Of a stretch of DNA of 64,000 nucleotides, positions 1 to 64,000 are shown one piece after another. The notes below the pieces were generated by a model. It had not been told where the DNA came from. It worked only from the letters and a program-made list of their open reading frames with translations, and ran no database searches. Position 1 is the first letter of the stretch. Every line of letters starts with the position of its first letter. The position numbers were made by a program, and so were the translations under genes. The DNA comes from a virus (lineage: Duplodnaviria > Caudoviricetes), in IMG/VR virus record IMGVR_UViG_3300025646_000037, positions 1,199 to 65,198 of that record; one strand, written 5' to 3'.

Positions 1-49
1 ATGCTCGTTCTAACTTGATTCTGTTAATTAGATTGCGTAACCATTTCAT
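1..49 (-). CDS. Small basic hypothetical protein, 5' part only (runs off window)
   Basis: Manual translation from ATG at 49 gives MKWLRNLINRIKLERA with no stop; overlaps the end of the upstream gene like the rest of this operon. Confidence 0.45.
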   Translation of the reverse strand, partial: MKWLRNLINRIKLERA

Positions 50-815
50 TGAAGGTGTCCCTTATAAGTTCTGCGGCATCCTTATGTGCCGACTCCTGTG
101 GATGTGTTGTATACATAGGATATTTATTTTCTACTGCCCACTGATAAAAACCTCTTGGTGCCACAGTCTCACCTTGATGACTGCCTTTGGGGAACCAGTA
201 AAACTTTGACCAGTCTATACTGTAATAAACAGCGGCAATAGTATCGTCTGTGTGTAAGTTGTAGTTGTCCATTATACAGTTATCAACTGCTGTAAACATA
301 TAGGGTATGCCCACAATTTTTAGGAACATTTGCAAATATAGAATCTCTTTAAGAGTGCTATACTGCGCCCAGTAGTTATTTGATCCTACATGTTTATAAA
401 AAGTGTCTGCAAACTCTGCTGTCCCAGACTCTATTGCTGTTACTGTGTGTTCTTTATGCATATCAAGTTGATCTTCATCTTGAGTAAAGAACATATCTGT
501 TACATCTTGTTTAGTTGTCCAGGGAGTAATTGTATGCCAGGGACTTTTACGTTGTCCTGTATCATAGTCAAACTGAAACTCGTACCTGCCGGGGAAAGTC
601 CACTGTACAATCACACCACATTTACCTACCTGACTAATCTTGTTTATAACTGTACGGGCAATAGCATCGTTACTATAGCCTCCCCAGGCTACACAATGGT
701 AATCATGCTCTTTTGCTAATAGTGCGGGCCACGTACTTAGGCTGTGATCTACGTTGTCACAGTCTTTTAGTTCGCTACCAAAAACTAAACTACAACCGCC
801 TGCTACTATAATCAT
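24..815 (-). CDS. SGNH/GDSL-like hydrolase or acyltransferase fold protein
   Basis: N-terminal GCSLVFG (GDS-like block I), GxSN block, C-terminal HPxxxxH. Confidence 0.55.
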   Translation of the reverse strand: MIIVAGGCSLVFGSELKDCDNVDHSLSTWPALLAKEHDYHCVAWGGYSNDAIARTVINKISQVGKCGVIVQWTFPGRYEFQFDYDTGQRKSPWHTITPWTTKQDVTDMFFTQDEDQLDMHKEHTVTAIESGTAEFADTFYKHVGSNNYWAQYSTLKEILYLQMFLKIVGIPYMFTAVDNCIMDNYNLHTDDTIAAVYYSIDWSKFYWFPKGSHQGETVAPRGFYQWAVENKYPMYTTHPQESAHKDAAELIRDTFNEMVTQSN

Positions 816-1944
816 AACCTGGTTTCATCATTTCTATTTGATTGTGTTTGTAGTCATGGTCTGACCAACAATAGTCAAACTCTCCAACTACATCATCTAT
901 TTCTATTCTTGCTATGTCTAAGTGTTTGCTTAGGTGTTGCCATACAGTTTGTGGATGTACGGTACCAAATGCTGAACGTAGATCAATCTCGCCTAAGTGT
1001 AAGTATCCTAGACTTAGTGAGCTATCTTCTGGATTCATGTTGTTGTCATCTAGCCACTTGTCAAACTCTGCCATTTGTTTGTTGTGCCATTCAAAGTCGC
1101 CTCCACGAACTATGTCAACACCCCACTCTACATCAAACTCACCTGACCAATACTGTAAGTGTGTGATTGCTTCACATACTGTGTCTGTCAGTTTGGGTGC
1201 GTGTTCGTCTCTAAACACTTCCATTAGTGTTTTGCCTATTTGTGTCCAGTGCATATAGACATTACCAAACTTTCTGTCGTAGCCGTTGTCTAAAAAACCT
1301 TGTCTATGTTCACTGCGTAACTTAAATCTATCTGCATGCAGGAATGTTGTTATTTGACTAGGTCGGACAAATTGTGGAGTAGTTGCCAGTTTACGTTGAC
1401 TTAGCACTAGACTTTCTAGTTCGTGACAGATATTGTTTAACTGTCTAATAGCATACTTTGTTTCGTAGTCTGCTACCTTATAGTACTCGCTAAGTCCTTC
1501 TACTGTGCCTTGTAGTACTTCAAAGTGATTGTGCAACTTGTTCATTACTTCATGCTTGATGCCTAGTCCTAGATTAGCATCATCATACCCTACAGGATAC
1601 TCGTCGCCAAAACGTACTACGTCAGGAGTAAAGTAATCTTCAATTACATAACTGTCTAGTCCCATGTGTTGCCACTGTCCACTAGCATTGAACATGTTAA
1701 TTTGAAATACTACTTGGTTAAGTTCATTGCATAGATAGTTTAAGTTACGTGGACTATGTGGGAAGCCCATAAAACAAAAGTTTTTCTCTAATAACTTTTT
1801 ATTACGCAACTCATGCTTCAGTGCTGATCGCCAGTCTTGTGCAAGTCTGGTATCATTTAAGATAATGTCGTAGTCTAGTGTTTGTTTCTTCTGAAACGGA
1901 TTGCGCAGTACTACTTTAACTTTGGATTGATTCCCACCACTCAT
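790..1944 (-). CDS. Hypothetical protein, possible metalloenzyme
   Basis: 384-aa ORF overlapping both neighbours; LHNHFE and ICHELE His/Glu motifs. Confidence 0.6.
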   Translation of the reverse strand: MSGGNQSKVKVVLRNPFQKKQTLDYDIILNDTRLAQDWRSALKHELRNKKLLEKNFCFMGFPHSPRNLNYLCNELNQVVFQINMFNASGQWQHMGLDSYVIEDYFTPDVVRFGDEYPVGYDDANLGLGIKHEVMNKLHNHFEVLQGTVEGLSEYYKVADYETKYAIRQLNNICHELESLVLSQRKLATTPQFVRPSQITTFLHADRFKLRSEHRQGFLDNGYDRKFGNVYMHWTQIGKTLMEVFRDEHAPKLTDTVCEAITHLQYWSGEFDVEWGVDIVRGGDFEWHNKQMAEFDKWLDDNNMNPEDSSLSLGYLHLGEIDLRSAFGTVHPQTVWQHLSKHLDIARIEIDDVVGEFDYCWSDHDYKHNQIEMMKPGYDYSSRRL

Positions 1945-3235
1945 GTACTTCTGGTCTCTCTTTTAGAATATCATTTATAGTTATAGAACTTTCACGTATA
2001 GACTCTAATTGTAGCATACGACGTTTACCTTTTGCAAGTCCTTGTTCGTATTGATCGGGCCATTGTTCTGCAAATGTTGGTCTGTTTTTAAGTTGTTCTA
2101 GTACATCACGTAGTGCGCCTGTTGTTTTTGGTGTTAATTCATCCACCCATTTATCCAATACAGTCCTTGGCAATGCTAGTGGGCTCATAACAATATCTGG
2201 TGTAAAACTAAAAATAACTTTTGCTAAAATGTCTACACCATTTTGGTGTGCAAAGTCAACCATGCGTTCCACTTCAAACATACCCGGTAGTGTGAGTGTA
2301 AAGTCTACACGTAGTTGTCTACTATGCTTGGTAATGTCTTTGACTTGTTTAAAGTTTTCTACCCATTGTTTCCAGTTTAAGCCTGTACGTATATATTCAC
2401 CTATATCGCCAGTGCCATCAATACTTGCGCATACTTGCCAGTCACGTAGTTTAGTTAATATGTCACTACACAAGTTTGTGCCTTTGTAGTTGACTCTACT
2501 TAGGTTAGTGTTATAACGTGCGTAGACTTTTGGGCCATCACCTTGTTCTACTATCTGCTTCATGTACTTCCAATGTTGCTCGTACATTAAAGGTTCACCA
2601 CCTACCCAATATATTTCTTCTACTCTGCTTTCGTTAACTGCTTGTGCAAACTCACGTTCTATTTGTTCGTCTTGGTACTTAGATATCTGTTTGCGTATCT
2701 CTGGTTTCATCCAGTTGTTTTTAGGATTGGACCAGTCCACCATTTCATGCTGTCGTTGTTCTGTTTCCCAACTAGAACTTAACATGTCTCCACAAGTACG
2801 ACATTTAAAGTTACAGAGGTTACTAAATCTATAATCAAAACTAATCGGCTTCATTGATGTAGATCCATCGTAGCTGGTCATCCAGGACACACTACTGAAC
2901 TTGTGCTTAAACAAGTTCCAAAAATAATCACGATATACATCTGTGTTTAATAATTTATTATTACATACTTCACACTCGGGTAGGGTCTCCCCATGCATCA
3001 TTCTTCTGCGTACACTACGCATGTGTTCGCCGTTCCACCATTCTTCTAGTGACTCTGGCGTATACTCGCCGGTACCTGCTTTGGTATCTATGTATTGTTC
3101 GAAGTTTTGAGCAGGCTCCCTAGAAGCACAACACATACGACGTTCAGTTTGTGGACTAAGATAAGTGTGAGTCCAGGGAGCCATACAGAAGCTAGGACTT
3201 GGTTCTGTTAAGTATTTTAACGGAAACACTTTCAT
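1916..3235 (-). CDS. Radical SAM protein with N-terminal twitch/SPASM-like domain (type A)
   Basis: CNFKCRTC (CxxxCxxC), GGEP, YNTN; N-terminal CxxPW...CC...CxxC. Confidence 0.9.
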   Translation of the reverse strand: MKVFPLKYLTEPSPSFCMAPWTHTYLSPQTERRMCCASREPAQNFEQYIDTKAGTGEYTPESLEEWWNGEHMRSVRRRMMHGETLPECEVCNNKLLNTDVYRDYFWNLFKHKFSSVSWMTSYDGSTSMKPISFDYRFSNLCNFKCRTCGDMLSSSWETEQRQHEMVDWSNPKNNWMKPEIRKQISKYQDEQIEREFAQAVNESRVEEIYWVGGEPLMYEQHWKYMKQIVEQGDGPKVYARYNTNLSRVNYKGTNLCSDILTKLRDWQVCASIDGTGDIGEYIRTGLNWKQWVENFKQVKDITKHSRQLRVDFTLTLPGMFEVERMVDFAHQNGVDILAKVIFSFTPDIVMSPLALPRTVLDKWVDELTPKTTGALRDVLEQLKNRPTFAEQWPDQYEQGLAKGKRRMLQLESIRESSITINDILKERPEVHEWWESIQS

Positions 3236-3243
3236 ATTCGTAT

Positions 3244-4617
3244 TTACACTATTAGGTAGGGAAATAGCACTCTCCAGTTAGTTTGTCTACGTCTATCCAG
3301 TTCGTCCAGATATACGTGTAGATTTTCAATTTGTTTATAGTCGTGCGTTGTGTGACTTTTAAGTTGCGCTTCAAGTCCTTGTAGTCTAGTGAACACTTCT
3401 TTTTGCTCTGTTGTATCTGATCGCATCACGCTATAGATAGATTTAAAATCTTCTTCCCACATATCGTAAGCAAATATTTTAGGGTGCTGGTACTGCTCTG
3501 GACCTATATAAAATTCAAAGTAATGTCCTATGTGCTTTTGCTGATTGTATTTGTTTACAACTTTAATTAGTTCAGGCATAGTTTTAATAGTCATATTAGT
3601 GATTGACTGATTAATGTTCAGTGTTAGCCAATCTCCTTGTTCACTGGCCCATGCTAATCTTTGTTCAAATAGTTCTAAGTCTAATCCATATCTGACATAT
3701 TGCTGTTGTGGGCCCCAGCAGTCAATACTTGCTGTAAGGTCAAATCCTTTTATAGGCAAGTTACGTATTCTTTCTATGTACAACTGCCAGTATTTTTCTG
3801 GAGCATTCATATTACTGAAGATACATAACTTTAAATCTTTATTGGGTTTACGTTCTAATATGTCTAAAACGTCCGTCATTAATTTATGCTGTATAAACGT
3901 CTCACCGCCAAGTAGGTGTAGTCTACGTAAGTGATGTACATTATCGGTTAACCATTCTAAAAATTTAGCGTATAACTCTTTGTTATCTTGTTTATTTGTT
4001 AGTGTATCTTTTAGCCAAACACCCTTTTGCCTAAACTCTCCGTATCTGTGGTTCTCTTGTTCAATCTTGCTACTTAGATTACTGTTACAATATATACAAC
4101 TTAAGTTACAAGTATTGTCAGCAAATATTTCTTGTATTCTTTGTGTCACTACAACTGCATTTAAATCTCCATTTTCAACTTCCTCAGGCGTTAATCCTGG
4201 TATGAGATTATTATGATGCCTATCACTATGCCCACCGGCTTGTTCAATATCTCTACAATATTCACAGCCACCTCCAGGCCAACGACCTTCTAACATGTCC
4301 TTACGTGCTTGTATTTTGTTTGGACCATTATGTAAATTAAAATCTTTTACACTAACTTTATCCCAGCCTGCTCTATGGCAACTACTGGCTGTGCCTTCAT
4401 TTAACCATAGCGTGTTCCAGGTCCATTTGCTCTGACATGCAGTCGTAGTTTTAATAGGAAAATACTTTCCTTGTGTACAAAACATTTCAGTAAATTCGTC
4501 TAACTCTTTGTCTACTTCACTTATGCCTGTGTAAGCGCCTGATAGATATTCGTCCCAAGAAGGCCAACTGTCCCCTCGGTGCGCATTGTAGTCATTAATG
4601 TCTATCTTGTCTCTCAT
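3244..4617 (-). CDS. Radical SAM protein with N-terminal twitch-like domain (type B)
   Basis: CNLSCIYC, GGET; N-terminal CxxKW...SCH...CEYC. Confidence 0.9.
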   Translation of the reverse strand: MRDKIDINDYNAHRGDSWPSWDEYLSGAYTGISEVDKELDEFTEMFCTQGKYFPIKTTTACQSKWTWNTLWLNEGTASSCHRAGWDKVSVKDFNLHNGPNKIQARKDMLEGRWPGGGCEYCRDIEQAGGHSDRHHNNLIPGLTPEEVENGDLNAVVVTQRIQEIFADNTCNLSCIYCNSNLSSKIEQENHRYGEFRQKGVWLKDTLTNKQDNKELYAKFLEWLTDNVHHLRRLHLLGGETFIQHKLMTDVLDILERKPNKDLKLCIFSNMNAPEKYWQLYIERIRNLPIKGFDLTASIDCWGPQQQYVRYGLDLELFEQRLAWASEQGDWLTLNINQSITNMTIKTMPELIKVVNKYNQQKHIGHYFEFYIGPEQYQHPKIFAYDMWEEDFKSIYSVMRSDTTEQKEVFTRLQGLEAQLKSHTTHDYKQIENLHVYLDELDRRRQTNWRVLFPYLIV

Positions 4618-5288
4618 GATATTAGGTTATAATAATAGTCTGCTACTCGTTCGTGTACGTCAGTGTCTTGTATGTGATAGTAGGGTCTGTGTTTTTTCGT
4701 AGTGTAGTAGTCCCACAAGTTAAATGCACTCTTATGTGCTATATAGTTTTCAAAATATGCAGTAGAACTTGCGCCTGTAAAGTTAGTATTCTCAAAGCCA
4801 CCTTGATCAAACACAAAAGGTATATTGCTGTCGACCAAATGTTGTAGTGTTGCTTCACATATTAGTTTACTTTTGTATATACTAACATCTAAATCAAAGA
4901 AGTTTTTGTGGTATTCTGTTAGTAACTTTAACTGTGAGTCACTTAAGATAGTTGTGTTATCTAGGCTAAAGATGCTATAACTTGTAAGGTCCGTATCAGT
5001 ACTGGGATCAGCAATGTTAGTATAACGTTGTGACATATCTTTTAGACTAGCAACTGTATGCGGTATATCTTCTCTTGTACTTGTGGTCATTAGATATATT
5101 ATGTAGTCGGGCTTTTGTTTAATAGCGTGGTCTACTTGTGTAGATATTTGTAAGTTACTTGCGCACACTCTAGACAAGTTGGTGACTTGCCAGTTGGATA
5201 ACTTTTTAATTAAAATATCTACCCAACACGCACCGTACTCAGGATCACTATATCCAAAACTGTCACCACAAATGTAAAGGTTTTTCAT
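4614..5288 (-). CDS. SGNH/GDSL-like protein
   Basis: N-terminal ICGDSFG, ASN block, C-terminal His. Confidence 0.55.
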   Translation of the reverse strand: MKNLYICGDSFGYSDPEYGACWVDILIKKLSNWQVTNLSRVCASNLQISTQVDHAIKQKPDYIIYLMTTSTREDIPHTVASLKDMSQRYTNIADPSTDTDLTSYSIFSLDNTTILSDSQLKLLTEYHKNFFDLDVSIYKSKLICEATLQHLVDSNIPFVFDQGGFENTNFTGASSTAYFENYIAHKSAFNLWDYYTTKKHRPYYHIQDTDVHERVADYYYNLIS

Positions 5289-5940
5289 TAAAATAGTTAT
5301 CTATTGCGTCAAGTGCTTGATCTTTAGTAAACCAACAAGGCTGTATATTATATGTAGCCTGATTTTTATTACCCGGTAACAATTTAGGATAGTAACGTTC
5401 TAGTACTTCACTGTTAGCAATCGGCTCACTAAAGAAATTGTTTTCTTTTTTAGAAAACTCTAGTGTTAGTTTGCTCATATCAGTATACTGGATAGTAGTT
5501 GTAGGACAAATACTATCTAACCACTGTTGATTTTTCAAATCAAATAGAATGTTTTTTGTAATACTTGGGTGTATTAGTGTACCCAATCTTATAATAGTAT
5601 GATCCTCAATATTACTTTTTACCCATGTCTCCATAAGACGTCTGTTCATACCATATGAAGTATTTGGCTGTGCCAAACAATCTATTGTGCTGATTAGGAT
5701 AAACTTTTTAATATTGCACCTGTCTAATTCATCTAGTATTAGTAGTACGTTCTCTATATCACGTGCTGGGTCGTTTTTTACTTGTACTCTATTTCCAGTG
5801 GGAGCCGCACATACAACTAGGTCAAATTCTCTGTCCCAAAGCCTATGAGTTTGACCTGTGTTTATATAATCATCAAATTTATGCAAGCCACTTACTATAC
5901 TGCCTACGAATCCTGTATGACCTATTAGTGCGCTTGACAT
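5263..5940 (-). CDS. NAD-dependent epimerase/dehydratase-like (SDR fold) protein
   Basis: LIGHTGFVGS Rossmann motif, ISTID, YGxNR (YxxxK-like). Confidence 0.7.
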   Translation of the reverse strand: MSSALIGHTGFVGSIVSGLHKFDDYINTGQTHRLWDREFDLVVCAAPTGNRVQVKNDPARDIENVLLILDELDRCNIKKFILISTIDCLAQPNTSYGMNRRLMETWVKSNIEDHTIIRLGTLIHPSITKNILFDLKNQQWLDSICPTTTIQYTDMSKLTLEFSKKENNFFSEPIANSEVLERYYPKLLPGNKNQATYNIQPCWFTKDQALDAIDNYFNEKPLHLW

Positions 5941-6887
5941 GCAAACTCCAGTATAGGTTTAACAATCTGATTATCAATTATACCATTTAATAAACTGTCA
6001 CTATAAAAATGATTGTAATTATGTTCTATTCGTTTTTCTGTTTCTGTGTCAGTGAACATATTACTATCAGATTTAAAATCTTTATATAACCTATCTAATT
6101 CTTTTTTAATAGCTTCCATTCTAGGTACTTGGTATAAAACGTTATCGTAACTTTCATCTATAATATTATCAAATGTCTCGAATCCAACACTTCTTATACG
6201 TTTCAATATTTTATATGGACCGTAAACAATTAAAGGATGCCTGAATGCAAATGGTTTAAAAGATTTCTCGCTTATGAAGTCTCTTCTCCAAGCATCTGTT
6301 TCAGCCACAATACTAAAGTTGGTACTCGTATACCAGTCAACGTTAACATATCTTTCCCAAACAGGTGCACCCACATAGGTACCTTCATCATCTTTATTTC
6401 TATCTCCTGCTATGAAATGTCCACGTTCTACGTAACTTATTAAACTATCTTGTTTGTATTCTTCTAAGTTAGCGAACAGCCTATCTCTGTGTTCTCTTAT
6501 TTGATGCATAAGACAAAGCAAAAAACGTTTTTTGTCTTGTACAAAGTTTAAGTTTTCGTAACCAAAATATTTGTATGCTAGGATTTCGTTAGCAACAATA
6601 AAGTCATTAGACTTTAACAACATTACATTATTTGCTAAAATGCTACTACCATGATGGTCCCACATATAATCTAGTATCATTTTAAAGCCTGCATTCAACA
6701 CTTGCTCTGCTTCTTTAACTGCATCTACAGCATGACTTTGTATGTATATGTGTTCTCTAGGATTATAGTCACTTAAACTATCGCCCTTGTCCATGCGGAC
6801 TAGTTCAAACTGTTTTTGTAAATGTGGTCGCCAGATTTCTGTGTTTACAAAACTGGGTGTTCCATATGGCAGTAATAATTTAAGCAT
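5925..6887 (-). CDS. Glycosyltransferase-like protein (GT10/fucosyltransferase-like C-terminus)
   Basis: FSIVAET...FISEKSFKPF...P.IVYG resembles the GT10 YxSEK motif; GFETFD..IDESYD. Confidence 0.6.
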   Translation of the reverse strand: MLKLLLPYGTPSFVNTEIWRPHLQKQFELVRMDKGDSLSDYNPREHIYIQSHAVDAVKEAEQVLNAGFKMILDYMWDHHGSSILANNVMLLKSNDFIVANEILAYKYFGYENLNFVQDKKRFLLCLMHQIREHRDRLFANLEEYKQDSLISYVERGHFIAGDRNKDDEGTYVGAPVWERYVNVDWYTSTNFSIVAETDAWRRDFISEKSFKPFAFRHPLIVYGPYKILKRIRSVGFETFDNIIDESYDNVLYQVPRMEAIKKELDRLYKDFKSDSNMFTDTETEKRIEHNYNHFYSDSLLNGIIDNQIVKPILEFACQAH

Positions 6888-8088
6888 ATCCCATTGCTTT
6901 TGCTATCTCAGGATGTGTGTCGGTGAACTTTTCTTTACGCCATTTATCTGCTAGGTACATGCGTTCATCAAACATTTTTAATTTATTGCCAGATCCGTTT
7001 TCAATAAAACGTACGACGTTGTCTACTTCTGCCTTATACTCTGGCTTCCAGTTATGTGCTTGTAGTTTTACTTTAACTAGTGCTTGTGCTTCTGGTGTCA
7101 TATTTTTGATACACATCTCTGCAGGATCATGTAACATGTTAAAATACACATTACCAAAGCCTTGCTCGTCTGCCCAGTCTAATAGTTCATTTATATAATA
7201 AACATTTTGTATGTTAATAGTAAAGCAGAGTTGTGTAGTAATGTTAGTGACTTCTTGTTGCACTTCGTGTACTCGCTTTATAATCTCTTCTGCACGATCC
7301 CACTTAGCACCGTAGCGTTCGTATTCAAATCTTTTGCCTACATTGTCTATACTAAATGCAATATCTACTCTACCGAACTCACGCCATATGTCTACAAACT
7401 CTTCGTCCCAGGTTGTAGCATTTGTATTGTAGTGTATGTCAATATGTTTACTGTCGCCTGTTTTTATAGCAGTCTTAAGTAGATCAAAGTGTTCTTTAAT
7501 TAAGAATGGCTCACCGCCTGTAAACTCAAAGTACTTTATATTAGGCAGTAGTGTTTCCAAGTTCTGCCAAAAGTCTGGCGACTTACGAGGCCATTGACCT
7601 TCTTTTAGCATTGTACGTGCTAGGTGGTTTTTACGATCCATGTCATCAGTCAAGTAATCTATTTCTTCTTGTGCCCATTTACTTGATGACCATGAGCCAC
7701 ATATACGACACTTTAAATTACAGATATTGCCTAGTTTTAAATCTATAAACCATAACTGATCGGGTTTGTCGTTGTCCCACTCTATTTGTTTGTATAAGTC
7801 TTTAAGTCTTACAGAACTGTTAATACGTTTGCTATCTCTACCAGCATCTTCTTCTGCCCAACAACGTTTACAGGTTGCAGGCTTCTCACCACGCCTAAAC
7901 TGCTGTCGCAAGTTTTGCATGTACTCGCTGGCATATATTTCTTCTAGAGTGTGTTCTGTTAATTTGTACTTTGTGCCGTCTGGCTTTATTATTTCATCAT
8001 CAGCAAGACAGCATGGACGAGCAGTGCCAATAGGTGATGTTTCTATGCTAATCCAGGGCAAGCCACAAATAGTTTTAGGCAGTGACAT
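6880..8088 (-). CDS. Radical SAM protein with N-terminal twitch/SPASM-like domain (type A)
   Basis: CNLKCRIC, GGEP, YNTN; N-terminal CGLPW...PCC...CKRC. Confidence 0.9.
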   Translation of the reverse strand: MSLPKTICGLPWISIETSPIGTARPCCLADDEIIKPDGTKYKLTEHTLEEIYASEYMQNLRQQFRRGEKPATCKRCWAEEDAGRDSKRINSSVRLKDLYKQIEWDNDKPDQLWFIDLKLGNICNLKCRICGSWSSSKWAQEEIDYLTDDMDRKNHLARTMLKEGQWPRKSPDFWQNLETLLPNIKYFEFTGGEPFLIKEHFDLLKTAIKTGDSKHIDIHYNTNATTWDEEFVDIWREFGRVDIAFSIDNVGKRFEYERYGAKWDRAEEIIKRVHEVQQEVTNITTQLCFTINIQNVYYINELLDWADEQGFGNVYFNMLHDPAEMCIKNMTPEAQALVKVKLQAHNWKPEYKAEVDNVVRFIENGSGNKLKMFDERMYLADKWRKEKFTDTHPEIAKAMGYA

Positions 8089-9523
8089 TTAGTTCCTTGT
8101 ACTCAGGGAATGTTTCCCAAAAGTTTTCATTACGTACCTTATCTAATAGGTATACTTGTCTTTTAAAATCTGCCCAATGTTTGTAGTTGTCTGTGGCTTT
8201 TACAAAGTTGAGAACACTTCTAAAACCGTTAGATGCACGACGTAATCTATCCTTAGGTTCTAACCACGCAAGATGTTTTTCGTATGCAGGTGCAATAACT
8301 TTATCTTTAAAATCCTGTGGGAAGATGTCTGCTCTGTACCATTCAGGTGACTGACATATATTAATATTCCAGTCTTTTGCCGTTATAAGTCCCATCTGTG
8401 TCCACTCTTTGTGGAAGTCTAGAACGTGTAATACGTTCATTGAACTGATTGTTGAGCTAACATAAAAATCAACATGTGGGACTTTGGCCATCATTTGGAA
8501 TCTATTCTCCACAGTTTGTTCCCAGTCAGTACCTTTGCGCATAAGTTCTGCTCTTGCGCCGCTAGCATCTAAACTTGCGCCTACACTTACATTAGTAAAA
8601 TGTTTCCAGTAATCGTAAACGTGTTTATCTTTGTAACGCATTTCACTAAAGTTAGTATTATACTGTAATCTAATATCTGTCTTACCGTACTCTATTAGTT
8701 TCTCTAATAGATAATAGTGTTCTTTCATAATAAGTGGCTCACCGCCTGCAAAGTATACCTGCTCTAGGTATGGAATGTGTTGTTCCATTTGTTCTAGCAT
8801 GGCATCTTCATCACCAGCAGTATATTCTACACGAGCCATGTCTCTGCCTAGTACATCAGGCTTTCTACCGTATAATTTAACATGGTCATTATACCAGTTA
8901 CTACTGAAGATAGGACCACAACTGCGACAACTAAAGTTACATAAGTTACTAAACCTTACGTCCCAGTAGCGTATTTTAAATTCTGGATGTGTTCCGTCGT
9001 CTTGAGTTTTTTGTATTTCACCGACGTGATGCCCATATGACTTATTAGCATCGTATCTCATACTGAACTGCCCAACCTTCTCTTGTTCGTAACACCTTGT
9101 GCATTCCTTACATGGTTCATCATTCAACATATTACGACGTATTTGTTTGTATGGTTCTTGATTCCAAACTTCCTCCATAGTGTTTTTACGTAGGTCACCA
9201 ACGGGATGCCAGTATTCACTAAAACAACATGGATAAGCACGACCATCTGGAAAAGCGTGTTGGTGTACCCAGGGCATCATACAAAACGTTTTACTTTCAG
9301 TTAGTTTATATTGTTCATCTTTACTAAGATCGTCCCAATCGACGTGCAAAGGTAATCTGGAATTGTAATCGAATCCTATATTAAGTTTACTCGACGCTTT
9401 CTCAAGTTTAGCTAGTTCTTTCTTTATATTTTTATTAGTAAAATTACCGCTAAGATAATCTTCGTAGGAGGGCCAATTATCTCCAACAAAAGTCTCATAG
9501 GCCTGTTTGTTTAATTTATTCAT
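8075..9523 (-). CDS. Radical SAM protein with N-terminal twitch/SPASM-like domain (type A)
   Basis: CNFSCRSC, GGEP, YNTN; CMMPW...PCC...CTRC. Confidence 0.9.
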   Translation of the reverse strand: MNKLNKQAYETFVGDNWPSYEDYLSGNFTNKNIKKELAKLEKASSKLNIGFDYNSRLPLHVDWDDLSKDEQYKLTESKTFCMMPWVHQHAFPDGRAYPCCFSEYWHPVGDLRKNTMEEVWNQEPYKQIRRNMLNDEPCKECTRCYEQEKVGQFSMRYDANKSYGHHVGEIQKTQDDGTHPEFKIRYWDVRFSNLCNFSCRSCGPIFSSNWYNDHVKLYGRKPDVLGRDMARVEYTAGDEDAMLEQMEQHIPYLEQVYFAGGEPLIMKEHYYLLEKLIEYGKTDIRLQYNTNFSEMRYKDKHVYDYWKHFTNVSVGASLDASGARAELMRKGTDWEQTVENRFQMMAKVPHVDFYVSSTISSMNVLHVLDFHKEWTQMGLITAKDWNINICQSPEWYRADIFPQDFKDKVIAPAYEKHLAWLEPKDRLRRASNGFRSVLNFVKATDNYKHWADFKRQVYLLDKVRNENFWETFPEYKELNVTA

Positions 9524-10869
9524 AAGTTATTATACCATTCCGCTAGTTCAGGAAACGTAGTTGTAAAGTTTTTGTTCCTACGTTCGTCATACTGTGTGTA
9601 AAACTGTTTAAAATCATTGTGTAGTTTGGGCATGTCAAATGTATCACTATGTGGTGTCTTAACTACATCTAAATAATCTATTAATCTAATAATGTGATTT
9701 ACTTCATGTTCTTGCAAGTATTGTCCAAGTGGTCTTTCTTGCTGGTAAGTTAACCAATCACGTAAACGTTCTTTGTGTTTATTTCTAATGTCATCTGGAA
9801 ATACTAATGCACTTTGAAAACTGGGAAAACGTAGAATGTTTAGTGTAAAGTTAATAAGGTTTCTACCATGCCTAGTTTTCCAGGCTACTAACAAGTCTAA
9901 AAACTCTGTTAAACTTTCTAAACATAATGCGTTAATTGTACACATGATATGTAGACCACGTAACTTATGTCCATATACCTGTATAATTTTATTCATGTTA
10001 TCGCACCACAGATCCCACTCTAAACCATCACGTATATATTCTGCTTGTGTGTTCCAACTTTCATTACTGGTGTATAGGTCTATAGGCTGATCTACACTGT
10101 TAAACAATCTATCTACATCTACGTCCTTGCCTAAGTTACTATTAATAGCAAGGCGTGTTTTTGATTTGCCTTTGTTTTGTTTGAACCAATCTAACAACTG
10201 CCAAGTGTGTGCTGACATAAGTGGTTCACCACCTGTAATCCGTAGCTCATCTAACGTTTTGTGGAGGTCCGTTTCCCACCACTTGAAGAACGCTTCGACA
10301 TACGGATTTGTTTCACCGTACTTATACAACTGCGCACTACTATGATCATGGGTGAAATGATTACGGCCGTCACTAATAAGATTTCTATAAGGTCCGTTTT
10401 GCTTAATGTCTCGTACCCACGTACTACTAAAAGCAGGATTGCAATAACTGCAAGCAAATTGACAAGTCCTATCGAAACTAATTTCCAAAGTTCTAAGGTC
10501 AATGTCGGTTTCTGGGTCTTGGGTGAATGCATCGTCTAAGTCCTTTATTGTGTATATCTTACTTTTATAGACACGATCCGATATATTGTCACGCTTGATA
10601 TCTTCAATCTTCCAACAGTACTCACAGCCTGGCGGTCTTTCACCTGCCTGCATCTGTCGTCTGTCCAGTTTCTTTTGTGGCGTGTTGTGTATTGCTTTAG
10701 GGTTGCGTTTTGCTTCCTCTATATCCACTAAGTGTGCAGGTGGGTGATGGCAACTAGTACTCATACCTGAGCCTAACCATATAGTTGCATTGTACCACTT
10801 TGCGCCACAAAAACTGGCACTCTTAGTGTCTAATACTTGTTGTTTAAATTCTAAATCACTGTTGTGCAT
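9520..10869 (-). CDS. Radical SAM protein with N-terminal twitch-like domain (type B)
   Basis: CQFACSYC, GGEP; CGAKW...SCHH...CEYC. Confidence 0.9.
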   Translation of the reverse strand: MHNSDLEFKQQVLDTKSASFCGAKWYNATIWLGSGMSTSCHHPPAHLVDIEEAKRNPKAIHNTPQKKLDRRQMQAGERPPGCEYCWKIEDIKRDNISDRVYKSKIYTIKDLDDAFTQDPETDIDLRTLEISFDRTCQFACSYCNPAFSSTWVRDIKQNGPYRNLISDGRNHFTHDHSSAQLYKYGETNPYVEAFFKWWETDLHKTLDELRITGGEPLMSAHTWQLLDWFKQNKGKSKTRLAINSNLGKDVDVDRLFNSVDQPIDLYTSNESWNTQAEYIRDGLEWDLWCDNMNKIIQVYGHKLRGLHIMCTINALCLESLTEFLDLLVAWKTRHGRNLINFTLNILRFPSFQSALVFPDDIRNKHKERLRDWLTYQQERPLGQYLQEHEVNHIIRLIDYLDVVKTPHSDTFDMPKLHNDFKQFYTQYDERRNKNFTTTFPELAEWYNNL

Positions 10870-12226
10870 GATATCTACATTCTAACCACCAGGATTCCAT
10901 CTCCGGGAAAGTTTCTAAAAAGTTTGTGCCTCTACGTTTATCATGTTCATTAAAAAACAAAAAGAAGTTTCTTTTTTGTTGCTTAATGTATTCTGCATCC
11001 AACTGCTGGCCTTCACGCATCCAGGCAATAGTCCTACGCATACGTTGTACTTCAAAATCTTTAAAACCTGTGCTGTACTCTATGTTCTCTTCCATCCAGT
11101 CTGCAACTTCGTCCAACTTTTGTGCGTAACTTTCTGGCAGTATTTGTAAACTTTGCCAAGCAGGTTGTCTAAGCAAAGGTGTATCAAACCAAATCTTGTT
11201 GTATTCTTTGTTGTATTGACGTCGTAAAAATAAGATCCAGTCTAGTAATTTTTGTAATCGAATTACACTTAAATTATTCATTGTAATAATAAAAGTGAGA
11301 CTGTTCTTATATTTAACTGCATCTAAATAGTGCTGTACGTATCCATGCAAGCGATGCATTTTTAAACCATCACGTATATACTCAGCCTGAACGCCCATGC
11401 TGTCCACGCTTACATACTGCATAAAGTGTTCTATGTTATTACCCGAGCATAACTTCTGCACGTACTCAATATACTTTACAAACAAGCCATTCTCTACACT
11501 AAAGTTACTGGTTACATTTAAGTGTAAGTCTGGCTTAGGCAAAGTCAATACATAATCAAATACACGATATGTATTACGATCCATTAAGGGCTCACCACCT
11601 GTCATTCTAAAATGTTCTAGTTTAGGATACAACTCCGGCCACCACTCCCAAAACGCATCCACGTAGGGGTTTTCGTCTCTGTTAGGGATAGGACGTCTAT
11701 CTCCCATAAAGTGTTCGGGTGCATTGTGCGCTGGTACAGTAGGGAAAGCGCCTTTGTCCTGTATTTCCTGTGCCCAACTTGAACTAAACTGTGGCGAGCA
11801 GTAACTACATCTTAAATTACAAGCATGGTTAAAGTTTACTTCTACATAACTAGGCACAACATCCTGTTGCCAATCTATGTTAGTGGGATCCATTTGTGCC
11901 CAGGGCTCGCCACTGCGATAGTGTCTGTCACTTAGGTTACCCGCATCTTCTATTGCCCAACAATAACTACATTCTTCTGGACGTTTGCCCTCTACCATTA
12001 GTTTGCGCTGTTGCTTTTTGTGTTCGGTATTGTGTAGTGCGCCGGGATTTTTCTTTATAGCGTCTAATGGTATTTTATGTAGGGGCGGATGATAACAACT
12101 GTTGTTGAGTCCAGTAGGCAAATGCAAACTTACTTGTTTCCATTTAGCATAGCAAAGACTAGGACCAAGCGTGTCCTTCATGTCTTCTGCCGCTGTCATA
12201 AATTCGCTTTGATCGCCTTTTGTCAT
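10856..12226 (-). CDS. Radical SAM protein with N-terminal twitch-like domain (type B)
   Basis: CNLRCSYC, GGEP; CYAKW...SCYH...CSYC. Confidence 0.9.
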   Translation of the reverse strand: MTKGDQSEFMTAAEDMKDTLGPSLCYAKWKQVSLHLPTGLNNSCYHPPLHKIPLDAIKKNPGALHNTEHKKQQRKLMVEGKRPEECSYCWAIEDAGNLSDRHYRSGEPWAQMDPTNIDWQQDVVPSYVEVNFNHACNLRCSYCSPQFSSSWAQEIQDKGAFPTVPAHNAPEHFMGDRRPIPNRDENPYVDAFWEWWPELYPKLEHFRMTGGEPLMDRNTYRVFDYVLTLPKPDLHLNVTSNFSVENGLFVKYIEYVQKLCSGNNIEHFMQYVSVDSMGVQAEYIRDGLKMHRLHGYVQHYLDAVKYKNSLTFIITMNNLSVIRLQKLLDWILFLRRQYNKEYNKIWFDTPLLRQPAWQSLQILPESYAQKLDEVADWMEENIEYSTGFKDFEVQRMRRTIAWMREGQQLDAEYIKQQKRNFFLFFNEHDKRRGTNFLETFPEMESWWLECRYHAQQ

Positions 12227-13188
12227 ACTACCTGTCTCTTTGACCCTTGACGTCTTACATCAAGTGTTAAACAATGTATACCAGCTTCCCAGAATAAACC
12301 ATGTCTAATAGGAACATAGTGTACTGTTATACCATGTGCTTCTACTTCAGGAAGCTCTATACTACTTACAATGTTTTTGCTGTCTATAACTAAAACGTTA
12401 CTTTCAAATGCTGTGTCCTGTGCCAGTCCTTGCCACTGTTCTAACCAAGTAAACAGATCCATTTTAGTTCCAAAGTTTATACCAGTAGATTGGTAATCAA
12501 ATGTTCTGTTGTTTAACTCTATAATTTTTTTACTACGTAAACATTGTGGCACCCAATCAATACTAACACAAAAAACAGTATCGTCGTCTGTCATATAAAA
12601 GCCTTGATCAATGTGTCCCCAACGATCTTGTTTGGTATCTGTATTCTTAATTAATTTTTCTTTAAAGTTCTTTTCTATCCAGTCAAAACCATTTTGATTT
12701 CCTGGACCCCAATCATTTACAATTACACTGTCTCCAGCCTTAAACATGGTTGCAGTGTGCCACAATATTTTGTGCCTATACTCATGATGATAGGGAGATC
12801 TAGACTTATAGGGTAGAGGTTCTAATATGGGCGGAGGCTGACTGATCCAGTTGTAACCTTGATTAAACAAACGTCTAAAAATATCATAGTAGCATAAACC
12901 GTCCCAATACCTATCACGTAAACTTGTGTACGTTTGGTATATACAGTCACCGTACACTAAGTACTGGTCCCTTGGTACAATAGGATAAACTTGGTTTGGT
13001 TGTAGTTCACCTATTGTTGGTCTGTGTACCTTAATACCTAATTTAGACAAATAATCTGCTAGGTTATCTAAATCTTCTTTTGTTTCTGTTAGTATTCTAT
13101 CTAGTTCAGGCACACCTGGATATGTAGGCTTACAGTCGCCTACGATAACTTCTTCAAGTGGATCCCATTCAGTCCAGACTGTCACCAA
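12223..13188 (-). CDS. Amidinotransferase-family protein (glycine / inosamine-phosphate amidinotransferase-like)
   Basis: EWDPLEEVIVG start, PRD, HID and GIHCLTLD (catalytic Cys) motifs typical of AGAT/StrB1. Confidence 0.8.
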   Translation of the reverse strand: MVTVWTEWDPLEEVIVGDCKPTYPGVPELDRILTETKEDLDNLADYLSKLGIKVHRPTIGELQPNQVYPIVPRDQYLVYGDCIYQTYTSLRDRYWDGLCYYDIFRRLFNQGYNWISQPPPILEPLPYKSRSPYHHEYRHKILWHTATMFKAGDSVIVNDWGPGNQNGFDWIEKNFKEKLIKNTDTKQDRWGHIDQGFYMTDDDTVFCVSIDWVPQCLRSKKIIELNNRTFDYQSTGINFGTKMDLFTWLEQWQGLAQDTAFESNVLVIDSKNIVSSIELPEVEAHGITVHYVPIRHGLFWEAGIHCLTLDVRRQGSKRQVV

Positions 13189-13621
13189 CTATCTCCTCAT
13201 AGTATTCTGGCGACCAAAAACTATAGTAGTCTGTTTTTGCTAACCCTCGTCTAGCATCTATAAGTTTCTTTTTATCCTGACAGAGTATTAATTTATACTT
13301 GCCGTTGTTTGTCTGTACACCGTTAATGTAAGTTGCTTTTGTACTATCTGGTAGAAATATTAAATCGGGATACTGTTCATTAAGTTCTCGGCAACGTTTT
13401 ACCAGTGTGCTGTGTCGTTTTTTATCATCACAAATTAATACTAACACATCACACTTCTCTGTGGGCAACTCTAAGTTGTCTATATCAACTTTAAATGCTC
13501 GCATCTTTGCCAGATGTGCATATGGGCAAATTCTGTGACCGTTTAGTTCACTATAGTTTGTTGTAAGCCTTATAATCCACTTGCGTAGATTGTCCATTTC
13601 TTCATGTGTTGCTGAACGCAC
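13169..13621 (-). CDS. Hypothetical protein
   Basis: 150-aa ORF overlapping both neighbours; ICPYA motif. Confidence 0.6.
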   Translation of the reverse strand: MRSATHEEMDNLRKWIIRLTTNYSELNGHRICPYAHLAKMRAFKVDIDNLELPTEKCDVLVLICDDKKRHSTLVKRCRELNEQYPDLIFLPDSTKATYINGVQTNNGKYKLILCQDKKKLIDARRGLAKTDYYSFWSPEYYEEIVGDSLD

Positions 13622-14789
13622 GATCTAACCTTTCGTTTAAATTATTCCAATATTTTTCACAGTCGATACCTGCAGGCGCACAAATTGTTAGGTGTTGTTC
13701 ATCATAGTAAACATTTAACCCACTTGGCATAATACCACTTTGTATTAAATCAAATTGCTTTAAAGGTTTAACGAGTTCCATACTACAAATTATTCCCTTA
13801 TGCCATCCTTGTTTGATGTGTCCTAGTCTTAATCTTTCTCTAATAAGCTCATCAAACCTAATTTTAATATTATTAAATGTATCTGTGCTTATCCAGTTAC
13901 GCCAAATCCAATTTGCGGCAGCCACTCCTGCCATGTTAGGCGACCAGGTATGGCTAAAACCAAACTTATTAATGACTGCTCTTGTAATTTTTTCTGACAT
14001 ACAGACTGAGCTGAGAGGAGCGAACCCTCCGGTAATACTTTTACCACTAGTTACTAAATCTGGCATAACTCCTTGTAAGTTGTGTGTGAAACGAGCACCA
14101 GATTTACCATATCCTCCCATAACATCGTCAACAATCATCAAACAATCGTATTTGTCGCATAGTTGTCTTATCTCATACCACCATGAATCTGACCAAGGTC
14201 TAAACTTCTCTATCCAAGGCAAAGACTCCATAAACACTGTGCCTATATTCTTATTATTTTTTAGTAAATCTTCAACCTTTTGTAGTGCTAGATCCTCATG
14301 GTGCTGTCTCGCATCAATTGTAGGCCAAATGCCTGTATCTACTCTATGACACCATGGTGCTTCAAAGTCTCCTCTGAGTATAGCGGGTAAAAAACTAGTT
14401 CCACTATAACCAGGTATAAAACTTATTATTTCCTGTCTATTAAAGTTATACTTTGTATAATACAAGTTCTTAAGATAAAATGCAAGCTCTACTGCATCTG
14501 TGCCAGACACTGCCCATGCTACACTATGTAACCCACTGTCTTGCACAATGTTGTTAGCGAGTTTATCAACGTCCTCACAACTTTCACTAGACTTATAGTT
14601 TACCCAAGAAATGTTACGGTGTATCCACTGTATTGCCGCAGTTATATTAAAGTGATTGTATCCCCAGATGTAAGTTTGGTTGCCGCAACTTATATCCATT
14701 AAAATACCCACGTTAGTATCGCAAAACCATTCTTCTTGTCCACTAACAAGTAGTCTTATTTTGTCATCAGTTATTTCTGCTAGTTCCAT
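13602..14789 (-). CDS. Class III PLP-dependent aminotransferase
   Basis: SGTDAVE, IVDDVMGGYGKSG, PDLVTSGKSITGG (PLP lysine). Confidence 0.85.
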   Translation of the reverse strand: MELAEITDDKIRLLVSGQEEWFCDTNVGILMDISCGNQTYIWGYNHFNITAAIQWIHRNISWVNYKSSESCEDVDKLANNIVQDSGLHSVAWAVSGTDAVELAFYLKNLYYTKYNFNRQEIISFIPGYSGTSFLPAILRGDFEAPWCHRVDTGIWPTIDARQHHEDLALQKVEDLLKNNKNIGTVFMESLPWIEKFRPWSDSWWYEIRQLCDKYDCLMIVDDVMGGYGKSGARFTHNLQGVMPDLVTSGKSITGGFAPLSSVCMSEKITRAVINKFGFSHTWSPNMAGVAAANWIWRNWISTDTFNNIKIRFDELIRERLRLGHIKQGWHKGIICSMELVKPLKQFDLIQSGIMPSGLNVYYDEQHLTICAPAGIDCEKYWNNLNERLDRAFSNT

Positions 14790-15739
14790 TACCAGCCTTC
14801 AATTACTCTTATAATGTCTATTTCTCTGGTCATAGGCTTAATGTTAAAGTGTTTTGCAGTCATAATATGTTTAAAGAAGTAACTCTGATCTGCTGTCATA
14901 TCTACCATTGGTAAACTTAGACGCTTGTTTAAGTTAACACCTATACGGTTACTTTCTGCGTCTGGATCTACATCCTTATGTTCCTGCCATAACTTATCTA
15001 ACTCGTCAAAGTCCTGTACCTTAGTGTAGTCCCAGTCTTGTAACATTGTTAAGTAAGTACCAAGACGTGCGCCATATATTGCCCAGGCGCCGTTATCTAC
15101 ATCTCTGCCAACGTTTTGCCATATAAGCAAATTATCAAAATTACGACTTGCTACTTTCTTTTCAAAGTTAGTTAAACTTGGCTTTGCACCTCTATCCAAA
15201 CACATCTTAACACCTTCTCTAAATCCTGCTCGCCATGCTTGGAAGGCAGTTTGGTTAGGATATGTTGTGCTATAACAATTATGCATTGCCCAATAACGTT
15301 CATCAAAACAAAACTCTACTGCGGTGTCGTCACTGCCATCACTGTTTTCGTGTGTGCGCATGTTAGCAACAAAGTCTTTAGTCCAACAACTAATACCGCC
15401 GTTGCCATACATCAGACCATTTATTTCGTTACGGGCCCGCCATCTAAACACGCAATCTTTATTCTTATCGTCTAATTCCAACTGCACGTTAAAGAAGTCA
15501 GGATCAGGTAAGTTGTCCCCGTCTATTAGTACAAACCTATCTGTATCACTTGCTTCGCCTGCGGCTTTATGTGCGTTGTCAGAGCCTTTTACTCCGTCAA
15601 CACGTTTAGCCCAAGGTACTATGTTTTGTATTTTAATCCAAAACTCTTCCTTTTTAGGCTCGTCATACGTTAAAAATATGACATCTAAATCTGCTACATC
15701 AACTATATCCATGGTCCCAATACTCCGGATTGTTATCAT
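14789..15739 (-). CDS. Glycosyltransferase-like protein (GT-A fold)
   Basis: VIFLTYDEP start and LIDGDN DxD motif. Confidence 0.55.
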   Translation of the reverse strand: MITIRSIGTMDIVDVADLDVIFLTYDEPKKEEFWIKIQNIVPWAKRVDGVKGSDNAHKAAGEASDTDRFVLIDGDNLPDPDFFNVQLELDDKNKDCVFRWRARNEINGLMYGNGGISCWTKDFVANMRTHENSDGSDDTAVEFCFDERYWAMHNCYSTTYPNQTAFQAWRAGFREGVKMCLDRGAKPSLTNFEKKVASRNFDNLLIWQNVGRDVDNGAWAIYGARLGTYLTMLQDWDYTKVQDFDELDKLWQEHKDVDPDAESNRIGVNLNKRLSLPMVDMTADQSYFFKHIMTAKHFNIKPMTREIDIIRVIEGW

Positions 15740-16064
15740 CAGGAAATGCTAGGTTATTACGCATAACAGCAAATCCTTTATTACTAGGTTGCAATAGTTT
15801 ATTCCTAACTTTGCGTGGTTTTTTTACTATCTCGCCGTCCTTAATTATACTTTCATGTAGTAAATGGCTAACTGCCTTATACTCTTCTAATCCTAGTTCT
15901 AAACAAAGTCCGGTCGGCTCACCAGCTTCGTTGTGAACTTGATGCGTGATCTCTCCCTCGCTGTTATAATATATCCTATAACGTTCTTGGATTTTCGGAG
16001 GAGGTACAAATTCACTAAGTGCTTTGTAAAATTCGCTCACATGTTTCGATTGCTCGTCTGACAA
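15699..16064 (-). CDS. Hypothetical protein
   Basis: 121-aa ORF overlapping both neighbours. Confidence 0.6.
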   Translation of the reverse strand: MSDEQSKHVSEFYKALSEFVPPPKIQERYRIYYNSEGEITHQVHNEAGEPTGLCLELGLEEYKAVSHLLHESIIKDGEIVKKPRKVRNKLLQPSNKGFAVMRNNLAFPDDNNPEYWDHGYS

Positions 16065-16869
16065 ACTTTTCGTCCTTTATAAAATAATGTACAGGGTACA
16101 TTTGTTTTTGTGTATTAAAACTTAATACTCCATCATTACCGAATTGGGCTAAAACATGATCTTGCCAATTTAATCCACTATGCCATTTATTAACAGCGCC
16201 TTTCATGTGTACAAAACTAGGTATAGCATAAGGTAAGTAACAATTTTCTTCTCCAATTAACCTTGCCGCAACTGCGTAGGCTACATCTGTACTAACTATA
16301 TCTTCTCTACAATTTTTTAAAACTCGATCTCTGTATCTATCCCAATGCTGATAAACATACCTAAGTTGTTTCCAGAATTCTTGACTTACGTGACCAAATC
16401 TAAAATAACTAAATCCGTTATAGGTGTTCAGTAAATTATTCTCTACGAATAACTTACGATAAGACATGGTGTTATTAATATTGCCTTCCCAGTCACGTAT
16501 ATTGGTACAAATACAGACTTCACGTTTCTGCATAAGTGGCCACCAATGGTCTATGTTAGTGGTTACTAATATGTCGGATTCTATTTTTACAGTTTCTCTG
16601 TATGGTGTAAGTCTACCTACTTGCCATTCGTTGGCTAGTTTCCAGTCATGATCTTTTGCATCATCTTGTATAAGATCAATTACATTATCAAACACATCGA
16701 GGTACTTGGACTGCATATCATTACGTGTGCGCTCGTCAACTAATACGGTATAGTTTGTGTACTTCTTTTGTGTAATTTTTATACTAAGAGCTTGAAGGTA
16801 TGCAAGTTCAAGATAGTTTGTGCTATCTGTGTTTTGCGCTATTGTAACATATCCGGCATTCTCAATCAT
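16015..16869 (-). CDS. Glycosyltransferase-like protein (GT8-like), paralogue of next gene
   Basis: LTPYRETVKIESDILV (ExD in place of DxD), STDVAYAVA, FVHMK. Confidence 0.6.
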   Translation of the reverse strand: MIENAGYVTIAQNTDSTNYLELAYLQALSIKITQKKYTNYTVLVDERTRNDMQSKYLDVFDNVIDLIQDDAKDHDWKLANEWQVGRLTPYRETVKIESDILVTTNIDHWWPLMQKREVCICTNIRDWEGNINNTMSYRKLFVENNLLNTYNGFSYFRFGHVSQEFWKQLRYVYQHWDRYRDRVLKNCREDIVSTDVAYAVAARLIGEENCYLPYAIPSFVHMKGAVNKWHSGLNWQDHVLAQFGNDGVLSFNTQKQMYPVHYFIKDEKFVRRAIETCERILQST

Positions 16870-17696
16870 AAGAACTCCGGTAGTGCCTGTTTGTTCATAA
16901 TGTGTATATCTTGATTGATACGACCAACGTAATTACGTTCATTTTTATCGTAGACATACTTTATACCACGCTCTGTGTATTCTATTATCTCCGCACGTGA
17001 TGTCAATGTAGGTAAACGCCAAGGTATACGATATGCTTCTGTGCCATAGCCACCGAGTACGTGTAATGCTATGCTTAACGCAAAGTCGTTTCTAAATACT
17101 CTACGATCAAATTGATACAATGCACTATAATAGTCCCAGTGTTCTTTTACCAATCTCATCATATCAAATACATTCTCAGCAAACTCACACTTATTAAAAA
17201 CAACTGCGGTGGCCCATACCATTGGTATTGTGTACACGCTTAAACGTTCATCTGTTTTGTATAAATTTTGTCCTGTAACATCTAATACGTCATAATGACA
17301 ACAAAAGTCAACGTCAATATCAAACAGTTTTTTATAGTTGTCTGACATTATAAGGTAGTCAGCATCCAGTAACAGAGTTCTATCAAAAGGTGTCAAGTCA
17401 TATGCATCACTTCTACTACCATTTAACCAAGGTGTGCGTAAGTTACTGTCTTTGAGAAAGAATGTTCTCATGTTTGAACACTCTGTATCGTCCATGATTA
17501 CATAGTCAAACACTGAAGTGTCTGACTCATCACGTGTCTTAGTGTCTGTAATTACAGCAACTGGTAACTGTAAATGTTCTTTAATTAACTTACAATTATG
17601 TTGTGCTATACGCATGTAATCCAATTTAGAATTACGTGCGAACATTACTACACCTTTAGACTTGGCTTCCCCGTCTAATTTTTTTGAGTTGTTCAT
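16866..17696 (-). CDS. Glycosyltransferase-like protein (GT8-like)
   Basis: LTPFDRTLLLDADYL DxD motif, RNDFALSIA, HIMNK. Confidence 0.65.
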   Translation of the reverse strand: MNNSKKLDGEAKSKGVVMFARNSKLDYMRIAQHNCKLIKEHLQLPVAVITDTKTRDESDTSVFDYVIMDDTECSNMRTFFLKDSNLRTPWLNGSRSDAYDLTPFDRTLLLDADYLIMSDNYKKLFDIDVDFCCHYDVLDVTGQNLYKTDERLSVYTIPMVWATAVVFNKCEFAENVFDMMRLVKEHWDYYSALYQFDRRVFRNDFALSIALHVLGGYGTEAYRIPWRLPTLTSRAEIIEYTERGIKYVYDKNERNYVGRINQDIHIMNKQALPEFL

Positions 17697-17979
17697 AATC
17701 TGTATAGTAACTGTTTATAGCATATTGATTAGCACGTTTGGCTTCTGTTAATAGTGTTTTTCTGTCTACTTGTATGGGATTATCGTACAAGTCTATCATA
17801 TACAAACTTGATTCTTCCCATGAATTCAAAAATGCTATTAGGTTTTGATCGGCACGAAACATGCCACCATTATGTGTAATATGCAATTCTGCTTCTACAC
17901 GTTCTTTTATGTTACGTTTGGCTACTGCGTGTTCAAACTTAGCCTGAGCGTACTGTTCTAATTTGTCGACTTTTTCCAT
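17656..17979 (-). CDS. Hypothetical protein, first gene of the enzyme operon
   Basis: 107-aa ORF directly downstream of a sigma70-like promoter. Confidence 0.65.
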   Translation of the reverse strand: MEKVDKLEQYAQAKFEHAVAKRNIKERVEAELHITHNGGMFRADQNLIAFLNSWEESSLYMIDLYDNPIQVDRKTLLTEAKRANQYAINSYYTDYEQLKKIRRGSQV

Positions 17980-17985
17980 ATAGAT

Positions 17986-18014
17986 ATTTTACACGAATAT
18001 TTTTTGATAGTCAA
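17986..18014 (-). promoter_or_regulatory. Sigma70-like promoter of the enzyme operon
   Basis: Minus strand TTGACT-N17-TAAAAT, 6 nt before the ATG at 17979. Confidence 0.7.
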
Positions 18015-18017
18015 TAC

Positions 18018-18042
18018 AAAAATGGCACTATTTCTAGTGCCA
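18018..18042 (-). terminator. Intrinsic terminator ending the fibre/baseplate operon
   Basis: Minus strand TGGCACTA-GAAA-TAGTGCCA followed by TTTTT. Confidence 0.8.
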
Positions 18043-18065
18043 AATTTGTTAATAGTAAAACTATA

Positions 18066-19073
18066 TTATGAATGAGCAGCTGATGCTTGAGCAAATGTTG
18101 GGTCGTCCCAAACATCTGTCAAGTAGGTTGTACTAGGTGGAGTAGATGTACGTACATTTCTCACTGTTCCGTCCATTTGGTCTAGTACATTATAATCACT
18201 TTTGTCAAACGTTTGATCACTTGAAGCATCTAGGAAACTGATCTTTAATGTAATAACTGTACCGTTGTCAGCATTAGAGCCTTGTACACCATTAGTCTTT
18301 GCCTCAATCTTAACATTGTTAGCACCACCTGAAATATATGGGCTACCACTTGTTGTTAAATCTCTCTGGAAGATTGTAACATAAGAGGTTGTTAAATCAT
18401 AGTAACCAGTCGTTGTTGCCAGTGTTGTCTGTGAACTTGTATGTGCTTCAGTAACTGTTATTGAGTTACTACCGCCTGTAACACTTGATCCAGAAGCTAA
18501 AAGATTAATGGTTCCGCACATTTGTGTTAATGCGTCCCATGATCTTGCTTTTGCATCACTGGTATAACTAACCATTTGCGGATCTACGCTAATGTATCCA
18601 CCACCGTTGAAGAAATATCTTGCACCATCTGCTGTTGCAAAAGTATAAGTGATTTCTTGTACAGCACTGGCTGTCCAGGTGCCTGTAGAATCACTGTTAC
18701 TGCCTGCTGATGTTGAACCGTTGCCTGCGGCGTTTAATCTATTTGAATACAAGCTGGCTATGTTACTTGATAATTGAGCGATAATCTCAATATCATTTCC
18801 TGCGCTAGGTGATGTCATAGCACCTAAGCTGGTTCCTTGGTGGGAACCCATTGTTGTTATTCTTGTTAGTAATGTTGACCATTGTGCGGCTGTAACATTA
18901 CTTCCAGCTGAAACTGCTGAAACTGTAGTACTTTGTCCATACCCAGAGTCACCATTACCTGTGCCCCAAATATTGTTAACATTTCCACTGTTTGTAGCAG
19001 AGCCAGCGGCGTTACCTGTAGCGAATACGTTATATTCGTCATCTAAGATACTGTCACCGGTTTGGTATGCCAT
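18066..19073 (-). CDS. Ser/Thr-rich putative virion protein (paralogue 1)
   Basis: S/T/G-rich; ARYFFNGGG and KARSWDALTQMCGT shared with 19091..20095 and the C-terminus of 27572..38524. Confidence 0.7.
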   Translation of the reverse strand: MAYQTGDSILDDEYNVFATGNAAGSATNSGNVNNIWGTGNGDSGYGQSTTVSAVSAGSNVTAAQWSTLLTRITTMGSHQGTSLGAMTSPSAGNDIEIIAQLSSNIASLYSNRLNAAGNGSTSAGSNSDSTGTWTASAVQEITYTFATADGARYFFNGGGYISVDPQMVSYTSDAKARSWDALTQMCGTINLLASGSSVTGGSNSITVTEAHTSSQTTLATTTGYYDLTTSYVTIFQRDLTTSGSPYISGGANNVKIEAKTNGVQGSNADNGTVITLKISFLDASSDQTFDKSDYNVLDQMDGTVRNVRTSTPPSTTYLTDVWDDPTFAQASAAHS

Positions 19074-19090
19074 TGTTGTTTACTCCTAAT

Positions 19091-20095
19091 TTAGGTATGT
19101 GTACTACTATTTAGCGCAACTGTAGGATTCGACCATGATTGAGTAAGATATGAAGTACTGGGTGGTGTGTATATTGAAACGTTTCTTACAGTGCCATCCA
19201 TCTCATCCAGAACGTTATAATCTACTTTATCATAGCTATCATCAGTGCTTGCGTCGTTAAACTGTACTTCTAGTGTAATTATAGTGCCTGCATCACTATA
19301 ACTTCCTTGAGTGCCATTACTCTTGGCATAAATCTTTACATTATTTGCGGCGCCCGCAATGTAAGGACTCCCAGCTGTTGTTAATGACTTTTCATATATA
19401 AGTTGATTACTTGTGGTTAAATCATAATAACCTATTGTTGTACTTACAGAAGCAGAACTTGCAGTGTGAGCTTCTGTCACTGTTATAGAATTAGTTTCTC
19501 CTGACACGCTGGAACCTTGGGCACCTAAAGATACTGTGCCACACATCTGTGTTAGAGCATCCCAGCTACGTGCTTTTGCGTCGTCCGTGTAACCTGTAAC
19601 GCTAGGATCAATAGATATTGTTCCACCGCAGTTAAAAAAGTATCGTGCTTCGTCAGGATCGGTGAACGTAAACGTTATTAGTTGTGTTGCACTAGTTGTC
19701 CAACTACCTGTTGAATCAATGTTAGCACTTACGGGCGTTCCTACACTACCTGCGTTTAGTCTATTTGTATGTATAGTTGTTAAATTACCTGCAATGGTTC
19801 CAATAATTGTAATAATATCTGTGGAACTAGGGGTTGTCATTGCAGATATAGAACTGCTCTGATGATTTGCCGAACTAGTAATTCGTGCTAATAGTGTTGC
19901 CCATTGCGTTGCAGTTACTGTTGTGCCTGCTGTTACAGAACTAAGGGTAGTAGATTGTCCGTACCCTCTATCTGCTTGTCCTGTGCCCCATACATTGTTT
20001 AAGTTGGCGCTATCTGTAGATCCGCCACCGGCTAGACCAGTTACAAATACATTATACTCGTCATCTAAGATTATGTCGCCTGTTGCGTATGCCAT
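19091..20095 (-). CDS. Ser/Thr-rich putative virion protein (paralogue 2)
   Basis: Colinear paralogue of 18066..19073. Confidence 0.7.
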   Translation of the reverse strand: MAYATGDIILDDEYNVFVTGLAGGGSTDSANLNNVWGTGQADRGYGQSTTLSSVTAGTTVTATQWATLLARITSSANHQSSSISAMTTPSSTDIITIIGTIAGNLTTIHTNRLNAGSVGTPVSANIDSTGSWTTSATQLITFTFTDPDEARYFFNCGGTISIDPSVTGYTDDAKARSWDALTQMCGTVSLGAQGSSVSGETNSITVTEAHTASSASVSTTIGYYDLTTSNQLIYEKSLTTAGSPYIAGAANNVKIYAKSNGTQGSYSDAGTIITLEVQFNDASTDDSYDKVDYNVLDEMDGTVRNVSIYTPPSTSYLTQSWSNPTVALNSSTHT

Positions 20096-20104
20096 TCTAC
20101 TTCC

Positions 20105-21592
20105 TTATGAATTGAGTTGTACCACAGCCTCTACTGTACCTACGCCATCATCAAATTTACTTGTTAAAGCTCTTCCAATAACGTTGAAAGGTGTGATCTC
20201 TGAACGGGAGCCTGCTCTTGCAAGTCCATTTCCTGCAGAAATAAGTCTATCCCCTTTATTTACCTTACCAACAACTTGTACAGGCACTCTGCCTTGTAGA
20301 GCTACGCCAGGGTGCGTTTCGTCTGTACCTGCGCCAGCGTTCATTAAGTGTGCTGGTTGGTCACTGATAACACCAAATACATCTTCTGATGCATCTTCAA
20401 CAACTTTAGTAATCTCGTTAGCACCACCTAGTGCAACAACTGTACCAGGAGTGTATACGTCATCAGCATGGAATCTCTCTGCCACGTCAGCGTATTGTGC
20501 TTGTGTTGATGTTCCACTAAATGTTGTTGCGTAAATTGTAGCAAACTTTGTAAGGGCGGCACCTAAGTTACGTGTACCATTACCGTCTGGTAAAATGTTA
20601 CCATTGATTGTATTTGAACCATCTCTTGCTAATGCATTACCTGTTAATACTAGGTTATCTACGTAACTCTTTGTTGCAACGCCTAGGGCTACTGTTGGGT
20701 CACTAGCAACCAACAATGTAGATGTAGCACCGTCAACTGTAAGTGCTGTCGTTACAGAACCACCGTCGTTCACTTTAATGTAGATATCACCGTCATTAGT
20801 TTGGTTTTGTAATATGACGTCACTACCACTAACACTTGCTTTAAAGTCACTGTCTGCACCTACAACAAAACCTGTGTCATTCAATACGCCTAATGTGCCA
20901 GATGTAGTATCGTTCGCATCACTTCTTAGAAACTGTGTTGAATCTAAACTATCTAATAAGTCTGCGTTACTTGCTGTACCAGTAAACTGAATACCAGCAA
21001 TAGTACCTGTGCTTGCAAGATTAACACCTGGCTTAATGGTAGAAAATCCGCTCATTGACACGGCTGGAGTAAATGTGCTGTCTTTACTGATCACGCTGAC
21101 TCTTGTATTGTTAACGTAGTTACTAATAATCACGTGATCAACACCACCTGGAGTATCTGTTACAGTTTCAACAATCGCGCCTGAAGTACCTGAACCTGCT
21201 GTAGCAGGTGGGCCAACCAGAATAAAAGAACTACCATCGTATGCCTTTAACTGTTTGTCATCACTATCCCACCATAAGTCCCCAGTAACATTGTTACTTG
21301 GTGTACCTGTGGAACTTGTAAGTGCAGACAACCTCTTAAATCCAACAGCACCACTTACATAAACTTTAAGTTGACTGTTTGATGAATCAAACCAAAGTTG
21401 TCCAGTTATAGGACTTCCTGGTTGTGTTGTGTTTGCAAAGTTTTCTAATAACTTTACATAGTTTTCATTCTGTAATTCACCGTAACCTGCATAGTTTTTA
21501 CCTATGAGAGTTAGGTCTGAAGTGGTGTCGATTGTACCGTCTGCGATTGTTGTTAATATCGCACCACTTGTCTTGTTAATAGTATAAGCCAT
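20105..21592 (-). CDS. Tail fibre protein with C-terminal intramolecular-chaperone (peptidase G2-like) domain
   Basis: N-terminal LIGKNYxxYGE..NEN..LLENF anchor; C-terminal YADVAERF...GVIS..PAHLMN...VALQGRVPV. Confidence 0.7.
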   Translation of the reverse strand: MAYTINKTSGAILTTIADGTIDTTSDLTLIGKNYAGYGELQNENYVKLLENFANTTQPGSPITGQLWFDSSNSQLKVYVSGAVGFKRLSALTSSTGTPSNNVTGDLWWDSDDKQLKAYDGSSFILVGPPATAGSGTSGAIVETVTDTPGGVDHVIISNYVNNTRVSVISKDSTFTPAVSMSGFSTIKPGVNLASTGTIAGIQFTGTASNADLLDSLDSTQFLRSDANDTTSGTLGVLNDTGFVVGADSDFKASVSGSDVILQNQTNDGDIYIKVNDGGSVTTALTVDGATSTLLVASDPTVALGVATKSYVDNLVLTGNALARDGSNTINGNILPDGNGTRNLGAALTKFATIYATTFSGTSTQAQYADVAERFHADDVYTPGTVVALGGANEITKVVEDASEDVFGVISDQPAHLMNAGAGTDETHPGVALQGRVPVQVVGKVNKGDRLISAGNGLARAGSRSEITPFNVIGRALTSKFDDGVGTVEAVVQLNS

Positions 21593-21616
21593 TTGTAATT
21601 TACTCCATTTATTCTA

Positions 21617-21624
21617 TATTTATA
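21617..21624 (-). promoter_or_regulatory. T4-type late promoter
   Basis: Perfect TATAAATA on the minus strand upstream of the ATG at 21592. Confidence 0.75.
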
Positions 21625-21643
21625 CTAATTTAAAATGCATTTA

Positions 21644-22141
21644 TCAGTTTATTGTTCCTGTTATAGTAAAACTATATACTGCCGCTCCACCGTACCAATC
21701 TGTAGGATGCATACGAGTAGGACCAAACTTTTTGTTAACCGGCTGTACAATACGTAACGATCCACTGCCGCAACGTCCTGACATTGTTACTGTTAAATCC
21801 ATATTACCTTGTCCTGCCACATCGAAAGAATACCTTAAAATATTACCCTGCTGGTATCCGCCACAGTCAGCTCTCCCAGTGTGTATTGCGTTGCTAGGTT
21901 CTCTACTCTGCACGTAAAGTTTGCCTGCACCATCATAATAAATTGTACACCAGTGGTCGATACATTGTGCAAAAGAAGTGGATACCTCTATAGGTGCCCA
22001 AATAGTTTTCCATACACCATTTACTTTTGTGTAGGCTTTAATTATCTCTTTCCATGCTCCAGACGCTTTTACATAAGCGGCTTTGACCTGCTTTTGTTGT
22101 CCTGCAACTTTTACGTATGCTGGTCTTAATTCAACTGCCAT
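21644..22141 (-). CDS. Small fibre-associated / putative receptor-binding protein
   Basis: Three N-terminal AY(V/T)KxxG repeats, two ending GxWK; coupled to the upstream fibre gene by a TAATG overlap. Confidence 0.55.
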   Translation of the reverse strand: MAVELRPAYVKVAGQQKQVKAAYVKASGAWKEIIKAYTKVNGVWKTIWAPIEVSTSFAQCIDHWCTIYYDGAGKLYVQSREPSNAIHTGRADCGGYQQGNILRYSFDVAGQGNMDLTVTMSGRCGSGSLRIVQPVNKKFGPTRMHPTDWYGGAAVYSFTITGTIN

Positions 22142-23853
22142 TATGCTTCTCTAACAAACCAAATATCACCATCTTGTCCGTCACTTGATGTAGGACTTGA
22201 TGTACTAACAAACTTATTAGCACCTTGCCATTTCGCTGTGTCGTTTGCGTATGCCTTTGTAGCATAATTTGTTAGGCTACTTGAAATAGCTGAATCTGCG
22301 TATCCTTTAGTAGCGGCGTGATTAGTTGCTGTGGGCACACCAACTAGTGTTAAGTAACCAGTCATTGTGTCGCCTGCTATATTAACAGCACCTAAATTTG
22401 TTCTTGCACCAGCGGCTGTGCTTGCACCTGTACCACCTTCTGTTACTGCTAGGTCACTAGTTAAAGTTAATGAATCTATAGTTGCTGAACCACTAACAGT
22501 TAGACCTGTGAGGGAGCCAACACTTGTAATATTTGTTTGGGCCGCTGTACCAATAGTACCACTAATAACCCCACTGGCAACATTAATTCCGTTATTGAAT
22601 GTGGCTGATCCTGATACTTGTAATCCTGATAACACACCAAGTTGATTAATGTTTGTTTGTGTAGGTGAAGTTAAAGTACCACTGATTGACGTAGCATTAA
22701 GTGTTGTAACACTTGCTGTACCGTTAACTGTTAGAGCAGTAAGTGTGCCTAAACTAGTTACATTAGGTTGTGCCGCAGTACTAAGTTCGCCAGCTAATGT
22801 GTTTGCTGTAACGACTGTACCTGAAGTAATACCTCCTGCAACGTTTAAACTACTAAGTGTTCCTACGCTAGTGACATTAGGTTGTGCCGCAGTTTGAAGT
22901 GTTCCAGTTATTGTATTTGCAGTTAATGTATCTGAAACAGTTAAGTCATCAGATACATTAATAGTTCCCACAGTAAGTGTGTTTGCAATAGTAACATTAC
23001 CAGAACTACCATCTAATGTTAATATTGTGTTAACTGTAGAACTGTCTTTTGCTTTAAAAATTATATCTTTATTAACACTACTATTAGTAATTACTAAATC
23101 TTCGCTCTGTATGTCTAATGTTGTAAGTCCATTACTTCCTAATGTTATACCTGCATCATTAGCAATCCTAAGTTCGCCAGATGCAGTATTAGCTAGATCC
23201 AGACGCATGAATTGTGTACTGTCTAAACTGTCAACCTCGTCTGCATTAGTGGCTGTGCCTTGGAACTTCATTGAACTAAAACTAGAACTAAAGGTTAAAC
23301 CAGCTTTGATTTGTGTAAAGCCAGTTATAGCCACTGCTGGTGTAAATGTTGAACTAGATAGATAGGCTATTGTAGTGCCAGACTTTTTAAATGCTAGTAC
23401 CACATTCTGAAGACCAGTGTCATCTGTTACTGTTTCTATAACGGTACCACTTAACCCTTGTGACGCCGACCACAACGGACCAATTAAATTATATGTCAAT
23501 CCGTTACCAACATACACTTGTTGATTAGTACTATCGTACCATAAATCACCTGCTGTTTTATCTGTAGGTTCTGTAGTTGCTACCCGTAGAACAGCGATTG
23601 CTTTAAAAATGCTACCATTGTAAACAGTTATTCTTTGTAGTCCTGCATCATACCAAATCTGACCTTCTAAAGGCTTAGGTGGTGCTGAACTACCTTTAAA
23701 ATTTTCTAATAACGAAATTAAATTTTCGTTAAAGACTTCACCAAAGTTACTATAGTTTTTTCCTATTAGTTTTAGATCTGTGGTCTCATCTAAAGTTCCG
23801 TCTTCAACAACTGTTAAAATGGAACCGTCTGTTTTGTTAATGGTATAACTCAT
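22141..23853 (-). CDS. Tail fibre protein
   Basis: Same N-terminal anchor domain as 20105..21592; four TAAQPNVTSVGTL-like repeats; AATKGYAD; C-terminal GDIWF. Confidence 0.7.
   Translation of the reverse strand: MSYTINKTDGSILTVVEDGTLDETTDLKLIGKNYSNFGEVFNENLISLLENFKGSSAPPKPLEGQIWYDAGLQRITVYNGSIFKAIAVLRVATTEPTDKTAGDLWYDSTNQQVYVGNGLTYNLIGPLWSASQGLSGTVIETVTDDTGLQNVVLAFKKSGTTIAYLSSSTFTPAVAITGFTQIKAGLTFSSSFSSMKFQGTATNADEVDSLDSTQFMRLDLANTASGELRIANDAGITLGSNGLTTLDIQSEDLVITNSSVNKDIIFKAKDSSTVNTILTLDGSSGNVTIANTLTVGTINVSDDLTVSDTLTANTITGTLQTAAQPNVTSVGTLSSLNVAGGITSGTVVTANTLAGELSTAAQPNVTSLGTLTALTVNGTASVTTLNATSISGTLTSPTQTNINQLGVLSGLQVSGSATFNNGINVASGVISGTIGTAAQTNITSVGSLTGLTVSGSATIDSLTLTSDLAVTEGGTGASTAAGARTNLGAVNIAGDTMTGYLTLVGVPTATNHAATKGYADSAISSSLTNYATKAYANDTAKWQGANKFVSTSSPTSSDGQDGDIWFVREA
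22760..22893. repeat. Intragenic direct repeat in the fibre gene
   Basis: ACATTAGGTTGTGCCGCAGT at 22760-22779 and 22874-22893, 114 nt (38 codons) apart. Confidence 0.85.
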
Positions 23854-24509
23854 TATGCAACACCTGTTAAGTTAGTTAAACTTTGGATCCTAACTGTGTA
23901 ATCGATCTGAATAAGTCTGTTTAATGACTTTTGTACTGGATGGAAAATAACATGTGTTAGTAAGTTTCCGGTAGCAACTGTGCCTGTCCAACTTTTTAAA
24001 CCTAACTCGTCAAATACATAATCTTCATCTAAGTTAGATGTGTTATCAAATGCGCTTTGTCCACTTGGTTCACCGTAATCTAATAAGCAAGTCACTAAAA
24101 TATCTGTGTAGTTGTTGCCTGTAGTGTGTCTAACCTCTATTTTATTTCTAGTTGGATCAGTATTCAAACTAGAAACATTATCAACAACTTTGTAATAAGT
24201 TTGGTTATATAAATCAGCATTAGTACCAGTATTATTTGCTGGCAAATATGTAATTACACCTGTAGGATCAACACTTGTACCACCATTACCAAAGTGCATT
24301 TCATGAATAAAACCTGTAGATTTGTTAGCTAGACTAAGCGCCAATGCCTCACTCATGTTTTCATAGTGAATAGCGTTTCGCTTATCTACATAAACCTCTC
24401 CAGTCTCTGGATCATGTATCTTTATGTGCCCTTGTACATGCACACCGTTATCCTCGTTGGGTGTTTTTTCTTGTTCTGTAGTCATATTTTCCTGCTTATC
24501 TTCTTCCAT
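23853..24509 (-). CDS. Putative baseplate/virion structural protein
   Basis: Position in structural operon; FDELGL and THVIFHPVQKSLNR..I.YTVRIQ motifs. Confidence 0.6.
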   Translation of the reverse strand: MEEDKQENMTTEQEKTPNEDNGVHVQGHIKIHDPETGEVYVDKRNAIHYENMSEALALSLANKSTGFIHEMHFGNGGTSVDPTGVITYLPANNTGTNADLYNQTYYKVVDNVSSLNTDPTRNKIEVRHTTGNNYTDILVTCLLDYGEPSGQSAFDNTSNLDEDYVFDELGLKSWTGTVATGNLLTHVIFHPVQKSLNRLIQIDYTVRIQSLTNLTGVA

Positions 24510-24517
24510 TGTAGTAT

Positions 24518-27500
24518 TTATCCTTGGTAATATGCTGTTTTCTCTCTTAGGAATTTTGCTTGTGTTGTAGTTGATGTTCCCAAACTTCCTCCCGTTTGTG
24601 TCTTAACTACTAATGTACTGCCGTCCGGTCCTACTTGTCCGCCTGATTCTATATTGTACCAGGTCTTTGTAGTTGTAGGAACGTCTTGTTGTGAACTTGC
24701 ATCTTGTACCCTACTTCCTGCAAGGTATAAGTTTTTAGCACCTGTACCGTAGGTACCTCTGCGTAATTGAGTAAGTTTGTTGTTGACCCTATCAATAGCA
24801 TAGTAAGTTATTCTTTCTCCGTCAATATAAACAACTCCAGGATCATTAGCTGTAATACCTGGATCAGGTAATAGGCTTGCATCAGTAACATACATAGCTG
24901 TATCAGTTATTGCTAAAGCTCTGCTTAACGTTGTAGTTTCTTGGTCGCTAATTCGTTTATAAATCTTGTTTCCTAAAATATCTTGCCCTATTCTAAATGC
25001 AAATGCATCAGGTCTAACATTCTCGGTAAACGATGTAATTATAATAATGTCATCACTATCTACATTTAGGTGTTCGCCTAGTAATATCTGTGTTGTTGAT
25101 GATAATGTATAGTCTGTGTTAGGATGTAACCTTACACCATTCTTAGTTACCCATAAGAATACACCATTACTAATTGTTCTACTAAGTGTGTATTCAGGTG
25201 TTGTTACAACTAAAGAAGTTTCTCCATCAAATGTATCAGCATCATACCCTAATTCATCATATCCTGTAGTAATTGTAGTTGTTCCAGTAGTTGTTCCTAC
25301 AAAGACTTGTGTTCTTAGTCTTAACACGTCGTGGTTACTAAAAGTATGTATGACAATTATATCACCACTGTTTAGTGTTAGACTTCCACTAAGTAGTATC
25401 TCACTACTATTGTTAATTCTAAATTCCTGACCAGTTAATAACGAAACTACAACTTTATCTCCAGTGGTGGGTGCTGTAACAAATGTTATATAGCGCAAAC
25501 TACTACCATCACTGGGTGCTAGAGTGTAATCAACGTTTTGTACAAGTCGTGTGCCGTTATTATACACTTCAATATCATTGTCTGCAACTAAGTCTGGGTC
25601 CACTGTATTATCAGTGTCACTAACTGTATACACAGTGGTTGATCCATCACCTGTGTAGTATGCATTATTAGCAGGACGCAAACGTTCACCATTAAGTTCC
25701 ACAATAAACATTGCACTATAAGGACCTTCATACTTTAGTTCTTTATCTAAAGTGATTGTGTAATCATCTGGGTATGTCCCGCCAGAAAGTGTAGTGTACT
25801 GAGTATGTGCATACATATAATCTTGTACGCCTGTAGCACTATTATGTATGTGTACATCGACATGGGCACCATCACTTGGTGCGCTTGCCAGTCTTATAAT
25901 AGTTTCGCCTGGATCACTATCAACTATTGTGTGTGCTGTTTCTACATTGTCTACTAACACAAGTGCATCTTTTGCTAAGGTAAAATCTACATTAGCAACA
26001 AAGTCCACAGTACTACCGTCACCTGTATACTCGCTGTTAAATACCTCGTTGTTACCAACATTATCCATTACATATATAAAAATGGTATCACCTAGACTTG
26101 GTACTGTTTCTAGTGTAATTGTCTTGTTAACATAGTCAGTGGAGTAATGTTGTGGATTATGTAAATCTCCCTGGTTTCTTGTATAAACAAAAAGTTGATG
26201 ACCTCTTAACGCAGGTGCCCAACTAAATGTTGCCGTCGTGCCATCTCCGGTGTAGCTGATAAGATGTATAGGACTTCCGCTACCGTCTGCTTCTATATCG
26301 TTGCCTGCTGTCTGATATACTTTAATGTCTAAGGTATCAAATACTCTACCAGGTAATAATTCTTGTGGTGCAAAAGAACTATACTCGTCTACAAAACTTG
26401 CACCGTCAATATTAATGTCCTCTGCTTTCATGCCTAATGTCATTGAAGACCCATCTGCATCAACAAAGGTACTACTTATAAAGGTATCGTAATAATCCTC
26501 ACTAGCGTCAATACTACTTGCATCAGAGTAGGTAGTATTAAGGTCTTGAACTAGAACACCTTTGTATTCTAATCCATCAACTAACTGCTTTAAGTCTCTT
26601 CCTAACATACCACTTGTAGGGTTGTATAGTGCCATAATTCTATCATTGGCATTATCAAATTCACTACCACCTAGCTCAGTCAGGTTAGTAAGGCTAAATG
26701 TTGATCCACTTGTAAATGATGCAGTTGCTTTGTATGCTTTGCCTAAATATCTAATGTAATCATTTTCTGTATAGGCAGTGCTTGCGGCCCATTCTTTAAT
26801 ATTATGTCCGTAAGTAATACGGTCAAACTTAATTGTATTGCTGAAAGTTCTTACAATCGTATCATTACCTAATTGCGGATATGCTTTAGCAGTAGTGCCT
26901 CCTACTGGAGCAGATCCTATTGTGACTGTTGGAGTGCTTGTGTAACCTTCACCTTTATTAATTACATTTATAGCAATGACCACACCATTGTTAATCCTAG
27001 CCTGCGCAGTTGCGCCAGAACCACCACCACCTGTTATAGTTACTTTAGGAGTCTCTGTATAACCAGAGCCACCTTCATATAAATTTATACTCTGTACTTT
27101 GTACTTGTAATTATTATTCCAATCTACGTACTGTGGCTGTGAGGACAATAGTGCGGCGTCTGAGGCAAATTCACCACTTGGGCTTCTGTATCTTCTTACT
27201 CCTGTATCATAATAGGCTGGTAAATCAAAGTCAGAATTCCCTATAAAATTATCCTCTGTTTTAGTATAATCTAATATATACTCTCGTATTTTACTATGAT
27301 AAGGCTTAACCTCATTAATATAATCCTGTAAGTAAGTTTGATTATCTTTCTGATAACTAGGGTTTTCGGCCAATTCTCTTAGTTTATGTTCTATAGTAAG
27401 TAGAGAAGTCTTAAAGGCATAATCAACTGTAGTTTGTTCTGACAATATGTGTCGTATTAGTACAAAAAACATATTTCTATATTCTACAGATAGGTCGTCC

Positions 27501-27562
27501 ACAAAAATGTCATCTTTGAGAGACTCTAATATGTTCCTTATTTCTGTAGCGTTAAGTGCCAT
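24518..27562 (-). CDS. Baseplate-associated structural protein (probable C-terminal part of the giant baseplate protein)
   Basis: YINEVKPYH.KIRE motif, GGSGYT..P.VTI repeat, repeated YTGDG(S/T)T Ig-like modules, C-terminal LRRGTYGT. Confidence 0.7.
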   Translation of the reverse strand: MALNATEIRNILESLKDDIFVDDLSVEYRNMFFVLIRHILSEQTTVDYAFKTSLLTIEHKLRELAENPSYQKDNQTYLQDYINEVKPYHSKIREYILDYTKTEDNFIGNSDFDLPAYYDTGVRRYRSPSGEFASDAALLSSQPQYVDWNNNYKYKVQSINLYEGGSGYTETPKVTITGGGGSGATAQARINNGVVIAINVINKGEGYTSTPTVTIGSAPVGGTTAKAYPQLGNDTIVRTFSNTIKFDRITYGHNIKEWAASTAYTENDYIRYLGKAYKATASFTSGSTFSLTNLTELGGSEFDNANDRIMALYNPTSGMLGRDLKQLVDGLEYKGVLVQDLNTTYSDASSIDASEDYYDTFISSTFVDADGSSMTLGMKAEDINIDGASFVDEYSSFAPQELLPGRVFDTLDIKVYQTAGNDIEADGSGSPIHLISYTGDGTTATFSWAPALRGHQLFVYTRNQGDLHNPQHYSTDYVNKTITLETVPSLGDTIFIYVMDNVGNNEVFNSEYTGDGSTVDFVANVDFTLAKDALVLVDNVETAHTIVDSDPGETIIRLASAPSDGAHVDVHIHNSATGVQDYMYAHTQYTTLSGGTYPDDYTITLDKELKYEGPYSAMFIVELNGERLRPANNAYYTGDGSTTVYTVSDTDNTVDPDLVADNDIEVYNNGTRLVQNVDYTLAPSDGSSLRYITFVTAPTTGDKVVVSLLTGQEFRINNSSEILLSGSLTLNSGDIIVIHTFSNHDVLRLRTQVFVGTTTGTTTITTGYDELGYDADTFDGETSLVVTTPEYTLSRTISNGVFLWVTKNGVRLHPNTDYTLSSTTQILLGEHLNVDSDDIIIITSFTENVRPDAFAFRIGQDILGNKIYKRISDQETTTLSRALAITDTAMYVTDASLLPDPGITANDPGVVYIDGERITYYAIDRVNNKLTQLRRGTYGTGAKNLYLAGSRVQDASSQQDVPTTTKTWYNIESGGQVGPDGSTLVVKTQTGGSLGTSTTTQAKFLREKTAYYQG

Positions 27563-27571
27563 CTAACTTCC

Positions 27572-30500
27572 TTATAAATGTGTCTTACTATGTAGTGTAA
27601 CAACAGGTGTTGTCCAACTCTTAGTCAAGTACGTAGAACTTGGCTCGTAGTGAGTAACCACAGTCCTAACTCTACCGTCCATTGTGTATTCTCCTGCCGC
27701 ACTTGCATCATCAGCGGCGTCTGATAAAACAACTGTAAATGTTATTATTGTTCCATTGTCATTATTATTACCAACAACCTGATTAGTTTTCGCATAAATT
27801 TTTATATTATTAGCACTAGAACTAATATATGGGCTTCCCACGGTTGTAAGTGTCTTTTCAAATATTAACAGATTAGTTGATGTAAGGTCATAGTAACCTT
27901 TACTACTTGTCACTGAACTTACACTACTTGTGTGTGTTTCAGTTACTGTAGCAGTTACACTATCCCCACTTACAGATGTTGTATGAGCTCCCATCTTAAT
28001 TGTACCACACATCTGTGTTAGTGCGTCCCAACTACGTGCTTTTTCGTCATCAGTGTATCCAACAACATCAGTGGTAAGTGTTATATAACCACCTGCATTA
28101 AAGAAGTATCTAGTTTTATCTGGATCACTGAATGTTGCACGTATTTCCTGAGTAGCTGATTGTTGCCAATCACCAGTTGAGTCTATGTTTCTAGAGTACC
28201 CAACATTTGTAGCTCTAGAATTTAGTCTATTGGTGTGGATATTAGTAATATTAGTCTGTGTTGGATCCATGGCCAACTCTAAATCAGATGAGTCCATAGT
28301 TAGTAAACTTGTGTTCTGATGATTGCCAATGCTTGTTATAATGTTAAACAATGTGTTCCATTCTTCTAAACTTGGTTCTACTTTTTCAGGTTGCGCTTCT
28401 ATAATATTTAATTGACCATAACCTGCATCGCCTGATCCTATGCCCCACACATTGTTAATATTCGCTCCTACCTCTTGTAAGCCAGCGACTGTACCTGTAG
28501 CGAATAAATTATAGTTGTCCCAATAACCTGACAACGCTTCTGTCCAAATGTTACTACTAAACTGTATAGTTCCGTTTTCTAAACCTACTACCTCAGTTGT
28601 TAAATCACTTTGCACTCTTAATATTTCCCACATACCGTTACCTCTATTAGATACTCTAATAATATCTCCGGCACTTAGTGTTAAGGAAGCTAGTGCGTTT
28701 CTATCAGCGACCACATAGTCGGGAATAGTAGTGCTTTGAAAATTACTTGCATACCAGTTGCTATAACTCCATAGGTTAGTAGTGTCGAAAGACTGTTTAT
28801 CTACCAACAGCCATGTTCTTGTACTAGCATCCACTACATCTAATTCGTAAATTGACCAACCATTGTTATTTTGTTCATCGGATATAATTAGGACTCTGTA
28901 TCCGTCTGACAGCAAGTCTTTATCTAAATAAAGAAGTTGTGCATAAGTTGCTAGAGATTCTGTCCAGCCACCTACTGCCTTTGTTGGTTGTTGTTCTTTT
29001 TTAAGTAATTTAGAAAGATTTTTATTATCAACAACTTTATTCTTTTGTAAAATGTTATTAACATACCTAAACAATGTTTCTAATGCATTTCCTCTATTCT
29101 TAAATGCTGTTTGTCTCGGTCTTACATCTATACCATATCTTTCGCTTACGGGTAAGCCAGGCTGAGGGACTGCGTTACCAGACCTGTCCTGGCCACATAA
29201 ACTGTCAAACAACTTTGCCTCGATATTTTTAGGTATCTCAGCATTAGGCTTTCCTTCCGCCACTAAATGGAACTCGTTATGTAATACAGAGTCATTAAGT
29301 TTAGTGTCATAATTAATGCCTAAAATTGTGTTATCGGCATCAATATAATTTTGACAATTAAACAGTCCTATTAGATCATTATCCATTATAGCGATATGAG
29401 CAACGCCTTGATCTCTAGGGTTCTCAAGTAAACTATTAATTTGTGAGGTAGTAAGTTTTTTAACATTAGTGGCTACCTCTGATCTTTGACCTACCCAATA
29501 GTAGTAGTGGGTTCTTTGTGTTCCTGCTGTGGTATCATACACAACTTCTGAATTATAGTATAGGTCATCCTGATCTCTTGGGACACCATTATATCCGCTT
29601 GAAACATAATTACTAGGTAGTACGTCTGTCTCTACCCATTCATAAACTTCAAATTTACTACCTGGGAAAGATGTCCCCCAGTTGTTAGATCTAAACAAAT
29701 CATTACCTTGTTCATAATCTACGTATCTAACAACACTAGTATCCCACCAATACTTGCCTACCTGTAGATCGCACCACATACTTGAATTGTAGTTTGCTGG
29801 GTCATGACTTGAAATGTAGTCGAGCTCTTGACTTGCAGAGCCAATTAGTTTTCCTTTAGCTGGATCATAAACATCTAAATAGGTCAAAAGTACGTTCGAC
29901 ACTCGATCATAAAGATATGCTTTGTTTATTGCTCTAGATTCGACTTGTGGTGTTTCTGTTCGTAAAACTTTCCAACCTTTCTCGCCTGCACTATCGAAGT
30001 CATAAACTGCACCTGCGTCTGTACCTCTTGCATCATCTTTTTCTGCACCTACTAGTGCATAGTTACCTCTTACACTTATGTTGACCCCGAATCTGTCTTC
30101 TTCAGCCATGTCGTCTGTAGCACTGCTGACTTCTAATTCTTGTATAAAGTCAAATTGTCCTGGATCTGTCACAAGTCCTCTAGGATTACCAAGATATTCA
30201 AACACATACGCCGCACCAGACTTAGGATTAGTATCAAAGAATGTTGTGCTATCTACGTCGAATGTTGTGTCTGGTTCCCCGTCTGTGGCATCAATGTCAA
30301 ACTCAATGTTAATACGCATTGTGCAATTAGGTGCACCAACAAATAATGTTTCTGCATCATCGCTAATTGCTAACGTATCACCAAAGTTGCTGTTTGTTCT
30401 TCCTTTAGGTGCTAGAATAGTTTGAACATAATAATATACGTCTAAACCTAAATCACTAAGACCAGTACCTTGTCCTGCACCTAATTTTAATTTTTGTAAC

Positions 30501-33500
30501 TCTATTGTGCTGGTACTTGTTATTGTTAGCACACCACTAGAAACAGTTGCTGTAACTCCTGCAATACCTGCATTATTAATGTCTGTCTTAACATCATCTA
30601 CCGTTGTGCCAGTAAATGTAACTTCAAAGTCGTTAATTCTAATACTGTGTCCTATTGTAACTGTAGGACTTGTTTTTGTACTTGTAATTGTACCATATAC
30701 TCTACCTTGGTTAACGTAACGATCAACGCTACCTGAGTTGCGTAGTTCTCTAGGATCATCACTAGGATTACCAATGTAGATAGAACAATCTGTAGGACAA
30801 ATCAGTACACTTGTACCAAATGCATTTCCTACACCACGTTCGTTGGCTGTCTGTTCTGCAAACTTTTGCATTTGTGTAAAGCCACTTGTAGCAACTTTAA
30901 TAATAGAACTTGGTGGCGGAGCAACGTTAAACGTAAGTGTGGTTCCTGACACAGAGTAGTCCCAGAATGCATCACTGCCTTTACGCTGATCTTGTACAAC
31001 GCCATTTACTGTAACTCTAGCAAGGTCTGCATCCATACTTCTAACAGTTGTAAATGCTGTGGTGCTACCATCACCCTCAAATGCTTCTACTGTTCTATCA
31101 AATACGTAAGTAGCACCAGAATCTATAGTGCTATCGTCTCCTGGGTTATCATGATTAGGAGCGCCAATAACTGTGTTTGTGCCGTCTGTACTTGTCCATA
31201 CACTTGCGCCGAATCTATCATCAACACCGCCATCACTGGCTGATATTGTAGCCTCGTACTTGTAATAGAAATTAGACTTAACTGTAACATTAACACTAGG
31301 AGCAACTACAAAAATTATGTTGCTTCCACTAATAGAGTAGTCTATAGTTGGTCTGTAAATTGTGCCTGCGCTGTCTTGTACAAACAAACTTTCTAAGCTC
31401 TTAGGAGTAAATCCTAAAGCATGTGTTAGTGTACTGCCATCACCTGTAATTGTAACACTTTGTTCTTCTAATTGTGTATCTAAACCGTATGCGTATACCC
31501 TGTCCTCACCAGGAGCACCAACGTATAACCATCTAGCATTTTTGCTAATTGCTAATGCTTTACCGAACTCTTCCCCACCACTAGCACTTACTGGTTCAAT
31601 GTATTGATGTGTTGTCCAAGTGCCACTTCTTAGTCTATAAATTAAGACACCACCACGTGTGCCATAACTGTCTGGTGCGCCAACAGCAAGGTATTCATCA
31701 CTAATTGCTGTTGAACCATCGTAGTCAAAACTTAATTGTCCTGTTGCGAGACTGTCGCCAAATGCATCTGTAACATCACTACTGGCACCCACTTCAGCTG
31801 TTAAAATTTGATTGTAATCTAAATCATTCAGACTGTTAATATCATATACAAGTACTCGACCAGTACCTTCGCCAGGTGCGCTTACTGCCGCCCATGTAGC
31901 ACTATGTCCTACCATAACAGCCTTACCGTATAGGTCGTCTGCACTACCACTTGACCAAGTGTACTTCTTATTGTTTGTCCAAGGGTTAGTCTTTTCTCTA
32001 ACGTGCCAGTTACCATCTGAATTGTATTCATCAATCCAGATCTTGTCGCCTACTTTCCAGTAGTTTAATGGATCAGTTGCCGCCGCTCTACTTGGATACT
32101 TGTAACGAACACTGACAAATTTGTAAACATTACCTGTGCCATCTAAGCTACCAGGAGCACCTGTGTTAGGATCTATTAGCAAGTTCATTCTTACATAGGT
32201 CGAAAGCACTATGAATTCGTATTCATTGACTACTTTGTCGACTCTGTATGTTGCATCAAACTTAAAACTGAAATCTTTTAATACAACTACATCGTCTTTA
32301 ACTAAATTATGTGGGACACTACATGTAACCTTCATAAAATTGTTAGTAATATTTGTTACCTTTGTTACCGTAGTATTAGTTTCTGTAATTCTATAAACGT
32401 TCCAACTACCGTTCCAGTCTTTAGCCACCCATACTTCATGACCCACGCCCATAAGTTCGACGTTTTGAGCCGCAGTTGCAATATCACTTATATCAAATAT
32501 AGTGTGGTTTACATCATCTAATCTTACATAACCTGCTTTGTTAATATCAACATTTAAGTCTGTTCCTATACCTCTGTATATAAAGGGACTACCTTCATAT
32601 TTTTTAGGTTTTTTGTAAACATCATTAAATGGAACGCTAAGTGTATCATTAGGAACAGGATCACTTTGTCCTAATAATTTAACAGTACTAGATGTATTAG
32701 AATAGTCGTTATCATTTGTTTGTATTTCGATAACTTGATTACGATCTAACACACCGTAACTTCCAGTTCTAAACGCCCATTCTTCATAAAAACTTAGCTT
32801 TGATTGTAGGTTATTAAGGTTAGCCCTAGTAAGTGCATTAATAGCATTTTTACTACCTTTTTCCTGAATAAAACCTTGATAAAACTTTATCTGACTTGTA
32901 TCATCTATACCTAATGCGTCTAAGTAAGGTCTATTCTTATAACCTATTAAGCTCTTACTGAATAGATCCTTGTTACTTTCTAGGTTGATGTCATCTATAT
33001 CGTAAAACTTTTCTATGCTGCCAGAAGTGTTTGCAAGGTTAGGCAATAAACCTTTTTTAATCTTATTATAATCTATTTCAGACCATTGAGATTCGTTAAA
33101 CAATACTGTGCCCGCTATGTTCTCAAGGGCAGAGAAATATTTTGTTTTAAATTTAACTAACGAACCTTTTCTATAATCTTTGTTCTTATTCCAATTAGGT
33201 ATATTGTCCTGGTTCAAGATAAATCCACCAGGAGATAATGTGCCGTCCCAGTTATTTGTCTTAAAGCCTACAAGTTTTAATCTACCCTGTCTATTGCTAA
33301 GTTCAGGTTGATAAATTACATCATTAAACACTGTTTGATTGTTAGGCACAAACAAGTGCTCGTAAGTAATTGCATTCAAAATAACTAGAGATATGGTTTG
33401 ATTATCAAGAGCTTTGATGCTTATACTATTCCCTATTCTGTTAATATGTAAATTCTTGATTGGAATAATGTTGAAGTTTTGATCAAGTACTCTACTTCCT

Positions 33501-36500
33501 TTATAACCACCTGAAATATTATCTACTGTTCCGTCATCCAATACTACATCTACTTGATCAAATGCTGGCGAAACTACTAATAAATTTCCGTTACTCCAAC
33601 CTTGTTGTGACCATGTTAAAAACTCTTTAGCACTTAATAACCATGACTTGGTTTCTCCCAACGTGCCTAGACGTGAATTAAACACAAAGCCCTGGCTTGT
33701 GAGGTATCTTCCATAGCCCAATAAAAAGTCTACTACTTCTTGACGAGACCGAAAAGTTCTGCCGTATGGTACTGTTTCCCATACAGGAATAAAGTTTTCC
33801 TGTATATTGACAGTCTCATCAAAAATCGTTAGAGTAGAGGGGCTCCCTACATCTTGTTTAGGAACAATTCTAAAGAACGGGTTATCTGAATCATAACCTT
33901 CAATCTTATATCCTCCGGCTACCCGCTCAATAACCACAGCACTGTAACTTAGTCTGTTTAATGGGTTAGATTTCTGCAAATAAAGATCGTAGTCCTCATC
34001 TGGAATTAGAACACTATCAGTAGTAGATTGTGGACTATTCTGTTCTGCCAGCACTCTAAGGTAAGACTTGTCAGTGAAACCTGCCAATTTATAACCAAGT
34101 TGGATGTTTAAGTTGTCTAATTTGTTGCGCAATGTTACTACAGCATCTAAGCCAAAACTCTGCATGTAAGCAGATATCCAATTGACATACCCTGCTACGT
34201 ATACATTAGTATTGTTTGTTACCTGCCCATTGACTATCACATCATTAGGTGTTAGTCTTAGGTTAGAGTCTGCAAGTGTATATTGTCCTAAATTTTCGTC
34301 TTTGGCATAATTGCTCACTCTAGCGTTGAGTCCAAAATACTTTGCTGGCTTCGTTAATGCTAGTAGTTTCTGTACTGCGAAGGGGTAGTGACTGCTCTTA
34401 ATCCAAGCTGTTTCTGCTGGACTTTCATCACCTACTTCAAACGGACCACTTACATAATTACCATTGAAGCTTCTTACTAGGAACTCATTAGGGGCTCTTA
34501 GTTCACCGTATACGTTTATAGGTATATACTTGGTGACACCAGGTCTGGCGTACCTCAAATCATAACGTTCGTTGCCAGGCTCTTTAATGTACCCTGCTTC
34601 TAGGTCGTCCCATAACACTAGGTTACCTGCTGAAAACGGAGCAGTACCGTATGCGTCTGCCCACCAACTAGGTTCTTCTGCTAGTCCTAAACATTCCCAA
34701 GGTGTTAAGTGTGGAGTATCTGTATCGTAATACCATCTATACACACCACGCCAGTAACCTGGTAGTAACTCTCCATCAACTGCGCTAGAACTTTGGCTCC
34801 AGTTGTATGTAAATGGGTCAGAATTATTAAAGAAGTCGTGTTCGTTATAGTCTATTCTGTTGTTACCCGACCAACGTGCGAATTCACCGCCTAGAATATA
34901 AACACATTCCGCCCTTGAATAATCAGTATCTCTAAATTGTCCTGGTAAAACGTCATGTATGTCTAGTCTGTCTTTATCGTAAGCAACTTTGCAGTTGTTG
35001 TAGATACGTTTTTCTAATTCTAATAGGATGTCATCTCTAAGGTCGCCCCAGGCTGGAGTCTTTGAGCCGTCGTGCCCAACAATAAATGTTGTTGAGTTTG
35101 TGTACGTGTTATCTACCAGTAGTCTTGGTTGGAAGCTAGGATATAGCCCCATCTTTGTAGGAGTCTCTGGGATAAAACTTCCATGCGTGTTACTATATTC
35201 TCTTATAGTAATAATGTCACCTGCGGTGGGTGTATATGACGTGGTAAACTCAACAAATAACCCATCTGTACTAAAATTATAATCTCTATTTCTTAATAAT
35301 TGGGATGTCCCGTTAAAAATAAGGACAGACTTATTACTAGGAACATTCATATCGGTAACGTTAGTTAACCTAAAAGATTTACTGTTCCCGTCATACCATG
35401 TGCTTGTTTGTTCTGTATATTCACTTCCTACTGGCACCATGTCTGAATAATAAAATGGGAATGTATTGTCTTTTGCTTCATTCAAGGTTGTTAAAACCTG
35501 TTCTACAGCTTGATCCACAGTTAAAAATTCTATGCCAGGCAGTGTATATGTTGCTTCTACAAATTTATTTTTAAAGGTACTATATTCTCTGCCTGCATAA
35601 TCTAAACTGTCAAAAAAGTTTGTCTGATCATCACCTGCAAACAACATGGCATATGGTATGCCTGCCGTATGTTGCAAAATTCCGCCTTGGCTTCTATCTA
35701 CTCTTATGTCTCTACTATTATTACCACCAGGAAAGATACCTTCCGTCCCTACAGTATTTTCAAAGGATGTTGCGAAGTGGTTTCGCAACTGTCCTAATGT
35801 TACCCTATTAAAGTTTTGATTTAGGCTATTATTGTCTAAGTTAACAGGTATTTGGTAATATGTATTGTCAAGTGTATCATTACTTAGAGACAGAATAGTA
35901 ATATTCTTATCTGTTAAATCAACAGATGACTCTATCTCAATATACTGTTTATTGTTTATTGTAACCTTAGAGTACTGCGATGCCTGTAATAGAACACTGC
36001 CTACATAAACTTTTAATGTTTTTCTAGGCAAGTTAGATATTTCTTGTGCATCATACAAAAATCGGTTGCTTCCGGTATATTCATAGGAAAATACCTGAAA
36101 TTGTCTAGTGTCAGTGTTTGTCCTCTGCCACCCGTTTGCCAATGTAAAGTTTGTGTTATCAGAGTTTACATGAAGTAACCCTTGGTTTACATAGTTAACA
36201 TTTTTAGCAGTTGTTCTAAATGTATCTGATGTTAAATTAAAATCAAATAATATATCTCCTACACTTTGAAAATTTCTATAACTAAGGCCTATGCCTAGTA
36301 TAGTATCAACAGTACCGGTATTATTAGGTCTATAACTAAAAAGTTTTGTGCCTTTAAATGTTGTGCCTGGGAAAACAGTAGAATCACTAAGGCTTACACC
36401 GCTTTTGTTAAAAACATCAAATAGTGGTGATTGATTTAAACTTGTTTTTTGCTGACACTGTATCCAATCACTACCATCAAACCAGTATTGTTTGCCCTGA

Positions 36501-38524
36501 TTAGTCGCTCCTGATTTTACCACTACAGTATCATATTTTTGTATATTTGTGTCTTCAGGTTCAAAGTGTACCTGGAAAGTTCCATCGTCCTGAGGGTCTA
36601 TAATTTGAACTGAATAAATTCTATTTCTAACTAGGTCGTCTCTGTCAGCCGTAAAAATTATTCTTTGACCGTTAGCTAATACTATCCCATCAGATGTATA
36701 AGTTGAGTAACCCTCTGCATTAGTGAAAGCATCTAAAGTGGTATCATCTAGAATGTCAATAGGCTTTTTAGCAGTTTTGCCATAGTTAAAGAGTTGTAAA
36801 TTAGGATTAAATTCTATAATAGGTCTTTTGCCACGTTTTGATTGGTCAATAACTGGAGTATAATTATTATACTGAGAAGTAGCATTAATTACGTCAATGT
36901 GAAACCACCTATTAGTACGTGCCCACGCATTTCCATCTAGGCTACTTCTTTTACTAACCAGATAATCTGGATTAATAGGCGCATTAGCACTTGATTCGTA
37001 TCCTTGACTATCGTATAAGTCTAGATCGAATCCCAATGATTCGTCCTCACTAAAAGGTTCAGGTGTTACCAGACTAGTTACATCAGTTAATGTAATGGCT
37101 GTTCCTACTCCTTCTACGTAATAACTGTTGTTAGCATATTCTACAGGCAAGACCCCTGCGTCAAACTTAACTTTTAGTCCATTACTGAACTTGACACCGG
37201 TGGGGGATGTATAATTAGTTTTACCTATTATGTCAGTGTTTACATTAATACTTTCTGTGCTTTCTGGTTCTACAAGTTTAATAATACCGTACCTAGCACC
37301 ATCACTACCATCTTGATAATATAGTGTATCCATTATAGCAGTTATAATAGGTATTTCTTGTAGGTAGCCGGATCCTGCTTTATAGAACTCCTTGTTACCT
37401 TTTTCTTTTCCTTCTAAAATTAAAACTTTGTTATTAGTAGGTATTGTTCTAACAGGCTCCAATGTTATGAGAGGATCCTCTGGATTACCTTTAAGTGCTA
37501 TACGCCATATCCCCCATTTTACAGGATCTGTTGGTTCGTAACCTTCATCATATGTTTCAGAATCGTAGTTCGCACCATCTTGGTCAAACACACCACCAAA
37601 CAACCAACCATCTAAGCTAGGAAATATAACTGTTTTATCTAGTAAATTTCGTTGACCGTCAATGCCACCATATTTTTCTAATACCGTGCTTAATAACTGA
37701 TTATTAATCTGATTAAAATCTAAATCACTGCAAAGGTCTACATCAGCAACCTTAAACATGTTTATGTAAAAGTTTTGTGCTGTCTTAAGAGGTACATTAA
37801 ATGTGACTTGACCTGTGTCTATGCCATTATTTGTTACCCCAAGTATTTCTCTACTACTAATATTTTGTTGGTTAAGTCTTACCCCTGACGTACCAAGTTC
37901 TGTCTGTATCCAAAAACTATTAGGTCCTTGATTGACTGTAAAAGTATAACTGCCGCCACGTGCTAGGTATATAGTAGGGTTGCCTTCTAATCCTATGCTG
38001 TTAATATTATCGCCTGAATCAGCAAAAGCATATTCACTCTTTGTTGTATTTCTAGTTACTCTGTATGCTTCACTGGATGCAACTGGACTAGTAATAATGT
38101 CTACTGCGTCGGGACCACTAGGCAACCAGTAGTACTGCGCAAAGTTAACAAACTTGTCTAAGTCTATCTCACCTGTAAACGTATATGCTTCAGCAGAAAA
38201 TAATCTGTCATGATCATAAGTAATACCACCGTGGTACTCTAAACTATTCAATAAATCTGTATATGTATTAGCAAAAGTAATAGTACCCGCATCATTTTTT
38301 ACTACTGTACTAGGTTCTAGTTGGTAATCAGTCCTATCGTCAGTATTTTCTGTTAGGTAATTGTCTGTTTTTCTAAAGGTAGGAGTAAACTTACGACCAA
38401 TGTATCCATTTAGTCGTTTAAGCTCTAGTTCAGTTGTTGCCTGTTCTAATGTTGCATTTAAAAACTTCTGATTAGACGGCGTCCTGAATACTGTTGGTAA
38501 AAAATCTAATGTTCTAACTGCCAT
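27572..38524 (-). CDS. Giant baseplate wedge-like protein (3650 aa)
   Basis: Directly downstream of gp6; FG-GAP propeller repeats and Ig-like GDGST modules; C-terminal ~315 aa paralogous to 18066..19073. Confidence 0.75.
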   Translation of the reverse strand: MAVRTLDFLPTVFRTPSNQKFLNATLEQATTELELKRLNGYIGRKFTPTFRKTDNYLTENTDDRTDYQLEPSTVVKNDAGTITFANTYTDLLNSLEYHGGITYDHDRLFSAEAYTFTGEIDLDKFVNFAQYYWLPSGPDAVDIITSPVASSEAYRVTRNTTKSEYAFADSGDNINSIGLEGNPTIYLARGGSYTFTVNQGPNSFWIQTELGTSGVRLNQQNISSREILGVTNNGIDTGQVTFNVPLKTAQNFYINMFKVADVDLCSDLDFNQINNQLLSTVLEKYGGIDGQRNLLDKTVIFPSLDGWLFGGVFDQDGANYDSETYDEGYEPTDPVKWGIWRIALKGNPEDPLITLEPVRTIPTNNKVLILEGKEKGNKEFYKAGSGYLQEIPIITAIMDTLYYQDGSDGARYGIIKLVEPESTESINVNTDIIGKTNYTSPTGVKFSNGLKVKFDAGVLPVEYANNSYYVEGVGTAITLTDVTSLVTPEPFSEDESLGFDLDLYDSQGYESSANAPINPDYLVSKRSSLDGNAWARTNRWFHIDVINATSQYNNYTPVIDQSKRGKRPIIEFNPNLQLFNYGKTAKKPIDILDDTTLDAFTNAEGYSTYTSDGIVLANGQRIIFTADRDDLVRNRIYSVQIIDPQDDGTFQVHFEPEDTNIQKYDTVVVKSGATNQGKQYWFDGSDWIQCQQKTSLNQSPLFDVFNKSGVSLSDSTVFPGTTFKGTKLFSYRPNNTGTVDTILGIGLSYRNFQSVGDILFDFNLTSDTFRTTAKNVNYVNQGLLHVNSDNTNFTLANGWQRTNTDTRQFQVFSYEYTGSNRFLYDAQEISNLPRKTLKVYVGSVLLQASQYSKVTINNKQYIEIESSVDLTDKNITILSLSNDTLDNTYYQIPVNLDNNSLNQNFNRVTLGQLRNHFATSFENTVGTEGIFPGGNNSRDIRVDRSQGGILQHTAGIPYAMLFAGDDQTNFFDSLDYAGREYSTFKNKFVEATYTLPGIEFLTVDQAVEQVLTTLNEAKDNTFPFYYSDMVPVGSEYTEQTSTWYDGNSKSFRLTNVTDMNVPSNKSVLIFNGTSQLLRNRDYNFSTDGLFVEFTTSYTPTAGDIITIREYSNTHGSFIPETPTKMGLYPSFQPRLLVDNTYTNSTTFIVGHDGSKTPAWGDLRDDILLELEKRIYNNCKVAYDKDRLDIHDVLPGQFRDTDYSRAECVYILGGEFARWSGNNRIDYNEHDFFNNSDPFTYNWSQSSSAVDGELLPGYWRGVYRWYYDTDTPHLTPWECLGLAEEPSWWADAYGTAPFSAGNLVLWDDLEAGYIKEPGNERYDLRYARPGVTKYIPINVYGELRAPNEFLVRSFNGNYVSGPFEVGDESPAETAWIKSSHYPFAVQKLLALTKPAKYFGLNARVSNYAKDENLGQYTLADSNLRLTPNDVIVNGQVTNNTNVYVAGYVNWISAYMQSFGLDAVVTLRNKLDNLNIQLGYKLAGFTDKSYLRVLAEQNSPQSTTDSVLIPDEDYDLYLQKSNPLNRLSYSAVVIERVAGGYKIEGYDSDNPFFRIVPKQDVGSPSTLTIFDETVNIQENFIPVWETVPYGRTFRSRQEVVDFLLGYGRYLTSQGFVFNSRLGTLGETKSWLLSAKEFLTWSQQGWSNGNLLVVSPAFDQVDVVLDDGTVDNISGGYKGSRVLDQNFNIIPIKNLHINRIGNSISIKALDNQTISLVILNAITYEHLFVPNNQTVFNDVIYQPELSNRQGRLKLVGFKTNNWDGTLSPGGFILNQDNIPNWNKNKDYRKGSLVKFKTKYFSALENIAGTVLFNESQWSEIDYNKIKKGLLPNLANTSGSIEKFYDIDDINLESNKDLFSKSLIGYKNRPYLDALGIDDTSQIKFYQGFIQEKGSKNAINALTRANLNNLQSKLSFYEEWAFRTGSYGVLDRNQVIEIQTNDNDYSNTSSTVKLLGQSDPVPNDTLSVPFNDVYKKPKKYEGSPFIYRGIGTDLNVDINKAGYVRLDDVNHTIFDISDIATAAQNVELMGVGHEVWVAKDWNGSWNVYRITETNTTVTKVTNITNNFMKVTCSVPHNLVKDDVVVLKDFSFKFDATYRVDKVVNEYEFIVLSTYVRMNLLIDPNTGAPGSLDGTGNVYKFVSVRYKYPSRAAATDPLNYWKVGDKIWIDEYNSDGNWHVREKTNPWTNNKKYTWSSGSADDLYGKAVMVGHSATWAAVSAPGEGTGRVLVYDINSLNDLDYNQILTAEVGASSDVTDAFGDSLATGQLSFDYDGSTAISDEYLAVGAPDSYGTRGGVLIYRLRSGTWTTHQYIEPVSASGGEEFGKALAISKNARWLYVGAPGEDRVYAYGLDTQLEEQSVTITGDGSTLTHALGFTPKSLESLFVQDSAGTIYRPTIDYSISGSNIIFVVAPSVNVTVKSNFYYKYEATISASDGGVDDRFGASVWTSTDGTNTVIGAPNHDNPGDDSTIDSGATYVFDRTVEAFEGDGSTTAFTTVRSMDADLARVTVNGVVQDQRKGSDAFWDYSVSGTTLTFNVAPPPSSIIKVATSGFTQMQKFAEQTANERGVGNAFGTSVLICPTDCSIYIGNPSDDPRELRNSGSVDRYVNQGRVYGTITSTKTSPTVTIGHSIRINDFEVTFTGTTVDDVKTDINNAGIAGVTATVSSGVLTITSTSTIELQKLKLGAGQGTGLSDLGLDVYYYVQTILAPKGRTNSNFGDTLAISDDAETLFVGAPNCTMRINIEFDIDATDGEPDTTFDVDSTTFFDTNPKSGAAYVFEYLGNPRGLVTDPGQFDFIQELEVSSATDDMAEEDRFGVNISVRGNYALVGAEKDDARGTDAGAVYDFDSAGEKGWKVLRTETPQVESRAINKAYLYDRVSNVLLTYLDVYDPAKGKLIGSASQELDYISSHDPANYNSSMWCDLQVGKYWWDTSVVRYVDYEQGNDLFRSNNWGTSFPGSKFEVYEWVETDVLPSNYVSSGYNGVPRDQDDLYYNSEVVYDTTAGTQRTHYYYWVGQRSEVATNVKKLTTSQINSLLENPRDQGVAHIAIMDNDLIGLFNCQNYIDADNTILGINYDTKLNDSVLHNEFHLVAEGKPNAEIPKNIEAKLFDSLCGQDRSGNAVPQPGLPVSERYGIDVRPRQTAFKNRGNALETLFRYVNNILQKNKVVDNKNLSKLLKKEQQPTKAVGGWTESLATYAQLLYLDKDLLSDGYRVLIISDEQNNNGWSIYELDVVDASTRTWLLVDKQSFDTTNLWSYSNWYASNFQSTTIPDYVVADRNALASLTLSAGDIIRVSNRGNGMWEILRVQSDLTTEVVGLENGTIQFSSNIWTEALSGYWDNYNLFATGTVAGLQEVGANINNVWGIGSGDAGYGQLNIIEAQPEKVEPSLEEWNTLFNIITSIGNHQNTSLLTMDSSDLELAMDPTQTNITNIHTNRLNSRATNVGYSRNIDSTGDWQQSATQEIRATFSDPDKTRYFFNAGGYITLTTDVVGYTDDEKARSWDALTQMCGTIKMGAHTTSVSGDSVTATVTETHTSSVSSVTSSKGYYDLTSTNLLIFEKTLTTVGSPYISSSANNIKIYAKTNQVVGNNNDNGTIITFTVVLSDAADDASAAGEYTMDGRVRTVVTHYEPSSTYLTKSWTTPVVTLHSKTHL

Positions 38525-38527
38525 TTA

Positions 38528-41500
38528 TTAACCTAACTTTAAGTTTGATGCTGTTAAACTTGGTACAACTGCTACTTGATCAACAGTTGCCACACTAATA
38601 AAAATCTCATCTGCTTCACAGGTAATTTGCTGTAGATTACCGTATGTAGAATTATCAGGAACGATAACAATACTTGCTACATAGGGGACTAGTTCTGCAT
38701 GCAAATAAGCACTTAGCTCACTGAAGTAGAAAGTCTCACCGAAATCCCAGTTTTCTAATTCAAAATATGTGTTTAGAGCAGATACTACTCGTACTCTTAT
38801 CTCACTATCACTGATATTAATATTTGGATTTTTAACAACCTTAAAGGTTGCTCTTAAACCGTTCTCAGCCTTAATTCCAAATAAAGGCTTAAATTTTGCA
38901 CTATTATAAATTAATGTGTCACTTATGCTCTTATAGTTTTCTAAACTTGCATAGTTTAATCTTAGATCTTCACTAGTTGGTCTTAGTGGTTGGGTAATTT
39001 TACCTGTTGTGTCGTATGCCCATAACCTGTAATCATCATTGTATTCATTAGTCAACAAGAATAAGTCAACTATATTACTTGGACTAGGATCTATACGCTT
39101 GTAACCTGGTGCATTGTGTCTGTACTGGAAGTATATACCCTGCCTTCCTGTATAATATTGATAACCTGAGATAGGACTAACTACTTTAACGTTATTAACA
39201 ACAGAAAGCTGGTAAAACAACTTTGTAGATGTTGTAAAGAATATTTTTCCGTCTGGGTAATCGTTCTTGTTGGCTTCTATTTCATCTATGTTAGCAAATG
39301 AATAGTTCACTTGTCCAGCAGGTAACGGTTCGGTGTCATTAAAACTATATTGATCTGTCGTTGGTTTAAAATAAACACGTTTGTTGTTAGGATTAGTATC
39401 TGGATCAACGTAGCTAACAAAGAAGTCAGGATCGTCAGCGATTCCGTCATCGTCTCTATCAGTAAAACTAACTCGCAAACGCTTATTATTAATATACCCG
39501 TCACTCTCTACAACATTCTTGTAAACTTGTAAGTTATAGTCTATTGCTAGAGGATCAGAACTATCAGGTTTCGTATTAGTTCGTAAAATCTTGATATTAT
39601 CTCTTACGATACCACCTATTGTTGCATCGTAAATTTTAACAGTTTCGTCTAGATAAAAGTTAGTTTCGCCTTCAGACTCGTAAATGTATTCTAAACTTCG
39701 ATATGTAACTGTATAAACTTGATTAGTTGCTTTAAAATGCATAACCCAACTTGCATCTAAGTTTGCGCTAGTTGTATTCTTAGCATAAGCTAAACTAAAA
39801 TCACTTGATAGATCTAAATCTGCTTCGGCAATCACATACCAAGTTCTTAATGTTTGGTCGTACCCTAAACCGAATTCATCATATACTCTTAGTAGTTCTA
39901 TAATAGTATTCTCTATTGTACTACTAGGAGTGTTGTTATATGTAGGAATAATCTGTGCCATCTCGGCACCTGTAGGAACTATTTCATTTAACGTTACAGG
40001 ACCGTTGCCGTTATCTAAATTACCTAAACCACCGTTAGTACCATCAGTAACAACATCATTAATAGTTGCCCAGATAGTAGAGCGATCACCAGGCAATGCA
40101 GGTGAACCTGTTTTAATTAGATTATCCGCTGTAAAATATTTGCCGCTTGGTGCATCAAATTTAATTAAACTATTTTCAGTCAGATATTTTCTGTTATCAC
40201 CTACGTAACTACCTATATTTTGTGGATCGTCATCTGCGTTAACAAAATACCCAGTACACACATTAGTTGCTACTGAGCTTTGATTCCAGTATAAACTTGG
40301 AAAAGTATATCTATTAAAGTTTGCATAATAAAAATGCAATGTTTCTCGTTCAGCCAATGCTGGCTTTACTTGTGTGTTAATCGCATTCAATATATCCGCA
40401 CTAGTAACAAAGTCGAATGTAAATGTTTTATCGTTGTCTCTGCGATATAGCATACCATCTTGACAGAATATATTTGTACTACTGTAACGTCCTGAGGTAT
40501 CTGATACATCTAAAAATCTGCTAACACCTGAGGCTGTTCTATTAACTGCTTTGACCTTAACTAGGTCGCTGAAGTTTGTAAATGGGAAAATATTATAATC
40601 TTCACCATTAACCATACGGTTTTGTGTATAGTATTGTTGTGGCGCTTTTAACCTAATTTGGTCTGACGTTTCTCTTGCACTTGCGTTAGTGACTGTGTAC
40701 TCTAAACTTGCAACAATAGTAAGTGTTTCCTGTCTACCTCTCTTGCTTACATAGGGAACACTGAAGGAAATTTCTTGCATATCAGCTGGAGTAATCTGAT
40801 AGGTCAGTCCGTTACTTTGTCTATAAAATAGTCTAAATCTTCCTTTAGGGATGTCTGCAAATGCACCATCACCAAACACTAAGTTAATCTGATCGTTTAG
40901 TCGGGATGTTACCTGGTATGCTAGACGACTTTGCGTGTCATCTGAATTATATATGATATTGGTTTGAGCAACACTAGGGACCTTAGTCCAAAGATCACTG
41001 ATGTCATCGTTGTCATCTAAACTATACAACCAAACATCATTGTTGTTAATATTGTTTAGGTTAATACTTGCAACACGATTACTTAAACTTTCGTCGAAGT
41101 TAAGATCGATGCTACTTAATGCACCCTGCTTAAAGTAAAAGAAGTATCCTGTATTATTACTTGAGTTGCCTAAATTGTCATTTTTATAAATTATCTGAAA
41201 AGTACCGTCAGGGCCTACATTTTGTTCATAAACATATTGTTGTCCTAATGTACTTGCACTAACTAATTCAAAATTAGTTGATGTTCCGTCAATACTTTTA
41301 CTAAACGGGAATACCGGTGCAACTGTATTGTTAATACTAAAAGCATACTCATCATGTCTCACACTATCTAACGTTTGACTATTTGCAGGCTTCCCAACTT
41401 TTTGTCCGGAAACCATTGCTGAGTTAAGTACTGTATTCCATTGCTCTAACCAGTCTGGGTTAGTGATATCGTTCCAATTAATATTGATGTTTGTAATATT

Positions 41501-41905
41501 TTTGCCTGCACTGTCAGTCAATGTTTCTGTAGTAGATACACTATTAAATTTTAAAAATCCTGATGCTGGTATATTTCTTTTGGGATTATAACTTACTAAA
41601 CGTGCTAGACGTAGTATACTATCTCTACGCTCAGCTGTATCAATAAAGTTTTCACGGGTGTTTAAGTCTGCTCTAAATGCTAAACTCTGACCCATGAAAG
41701 CTATTAAATCTATTAAGGCAATATACTCGCTGGACTCAATGAAGTCATTGAAGTCTTCAGGATAGTAGAGTTGCAGATAGTCTATCATGGCCTTGCGAAG
41801 AGTCGCAAAGTCATAACTCTGGAAGTCTGCCTCCCTAAAACTCTGATAGACTTTTTGCCAATCTTCTGCGGCTAAAAGTCCTGTTTGTCGTTCATTAATT
41901 GCCAT
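38528..41905 (-). CDS. gp6: Baseplate wedge subunit, T4 gp6-like
   Basis: DFATLR..MIDYL...PEDFND, ENFIDTAERRDSILRLA..VSYNPKR, QNRMVNGEDY. Confidence 0.85.
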   Translation of the reverse strand: MAINERQTGLLAAEDWQKVYQSFREADFQSYDFATLRKAMIDYLQLYYPEDFNDFIESSEYIALIDLIAFMGQSLAFRADLNTRENFIDTAERRDSILRLARLVSYNPKRNIPASGFLKFNSVSTTETLTDSAGKNITNININWNDITNPDWLEQWNTVLNSAMVSGQKVGKPANSQTLDSVRHDEYAFSINNTVAPVFPFSKSIDGTSTNFELVSASTLGQQYVYEQNVGPDGTFQIIYKNDNLGNSSNNTGYFFYFKQGALSSIDLNFDESLSNRVASINLNNINNNDVWLYSLDDNDDISDLWTKVPSVAQTNIIYNSDDTQSRLAYQVTSRLNDQINLVFGDGAFADIPKGRFRLFYRQSNGLTYQITPADMQEISFSVPYVSKRGRQETLTIVASLEYTVTNASARETSDQIRLKAPQQYYTQNRMVNGEDYNIFPFTNFSDLVKVKAVNRTASGVSRFLDVSDTSGRYSSTNIFCQDGMLYRRDNDKTFTFDFVTSADILNAINTQVKPALAERETLHFYYANFNRYTFPSLYWNQSSVATNVCTGYFVNADDDPQNIGSYVGDNRKYLTENSLIKFDAPSGKYFTADNLIKTGSPALPGDRSTIWATINDVVTDGTNGGLGNLDNGNGPVTLNEIVPTGAEMAQIIPTYNNTPSSTIENTIIELLRVYDEFGLGYDQTLRTWYVIAEADLDLSSDFSLAYAKNTTSANLDASWVMHFKATNQVYTVTYRSLEYIYESEGETNFYLDETVKIYDATIGGIVRDNIKILRTNTKPDSSDPLAIDYNLQVYKNVVESDGYINNKRLRVSFTDRDDDGIADDPDFFVSYVDPDTNPNNKRVYFKPTTDQYSFNDTEPLPAGQVNYSFANIDEIEANKNDYPDGKIFFTTSTKLFYQLSVVNNVKVVSPISGYQYYTGRQGIYFQYRHNAPGYKRIDPSPSNIVDLFLLTNEYNDDYRLWAYDTTGKITQPLRPTSEDLRLNYASLENYKSISDTLIYNSAKFKPLFGIKAENGLRATFKVVKNPNINISDSEIRVRVVSALNTYFELENWDFGETFYFSELSAYLHAELVPYVASIVIVPDNSTYGNLQQITCEADEIFISVATVDQVAVVPSLTASNLKLG

Positions 41906-41923
41906 ATTTTGTTAACCTTTTAG

Positions 41924-41930
41924 TATTTAT
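41924..41930 (-). promoter_or_regulatory. Late promoter-like element
   Basis: ATAAATA on the minus strand upstream of gp6. Confidence 0.55.
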
Positions 41931-41948
41931 TTTACCTAAAATGTACTG

Positions 41949-42323
41949 TTATAATGCTGTTAAACTTTGATCAGACTGGTCAAACATCATCCTTAAAGTA
42001 TCTGTTTGATCACTATCAATGTATTCAAGATCAAGTTCTACCTGTATGCCTTGGTCATATTCTACAACGTTAACATTAACTACGTTAATTCTAGGATCGT
42101 AACTGACCACTGCTTTAATGTCGTCTATGATTGCCTGTTTAGATGATGTGGTTAATGGATCGAATACAACGGACCAAAGATTACTTCCAAAATTAGGATT
42201 GTGAAGTTTTTCACCTTTACGAATGTGGAAGTGATTAATTAAATCCTGTTTGGCTAATTCAAAATCAGTTAGTTTAGTTTTTCGTGTATTGTTAACTGTA
42301 CTGAACCCTTTATATTTTATCAT
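41949..42323 (-). CDS. gp25: Baseplate wedge subunit, gp25-like
   Basis: DL.NHF.IRKGEK..NPNFGS...FDP...YDPRI. Confidence 0.85.
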   Translation of the reverse strand: MIKYKGFSTVNNTRKTKLTDFELAKQDLINHFHIRKGEKLHNPNFGSNLWSVVFDPLTTSSKQAIIDDIKAVVSYDPRINVVNVNVVEYDQGIQVELDLEYIDSDQTDTLRMMFDQSDQSLTAL

Positions 42324-43465
42324 TTTCTAACTCCTAAAACACTTACCCCATGAGCTCCATGCTTGGCTAAGTTATCTGCGTAGGCTGTCAGGGATGCGTT
42401 TAAATTTCCAGTTCCCTGTCTCCAATTTTTTGCCCCCACCGGGCCAAGTTGTGTAGACACCGCCATCATAGCGCCTTTAAACTTGGCTGGGTCTGTTGGA
42501 CTAATACCGCCATTTTTCTTCATTTTTCCAAAAAAGTCATTACATGCTGACCTAAAGCCTGTTTCTTGTGCTTTTGGATTACCTAGGAAAGCGGCTTTAC
42601 TACCAGGCTTTGTGCCTCCCATCCAGTTATTAGGATTGTTAAGAATAGATGATCCTGTTAGTGCACCTGATCTAAATTTGTCTCCCAAACCTTTTTGCAA
42701 CATACCTGCTGATTCAAGCATTTCAGGATTCATTTGGTACTTGCCTAACTTGTCGCCTAAGTCCTGTAAGTATCTGCCATCTCCAAATTTACTTTGTGCT
42801 TGACCCATTGCTGTAGTGAACCCATTCATCTGTTCTGCGCCTAAATCACCTACACTCTGAAGTCCGCCTGCCTGGTTAAATTTGTCTATTTCCATTTGTG
42901 CTTTAGTTGCGGCGTCGTCTAATGGTAAGTCTATACCTTGTTCAGAAAACATATCCTTTAGTTTGTCGAATTTAGGATCTTCAAATGCAGATGCATTGAA
43001 GTCTTTAACTTTAGACGACAATTTATTTTTAAGATTGTTCAGGCCCTGGAAGTTTTTTATTTTACTTAAACCTAGGTTAAATTTTTTCTGAGTCTCAGGA
43101 TCCTTAAGTATTTTTTCCGCCGTCTCTTTCATTTTTTCAACATTCTCAGCAGATAACTGCTCTTTAAGTTTAGGATTGGCACCTTCTAGTGCGCCACTAA
43201 ATTTATTCTTTAACCCTGCCAAAGCCGCATTACTTTTACCTTTTAAAAAGTCCATGCTAGTAGATGCATCACCGGCTGCGAAACCTTCTGAACCAGGTAT
43301 CTTAGAAAATCCGGATAAAATTTCTTGTTGGCTACCAGGAAAAGCTGATGACAACTTGCTAACAGCCTCACCAGGAGTTTTAGTACCCGCCATAAGTTTG
43401 TTCAATTCGTTACCGTCCTGTACGACGCCAGTTTTTAATTGTCCAATAACTTGTTCAATATTCAT
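42320..43465 (-). CDS. Baseplate hub-associated protein with a putative lysozyme-like C-terminal domain
   Basis: LGKYQM...LE.AG.L...W.G...FL.NP.AQE motif; located between the gp5-like gene and gp25. Confidence 0.5.
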   Translation of the reverse strand: MNIEQVIGQLKTGVVQDGNELNKLMAGTKTPGEAVSKLSSAFPGSQQEILSGFSKIPGSEGFAAGDASTSMDFLKGKSNAALAGLKNKFSGALEGANPKLKEQLSAENVEKMKETAEKILKDPETQKKFNLGLSKIKNFQGLNNLKNKLSSKVKDFNASAFEDPKFDKLKDMFSEQGIDLPLDDAATKAQMEIDKFNQAGGLQSVGDLGAEQMNGFTTAMGQAQSKFGDGRYLQDLGDKLGKYQMNPEMLESAGMLQKGLGDKFRSGALTGSSILNNPNNWMGGTKPGSKAAFLGNPKAQETGFRSACNDFFGKMKKNGGISPTDPAKFKGAMMAVSTQLGPVGAKNWRQGTGNLNASLTAYADNLAKHGAHGVSVLGVRK

Positions 43466-45006
43466 TAGAGTAATCCTTGGTAAAACTCAGCTATTTGCTG
43501 TGCTGATTTTGCTAATATCCTTCTAGGATATGGCTCGTGTGTTGGTATCCATTCTAATATACTTTCTATACTGGGCTCTTCCTCTTCTTTCCAGATAAAA
43601 CCTTCCTGTAAAACATCGGTATATTTTTCTTTTTCTATCTCAGGAACTTCAGGACTATCAGGACCAGCTCCACTGTTTAAATTAATTGTAGGAGCCTGTA
43701 GATTAAGTGTACCGCCTGAATTCCAACCAGACGAGTTAGCGGCATTTAGGGCTATACCACCGTCTGCTAGTATAGTTAAGTCTCCACCATGTTCTAAATT
43801 CGTGTCCTTAAATGTTTTAATACGTAAGTCATCAGTTTCTGCTTTAATAAACTTTTTGCCACGTAGCCTTATAGTGTCTTCTGCTTCTATATTAATATCT
43901 CTATCTGCACGTAAATTTAAATCTAATCCTGTTCTAATATTAAGACTGTTATTACTAAAGATAGATATCTGTCCTCTAGAATCTATTTCTATCCAGGCTA
44001 ATCCATTAGCATGTGTTATATGAATAAACTCTTCAGTGTCATGCATTGTAATCTGATGACCACGTGCAGTTCTAAGACGAATTAAGTTGTTCTGTCCTAC
44101 AATGTCACCATCATCCATTGTAAGACTGTGTCCTCCTCTTCTACCTTTATCACCTTTATTGATGTACTCTTTTACATCTTCCTCGGTTAACTCTCCCTGC
44201 TTTGCCTTATTAATAAGATTTAAATCAGCGGCTAGGTCTTTTCTTAAACGGCCAGGTGTAATAACACCAAATACATTGCTAGGTGTTTCTCTCTGCGCAC
44301 TACTTGATATAGGACCTCTGTCTTTATCTCTGTCTAGTCCTTGTATTAGAAATTGCTTGGCTACATCCTCGTGTATTGCTCTAGCTTTACTATAAAAGTT
44401 TTCTATGTCCTGTTTGTCTTTTGCTTTGAATTGTACCTCAGACATAGGAAACTTTAGACCAGTAGTATCTTGGCTTTCTTCAAAATAACTTTCCAGACTC
44501 TCCATTACTGCGTTTTTTAAAATTTCGCTCTGATAATCGGCCAATGCACTGAAATCTACCGCAGATCCAGATGCATCTGCGTATGCTCTTGATCCTATAC
44601 TTGGGACCATGTGATTTTTAAGTGGCTCAGGTACGGTACCTAGCCAAAATGCTTGGTTAATATCATGCTCAGCAAATACAACTAAAACACGTATTCCTAT
44701 ATCAGGTGGCACTGCCCACATGCCATAACTTTGTTGTACTGCATCGTAGTCTTCCGCTGATGACGCTTGATTCAGATTTGTAAAACCCATATACGGATTT
44801 GCATACTGACAAATTATCCAGCCTTTGGGATCATCAGGGTCAATAGCACCTAATGCTGGTATGTAAACTTCTAACCTGCCATTACGAGTGTAATCTATAT
44901 TATTTTTCACTATAGCAACATAAGGACCTGCGCTAATTAAGTCACCAGTCTGTACGGTACTAAAGTTTTTAGTTGATGCAAAATTTTCTGAATTTTTAAC
45001 TGCCAT
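43465..45006 (-). CDS. gp5: Baseplate central spike/hub protein, gp5/VgrG-like
   Basis: OB-fold D..RNGRL.VYIP, YGMWAVPPDIG.RVLV; beta-helix-like C-terminal repeats (RTARGHQITMHD, INLNSG). Confidence 0.7.
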   Translation of the reverse strand: MAVKNSENFASTKNFSTVQTGDLISAGPYVAIVKNNIDYTRNGRLEVYIPALGAIDPDDPKGWIICQYANPYMGFTNLNQASSAEDYDAVQQSYGMWAVPPDIGIRVLVVFAEHDINQAFWLGTVPEPLKNHMVPSIGSRAYADASGSAVDFSALADYQSEILKNAVMESLESYFEESQDTTGLKFPMSEVQFKAKDKQDIENFYSKARAIHEDVAKQFLIQGLDRDKDRGPISSSAQRETPSNVFGVITPGRLRKDLAADLNLINKAKQGELTEEDVKEYINKGDKGRRGGHSLTMDDGDIVGQNNLIRLRTARGHQITMHDTEEFIHITHANGLAWIEIDSRGQISIFSNNSLNIRTGLDLNLRADRDINIEAEDTIRLRGKKFIKAETDDLRIKTFKDTNLEHGGDLTILADGGIALNAANSSGWNSGGTLNLQAPTINLNSGAGPDSPEVPEIEKEKYTDVLQEGFIWKEEEEPSIESILEWIPTHEPYPRRILAKSAQQIAEFYQGLL

Positions 45007-45024
45007 TAATTATTTCCTTGATGT

Positions 45025-47682
45025 TTACCGTGCTAATGGATTATTACGAGCTGTTTCTGCCGCTGATCTTCCTGTAGACTTATTAGCGGCATCTTTTCCG
45101 CGACCTCTTGTTCTAAATTGATCATTAATGGTAGGGCCTCCATTACTAACCCTATGTGCCTGGCTATTAGTTAATGATGTTTGTCCAGGTTGAGTAGAAA
45201 CTGTTGCTGGACCGTCGGCTGGAGGTACGGATCCTAATCCTGCGAATACTGTGGAACCATTAGACTGCGAAACGTTAGCCGCTGTGCCTAAACCTGTTCT
45301 AGTAGTGTTTGCTGGTGGGGTGTCCGATACTGATGCTGTACTCTCGTTAGTTTCTAGACCTGTTTTAGTTTCAGTAGAATTAGAAACTCCAGACCCAGGA
45401 AATACTCCATTTACACCTTGTACAACATTATCTGCTGTTTTTGTAACTTCCTTCTTAGTCTCTACACCTACACCAGGCTGATTAAACAATCTTACCATAT
45501 TAAGGTCTTGTATAAACTGTCCATTACTAAAAGAACTTTGTACCATTATAATTTTATAGACTCCACTGAATGCGCTGTTAACAAAAAACGGATCATTCTC
45601 GTCTACCAACAAACCTGTATCATCATCATAGTCTTGAGGTGTTTTAAACAAGACATTACAGTTGATCTCATCAGCTTTTGAGAGTAAATTCATGTTTTCC
45701 CCGGCAAAGTCAGCTTCGTTGTAACCAACTAAAAAGTCAGGATCACCAATTATCTTTAAGTCAAGTTCGACCATGTCACCTTTTGCGTTTGTATATAAAT
45801 TTTCTTGTAGTATTCTATCGTCCTGCTGTTGGTAGTCTGCTTTATCAGATCCTTGTCCAGATTCTATAGAAGGAGGGACTGCATTCTGCTGTGCTGGTGC
45901 AATGCCACCAGAGGTATCATTATCGTCTGCATTTTGCTTACTGTGTTTAGTTCTAGGATCCCCAGAATCATCTGGCTTCCCTGAAGCTATTCTGTACTGA
46001 TCAGGATTAGGAATCATTGCTTGATAGTACAATGCATCAAATTTAATATTAAAGTCCAATACAGAATCGTTTTCGCCAGTGTAAATGTACTTGTAATTTT
46101 TTACTGGCTTAGTTTCTCCCCAACCTGGGTACGTGGGTACAGTTTTATTTGTTATTTCATATTTAGAAATTACAAATGTATTAGTCCTAGAATATTTCTG
46201 TGTGTCTATGTTAAATTGTTTAATAAGTTTTTTATTTTTTATTTTAAACCACTTTAATGTGTCCTGGTATTTCGCAGATAACTCTTCTAGTGCTTCCTTC
46301 CTCTTGTCTTTGTCACTAATATTTTCTAAACGTTTTCTTTCTTCAGGCTCTATTTTCTGACTTTTAATATAGTTACTTTGTTGTATAATAACCTGATTAA
46401 TTATTTTTATGATGTTTGAGCCGGAAGGAAAATTAAGATTAATATCGGTAAGATGTAGTTTTAATTTCCTATCCGTCATTGCCTTAGCCGCAGTGGCTTG
46501 GAAACCACTTCCAGACTTTGCCGCATCGGACATTGCTGCCTTATCTGCATCTTTCACATCTAGATTAAATTTAATAGGACTGTTCCTAATCTCTTCGTCT
46601 ATTTCAAATTTTATTGTGTGATAATATTCTTCTGATATATCAGTCTGGGTATTACCTTTAGACTGTGATATTAACGCATTCTTGTAATAGTTGTTATAAA
46701 ATTCTGTAAGTTTGTCAAAAAACTCTCCTACCGTTGCGGCTTTGCCACTAAATGTTTCGTGTATGGAACATTCGGTCGAAAACAATGCACTATCGTAAAA
46801 TGCAACTGCCTCTACATCGTATACACCGCCCTCGACAGTAACTCTGTTGTTAATACCTGTTATTTTAATTGGTGTTATAAATGGGACCAATGATTGATCT
46901 GGCTCATTATCGTCAGTATCTTTGTATCCCTGGAACTGTACTTTCAAGAAATATGGTACATCTAAATAATTTTTAATGCCTGTTGATCTACAAAGTTTTA
47001 ACAGTCTATTAAAAAATGTAACACCGTTAGGTTCTGTAATAGTAAATGTTATTTCAGTGGCATTTGCTCCACCTGTCATTTGGTTAAGACCTATTATACT
47101 TTGAATAGATAAGTTATCGATGTAAAAATCTACTTCGAACCCTTCAGCACGTTGGCTTGAATCCATGCCACCAGAACTTATAAGCAAATTATTATTCAAG
47201 GATGCATAATTTCCTTCACTGAACTCATTCAACATTTGAGGTGTCATTAAACCTAGTTTAATGTTATAGGTATACGAGCTATAGTTGTTTAGAGGATTTG
47301 GTCTAATTGCACTTTCTTTTTGAGCTCCAAATGCTTTTTTGCCTGAAGGATCAAATGTTCCTGCAGGGTCTAGTGCGCTGGTGTTATTGACAGAACCACT
47401 TAGATCATCTGGTGTATTATCTTTATTAAAAAACGGATTTGTGCCTACAGTTTCAGGTTCTGTGCCGTTTGTTAAATCTGTTTGATTATTAATAAGTCTG
47501 CCGTCAAACTTTCGACCAACATCATTTCCGTTACTAGATGCCACAGATTTAGGTCTTGTTCCTCCTGGATTATGGAAATCAAACGTACCACTTCTAGGTC
47601 TGTTATCACGAGTTGCGCCTTTAAGTTCTTTCTCTGTTAAAGGTCCGCTCCTTGTTTTAAATTGATCCTGAAGGCCCGCCAT
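45025..47682 (-). CDS. Baseplate hub protein (gp27-like, tentative)
   Basis: NPL..YSSYTY, F.I.EPNG, LKIIGDPDF, SGVYKI..V.SSF..GQF.Q.L motifs; position between gp53 and gp5. Confidence 0.55.
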   Translation of the reverse strand: MAGLQDQFKTRSGPLTEKELKGATRDNRPRSGTFDFHNPGGTRPKSVASSNGNDVGRKFDGRLINNQTDLTNGTEPETVGTNPFFNKDNTPDDLSGSVNNTSALDPAGTFDPSGKKAFGAQKESAIRPNPLNNYSSYTYNIKLGLMTPQMLNEFSEGNYASLNNNLLISSGGMDSSQRAEGFEVDFYIDNLSIQSIIGLNQMTGGANATEITFTITEPNGVTFFNRLLKLCRSTGIKNYLDVPYFLKVQFQGYKDTDDNEPDQSLVPFITPIKITGINNRVTVEGGVYDVEAVAFYDSALFSTECSIHETFSGKAATVGEFFDKLTEFYNNYYKNALISQSKGNTQTDISEEYYHTIKFEIDEEIRNSPIKFNLDVKDADKAAMSDAAKSGSGFQATAAKAMTDRKLKLHLTDINLNFPSGSNIIKIINQVIIQQSNYIKSQKIEPEERKRLENISDKDKRKEALEELSAKYQDTLKWFKIKNKKLIKQFNIDTQKYSRTNTFVISKYEITNKTVPTYPGWGETKPVKNYKYIYTGENDSVLDFNIKFDALYYQAMIPNPDQYRIASGKPDDSGDPRTKHSKQNADDNDTSGGIAPAQQNAVPPSIESGQGSDKADYQQQDDRILQENLYTNAKGDMVELDLKIIGDPDFLVGYNEADFAGENMNLLSKADEINCNVLFKTPQDYDDDTGLLVDENDPFFVNSAFSGVYKIIMVQSSFSNGQFIQDLNMVRLFNQPGVGVETKKEVTKTADNVVQGVNGVFPGSGVSNSTETKTGLETNESTASVSDTPPANTTRTGLGTAANVSQSNGSTVFAGLGSVPPADGPATVSTQPGQTSLTNSQAHRVSNGGPTINDQFRTRGRGKDAANKSTGRSAAETARNNPLAR

Positions 47683-47685
47683 AGG

Positions 47686-47991
47686 TTATATCCCTAATGC
47701 TTTGTTAATAGTGTCCTGGTTGGGAATGTAAATTGTTGTCCCTGAGTTAAAGTCAAATATAGGATCCTTAAGTGTGTTTGGATTTCTTACTGCGAAAACC
47801 CACCATAGATCAGGATCCTTATAAAGGTCAAATGCCAGTAAGTCTGGTCTATACTGATATGTATCTGTTATTGTATAGGTAGTATCACCTTTGTTAGATG
47901 GTATTCTACGCATACTTAAAACATCAAGATATTTTCCATTTACAATTTTTGTATCAAAATAAGGACTAGATTTTTTATAGGTAACAGCCAT
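47686..47991 (-). CDS. gp53: Baseplate wedge subunit, gp53-like (LysM-like)
   Basis: YRPDLLAFDLY.DPDLWWVFAVRN...IYIP. Confidence 0.8.
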   Translation of the reverse strand: MAVTYKKSSPYFDTKIVNGKYLDVLSMRRIPSNKGDTTYTITDTYQYRPDLLAFDLYKDPDLWWVFAVRNPNTLKDPIFDFNSGTTIYIPNQDTINKALGI

Positions 47992-49136
47992 TATAAAAAT
48001 CCTCCAGAACCTTTTAGTAGGTTACCTGTACTGAAATCTTCCCAGTTAAATTTCTGAGAAATGTTCCTTCTGCTATAAACAGGCTGTAACGTTAATGATA
48101 TAGAAGACTTAGTAGGTATTCTTGCTGTTTTGCCTGTTGATTGTACTGTTGTCTCTACCTTAGGTGTGAGTGACACCACTGCTCCCTGCTGATTACTAAG
48201 AGTAGAAGTACTGGTAGCTAAACCCGTAGCTACACCAGTTTGATTTGCGGTAGTTGTAGTTGCCAGACCTGTTTGTATTGGAGCAACCGGTTTTGGCTCA
48301 GGGGCGGGTTGTGGTTGTGTTGATACTGTTTGCGGCACTGAGTCACCTGACGCCACATTATCAGTTATACTTGTTATAGGACCGTTAGCAACAATACATT
48401 CTATATAATCAATATTTGGTGGCATAGTGTGGCTAAAACTTGTAACCACACATGGGACGTGTGGTAAATGCCACTCTCCGTAACCGTCTAGGTAAACAAT
48501 TGGTGGAGGATTGCCTGACTTAGGCCCGCCATAAAACATTTTTGTTGCTGATCTAAAGAACCATATCATTCCTAATACGTACTCTGCTTGCGATATGTCC
48601 TGGGCTGTAAAGTCTGCACTTATTGTAATAGCCTGTACTGCACTATTCTGATAAAAATAACTTGGGTAGTTACTATGTGTAGGCGCTACACTACCATAAT
48701 TGGCATTATGATTAATTTGTAAATTAGGTGTATAGGGGAACACTACCCCTCTATCACTAGCAAGTGCTGTCATAGGTCCTTCAAATGTAAAAGGACCTGC
48801 GGGAGCGGCTGTAACTCTAACTCTCCAGTCGTTGTCTGGAGTAATTGCGCCTGTGCCACTATCAGCAGAGCCAAAGAATATGTCGGGAGACATGCCACCC
48901 TGTTTACCAAAACCTCCAGGCACAAGTCCGTTGATGTTTAATCTAGAAAGACTGGGATTGCTTATTAGATCCTTGGCCTTGCCGCCCAATCCTTGTAGGC
49001 CTCTACCCATGTCGGCAAGATTAAAATTTCCTGTGCCTTTACCGCCTGTAGGAGGACGATTTTGTTGCATAGGATTGAAACGAGCAGTATCTGCCGCTGA
49101 TCTTCCTTTAGACGACGTCCCTCTTGTTTTAGCCAT
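47991..49136 (-). CDS. Tail tube initiator / baseplate-tube junction-like protein
   Basis: GVVFPYTP, FFRSATKMFYG..GNPPP.VYLDGYG, VPCVVTSF. Confidence 0.55.
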   Translation of the reverse strand: MAKTRGTSSKGRSAADTARFNPMQQNRPPTGGKGTGNFNLADMGRGLQGLGGKAKDLISNPSLSRLNINGLVPGGFGKQGGMSPDIFFGSADSGTGAITPDNDWRVRVTAAPAGPFTFEGPMTALASDRGVVFPYTPNLQINHNANYGSVAPTHSNYPSYFYQNSAVQAITISADFTAQDISQAEYVLGMIWFFRSATKMFYGGPKSGNPPPIVYLDGYGEWHLPHVPCVVTSFSHTMPPNIDYIECIVANGPITSITDNVASGDSVPQTVSTQPQPAPEPKPVAPIQTGLATTTTANQTGVATGLATSTSTLSNQQGAVVSLTPKVETTVQSTGKTARIPTKSSISLTLQPVYSRRNISQKFNWEDFSTGNLLKGSGGFL

Positions 49137-49181
49137 TATCTATCCTTTGGTAAAATTCAAACTTGTAACTCTTTAATTTTA

Positions 49182-49235
49182 TTGCTTTTAGTATTTATTG
49201 GCTTTATAATATGCTAATATAAAGAAGGATAAATA
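49182..49235. promoter_or_regulatory. Divergent promoter region
   Basis: Plus strand TTGCTT-N17-TATAAT (49182-49210) and TAAATA (49230-49235) before gp55; minus strand TAAATA (49192-49197) before the baseplate operon. Confidence 0.6.
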
Positions 49236-49240
49236 TTAGC

Positions 49241-50143
49241 ATGAGAAGACAAAACTATCTTAACAACAAAGATATCCTCAAAGAAATACACAAATCTAAA
49301 AATACCTACTGTTCATATACACAACCTGAATACGCAGACTACGACATGATAGTTGCAAATGTAGGTAAAATTAATAAAACAAACGTCAAAGAAGCATTAA
49401 AATTACGTGCAGACAGGCTTGCTAAACTAGCACATGAAGCCGCACTGTTAGGTGACCCTAAAAGCAAGGTTAAACTAGACGAGTTTAAACTTAAACCTAG
49501 TAGCGTAGCTGTTACTGATTTAGTGTTTAGAGTTATGACGTTTGAACACATTCCTCTCAAAGAAGATAAAAAAGCATTACCTGAAGGGGAAACTGTAGAC
49601 GACGAGGATATTGAAGAAGAAGAGGACTACGAACCCGATCCTGCCAAACGTGCTAAAAAAGAACGTGCAAAATATGTGAAGTGTAACTTCCCACCTTTCT
49701 TTCACTATAAAGTTACAGAGGACTTAGAACCTTATGTTGTTGGTAAAAGTCACTGGCGTGGTGACTTAGAGACTGGTGAGTTTAACAAAGAGCATGGTCA
49801 AATGACTAACAAACTGGCTCATATGTTTATGAAGTTATGTGAGCGTTATGCTACTCGTAGTAACTGGCGTGGATACACATACAACGATGAGATGCGTAGC
49901 CAAGCATTGTTACAGTTAGCACAAATTGGTTTACAGTTTGATGAAAGCAAATCACAAAACCCATTTGCTTATTACACTGCCGCTATTACAAATAGTTTTA
50001 CCAGAGTATTGCACATCGAAAAGAAAATGCAGAACATACGTGATGACATTTTAGAAATGAATGACTTTACTCCTAGTTTCAGTAGACAGAACGCTGAAGC
50101 ATTTGAGCGAGAAGAAGAACGCAATAGAACTGGCAACTTTTAA
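49241..50143 (+). CDS. gp55: Late transcription sigma factor, gp55-like
   Basis: YLNNKD.L, NWRGYTYNDEM, FDESKSQNPFAYYT...NSF.R; adjacent to gp47/gp46. Confidence 0.85.
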   Translation: MRRQNYLNNKDILKEIHKSKNTYCSYTQPEYADYDMIVANVGKINKTNVKEALKLRADRLAKLAHEAALLGDPKSKVKLDEFKLKPSSVAVTDLVFRVMTFEHIPLKEDKKALPEGETVDDEDIEEEEDYEPDPAKRAKKERAKYVKCNFPPFFHYKVTEDLEPYVVGKSHWRGDLETGEFNKEHGQMTNKLAHMFMKLCERYATRSNWRGYTYNDEMRSQALLQLAQIGLQFDESKSQNPFAYYTAAITNSFTRVLHIEKKMQNIRDDILEMNDFTPSFSRQNAEAFEREEERNRTGNF

Positions 50144-50145
50144 CG

Positions 50146-50173
50146 TTGACTTTTCAACTTAAAACTGTAAAAT
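50146..50173 (+). promoter_or_regulatory. Sigma70-like promoter of gp47
   Basis: TTGACT-N16-TAAAAT, 6 nt before the ATG at 50180. Confidence 0.55.
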
Positions 50174-50179
50174 AGTACG

Positions 50180-51193
50180 ATGCCTGCATTTAAACGAGCC
50201 GCAGTATTCACGGATATCCACTTCGGACTAAAGTCAAACAGTCATTTACACAATGATGATTGTTTGGCTTTTGTCGATTGGGTAATAACCACAGCAAAAG
50301 AAAAGAACTGTGATACTTGTATAATGATGGGAGACTGGCACAATAACCGTGCTAGTATTAACATTGTTACACTTAACTACAGTCTCAGGGCCCTGGAAAA
50401 ACTAGGCAAGGCTTTTGATAGAGTCTTGTTTATCCCTGGCAATCACGACCTGTACTACAGAGACAAACGTGATATACAGTCAGCAGAATGGGCTAAACAT
50501 ATTCCCAACATTGAAATAGTCAATAACTTTTATAATGAAGATGACATTATAATTGTACCCTGGCTAGTTGGCGATGAACATAAGAAGATACCTAAAATGT
50601 CTGGCAAGTATATGTTTGGACACTTTGAGTTACCTAACTTCTTTATGAATGCAATGGTAAAGATGCCTGACCACGGTGAGATACAAGGCGAACACTTTGG
50701 TGGCATAGAGCACGTGTTTAGTGGACACTTTCACAAAAGACAAACACAGGGCAACATCACATATACAGGCAATGCGTTTCCTCACAACTATGCAGATGCA
50801 GGAGACGATGATCGTGGACTTATGATATTAGAGTGGGGCAGTCAACCAGAGTTTGTTAGTTGGCCCGATCAACCTACATATCGTGTTTACGACCTCAGTC
50901 AGATTATTGACCACGCTGACAAGATATTAAAACCTAACATGCATGTTAGAGTAAACTTGGATATTGAGATCAGTTATGAGGAAGCAAACTTTATTAAAGA
51001 CACATTCTTAGGCACACATAAACTACGTGAGATTACTCTCATGCCACGTAAGAATGAGCATGCTGAACAAGATGCTACTGCTATACAGGTAGAGTTTAAG
51101 AGCGTAGATCAAATTGTTACAAATCAAATTACTGCTATTGACAGCAATCAGTTTGACAAGAAGTTACTGTTAGACATCTACAATAATTTATAG
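50180..51193 (+). CDS. gp47: Recombination endonuclease subunit (Mre11/SbcD-like)
   Basis: DIHFG, GDWH, GNHD, GHFE, SGHFH metallophosphoesterase motifs. Confidence 0.92.
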   Translation: MPAFKRAAVFTDIHFGLKSNSHLHNDDCLAFVDWVITTAKEKNCDTCIMMGDWHNNRASINIVTLNYSLRALEKLGKAFDRVLFIPGNHDLYYRDKRDIQSAEWAKHIPNIEIVNNFYNEDDIIIVPWLVGDEHKKIPKMSGKYMFGHFELPNFFMNAMVKMPDHGEIQGEHFGGIEHVFSGHFHKRQTQGNITYTGNAFPHNYADAGDDDRGLMILEWGSQPEFVSWPDQPTYRVYDLSQIIDHADKILKPNMHVRVNLDIEISYEEANFIKDTFLGTHKLREITLMPRKNEHAEQDATAIQVEFKSVDQIVTNQITAIDSNQFDKKLLLDIYNNL

Positions 51194-51199
51194 TATAAT
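51171..51199 (+). promoter_or_regulatory. Sigma70-like promoter of gp46
   Basis: TAGACA-N17-TATAAT, 9 nt before the ATG at 51209. Confidence 0.55.
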
Positions 51200-51208
51200 A
51201 CAAAGTTA

Positions 51209-52975
51209 ATGTTCAAAGTTACTGATATAACAGTTAAAAATTTTATGAGTGTTGGAAACAGCACTCAGGGTATTCAGTTTGACAGAAACGATCTTACACT
51301 TGTACTAGGTAAAAACTTAGACTTGGGTGGTGATGATAGTGGTGCTCGTAATGGCACAGGCAAGACTACTATCATCAATGCACTAAGTTATGCATTATAT
51401 GGTGAGGCACTTACTAAGATTAGGAAAGAAAACCTAATCAATAAAACAAACGCTAAGAACATGATGGTTACCATTGAGTTTGAGAAAGATGGCAACCACT
51501 ATCGTATTGAACGTGGTCGTAAACCCAACGTATTAAAGTTTTACGTCAACGACTCCGAACAAGAAGATGACAATGCACAAGGCGATAGCAGAGAAACACA
51601 AAAAGAAATAGAACAACTACTTGGTATGAGTCACGACATGTTTAAACATGTTGTTGCCTTAAACACTTATACTGAGCCATTCCTTAGCATGCGAGCTAAT
51701 GACCAACGTTTAATGATTGAGCAGTTGTTGGGTATTACGATGCTCAGTGAAAAAGCAGACGCACTAAAAGAACAAATTAAAGAGACTAAAGACGCTGTTA
51801 AACATGAGGACTTTAGGATCAAGGCTGTTAAAGAAGCCAATGAACACGTTACTACACAAATTACAAACTTAGAACGTCGTAGTGTAATGTGGGAAACTAA
51901 AAAGCAGGAAGATATTGTTAGTTTCCAAACTGCTATTACAGAACTAGAACGGGTAGACATTGAAGCAGAACTTGAAGCGCACAAGTGTCTTGTAAACTAC
52001 AAAGAACACGAACGCAATATTAAAGACTTGGATACTGCTATCAGTGCTAATCAAAACACTATTGACTCTAGTACTAAAAAGATAGAAAAGTACACAAAAG
52101 AGCTTGAGCAACTACGAGATCATAAATGCTTTACTTGTGGGCAAGAGTTTCATGACGCAAAACAAGAACAACTTATTGTTAGCAAACAGGAAGATATAGT
52201 AGAGCTCGAAGAAGATATCGCCAACGCTGAACAAGACCTAGCAACACTACAGGAAGCACGTAAGGAACTAGGTGATCTTGAACCTTGTCCGCCTACGTTT
52301 TATGACAGCATGGATGATGCTTACAATCACAAACAGCAGGTAGAGACACTACAAACGCAGATGGTGCAAAAACAAGCAGAAGAAAATCCCTATATAGAAC
52401 AAATAGAGGATATGCGTAATACTGCTGTACAAGAAATCAATTATGATGAGGTCAATAGACTACAACGGCTACAAGAGCATCAAGACTTCTTGTTAAAACT
52501 GTTAACAAACAAAGATAGTTTTATTAGAAAAACTATTATTGATCAGAACTTGGCATACTTAAATGCCAGACTGAGCTACTACTTAGACAAGATTGGATTG
52601 CCACACCAAGTTACTTTCTTAAGTGACTTGACAGTGGACATACAAGAGCTAGGCAGAGAACTAGACTTTGATAACTTATCTCGTGGTGAGCGTAACAGAC
52701 TTATATTAAGTTTAAGTTGGGCTTTCCGTGATGTATGGGAAAGTTTATATCAGCGTATCAACGTGTTGTTTATTGACGAGGTTATTGACCACGGTATGGA
52801 CAGTTTAGGTGTTGAAAGCAGTCTAGCAATACTTAAAAAGATGGCACGTGATGGCAACAAGGCAGTTTGGTTAGTGTCGCATAAAGATGAACTTGCAGGG
52901 CGTGTTAACAATATATTAAATGTTGTTAAGGAAAACGGCTTTACAAGTTATATGAATGACGTTGATATGGCATAG
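51209..52975 (+). CDS. gp46: Recombination ATPase subunit (Rad50/SbcC-like)
   Basis: NGTGKT Walker A, CFTC zinc hook, LSRGE signature, LFIDE Walker B, SH switch. Confidence 0.92.
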   Translation: MFKVTDITVKNFMSVGNSTQGIQFDRNDLTLVLGKNLDLGGDDSGARNGTGKTTIINALSYALYGEALTKIRKENLINKTNAKNMMVTIEFEKDGNHYRIERGRKPNVLKFYVNDSEQEDDNAQGDSRETQKEIEQLLGMSHDMFKHVVALNTYTEPFLSMRANDQRLMIEQLLGITMLSEKADALKEQIKETKDAVKHEDFRIKAVKEANEHVTTQITNLERRSVMWETKKQEDIVSFQTAITELERVDIEAELEAHKCLVNYKEHERNIKDLDTAISANQNTIDSSTKKIEKYTKELEQLRDHKCFTCGQEFHDAKQEQLIVSKQEDIVELEEDIANAEQDLATLQEARKELGDLEPCPPTFYDSMDDAYNHKQQVETLQTQMVQKQAEENPYIEQIEDMRNTAVQEINYDEVNRLQRLQEHQDFLLKLLTNKDSFIRKTIIDQNLAYLNARLSYYLDKIGLPHQVTFLSDLTVDIQELGRELDFDNLSRGERNRLILSLSWAFRDVWESLYQRINVLFIDEVIDHGMDSLGVESSLAILKKMARDGNKAVWLVSHKDELAGRVNNILNVVKENGFTSYMNDVDMA

Positions 52976-53065
52976 ATGACCAAAAGACCCCATGAAAATA
53001 TTTTGGCTTACTTGGCAAGGAATAAACAATATTATAATATCACTAAAGGAAATATTAAGTAACAC

Positions 53066-53521
53066 ATGTCGTATGAGAATCCCTGGTTTTACAACGGAAA
53101 AATATTTGAATCAGACGACATAGGCGATTATTATGGCTTTGTATATCGAATAACAAACACTTCTAACGGGCATGATTATATAGGCAGGAAGTTCTTCCAC
53201 ACCATTAAGAAACGACCTCCTTTAAAAGGCAAGAAAAATAAAAGACACACAAAAGTAGAGACTGATTGGAAGACCTACTGGGGATCCAGTCAGCAACTAC
53301 TCGAAGACATAGACACACTAGGCAAAGAAAAATTCACACGGCAAATAATCAGGCTCTGTAACACTCGAGGCGAAACAAACTATTGTGAGGCATATTATCA
53401 GTTCATTGAAGGTGTACTATTAAAAGACAACAACTATAATGGTATTATCAATATAAGACTTGGTGGTAACTCAGTAAAAGGTCTTCTGCTCGAGGACTTA
53501 AACACAAAAACTAAAATTTAA
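53066..53521 (+). CDS. Minimal GIY-YIG family nuclease
   Basis: GFVYRITN..NG..YIGRK, YWGSS, NYCE, YNG; no C-terminal NUMOD/HTH domain visible. Confidence 0.8.
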   Translation: MSYENPWFYNGKIFESDDIGDYYGFVYRITNTSNGHDYIGRKFFHTIKKRPPLKGKKNKRHTKVETDWKTYWGSSQQLLEDIDTLGKEKFTRQIIRLCNTRGETNYCEAYYQFIEGVLLKDNNYNGIINIRLGGNSVKGLLLEDLNTKTKI

Positions 53522-53523
53522 TT

Positions 53524-53865
53524 CATCAGCCACTGATGCAGAGTGTTCTCTGTGTCCTATGAGGTGATTGCGGCAACGCATGGAACACGCAAGAATAGAC
53601 TTGCGGACGGGACGGCAAAAAGGCATTTAAGTGTAAAAACTAAATGATCTAGGCTCTGTGAAAAAGATACAACCTAGGAGTCACTGTGAGTTGGCTAATT
53701 ACGGCTCATATACTTCCGTTGCATGAAGCTAGAGTAAGGGGTACCGGGCAACCGCCTCTGTTCTGTAAAGAAATCTCTTGTAATTAGGATGGACTAAACT
53801 CGGATGATGTCTATTTTTCTCCTAGCAATAGGAGAAGTATGGCTCACATCTGGATGATATCGAAA
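53524..53865 (+). ncRNA. Candidate large structured non-coding RNA (unassigned family)
   Basis: Visibly GC-richer intergenic region with about 10 hairpins, four capped by GNRA tetraloops on the + strand, G-U wobble stems and an 8-bp loop-distal complement. Confidence 0.65.
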
Positions 53866-53911
53866 AACAAATAATAAAAAAGATTGTTTGAACGAAGTGA
53901 AAACAATAGAC

Positions 53912-54598
53912 TTACGTAGTAAGTCTCCTAAGTAACCGATGATTATGTGTATAATTGCTATTAGCAGGAACTGAATCAAATACAACAGCACCAGTCCATA
54001 ACTTTGCGTTTTCGTGAATGGTGATATCTCTGGCATGTCCTTCGGAAATAGTGACACTGAGTCCGATTCTGACATTATCCTCGACAGTTATACCACCTGC
54101 TAGTGTTGATCTAGCACCTACAATTACATTCTTTCCGATTGTGCATCCATGTCCTATGTAGGTATACCAATCTACAACTGAGTAATCTCCTACTCGGCAA
54201 AAATGACTAATACCTGAGAAAGGCATTGCTATAATGCCATGACCTAGCTCTGTGTTGTCTAACTGTTTGCAGTCTGGGTGCATAAGATTAGTACACTTGA
54301 TACCATTATCCTCTAATAGTTTAATGCGAGTTTTACGTAGATTATCGCCTGAGTGTTCTGGATTGTTTAAATTTTCGTTACCGTCCCACCAGGACGTTAA
54401 AAAGAAATCATGGTCTTCTACAAATGTACGATCTTCTAGTATGCTATCTGCGCCTATTATAGGAACTCCGCAGACTTCGTTGGTATTTCCGTAAAAATAC
54501 TTGTCTACTAGTCCTACTACATTACGTCCTAGGTCATTTGCTACCAGCAATACATCGTACAAGTTTCGTCTATGTCCTACAAATACTATTGGTTTCAT
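53912..54598 (-). CDS. Sugar acetyltransferase, NeuD/PglD-like (hexapeptide repeat)
   Basis: VGLVD...VCGVPIIG Rossmann-like N-domain, NLMHP, left-handed beta-helix repeats (IGHGCTIGKNVIVG); true start probably ATG 54598 (MKPIVFVG) rather than 54649. Confidence 0.8.
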   Translation of the reverse strand: MKPIVFVGHRRNLYDVLLVANDLGRNVVGLVDKYFYGNTNEVCGVPIIGADSILEDRTFVEDHDFFLTSWWDGNENLNNPEHSGDNLRKTRIKLLEDNGIKCTNLMHPDCKQLDNTELGHGIIAMPFSGISHFCRVGDYSVVDWYTYIGHGCTIGKNVIVGARSTLAGGITVEDNVRIGLSVTISEGHARDITIHENAKLWTGAVVFDSVPANSNYTHNHRLLRRLTT

Positions 54599-54599
54599 A

Positions 54600-54818
54600 T
54601 TAAAAGAATGGCATCTTAGATTTTTTAGTTGTTTCGAGATTGTCTGCAATTATTTCGTTTACTATACCGCGTTCCTGTATACTCAGGTTGAATGCTTCTT
54701 CATAGGTGAGCCCGCCCCGCATATACCAGCACATTTTCAGTAGATCCTTTTTAATGGCTTTTGATTCTTTATCTAAACTGTTTAGATATTCTACTATTTC
54801 TTCAACTTTAAATGTCAA
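54600..54818 (-). CDS. Baseplate hub assembly protein, gp51-like
   Basis: CWYMRGGLTYEEAFNLS..ER; directly downstream of the gp26-like gene; start codon uncertain. Confidence 0.6.
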   Translation of the reverse strand: MTFKVEEIVEYLNSLDKESKAIKKDLLKMCWYMRGGLTYEEAFNLSIQERGIVNEIIADNLETTKKSKMPFF

Positions 54819-54823
54819 AAGCC

Positions 54824-55648
54824 TTATTCGAAAAAAGTAGCATAATCGAATTCAATTGGTAACGTATACGCATGTTTGCAACTATCACACTCAACGTTGT
54901 TATCAGGTAACTTACCTTGTTTGCCTACGTCTTTAATGAATTCTTCTACTCTTTGCCAAACTTTTTTAGGCACGTTGTCTAGCAATTCTGCTATAAACTT
55001 TGGATCAGTGACCTCGCCATCGGATGTCAAAACTGATTTAACATGTGATGCAACAGATGCTAAGTTAATCGATGTAAGGTCCTTGAATATAGCATTAAAC
55101 TGTCTAACTTTTTCATCTTGTGACATATTGCTATCATTTACTGTGTTTAGCAGACGTTGCTCCTGGTACATGCGCATACCAGCATCATTGGTTTCCTTGT
55201 AAGTCTGTGGCTTAAGATAAATTTCTATCTCGCCTAGATGCAACGGCTGTTCGAAGTTAGGAGCTTGTATCTTGTCTATCACATCTGGCAAGTACATCTC
55301 ATAGGAACTTGTCTCACTACACTTAGGACAAGAAGAATCAAATGACATATTTTCACCATAACTAGCAATCCTAATAGCAATAAGTAGGAAATCACTATCC
55401 ATAGCAGGCATGCGCCAAGGGTCTTTAATTTGTGGTATACAACTTTTTAAAACATCAACAACTGCTTGTCCATTAAGCAAAGCGTCTGGCGTTTTTAATG
55501 TGAGCTCGTCTCTAGCAGTCATAGGATATACAGCTAGTTGTCCGTTTTCGTTAAGTTCTAGAGTGCCTGGTGGCCAGTATCTGCCCCTACTAGGCAGTTC
55601 TACGTACAAGGCTGGTTGTCTAAAGAACTTAGATAATGGATTTGACAT
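54824..55648 (-). CDS. gp26: Baseplate hub subunit, gp26-like
   Basis: LPSRG, MTARDE, D.DFLLIAIRIASYGE, CPKC and C-terminal CDSC zinc ligands. Confidence 0.8.
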   Translation of the reverse strand: MSNPLSKFFRQPALYVELPSRGRYWPPGTLELNENGQLAVYPMTARDELTLKTPDALLNGQAVVDVLKSCIPQIKDPWRMPAMDSDFLLIAIRIASYGENMSFDSSCPKCSETSSYEMYLPDVIDKIQAPNFEQPLHLGEIEIYLKPQTYKETNDAGMRMYQEQRLLNTVNDSNMSQDEKVRQFNAIFKDLTSINLASVASHVKSVLTSDGEVTDPKFIAELLDNVPKKVWQRVEEFIKDVGKQGKLPDNNVECDSCKHAYTLPIEFDYATFFE

Positions 55649-55662
55649 GCATTTTTTCCTCG

Positions 55663-55681
55663 ATAAATAATATTATATTTA
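55663..55681. promoter_or_regulatory. Divergent late promoter pair
   Basis: ATAAATA on + (55663-55669) and TAAATA on - (55676-55681) between divergent genes. Confidence 0.6.
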
Positions 55682-55695
55682 ATAGTTGAAAAACC

Positions 55696-57894
55696 ATGGA
55701 TCCAGAATTACTACGTAGGCTACAAGAAATTGTAAACCAATTTGCCCAAAGCGGTAACAGCGCCGCTATGACATCTGAGCAATTATCTCAGGCGCTTAGA
55801 ATCTTAGCCAGTCAAGTAATGTCCACGTCAAAGGATCTAGGAGGAGCTGGTAATGCTCTTGCATCTTTAACGCCAAAAGCATCACTGGCAGGACAAGTAG
55901 TAAATGCTTTTGCTCAGGCTATTAGGGGTTATATAGGCGTACAAGCACGACTAACCAAGAGTGTTATTGATTTTCAGACATCAGTATATGACTCTGAAGG
56001 TGCATTAAACAATCTATCAAAAGGTCTAGACGCACAGTACGAATACATGACGGATCTTGCGACAAGCACCGTAGGACCGTTCCAAAGTTTACTTAAAGAA
56101 ATACCTGGTATAGGTGACTTTATTGGCGTAGGCGCTGAAGCACTCCAGCAAACAATTAGCGTAATACAATCAGCCAATCAACGAAGTATGAAGGTACTGA
56201 CAGATTCATTTAGTGCAATGCAAAGTCTCAACGGACAGTTTGGTACACTAACTCTTAACTTGGAGGAATTCAGCGGTAGGGCTGCCAACGCAGGCTTGAC
56301 TAGTGATCAGTTCAGTAGGATGCTAGGTAGTAATGCGGCTACTCTAAGCAAAACATTTGGCGGAAACCAAGCGGCTGCATCAGCTCTTAGTGAGCAGTTT
56401 GCTTATTTAAAAGACACTGGAAAGGATGTAAGATCACAGTTTGTTGCTATGGGTCTTAGTAATGATGACATGGCGGAAGCTATGTCGGAATTCGCGTTTC
56501 AACAAAGGCTGATAACCGGCAAAACGACATTGGATAACATGAACTTGGCACAAAGTACACTATCCTACCAAAAGAATTTATCAGCTATTGCGGCAATTAC
56601 AGGACAAAATGTAAAAGAACAACAAGCACAACGTAGAGACTTACTAAACCAAGCAAATTTTGCAGCCAAAATAGATCAACTTAAAGCAGAAGGCAGGGAA
56701 GACGAAGCACGAGCTCTGACGGAAGCGGTTACTGCGGCGTCAGCTTTTGGAGAAGGCGCTAAGAAGGTTGCTATTGAACAGGCACTCTTCGGACAAGTGG
56801 TCAGTAAAGAAGCAAATATAATAGCAATGACTCAGTCAGAGATCACTAAGGCAACTGCTGAAAATATTGCGGCGACAAAAGGCTTTACTGGCACACAAGA
56901 AGAAGCAATAGCCAAGTTCGCGAAAACATATGACGATGCAGGTGCAGGCATAGCTGAAGAAAGAAAAAATATGTCTGGCCTTACGCAGATGTCTCAATTC
57001 ATACAAGGCGATTTTGGTGCGGCATTGCAAGCCAGCTATACTGATACAAGGGACCACATAAACAGGTTAGGTACATTAGCAGACACCTTTAACGGAAGCA
57101 TAGAACAGGCTAATACGGCTGTGAGTGGCATGGCGAGTACTATCGCTGAAGAAGATCGTCGCCAACAAGCAATGAGAGTAACCACAGAGCAAAGAGGAAT
57201 GGATTTAGGACCAACTACCTTAGCTGTGGCTAGTGCATTCCAGACAATGACTGAAGATATAGATAAGTCTAGACAAGACCTTATTAGCGGCTTCACTACT
57301 CTTACAAATGATCTTGTGGCGCAGGGCGGAAAATTAACTCCAGAAGCAATATTTGAAATGCTTATGGGGGATCCAGCCGCAGAGGCAAGAAAAAAACAGG
57401 CTAACGAACAAGCCGCACAATCGTATGATAAGCGAGAACAACAGAGAGTAGACGACGTTAAAGACAAAACTAGCTCGAGTACCGGGGAATTTATTACTGA
57501 TTACTTCCAGTCAGGAAATTTTGCTACAGGGAAAATTGTAGGAGATGTACTAGAAGTTAGAGAAATAAAAGAACAAAATCAAGCCGCAAAATCGTATAGT
57601 CTGGGCGGTATAGCCAAAGGACCAGATACAGGTTATAGAGCCATGTTACATGGTACAGAGGCTGTGGTGCCATTACCAGATGGTAAGACAATACCTGTAG
57701 ACTTTGATGTGGACAAATTGAATGCCTCATTAAGTTCAGCAATGGCAGGTGTATTAGCAAACAACAAGTCTGGTTCTACTGATGAATCAGTAACAAGATT
57801 ACTTGAACAAAGTGTAAATTTAAACTCACAAATACTAGATACTCTCAAACAGGGCAATAAGACAACCAATAAAATGGTTAGAGTGATGAGTTAA
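55696..57894 (+). CDS. Tape-measure-like protein
   Basis: 732 aa, Ala/Gln-rich helical composition; C-terminal GGIAKGP..GY...LHGTEAVVPL. Confidence 0.6.
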   Translation: MDPELLRRLQEIVNQFAQSGNSAAMTSEQLSQALRILASQVMSTSKDLGGAGNALASLTPKASLAGQVVNAFAQAIRGYIGVQARLTKSVIDFQTSVYDSEGALNNLSKGLDAQYEYMTDLATSTVGPFQSLLKEIPGIGDFIGVGAEALQQTISVIQSANQRSMKVLTDSFSAMQSLNGQFGTLTLNLEEFSGRAANAGLTSDQFSRMLGSNAATLSKTFGGNQAAASALSEQFAYLKDTGKDVRSQFVAMGLSNDDMAEAMSEFAFQQRLITGKTTLDNMNLAQSTLSYQKNLSAIAAITGQNVKEQQAQRRDLLNQANFAAKIDQLKAEGREDEARALTEAVTAASAFGEGAKKVAIEQALFGQVVSKEANIIAMTQSEITKATAENIAATKGFTGTQEEAIAKFAKTYDDAGAGIAEERKNMSGLTQMSQFIQGDFGAALQASYTDTRDHINRLGTLADTFNGSIEQANTAVSGMASTIAEEDRRQQAMRVTTEQRGMDLGPTTLAVASAFQTMTEDIDKSRQDLISGFTTLTNDLVAQGGKLTPEAIFEMLMGDPAAEARKKQANEQAAQSYDKREQQRVDDVKDKTSSSTGEFITDYFQSGNFATGKIVGDVLEVREIKEQNQAAKSYSLGGIAKGPDTGYRAMLHGTEAVVPLPDGKTIPVDFDVDKLNASLSSAMAGVLANNKSGSTDESVTRLLEQSVNLNSQILDTLKQGNKTTNKMVRVMS

Positions 57895-57899
57895 TTCGC

Positions 57900-57928
57900 T
57901 TGACACGAGCTCTAACTAAATATACAAT
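57900..57928 (+). promoter_or_regulatory. Overlapping sigma70-like and late promoters of the head operon
   Basis: TTGACA-N17-TACAAT with TAAATA (57917-57922) inside the spacer. Confidence 0.6.
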
Positions 57929-57946
57929 ACAAAAAAAGATTATCTA

Positions 57947-59638
57947 ATGGCCTGGAAAAAATATTTTAAAATATCTAGCGACGTAGACCCTGGTTATATC
58001 ACAGAAGCCACTAAGGCTAATCCTGGTTACAGGAACTATCAGAGTCAACTTCCCGAAGTTTATATTGGACACCCCAATCGTATTGAACGTTACACTCAAT
58101 ACGAACAAATGGACATGGACTCAGAGGTTAATGCGGCATTAGACACTATTGCAGAGTTCTGTACACAAACTAATGTAGAGAACGGTACAGCATTTGATCT
58201 TTATTTTAAAGATGATCCTAGCGATAGCGAAATCAAAATTATTAAAGAACAATTACAAAACTGGTGTAGTCTAAACAAACTAGACCAGCGTATCTTTAAG
58301 ATGTTTAGAAACGTTTTAAAGTATGGTGACCAAGTATTTGTAAGAGACCCAGAAACATTTGAAATGTACTGGGTGGAGATGAGTAAGGTTGTTAAAGTCA
58401 TTGTTAACGAAAGTAATGGCAAAGAACCAGAGCAGTACGTAGTTAAGGATCTTAATCCTAACTTCCAAAACTTAACTGTATCCGCAGTTACAACTAGTGA
58501 TGTATATACTAACCATCCACAAGTAGGTGGTCCTAATGGTGCTTATATACAACCTAATGCACCCTATGGTAGTGGCGGTAGTCGCTTTAGTAATGCACAA
58601 AACGAGTCTGTTATTGATGCAGAGCACGTTGTACACACTAGTCTAACAGAGGGTTTAGACGTTAATTGGCCCTTTGGAAATAGCATTTTAGAGAACATTT
58701 TTAAAGTCTTTAAGCAGAAAGAACTACTTGAAGACGCTATTATTATATACAGGGTACAAAGAGCCCCTGAGCGTAGAGTATTTTACGTTGATGTAGGTAA
58801 TATGCCAAGTCACATGGCTATGGCGTTCGTTGAGCGTGTTAAAAACGAGATACATCAGCGCAGAATCCCAACACAAACTGGTGGTGGTACCAATATGATG
58901 GACGCCACATACAATCCACTTAGTATCAACGAAGATTACTTCTTCCCACAGACTGCCGAAGGTCGTGGTAGCAAGGTAGAGACACTACCTGGTGGTACTA
59001 ACTTAGGTGAGATTGACGACTTACGTTACTTCACAAACAAGTTGTTTAGAGGTCTGCGTATCCCAAGCAGTTATTTGCCAACAGGACCAGAAGATGGCTC
59101 AATGACTGTGAATGACGGGCGTGTTGGTACAGCATTAATTCAAGAGTGGCGCTTTAATCAGTATTGTAAGCGTCTACAGCGTATGATTGTTGAGAAACTC
59201 GATACAGAGTTCAAGATGTTTATGCGTTGGCGTGGTATTAACGTAGACAATAGTTTATTTGAACTACGTTTTAATGAGCCACAAAACTTTAGTAAGAACA
59301 GACAAGCAGAACTTGATAACACACGTATTAGCGCATTCAGCAATTTAGAACCTGTTCCGTATTTGAGCAAGCGTTTCTTATTGCAACGATACCTGGGACT
59401 TAGTGAAGAAGAGATGCGTGAAAACGAGGAACTTTGGAAAGAAGAGAACGGTACAGATGCTATACCTGGATCTGATGCAGGACTACGTAGTGTTGGCGTG
59501 ACACCAGCGGGTATTGATGCTGACTTAGAAACAGCAACACCGCCAGAAGCACCTGAAGAAGGCATGGAAGCAGGTGCAGATGCAGGCATGGCTCCAGCAG
59601 GACCAGAAGCGGCAGCCAGCCCTGTTCCACCAGCGTAA
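57947..59638 (+). CDS. gp20: Portal protein
   Basis: LLEDAIIIYRVQRAPERRVFYVDVGNMP, EDYFFP..EGRGSKVETLPGG.NLGEIDDL.YF. Confidence 0.95.
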   Translation: MAWKKYFKISSDVDPGYITEATKANPGYRNYQSQLPEVYIGHPNRIERYTQYEQMDMDSEVNAALDTIAEFCTQTNVENGTAFDLYFKDDPSDSEIKIIKEQLQNWCSLNKLDQRIFKMFRNVLKYGDQVFVRDPETFEMYWVEMSKVVKVIVNESNGKEPEQYVVKDLNPNFQNLTVSAVTTSDVYTNHPQVGGPNGAYIQPNAPYGSGGSRFSNAQNESVIDAEHVVHTSLTEGLDVNWPFGNSILENIFKVFKQKELLEDAIIIYRVQRAPERRVFYVDVGNMPSHMAMAFVERVKNEIHQRRIPTQTGGGTNMMDATYNPLSINEDYFFPQTAEGRGSKVETLPGGTNLGEIDDLRYFTNKLFRGLRIPSSYLPTGPEDGSMTVNDGRVGTALIQEWRFNQYCKRLQRMIVEKLDTEFKMFMRWRGINVDNSLFELRFNEPQNFSKNRQAELDNTRISAFSNLEPVPYLSKRFLLQRYLGLSEEEMRENEELWKEENGTDAIPGSDAGLRSVGVTPAGIDADLETATPPEAPEEGMEAGADAGMAPAGPEAAASPVPPA

Positions 59639-59655
59639 TAATAAATAATACTATT

Positions 59656-59877
59656 ATGTTACTAACAGAATTCTTAAATAAACATGAAGACGAAAGTTAT
59701 CCTAGTAATAACGACGATAAGAGCGTTTATAAACTAAGTGACTTGCGTAAAACTAGGCTCACATTGGCACAATTAAACAAATTAAGGAATATTAGGGACG
59801 TTAAAAAACTAGAACAAGAGAAAAAAATAAAAGACATTAGGCAACAATATAGGCCAGCACCACAACAGGCAATGTAA
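59656..59877 (+). CDS. Small head-module protein
   Basis: RKTRLTL.QLNKLR; preceded by TAAATA at 59642-59647. Confidence 0.65.
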   Translation: MLLTEFLNKHEDESYPSNNDDKSVYKLSDLRKTRLTLAQLNKLRNIRDVKKLEQEKKIKDIRQQYRPAPQQAM

Positions 59878-60007
59878 TTTAAGCAAAAAGACTCCAAGAT
59901 TTGGCGTTTTCTACGTCAAAACCGCTCAAAAACCTCTTTTTTGCAGAGTATTTCTGCACCTCCGTTAAATACTACTATAATTTTACTACCTATAGGAGTG
60001 ACTTCGC

Positions 60008-60715
60008 ATGAGTAAAAAATATGAACAGTTGATTGAATATATCATCAACGATGAGGAAGACAAAGCGAAAGAACTCTTCCACGATATCGTAGTTGAAACA
60101 AGTCGTGACATCTACGAGAATCTGATTGACGAAGAGGACTACGCTGAAGAAGAATCAGTAGAAGATATGTCTGACGCCATCGAAGCTGATGAAGAAGGTA
60201 TCAGTGAAGAAGACGACGAAATGGACATGGAAATGCCTATGGACATGGGCGATGAAGATGAAGGTGACGAAGAGTCTGAGGAAGGCGAAGAGGAAGAACT
60301 CGAAGATCGAGTTATGGACTTGGAAGATGCTTTAGACGAACTCAAAGCTGAATTCGACGCTATGATGGACGGTGACAAAGAAGAAGACGATGACATGGAA
60401 ATGGAATCAGTTGAAGAATCTGAAGAGACCGTTGAAGAGGCAGAAGAAGTAGACGAATCAGAAGAAGAAGTAACAGAAGACGAAGAAGAAGTTGTTCGTG
60501 AATATGTTGAGAAAGCACCTCAGCCAAAGAACGATTCAGCATCATCTAAGTCACCAGTAGCTGGTAAGAACGATATGGGCGGTAAGTCAGTTGATCCAAC
60601 AGGTGAAGAAAGCGGTAGCTCAACACCTAAGGTTGCTCCTGGTAAGTCCTATCAGAACACAGCTGGTGGTAAGAAAACACTCGCTAAAGCACCTGCACCA
60701 AAAACAGGTGAGTAA
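60008..60715 (+). CDS. Highly acidic prohead core-like protein
   Basis: Glu/Asp-rich; between portal and protease; GGAG RBS and TAAATA at 59966-59971. Confidence 0.65.
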   Translation: MSKKYEQLIEYIINDEEDKAKELFHDIVVETSRDIYENLIDEEDYAEEESVEDMSDAIEADEEGISEEDDEMDMEMPMDMGDEDEGDEESEEGEEEELEDRVMDLEDALDELKAEFDAMMDGDKEEDDDMEMESVEESEETVEEAEEVDESEEEVTEDEEEVVREYVEKAPQPKNDSASSKSPVAGKNDMGGKSVDPTGEESGSSTPKVAPGKSYQNTAGGKKTLAKAPAPKTGE

Positions 60716-60740
60716 TTAGAGTTTAATTAAGGATAAGCCA

Positions 60741-61364
60741 ATGGCATTACTTAAAGAACACTTAACATATGATGCGGCCCGTATTGTAACAGAGGGCTCT
60801 GAAGATGGTAAGAGTATGTATATGAAAGGTATTTTCATTCAGGGTGGTGTAAAGAATGAAAATAAACGAGTTTATCCTGTTTCAGAAATCTCTAATGCAG
60901 TTACTACTATTAATGAACAGATCAAGGGTGGTTACTCCGTCTTAGGCGAAGTAGATCATCCTGATGATCTGAAAATTAATTTAGATCGTGTTAGCCACAT
61001 GATTACTGAAATGTGGATGGACGGACCAAATGGTTTTGGTAAACTAAAGATCCTACCTACACCGATGGGAAATTTAGTCAAAACAATGTTAGAATCAGGC
61101 GTTAAATTAGGAGTAAGCTCAAGAGGCAGTGGTCAGGTCTCAGAGTCCTCAGGCGACGTCAGCGATTTTGAGATAGTAACGGTGGATGTAGTTGCACAAC
61201 CTAGTGCACCTAATGCTTATCCAACAGCGATTTACGAAGGACTGTTGAATATGAAAGGTGGACATAGGGTTCTAGAAATGGCCAGTGAGGCTAGTGCAAA
61301 TCAACGAGTACAAAAGTATCTAAAAGAGCAAGTTACTCGCTTAATTAGAGACTTAAAAATTTAG
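60741..61364 (+). CDS. gp21: Prohead protease
   Basis: GIFIQG..KNENKRVYP, LGEVDHP, GVSSRGSG, DVVAQPSAPNA. Confidence 0.95.
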   Translation: MALLKEHLTYDAARIVTEGSEDGKSMYMKGIFIQGGVKNENKRVYPVSEISNAVTTINEQIKGGYSVLGEVDHPDDLKINLDRVSHMITEMWMDGPNGFGKLKILPTPMGNLVKTMLESGVKLGVSSRGSGQVSESSGDVSDFEIVTVDVVAQPSAPNAYPTAIYEGLLNMKGGHRVLEMASEASANQRVQKYLKEQVTRLIRDLKI

Positions 61365-61373
61365 GAGATCCGT

Positions 61374-62468
61374 ATGTTAGAAGCAATCAAACCATTGCTA
61401 GATAGCGGAATTATTAACGAAGAAACAGAAATGGCAATTAATGAGGCTTGGGAAGCAAAACTTTCAGAAGCTAAAGAGACTGTACGTGCTGAACTTCGTG
61501 AGGAATTCTCACAACGCTATGAGCATGACAAATCAGTCATGGTTGAGGCTTTAGACAAAATGGTGAACGAATCTTTATCTAAGGAGCTCGCAGAGTTCGC
61601 TGAAGATAAGAAGAGACTAGCAGAAGATAGAGTTAAGTACAACCAAAAGATGTCTGAGACAGCAGATAAGTTCAAAGGCTTCTTAGTTGGTAAACTTTCT
61701 GAAGAACTCAAAGAGTTACGTGAGGACCGCAAGGTAATGGCCGGTACAATGGGCAAAGTCGAGCAGTTCGTTATTCGTCAACTCGCTGAGGAAATCAAAG
61801 AGTTTGAGCAGGACAAGAAAGACGTTGTGGAAACAAAGGTCAAACTTGTTGCTGGTGCCAAAGACAAATTGGAAGAACTTAAGGCTAAATTCATTGGTCG
61901 CTCTTCAGCTTTAGTTAAAGAAGCAGTTACTAAGAATCTAGAGTCTGAGTTAACTCAACTCAAAGAAGACATTCAACATGCTCGTGAGAACATGTTTGGA
62001 CGTAGATTGTTTGAAGCATTCGCAAGTGAATTTGCTGGTACTCATTTAAATGAGAACAAGGAAATTAAGAAACTTCAAAGCATTATTGCTGAGAAAGATC
62101 AAAAACTTGCAGAAGCAAGTCAAGCACAAGACGATGCTAAGAAATTAGTTGAATCTAAAGAGAGCGAAATTAAAGTTATTAAGGAATCTGCTCAACGTAA
62201 AGAAACAATGGGTACATTACTTAAAACATTAAACAAAGAGAAAGCCGCTGTAATGAGCGACTTATTAGAATCTGTGCAAACTGATAAACTTCAGTCTGCA
62301 TTTGACAAGTATTTGCCAGCCGTTCTTAACAACTCAAAGTTAGACCAAGCCGCAAAGCAGGTTTTAGCTGAGAGCAAAAAAGAAGTAACTGGTGACAAGA
62401 CTGCAAAGGACGTTTCAAAGTCTGATGGTAGCAATATCATTGAACTGAAGCGTTTAGCAGGGCTATAA
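61374..62468 (+). CDS. gp22: Prohead scaffold protein
   Basis: Coiled-coil Glu/Lys-rich protein between protease and major capsid protein. Confidence 0.8.
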   Translation: MLEAIKPLLDSGIINEETEMAINEAWEAKLSEAKETVRAELREEFSQRYEHDKSVMVEALDKMVNESLSKELAEFAEDKKRLAEDRVKYNQKMSETADKFKGFLVGKLSEELKELREDRKVMAGTMGKVEQFVIRQLAEEIKEFEQDKKDVVETKVKLVAGAKDKLEELKAKFIGRSSALVKEAVTKNLESELTQLKEDIQHARENMFGRRLFEAFASEFAGTHLNENKEIKKLQSIIAEKDQKLAEASQAQDDAKKLVESKESEIKVIKESAQRKETMGTLLKTLNKEKAAVMSDLLESVQTDKLQSAFDKYLPAVLNNSKLDQAAKQVLAESKKEVTGDKTAKDVSKSDGSNIIELKRLAGL

Positions 62469-62496
62469 TATAGTAAAACTATTAGGAGAAACTGAA

Positions 62497-63675
62497 ATGT
62501 CAGATACTTTACTAGAAGGCCGTTGGGGTGAGACCAAAGATGCCCTGTTAGAAGGTTTACAAGGTTCTCGCCGCACATCTATGAATGTTATCTTAGAAAA
62601 TACTAAGAAGCATTTGATGGAAGCCGCAACAGGTGGTGCAACAACAAGTGGTAACGTTGCAACATTAAACAGAGTTATTTTACCAGTCATTAGACGTGTA
62701 ATGCCAACCGTTATTGCTAACGAAATCGTTGGTGTTCAGCCTATGACAGGTCCAGTAGCACAAATTCACACATTACGTGTTCGTTATGCTGAAACTACAA
62801 ATGATACTTCATCATACAACACAGATACAACAGCTGGTGACGAAGCACTTTCACCATTCAAGATTGCAACAGCATATTCTGGTTCTTTAACATCAGGTCG
62901 TGCTGACAGCACAGCTACACTTGAAGGTTCACCAGGACGTAAGATCAATGTTCAGATCTTAAAGCAAGTTGTTGAAGCAAAAACCAGAAAGCTATCAGCT
63001 CGCTGGACATTTGAAGCCGCTCAAGACGCACAGTCTATGCACGGTTTAGATGTTGAAGCAGAGATTATGGCTGCTCTTGCACAAGAGATTACTGTTGAAA
63101 TCGACCAGGAAGTACTTGGTTCTTTAAGAAGCCTTGCCGCTACTGAAGAAACATACAACCAGGCAGCAGTTTCAGGTACAGCTACATACGTTGGTGACGA
63201 GCATGCCGCTCTTGCTGTTTTAGTTAACAGAGTTGCTAACAAGATTGCTCAAAGAACAAGACGTGGTGCAGGTAACTGGGCAGTTGTTTCCCCAGCCGCA
63301 TTAACAGTTCTTCAGAGCGCAACAACAAGTGCTTTTGCACGTACAACAGAAGGTACATTTGAAGCTCCTACAAACACTAAGTTTGTTGGTACATTAAATG
63401 GTGCTATGCGTGTATATGTTGATTCATATGCAAGCGACACAACTCCAGTTCTTGTTGGTTATAAGGGTTCAAGCGAAGCTGATGCAGCCGCTTTCTACTG
63501 CCCATATATTCCATTAATGAGCTCTGGTGTTGTTTTAGATCCAGCAACATTTGAACCAGTTGTAGGCTTTATGACAAGATACGGCTACGTTGAATTGACT
63601 AATACTGCGTCATCTCTTGGTAACGCCGGAGATTACGTGGGTGAAATTGCAATGAGCAATTTGTCATTCTCATAA
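62497..63675 (+). CDS. gp23: Major capsid protein
   Basis: IRRVMP..IANEIVGVQPMTGP, AKTRKL.ARWT.E.AQD, AFYCPYIPL, FEP.VGFMTRYG. Confidence 0.96.
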   Translation: MSDTLLEGRWGETKDALLEGLQGSRRTSMNVILENTKKHLMEAATGGATTSGNVATLNRVILPVIRRVMPTVIANEIVGVQPMTGPVAQIHTLRVRYAETTNDTSSYNTDTTAGDEALSPFKIATAYSGSLTSGRADSTATLEGSPGRKINVQILKQVVEAKTRKLSARWTFEAAQDAQSMHGLDVEAEIMAALAQEITVEIDQEVLGSLRSLAATEETYNQAAVSGTATYVGDEHAALAVLVNRVANKIAQRTRRGAGNWAVVSPAALTVLQSATTSAFARTTEGTFEAPTNTKFVGTLNGAMRVYVDSYASDTTPVLVGYKGSSEADAAAFYCPYIPLMSSGVVLDPATFEPVVGFMTRYGYVELTNTASSLGNAGDYVGEIAMSNLSFS

Positions 63676-63728
63676 TTGTAGCAGTTCAAAACGCAACAAA
63701 AAAATCCTGTTCGGAATGGGATACAAGG

Positions 63729-63752
63729 AAGGAGTCGAAAGACTCCTTTTTT
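63729..63752 (+). terminator. Intrinsic terminator after gp23
   Basis: AAGGAGTC-GAAA-GACTCCTT followed by TTTT. Confidence 0.88.
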
Positions 63753-63765
63753 GTGGCTGTTACAA

Positions 63766-63772
63766 ATAAATA
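63766..63772 (+). promoter_or_regulatory. Late promoter-like element
   Basis: ATAAATA directly after the terminator. Confidence 0.6.
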
Positions 63773-63777
63773 CTAAT

Positions 63778-63865
63778 GTTCAGTAGTTATGGGAAAGTCT
63801 AGAAAAGGTTTCTAGACCCAACTGACTTATGCTGTCCCCACAGCGTAGCGACTAGAACTCGCATT
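63778..63865 (+). ncRNA. Candidate structured 5' leader RNA
   Basis: Three consecutive hairpins between the late promoter and the RBS of the next gene. Confidence 0.45.
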
Positions 63866-63891
63866 GGACTTCTAAATATAGGAGAAAACAA

Positions 63892-64000
63892 ATGGGAAGA
63901 CCTTTAAAATTAGCAGAAACAGTTGACGGCAACTTAAAAGTTCCTTCAGCAAACACAACAGGTACTATCGGTAATACATCACTGTCTGGCGCAACACAGA
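63892..64000 (+). CDS. Putative virion protein, 5' part only
   Basis: GGAGA RBS at 63881; MGRPLKLAETVDGNLKVPSANTTGTIGNTSLSGATQ open to the window end. Confidence 0.6.
   Translation, partial: MGRPLKLAETVDGNLKVPSANTTGTIGNTSLSGATQ

What the first reader, a model, noticed from the sequence alone, without database searches (positions are those of the whole stretch)
53066..53865. Minimal GIY-YIG nuclease immediately followed by a ~340-nt highly structured RNA: candidate nuclease-RNA system
Seen: this is the largest intergenic gap in a gene-dense window and folding starts 3 nt after the nuclease stop. GNRA-capped hairpins on the + strand are TGCG-GCAA-CGCA (53569-80), CGG-GCAA-CCG (53745-54, extended by AGGGG/CCTCT), TTCT-GTAA-AGAA (53761-72) and TTCTCCTA-GCAA-TAGGAGAA (53817-36). 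Further stems are CATCAG/CTGATG (53524-38), CAGAG/CTCTG (53539-52), CGCAAG/CTTGCG (53588-605), CTAGG/CCTAG (53649-77) and the G-U-rich TGTGAGTTG/CGGCTCATA (53685-710). The loop of the last (CTAATTAC, 53695-702) is perfectly complementary to GTAATTAG (53780-87), a candidate pseudoknot. GNRA loops and wobble pairs point to function as RNA. The 151-aa nuclease has catalytic motifs and a basic insert (KKRPPLKGKKNKRH) but no visible DNA-recognition domain. Known: compact nucleases paired with adjacent structured RNAs (IscB/omegaRNA, TnpB/reRNA) are RNA-guided; I know of no GIY-YIG equivalent. Inference: an undescribed ribonucleoprotein, a ribozyme, or an origin-priming RNA next to the gp46/47 recombination genes.
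Basis: partly seen in the sequence, partly recalled or inferred. Interest (0 to 1): 0.9.

Follow-up and report, generated by a model that had tools for sequence, protein, structure and literature searches.

The report
Twin-box knotted RNA beside phage nuclease
The gene-free stretch behind a small DNA-cutting enzyme gene of this uncultured T4-like lake phage encodes a real, doubly knotted, uncatalogued RNA that carries one fast-changing 7-letter word twice; its job is unknown, and the enzyme looks more like a habitual neighbour than a guided partner.

Summary
Window 53522-53858 (+) is a conserved, about 335-nt structured RNA. On 27 distinct relatives, 80 proposed pairs are 98.9% paired, and 42 pairs show changes on both sides (0 of 500 shuffles reach this; slid controls 33-44% paired). 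Rfam 15 has no match, and neither do 50,697 GenBank phage records.

Of 91 distinct RNA loci with enough upstream DNA, 88 have a small nuclease gene upstream on the same strand. That is 78 SegE-type GIY-YIG and 10 PD-(D/E)xK. However, each partner also occurs without the other.

The most striking feature is two heptamers (GGATGAT at 53802-08 and 53852-58). They are identical to each other in 114 of 122 distinct RNAs, yet they switch among more than 10 variants. No complementary partner lies in the RNA or its flanks.

My best reading is an independent phage RNA gene whose twin boxes are read by one unknown partner. An RNA-guided nuclease is not excluded, at about 10-15%. Earlier notes of this scan report the same "twin-box" family on other DNA.

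The parts
53066..53521 (+). Catalytic-domain-only GIY-YIG nuclease gene (151 aa), SegE/I-TevI type
   Evidence: Pfam PF19835 scores E 1.6e-38 over residues 7-124 and phrog_447 scores E 1.9e-42. GIY, YIG, Arg, Glu and Asn positions are invariant in 26 relatives. The AF2 model's best PDB match is the I-TevI catalytic domain.
53522..53858 (+). Twin-box RNA, conserved core. The 5' limit abuts the nuclease stop codon. The 3' limit is set at the end of box 2; the true 3' end is unknown.
   Evidence: blastn and nhmmer find it conserved in 172 of 190 fetched loci. Structure test: 80 pairs, 98.9% paired, 42 with double changes. No Rfam match at E up to 10.
53529..53616 (+). 5' domain. A long-range helix GCC/GGC (53529-31 with 53614-16) and GTCCT..G/C..GGGAC (53554-61 with 53608-13) enclose hairpins 53538-53, 53569-80 and 53588-605.
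   Evidence: Helices 1-5, with 17 of 25 pairs changing on both sides. This domain is the least conserved in sequence: nhmmer aligns distant members only from about profile position 60-118 onwards.
53630..53715 (+). Central hairpins: 53630-41, 53649-77, and 53678-80/53713-15 enclosing the G-U-rich hairpin 53685-710
   Evidence: Helices 6-10
53695..53701 (+). Pseudoknot 1, loop strand CTAATTA, pairs with 53781-53787
   Evidence: helix 11. Divergent members keep it with other sequences, seen directly: L075, L079, L084, L103 and L190.
53781..53787 (+). Pseudoknot 1, 3' strand TAATTAG
   Evidence: helix 11
53720..53722 (+). Pseudoknot 2, strand TGC, pairs with loop GCA at 53748-53750
   Evidence: helix 12: 3 of 3 pairs change on both sides. 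In 122 RNAs, column pair 195-225 reads TA 69, CG 43.
53731..53778 (+). Three-way junction. Helix AGAG (53731-34)/CTCT (53775-78) encloses hairpin 53737-59 (bulged, its loop in pseudoknot 2) and hairpin 53761-72.
   Evidence: helices 13-16. In 122 RNAs the outer pair reads AT 81, TA 31, GC 5. That contradicts the alternative RNAalifold helix to 53850-54.
53802..53808 (+). Box 1 (GGATGAT), in the loop of hairpin GGAC/GTCT (53791-94 with 53809-12)
   Evidence: Identical to box 2 in 114 of 122 distinct RNAs. Mutual information equals column entropy. The flanks of box 1 are more complementary than shuffles (z -1.26).
53813..53840 (+). Hairpin between the boxes (ATTTTTCTCCT / AGGAGAAGTAT)
   Evidence: helix 17: 11 pairs, 99% paired. 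Its outer pairs compete with the box-1 hairpin for the same strand (B:C z -1.51).
53852..53858 (+). Box 2 (GGATGAT), in a 3' stretch with no general pairing partner
   Evidence: Complementarity of its flanks to the downstream 32 nt is no better than shuffles.
53883..53926 (.). Two hairpins after the RNA: ATTGTTT-GAACGAAGTGA-AAACAAT (53883-907) and AGACTTAC-GTA-GTAAGTCT (53908-26). It is uncertain whether they belong to the RNA. The second scores as a terminator of the convergent minus-strand gene.
   Evidence: The first hairpin type is found in 27 of 116 distinct tails.

Best explanation
Window 53522-53858 (+) is a gene for a large, compactly folded non-coding RNA of uncultured T4-like (Kyanoviridae-related) aquatic phages. 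It is made as the 3' end of the gp47-gp46-nuclease transcription unit.

Shown:
- about 17 covarying helices, including two pseudoknots and a three-way junction
- the RNA strand
- wide distribution
- absence from Rfam and from cultured phages
- a strong but non-obligatory position behind small nuclease genes
- two 7-nt boxes that are kept identical to each other while switching fast among variants. One lies in a hairpin loop and one in an unpaired 3' stretch.

Inferred: the RNA acts in trans, and its two boxes are the working part. Both are read by one and the same partner. Most likely that partner is a nucleic acid carrying the complementary heptamer, so that a change in the partner selects the same change in both boxes. 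The knotted body presents the boxes. The competing helices around box 1 may gate access to them.

The GIY-YIG gene, or in other phages a PD-(D/E)xK gene, is read as a habitual neighbour. It would be either a free-standing homing-type nuclease settled beside a conserved RNA gene, as SegB is beside the T4 tRNA genes, or a member of the recombination module. I do not read it as an RNA-guided enzyme.
For: The structure is real; 98.9% of 2147 cells are paired, 42 of 80 pairs change on both sides, 0 of 500 shuffles reach this, and slid controls give 33-44% paired; 35 of 71 RNAalifold pairs are compensatory. The fold is strand-specific.

Distribution. All 52 loci with a GIY-YIG at least 66% identical that have downstream DNA carry the RNA. 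In 185,579 prokaryote genomes it finds only 3 true hits, all on MAG contigs. GenBank phages give no match, and neither does Rfam.

Independence from the nuclease.
- The neighbour tally among 91 loci is 67 + 11 GIY-YIG, 9 + 1 PD-(D/E)xK and 3 with none.
- The same GIY-YIG family occurs without the RNA in 11 loci, of which 10 keep at least 550 nt downstream, and in Methylophilales phage Melnitz and Prochlorococcus phage P-HM1.

Twin boxes.
- They are identical in 114 of 122 distinct RNAs, with 8 common and several rare variants.
- Mutual information is 0.79-1.11 bits, about equal to column entropy. The next-best column gives at most 0.36.
- Among sequence pairs at least 88% identical elsewhere, 79 differ in a box, and 74 of those show the same change in both boxes.
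- No cis complement exists in the RNA: at most 12 of 115 at any place.

Precedents. SegB lies in the T4 tRNA gene cluster (PMC2330249; I saw the abstract in the listing). Two RNA motifs that covary in parallel because one symmetric reader binds both are described for TIGR edge and loop repeats (PMC12045711; passages read).

Expression. Contigs of two RNA libraries span the nuclease 3' part plus the RNA (records 11 and 12). This is weak evidence, because they are contigs and DNA carry-over is not excluded.
Against: Occupancy of the upstream slot by a nuclease gene is 97% (88 of 91). That is higher than the patchy spread usual for homing endonuclease genes. Two unrelated nuclease families replace each other in the same slot, which is what functional coupling would also give.

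The GIY-YIG lacks any DNA-binding domain, so it needs some targeting partner.

No partner for the boxes was found. The own-box complement is not enriched within 2 kb either side (30 occurrences against 33.7 expected from the other variants). No recurrent complementary site turned up in up to about 14 kb of flanks.

Transcription, RNA ends and trans action are not shown. Only assembled contigs of RNA libraries were available.
Confidence: 0.5

Rival explanations
1. Nuclease-RNA ribonucleoprotein. The RNA binds the catalytic-domain-only nuclease (GIY-YIG, or PD-(D/E)xK in other phages) and supplies target choice. The two heptamers pair with DNA and so act as a short programmable specificity word.
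For: 88 of 91 distinct RNA loci have a small nuclease gene upstream on the same strand, 76 of them directly adjacent. The ORF stop abuts or overlaps the RNA start. The nuclease has no DNA-binding domain. Two unrelated nuclease folds fill the same slot. The boxes are single-stranded and change fast, as specificity determinants do.
Against: The short GIY-YIG family exists widely without the RNA: 11 loci, and cultured phages. One search lists 686 phage records with a match, while no GenBank phage holds the RNA.

The RNA exists without a nuclease in 3 loci and with 1-2 cargo ORFs in between in 12.

Seven nucleotides is very short for a guide. Two identical guides would address one strand twice. 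No own-box or complement enrichment is seen nearby.
Confidence: 0.15
2. Homo-oligomeric or protein-scaffold RNA. The twin boxes are two equivalent docking sites for a symmetric reader, either a dimeric protein or other copies of the RNA, as in RNA-only assemblies of large ornate RNAs.
For: Parallel covariation of two motifs bound by a symmetric dimer is documented for TIGR repeats (PMC12045711, passages). GOLLD, ROOL and OLE form homo-oligomers (PMC12286853; I saw only the start of the abstract in the listing). The stretch ATCT+RGAT spanning the start of box 2 is self-complementary if G-U pairs are allowed; I read this from the sequences.
Against: The box variants switch among near-identical RNAs and carry almost no information about the rest of the RNA. 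That fits poorly with a co-evolving protein surface. Positions 5 and 7 of the box lie outside the self-complementary part. No complementary loop exists in the RNA.
Confidence: 0.12
3. Self-processing or template-jumping element. The two identical words mark two equivalent reaction sites that bound the roughly 50-nt hairpin unit. These could be cleavage and ligation sites of a ribozyme or an RNase. Alternatively they could be repeats that let a polymerase jump from one end of a template to the other. The second idea I recall from the defence reverse transcriptase DRT2; it comes from no call here.
For: The boxes flank a stable hairpin whose outer pairs bring them side by side. Exact identity over 7 nt with differing flanks (CTC versus TCT) suits a mechanism that reads or re-anneals the word itself. 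The body has many invariant unpaired nucleotides and two pseudoknots, as ribozymes do.
Against: No known ribozyme family matches. No reverse transcriptase or ligase gene was seen among the neighbours examined. The unit length varies from 49 to 64 nt with no preference for multiples of three, and only 34 of 116 concatemers are stop-free, so a repetitive coding product is unlikely. No joints were seen in RNA-library contigs, though contigs cannot show rare forms.
Confidence: 0.1
4. Cis-acting 3'-UTR element: a stabiliser, exonuclease block, terminator or translational regulator of the upstream operon, with no trans function.
For: The RNA always starts within a few tens of nucleotides after whichever ORF lies upstream and is co-oriented with it. 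It ends a transcription unit that faces convergent genes. RNA-library contigs bridge the ORF and the RNA.
Against: About 335 nt with two pseudoknots, a three-way junction and matched hypervariable boxes is far more than a stabiliser or terminator needs. The upstream gene differs among loci (GIY-YIG, PD-(D/E)xK, unrelated cargo ORFs), so no single regulated gene is conserved. No U-run follows box 2.
Confidence: 0.08

Closest known systems
Free-standing Seg-type GIY-YIG homing endonuclease genes of T4-like phages beside structured RNA genes (SegB in the T4 tRNA cluster; PMC2330249, abstract seen)
   Same: A GIY-YIG gene of the SegE/I-TevI type sits directly beside a conserved structured RNA gene in a T4-like phage. 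A second nuclease family can occupy the same slot, as mobile endonuclease genes do.
   Different: The protein here is the catalytic domain alone (151 aa), whereas Seg proteins carry a DNA-binding part (recalled). Occupancy of the slot is 97%, not patchy. No cleavage site or nuclease-free allele pair was tested.
OMEGA systems: IscB with omega RNA (formerly HEARO) and TnpB with reRNA
   Same: A compact nuclease gene with a large structured RNA immediately adjacent and co-oriented.
   Different: The nuclease folds differ (GIY-YIG or PD-(D/E)xK, not RuvC/HNH). There is no 16-20-nt guide, only two identical 7-mers. Each partner is found without the other. There is no Rfam HEARO match.
Large ornate RNAs of unknown function from bacteria and phages (GOLLD, ROOL, OLE)
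   Same: Large, multiply pseudoknotted, phage-borne RNA with strong covariation and no known function. An oligomeric role is conceivable.
   Different: No sequence or structure match to any of them in Rfam 15. It is smaller (about 335 nt), sits in a fixed position behind nuclease genes, and has twin matched boxes.
TIGR-Tas tigRNA edge and loop repeats (PMC12045711, passages read)
   Same: Two short RNA motifs in one transcript that covary in parallel (same letters, not complementary) because one reader binds both.
   Different: No Nop-domain protein lies next to the RNA. There is no tandem array and there are no 9-nt variable spacers; the stretch before box 1 is a helix strand. The matched word itself is the variable part here.
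Polynucleobacter-1 RNA motif (Rfam RF01718; Weinberg et al. 2010, PMC2864571; I saw only its table row)
   Same: Earlier notes of this scan say that the first third of other branches of this RNA family matches this orphan freshwater/estuary motif.
   Different: I could not reproduce this here. There is no RF01718 match in the window at E up to 10, in 39 related loci or in 5 whole viral records. For this branch, membership is untested or negative.

Membership tests
OMEGA-type RNA-guided nuclease (IscB/omegaRNA, TnpB/reRNA) | Structured RNA adjacent to and co-oriented with the nuclease gene | tested here: met
   76 of 91 loci are directly adjacent and 88 of 91 lie within 2.6 kb
OMEGA-type RNA-guided nuclease (IscB/omegaRNA, TnpB/reRNA) | RuvC (and HNH) nuclease of the IscB/TnpB fold | tested here: not met
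   GIY-YIG (PF19835; best fold match I-TevI) or PDDEXK_15
OMEGA-type RNA-guided nuclease (IscB/omegaRNA, TnpB/reRNA) | Variable guide of about 16-20 nt at one RNA end that matches target or flank DNA | tested here: not met
   The only fast-varying unpaired words are two identical 7-mers. Own-box words are not enriched within 2 kb either side.
OMEGA-type RNA-guided nuclease (IscB/omegaRNA, TnpB/reRNA) | RNA-dependent DNA cleavage | not testable with these tools
   Needs biochemistry
Any Rfam 15 family (including Intron_gpI, RNase P, tmRNA, HEARO, GOLLD, ROOL, Polynucleobacter-1) | Covariance-model match at or near the gathering score | tested here: not met
   52900-54100 gives only two noise hits at E up to 10. 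39 related loci give none. RF01718 gives none in 5 records. ARAGORN finds no tRNA or tmRNA.
Seg-type free-standing GIY-YIG homing endonuclease | GIY-YIG catalytic domain with conserved catalytic residues | tested here: met
Seg-type free-standing GIY-YIG homing endonuclease | Separate DNA-binding domain (recalled as typical of Seg proteins and I-TevI) | tested here: not met
   The protein is 151 aa and the Pfam domain spans 7-124. All 59 full-length relatives are 136-151 aa. A 355-aa form occurs in L110 and L190.
Seg-type free-standing GIY-YIG homing endonuclease | Site-specific cleavage of the endonuclease-free allele and preferential inheritance | not testable with these tools
   Needs assays and co-infection
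Group I intron carrying a GIY-YIG ORF | Interrupts a host gene, with exons that join into one reading frame or RNA | tested here: not met
   The gp46/Rad50 ORF 51209-52975 is complete. The next gene lies on the other strand. There is no Intron_gpI match.
TIGR-Tas / box C/D dual-guide RNA | Nop-domain protein beside a tandem array of repeat-spacer units | tested here: not met
   The adjacent proteins are GIY-YIG or PD-(D/E)xK. Only two units are present, and the segment before box 1 pairs with the segment after it.
TIGR-Tas / box C/D dual-guide RNA | Parallel covariation between the two repeats of one RNA | tested here: met
   This is a likeness in logic only.

The most novel reading that the evidence does not exclude
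The twin-box RNA is a portable targeting module for catalytic-domain-only nucleases. It docks a GIY-YIG or PD-(D/E)xK enzyme, and its two identical, quickly re-programmable heptamers pair with DNA to set where the enzyme cuts. This would be a new class of RNA-directed nuclease outside the RuvC/HNH world, used in competition between related phages.
Probability: 0.1. Interest if true: 0.95.

Novelty: categorically new. Interest (0 to 1): 0.72.

Why it matters
Large RNAs with this much covariation, two pseudoknots and many invariant unpaired nucleotides are rare, and past examples turned out to be ribozymes, riboswitches, guides or RNA assemblies. This one is abundant in uncultured aquatic T4-like phages and absent from RNA catalogues and cultured phages.

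It shows an unusual evolutionary signature: two 7-nt words that must stay the same as each other while changing fast. That signature points to a specific, still unknown reader and gives a direct experimental handle through single and double box swaps.

Its near-constant position behind catalytic-domain-only nucleases of two unrelated folds also makes the idea of an RNA-assisted GIY-YIG enzyme directly testable, even though the present evidence leans against it.

Caveat: earlier notes of this scan say that other branches of the family overlap the orphan Rfam motif Polynucleobacter-1. If that is right, the class is an extension of a catalogued but unexplained motif rather than wholly new. I could not reproduce that overlap here.

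Tried and rejected
Group I intron, RNase P, tmRNA, HEARO, GOLLD and ROOL. No Rfam match at E up to 10 and no tmRNA by ARAGORN. The gp46 ORF is complete, so no host gene is split.

Coding region. No ORF above 34 aa lies on the + strand in 53522-53911. Relatives differ by indels and by compensatory pair changes.

RNAalifold's helix between CTAGA (53729-33) and TCTGG (53850-54). Rejected in favour of AGAG/CTCT, because in 35 of 122 RNAs the middle pair would be U-U while the AGAG/CTCT pair covaries.

A second hairpin enclosing box 2 (my 'H15'). I saw it by eye in one subfamily. It has no support overall: flank complementarity gives z +0.22.

A cis partner for the boxes.
- None in the RNA.
- A small peak of complements 550-650 nt downstream proved to be Asp-Asp codons of a neighbouring gene.
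- The only recurrent flank cluster outside the boxes is the gp46 Walker-B region, and it carries the same-sense word.

A repetitive coding product of the box-to-box unit.

Box C/D reading of GATGAT. Half of the variants (GATAAA, GATAAT and others) lack the motif.

Polynucleobacter-1 link. Not reproduced. In one search the family also rang in none of the control genomes, so that call says little.

RNA-library contigs. They cover parts of the stretch, and holes in cover mean nothing. X15 and X16 hold a 35-nt match to 53728-62 inside otherwise unlike contigs, probably a distant relative of the RNA.

The hairpin with a GA..GA loop after the RNA is present in only 27 of 116 tails, so I do not count it as core.

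Supplementary files of papers were not opened. Weinberg et al. 2010 describe Polynucleobacter-1 only in supplements that I could not see.
Full report
Setting. The window is a 64-kb piece of a 65-kb IMG/VR virus record. It comes from a T4-like phage: gp47/Mre11-like at 50180-51193, gp46/Rad50-like at 51209-52975. The best cultured relatives of gp46 are only about 52% identical. DNA runs that hold the stretch are freshwater, aquatic and estuary metagenomes. The finding covers the ORF 53066-53521 and the gene-free stretch behind it.

Check of the observation. The stretch 53522-53911 is the largest ORF-free gap of the window. The next largest gap, 59639-60007, folds no better than shuffles. The + strand of 53519-53870 folds with z -3.39 (0 of 100 shuffles as good), and the - strand with z -0.66.

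A protein search of viral contigs with the GIY-YIG gave 70 loci. Every one of the 52 that has downstream DNA and a protein at least 66% identical carries a conserved element directly after the stop codon, 67-96% identical in DNA.

I aligned 27 distinct copies (A1). RNAalifold proposed 71 pairs, 35 with compensatory changes. I then wrote a structure of 80 pairs in 17 helices:
- it adds a second pseudoknot;
- it replaces one RNAalifold helix with a closing helix AGAG/CTCT.

On A1, 98.9% of 2147 cells are standard pairs and 42 pairs change on both sides. None of 500 shuffles reaches the paired fraction, the number of double-change pairs or the covariation score. The count of further pair types is no better than shuffles (403 of 500 reach it). 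Sliding the partners by 1-3 columns drops pairing to 33-44%.

The first hairpin (53524-38) is not conserved. The 'GNRA' loops are not conserved as such, and the GCAA loop at 53748-51 pairs with TGC at 53720-22, with all three pairs covarying. Invariant G-U pairs fix the + strand as the RNA. In five distant members both pseudoknots are kept with quite different letters (my reading of the printed sequences).

The nuclease. Pfam SegE_GIY-YIG covers residues 7-124 of 151, and PHROGs gives phrog_447, a 148-position family. The GIY, YIG, Arg, Glu and Asn positions are invariant in 26 relatives. The AlphaFold model (pLDDT 87.7) matches the I-TevI catalytic domain best. Sequence search finds no solved relative. 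All 59 relatives that could be read through to a stop codon are 136-151 aa.

How wide, and how linked. An nhmmer profile confirmed the RNA in 172 of the 190 loci fetched so far, giving 122 distinct sequences.

I classified the upstream neighbour in the 120 pattern-derived loci. I dropped 23 with under 900 nt upstream and 6 duplicates, which leaves 91:
- 67 have a GIY-YIG gene directly in front (35-90% identical to the window's).
- 11 have a GIY-YIG with one or two other ORFs in between.
- 9 have a PF24608 PDDEXK_15 nuclease directly in front.
- 1 has that nuclease with an ORF in between.
- 3 have neither.
Pfam assignments are and the ORFs.

In the other direction, 11 loci with GIY-YIG proteins 32-56% identical show no RNA. 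Ten of them keep at least 550 nt downstream.

The family is common in cultured phages: 686 records match, for example Methylophilales phage Melnitz and Prochlorococcus phage P-HM1. In those, ORFs follow the gene and the RNA profile finds nothing. No GenBank phage record matches the RNA from three branches. Among 185,579 prokaryote genomes the pattern hits five contigs. Three are true copies, all on MAG contigs, two of 148 and 183 kb. Thus the RNA belongs to uncultured phages, and its tie to nuclease genes is strong but not obligatory in either direction.

The twin boxes. Mutual information over 122 RNAs put three same-letter column pairs among the nine highest (ranks 1, 3 and 9), with 0.79-1.11 bits, on a par with the strongest Watson-Crick pairs. 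They belong to two 7-nt words, in the window GGATGAT at 53802-08 and 53852-58.
- The two words are identical in 114 of 122 RNAs. Three differ at one letter, and five are incomplete in the alignment.
- All eight combinations of RGATRAW occur, plus rarer words. By eye, ACGAAAT, GAATAAT and AGATCAA each appear twice in their own RNA.
- The box columns share almost no information with any other column, at most 0.36 bit.
- Among pairs of RNAs at least 88% identical outside the boxes, 79 differ in a box, and 74 of those show the same change in both.
- The flanks differ constantly: CTC before box 1 and TCT before box 2.
- Box 1 lies in the loop of a hairpin whose stem strands are more complementary than shuffles (z -1.26).
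- The strand after box 1 can also extend the hairpin between the boxes (z -1.51), so two helices compete.
- Box 2 has no general partner for its flanks (z +0.2).

I found no complementary word for the boxes:
- none within the RNA (at most 12 of 115 at any position);
- none within 2 kb either side (own word 30 against 33.7 for the other variants; same-sense 41 against 33);
- none as a recurrent site in the fetched flanks.
The box-to-box unit is 49-64 nt with no preference for multiples of three.

What it most likely is. The data establish a new, compactly folded phage RNA. Its size, two pseudoknots, many invariant unpaired letters and parallel-covarying words speak for a trans-acting RNA. A mere terminator or stabiliser would not need them.

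Two sites that must match each other while drifting fast are best explained by one reader that recognises both through the letters themselves, most simply by base pairing with a complementary heptamer elsewhere. A symmetric protein reader has a precedent in TIGR repeats. It fits the fast switching less well.

The nuclease genes can be explained without a functional tie. Free-standing Seg-type genes settle beside conserved genes, SegB beside the T4 tRNA genes. The slot also lies at the end of the recombination module, where a structure-specific nuclease would be at home; PHROGs names the PD-(D/E)xK family a RusA-like resolvase.

Against this, 97% occupancy and replacement by an unrelated nuclease fold are what functional coupling would also produce, and a catalytic domain without a DNA-binding part needs some partner. 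I therefore keep the RNP reading at about 0.15 and the bold 'RNA-directed GIY-YIG' form at about 0.1.

Expression. Only assembled contigs of RNA libraries could be laid. Two contigs (657 and 660 nt, 90-99% alike) bridge the nuclease 3' part and the RNA up to 53824 and 53858. That is compatible with co-transcription but does not prove it.

Comparison with known systems. The membership rows list the tests. In short:
- It resembles OMEGA systems only in gene layout.
- It resembles TIGR only in the logic of parallel covariation.
- It resembles GOLLD and ROOL only in being a large orphan phage RNA.
- It fails the defining features of each that I could test.

Literature searches for GIY-YIG with structured RNA in phages, for Kyanoviridae non-coding RNAs, for homing endonucleases beside RNA genes, for Polynucleobacter-1 and for large phage RNAs found no description of this RNA. 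These searches cover open-access papers and bioRxiv only.

Earlier notes of this scan. After I had found the boxes, the notes showed that the scan has met this family many times on other DNA. They name it 'twin-box RNA' and mostly read the nuclease as a neighbour. They also claim that the first third of other branches is the Rfam motif Polynucleobacter-1. I tested that on the window, on 39 related loci and on 5 whole records, and found nothing. For this branch the claim is not reproduced; I could not test other branches.

Verdict. The RNA is real, widespread and uncatalogued, with an unusual matched-word signature. Its function and its relation to the nuclease remain open.

Noticed in passing
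window 63811-63894 (+): The only Rfam hit of the window: freshwater-2 RNA (RF02980, 59 bits, gathering score 49.9), ending at an AGGAG...ATG start region.
   Followed up: no
window 53883-53926: Two hairpins follow the RNA. The first has a variable stem and a conserved GA..(2 bp + loop)..GA loop, and is found in 27 of 116 distinct tails. The second doubles as a terminator-like hairpin for the convergent acetyltransferase gene.
   Followed up: partly
L080, L081, L092, L115, L123, L130, L156, L158, L164, L189: One or two cargo ORFs (275-390 aa) are inserted between the GIY-YIG gene and the RNA. The two tested, in L080 and L081, have no Pfam match. The slot therefore also accepts unrelated genes.
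   Followed up: partly
L110 and L190: A 355-aa GIY-YIG protein sits directly before the RNA. It has the SegE domain at residues 11-128 and a long C-terminal extension, possibly the full-length form with a DNA-binding part.
   Followed up: no
L194, L196 (one MAG, contigs of 148 and 183 kb) and L198 (another MAG): True copies of the RNA lie on contigs binned as bacterial MAGs. These are probably phage contigs binned with their hosts, and could hint at hosts.
   Followed up: no
L029:3433-3818 (alignment A1 columns 129-160): A roughly 30-nt insertion in the variable linker between the 5' domain and the core, so this linker tolerates extra sequence.
   Followed up: no
window 53728-53762, runs X15 and X16: RNA-library contigs of 394 and 151 nt match only the 35-nt bulged hairpin and are unlike the window on both sides. 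This is probably a distant relative of the RNA present in metatranscriptomes.
   Followed up: no
window 53791-53850: The strand after box 1 can pair either with the strand before box 1 or with the strand before box 2, extending the middle hairpin. This is a possible two-state switch around the boxes.
   Followed up: partly
window 59639-60007: The second largest ORF-free gap under a 75-aa cut-off. It folds no better than shuffles on either strand and seems to hold an ORF just under the cut-off.
   Followed up: partly
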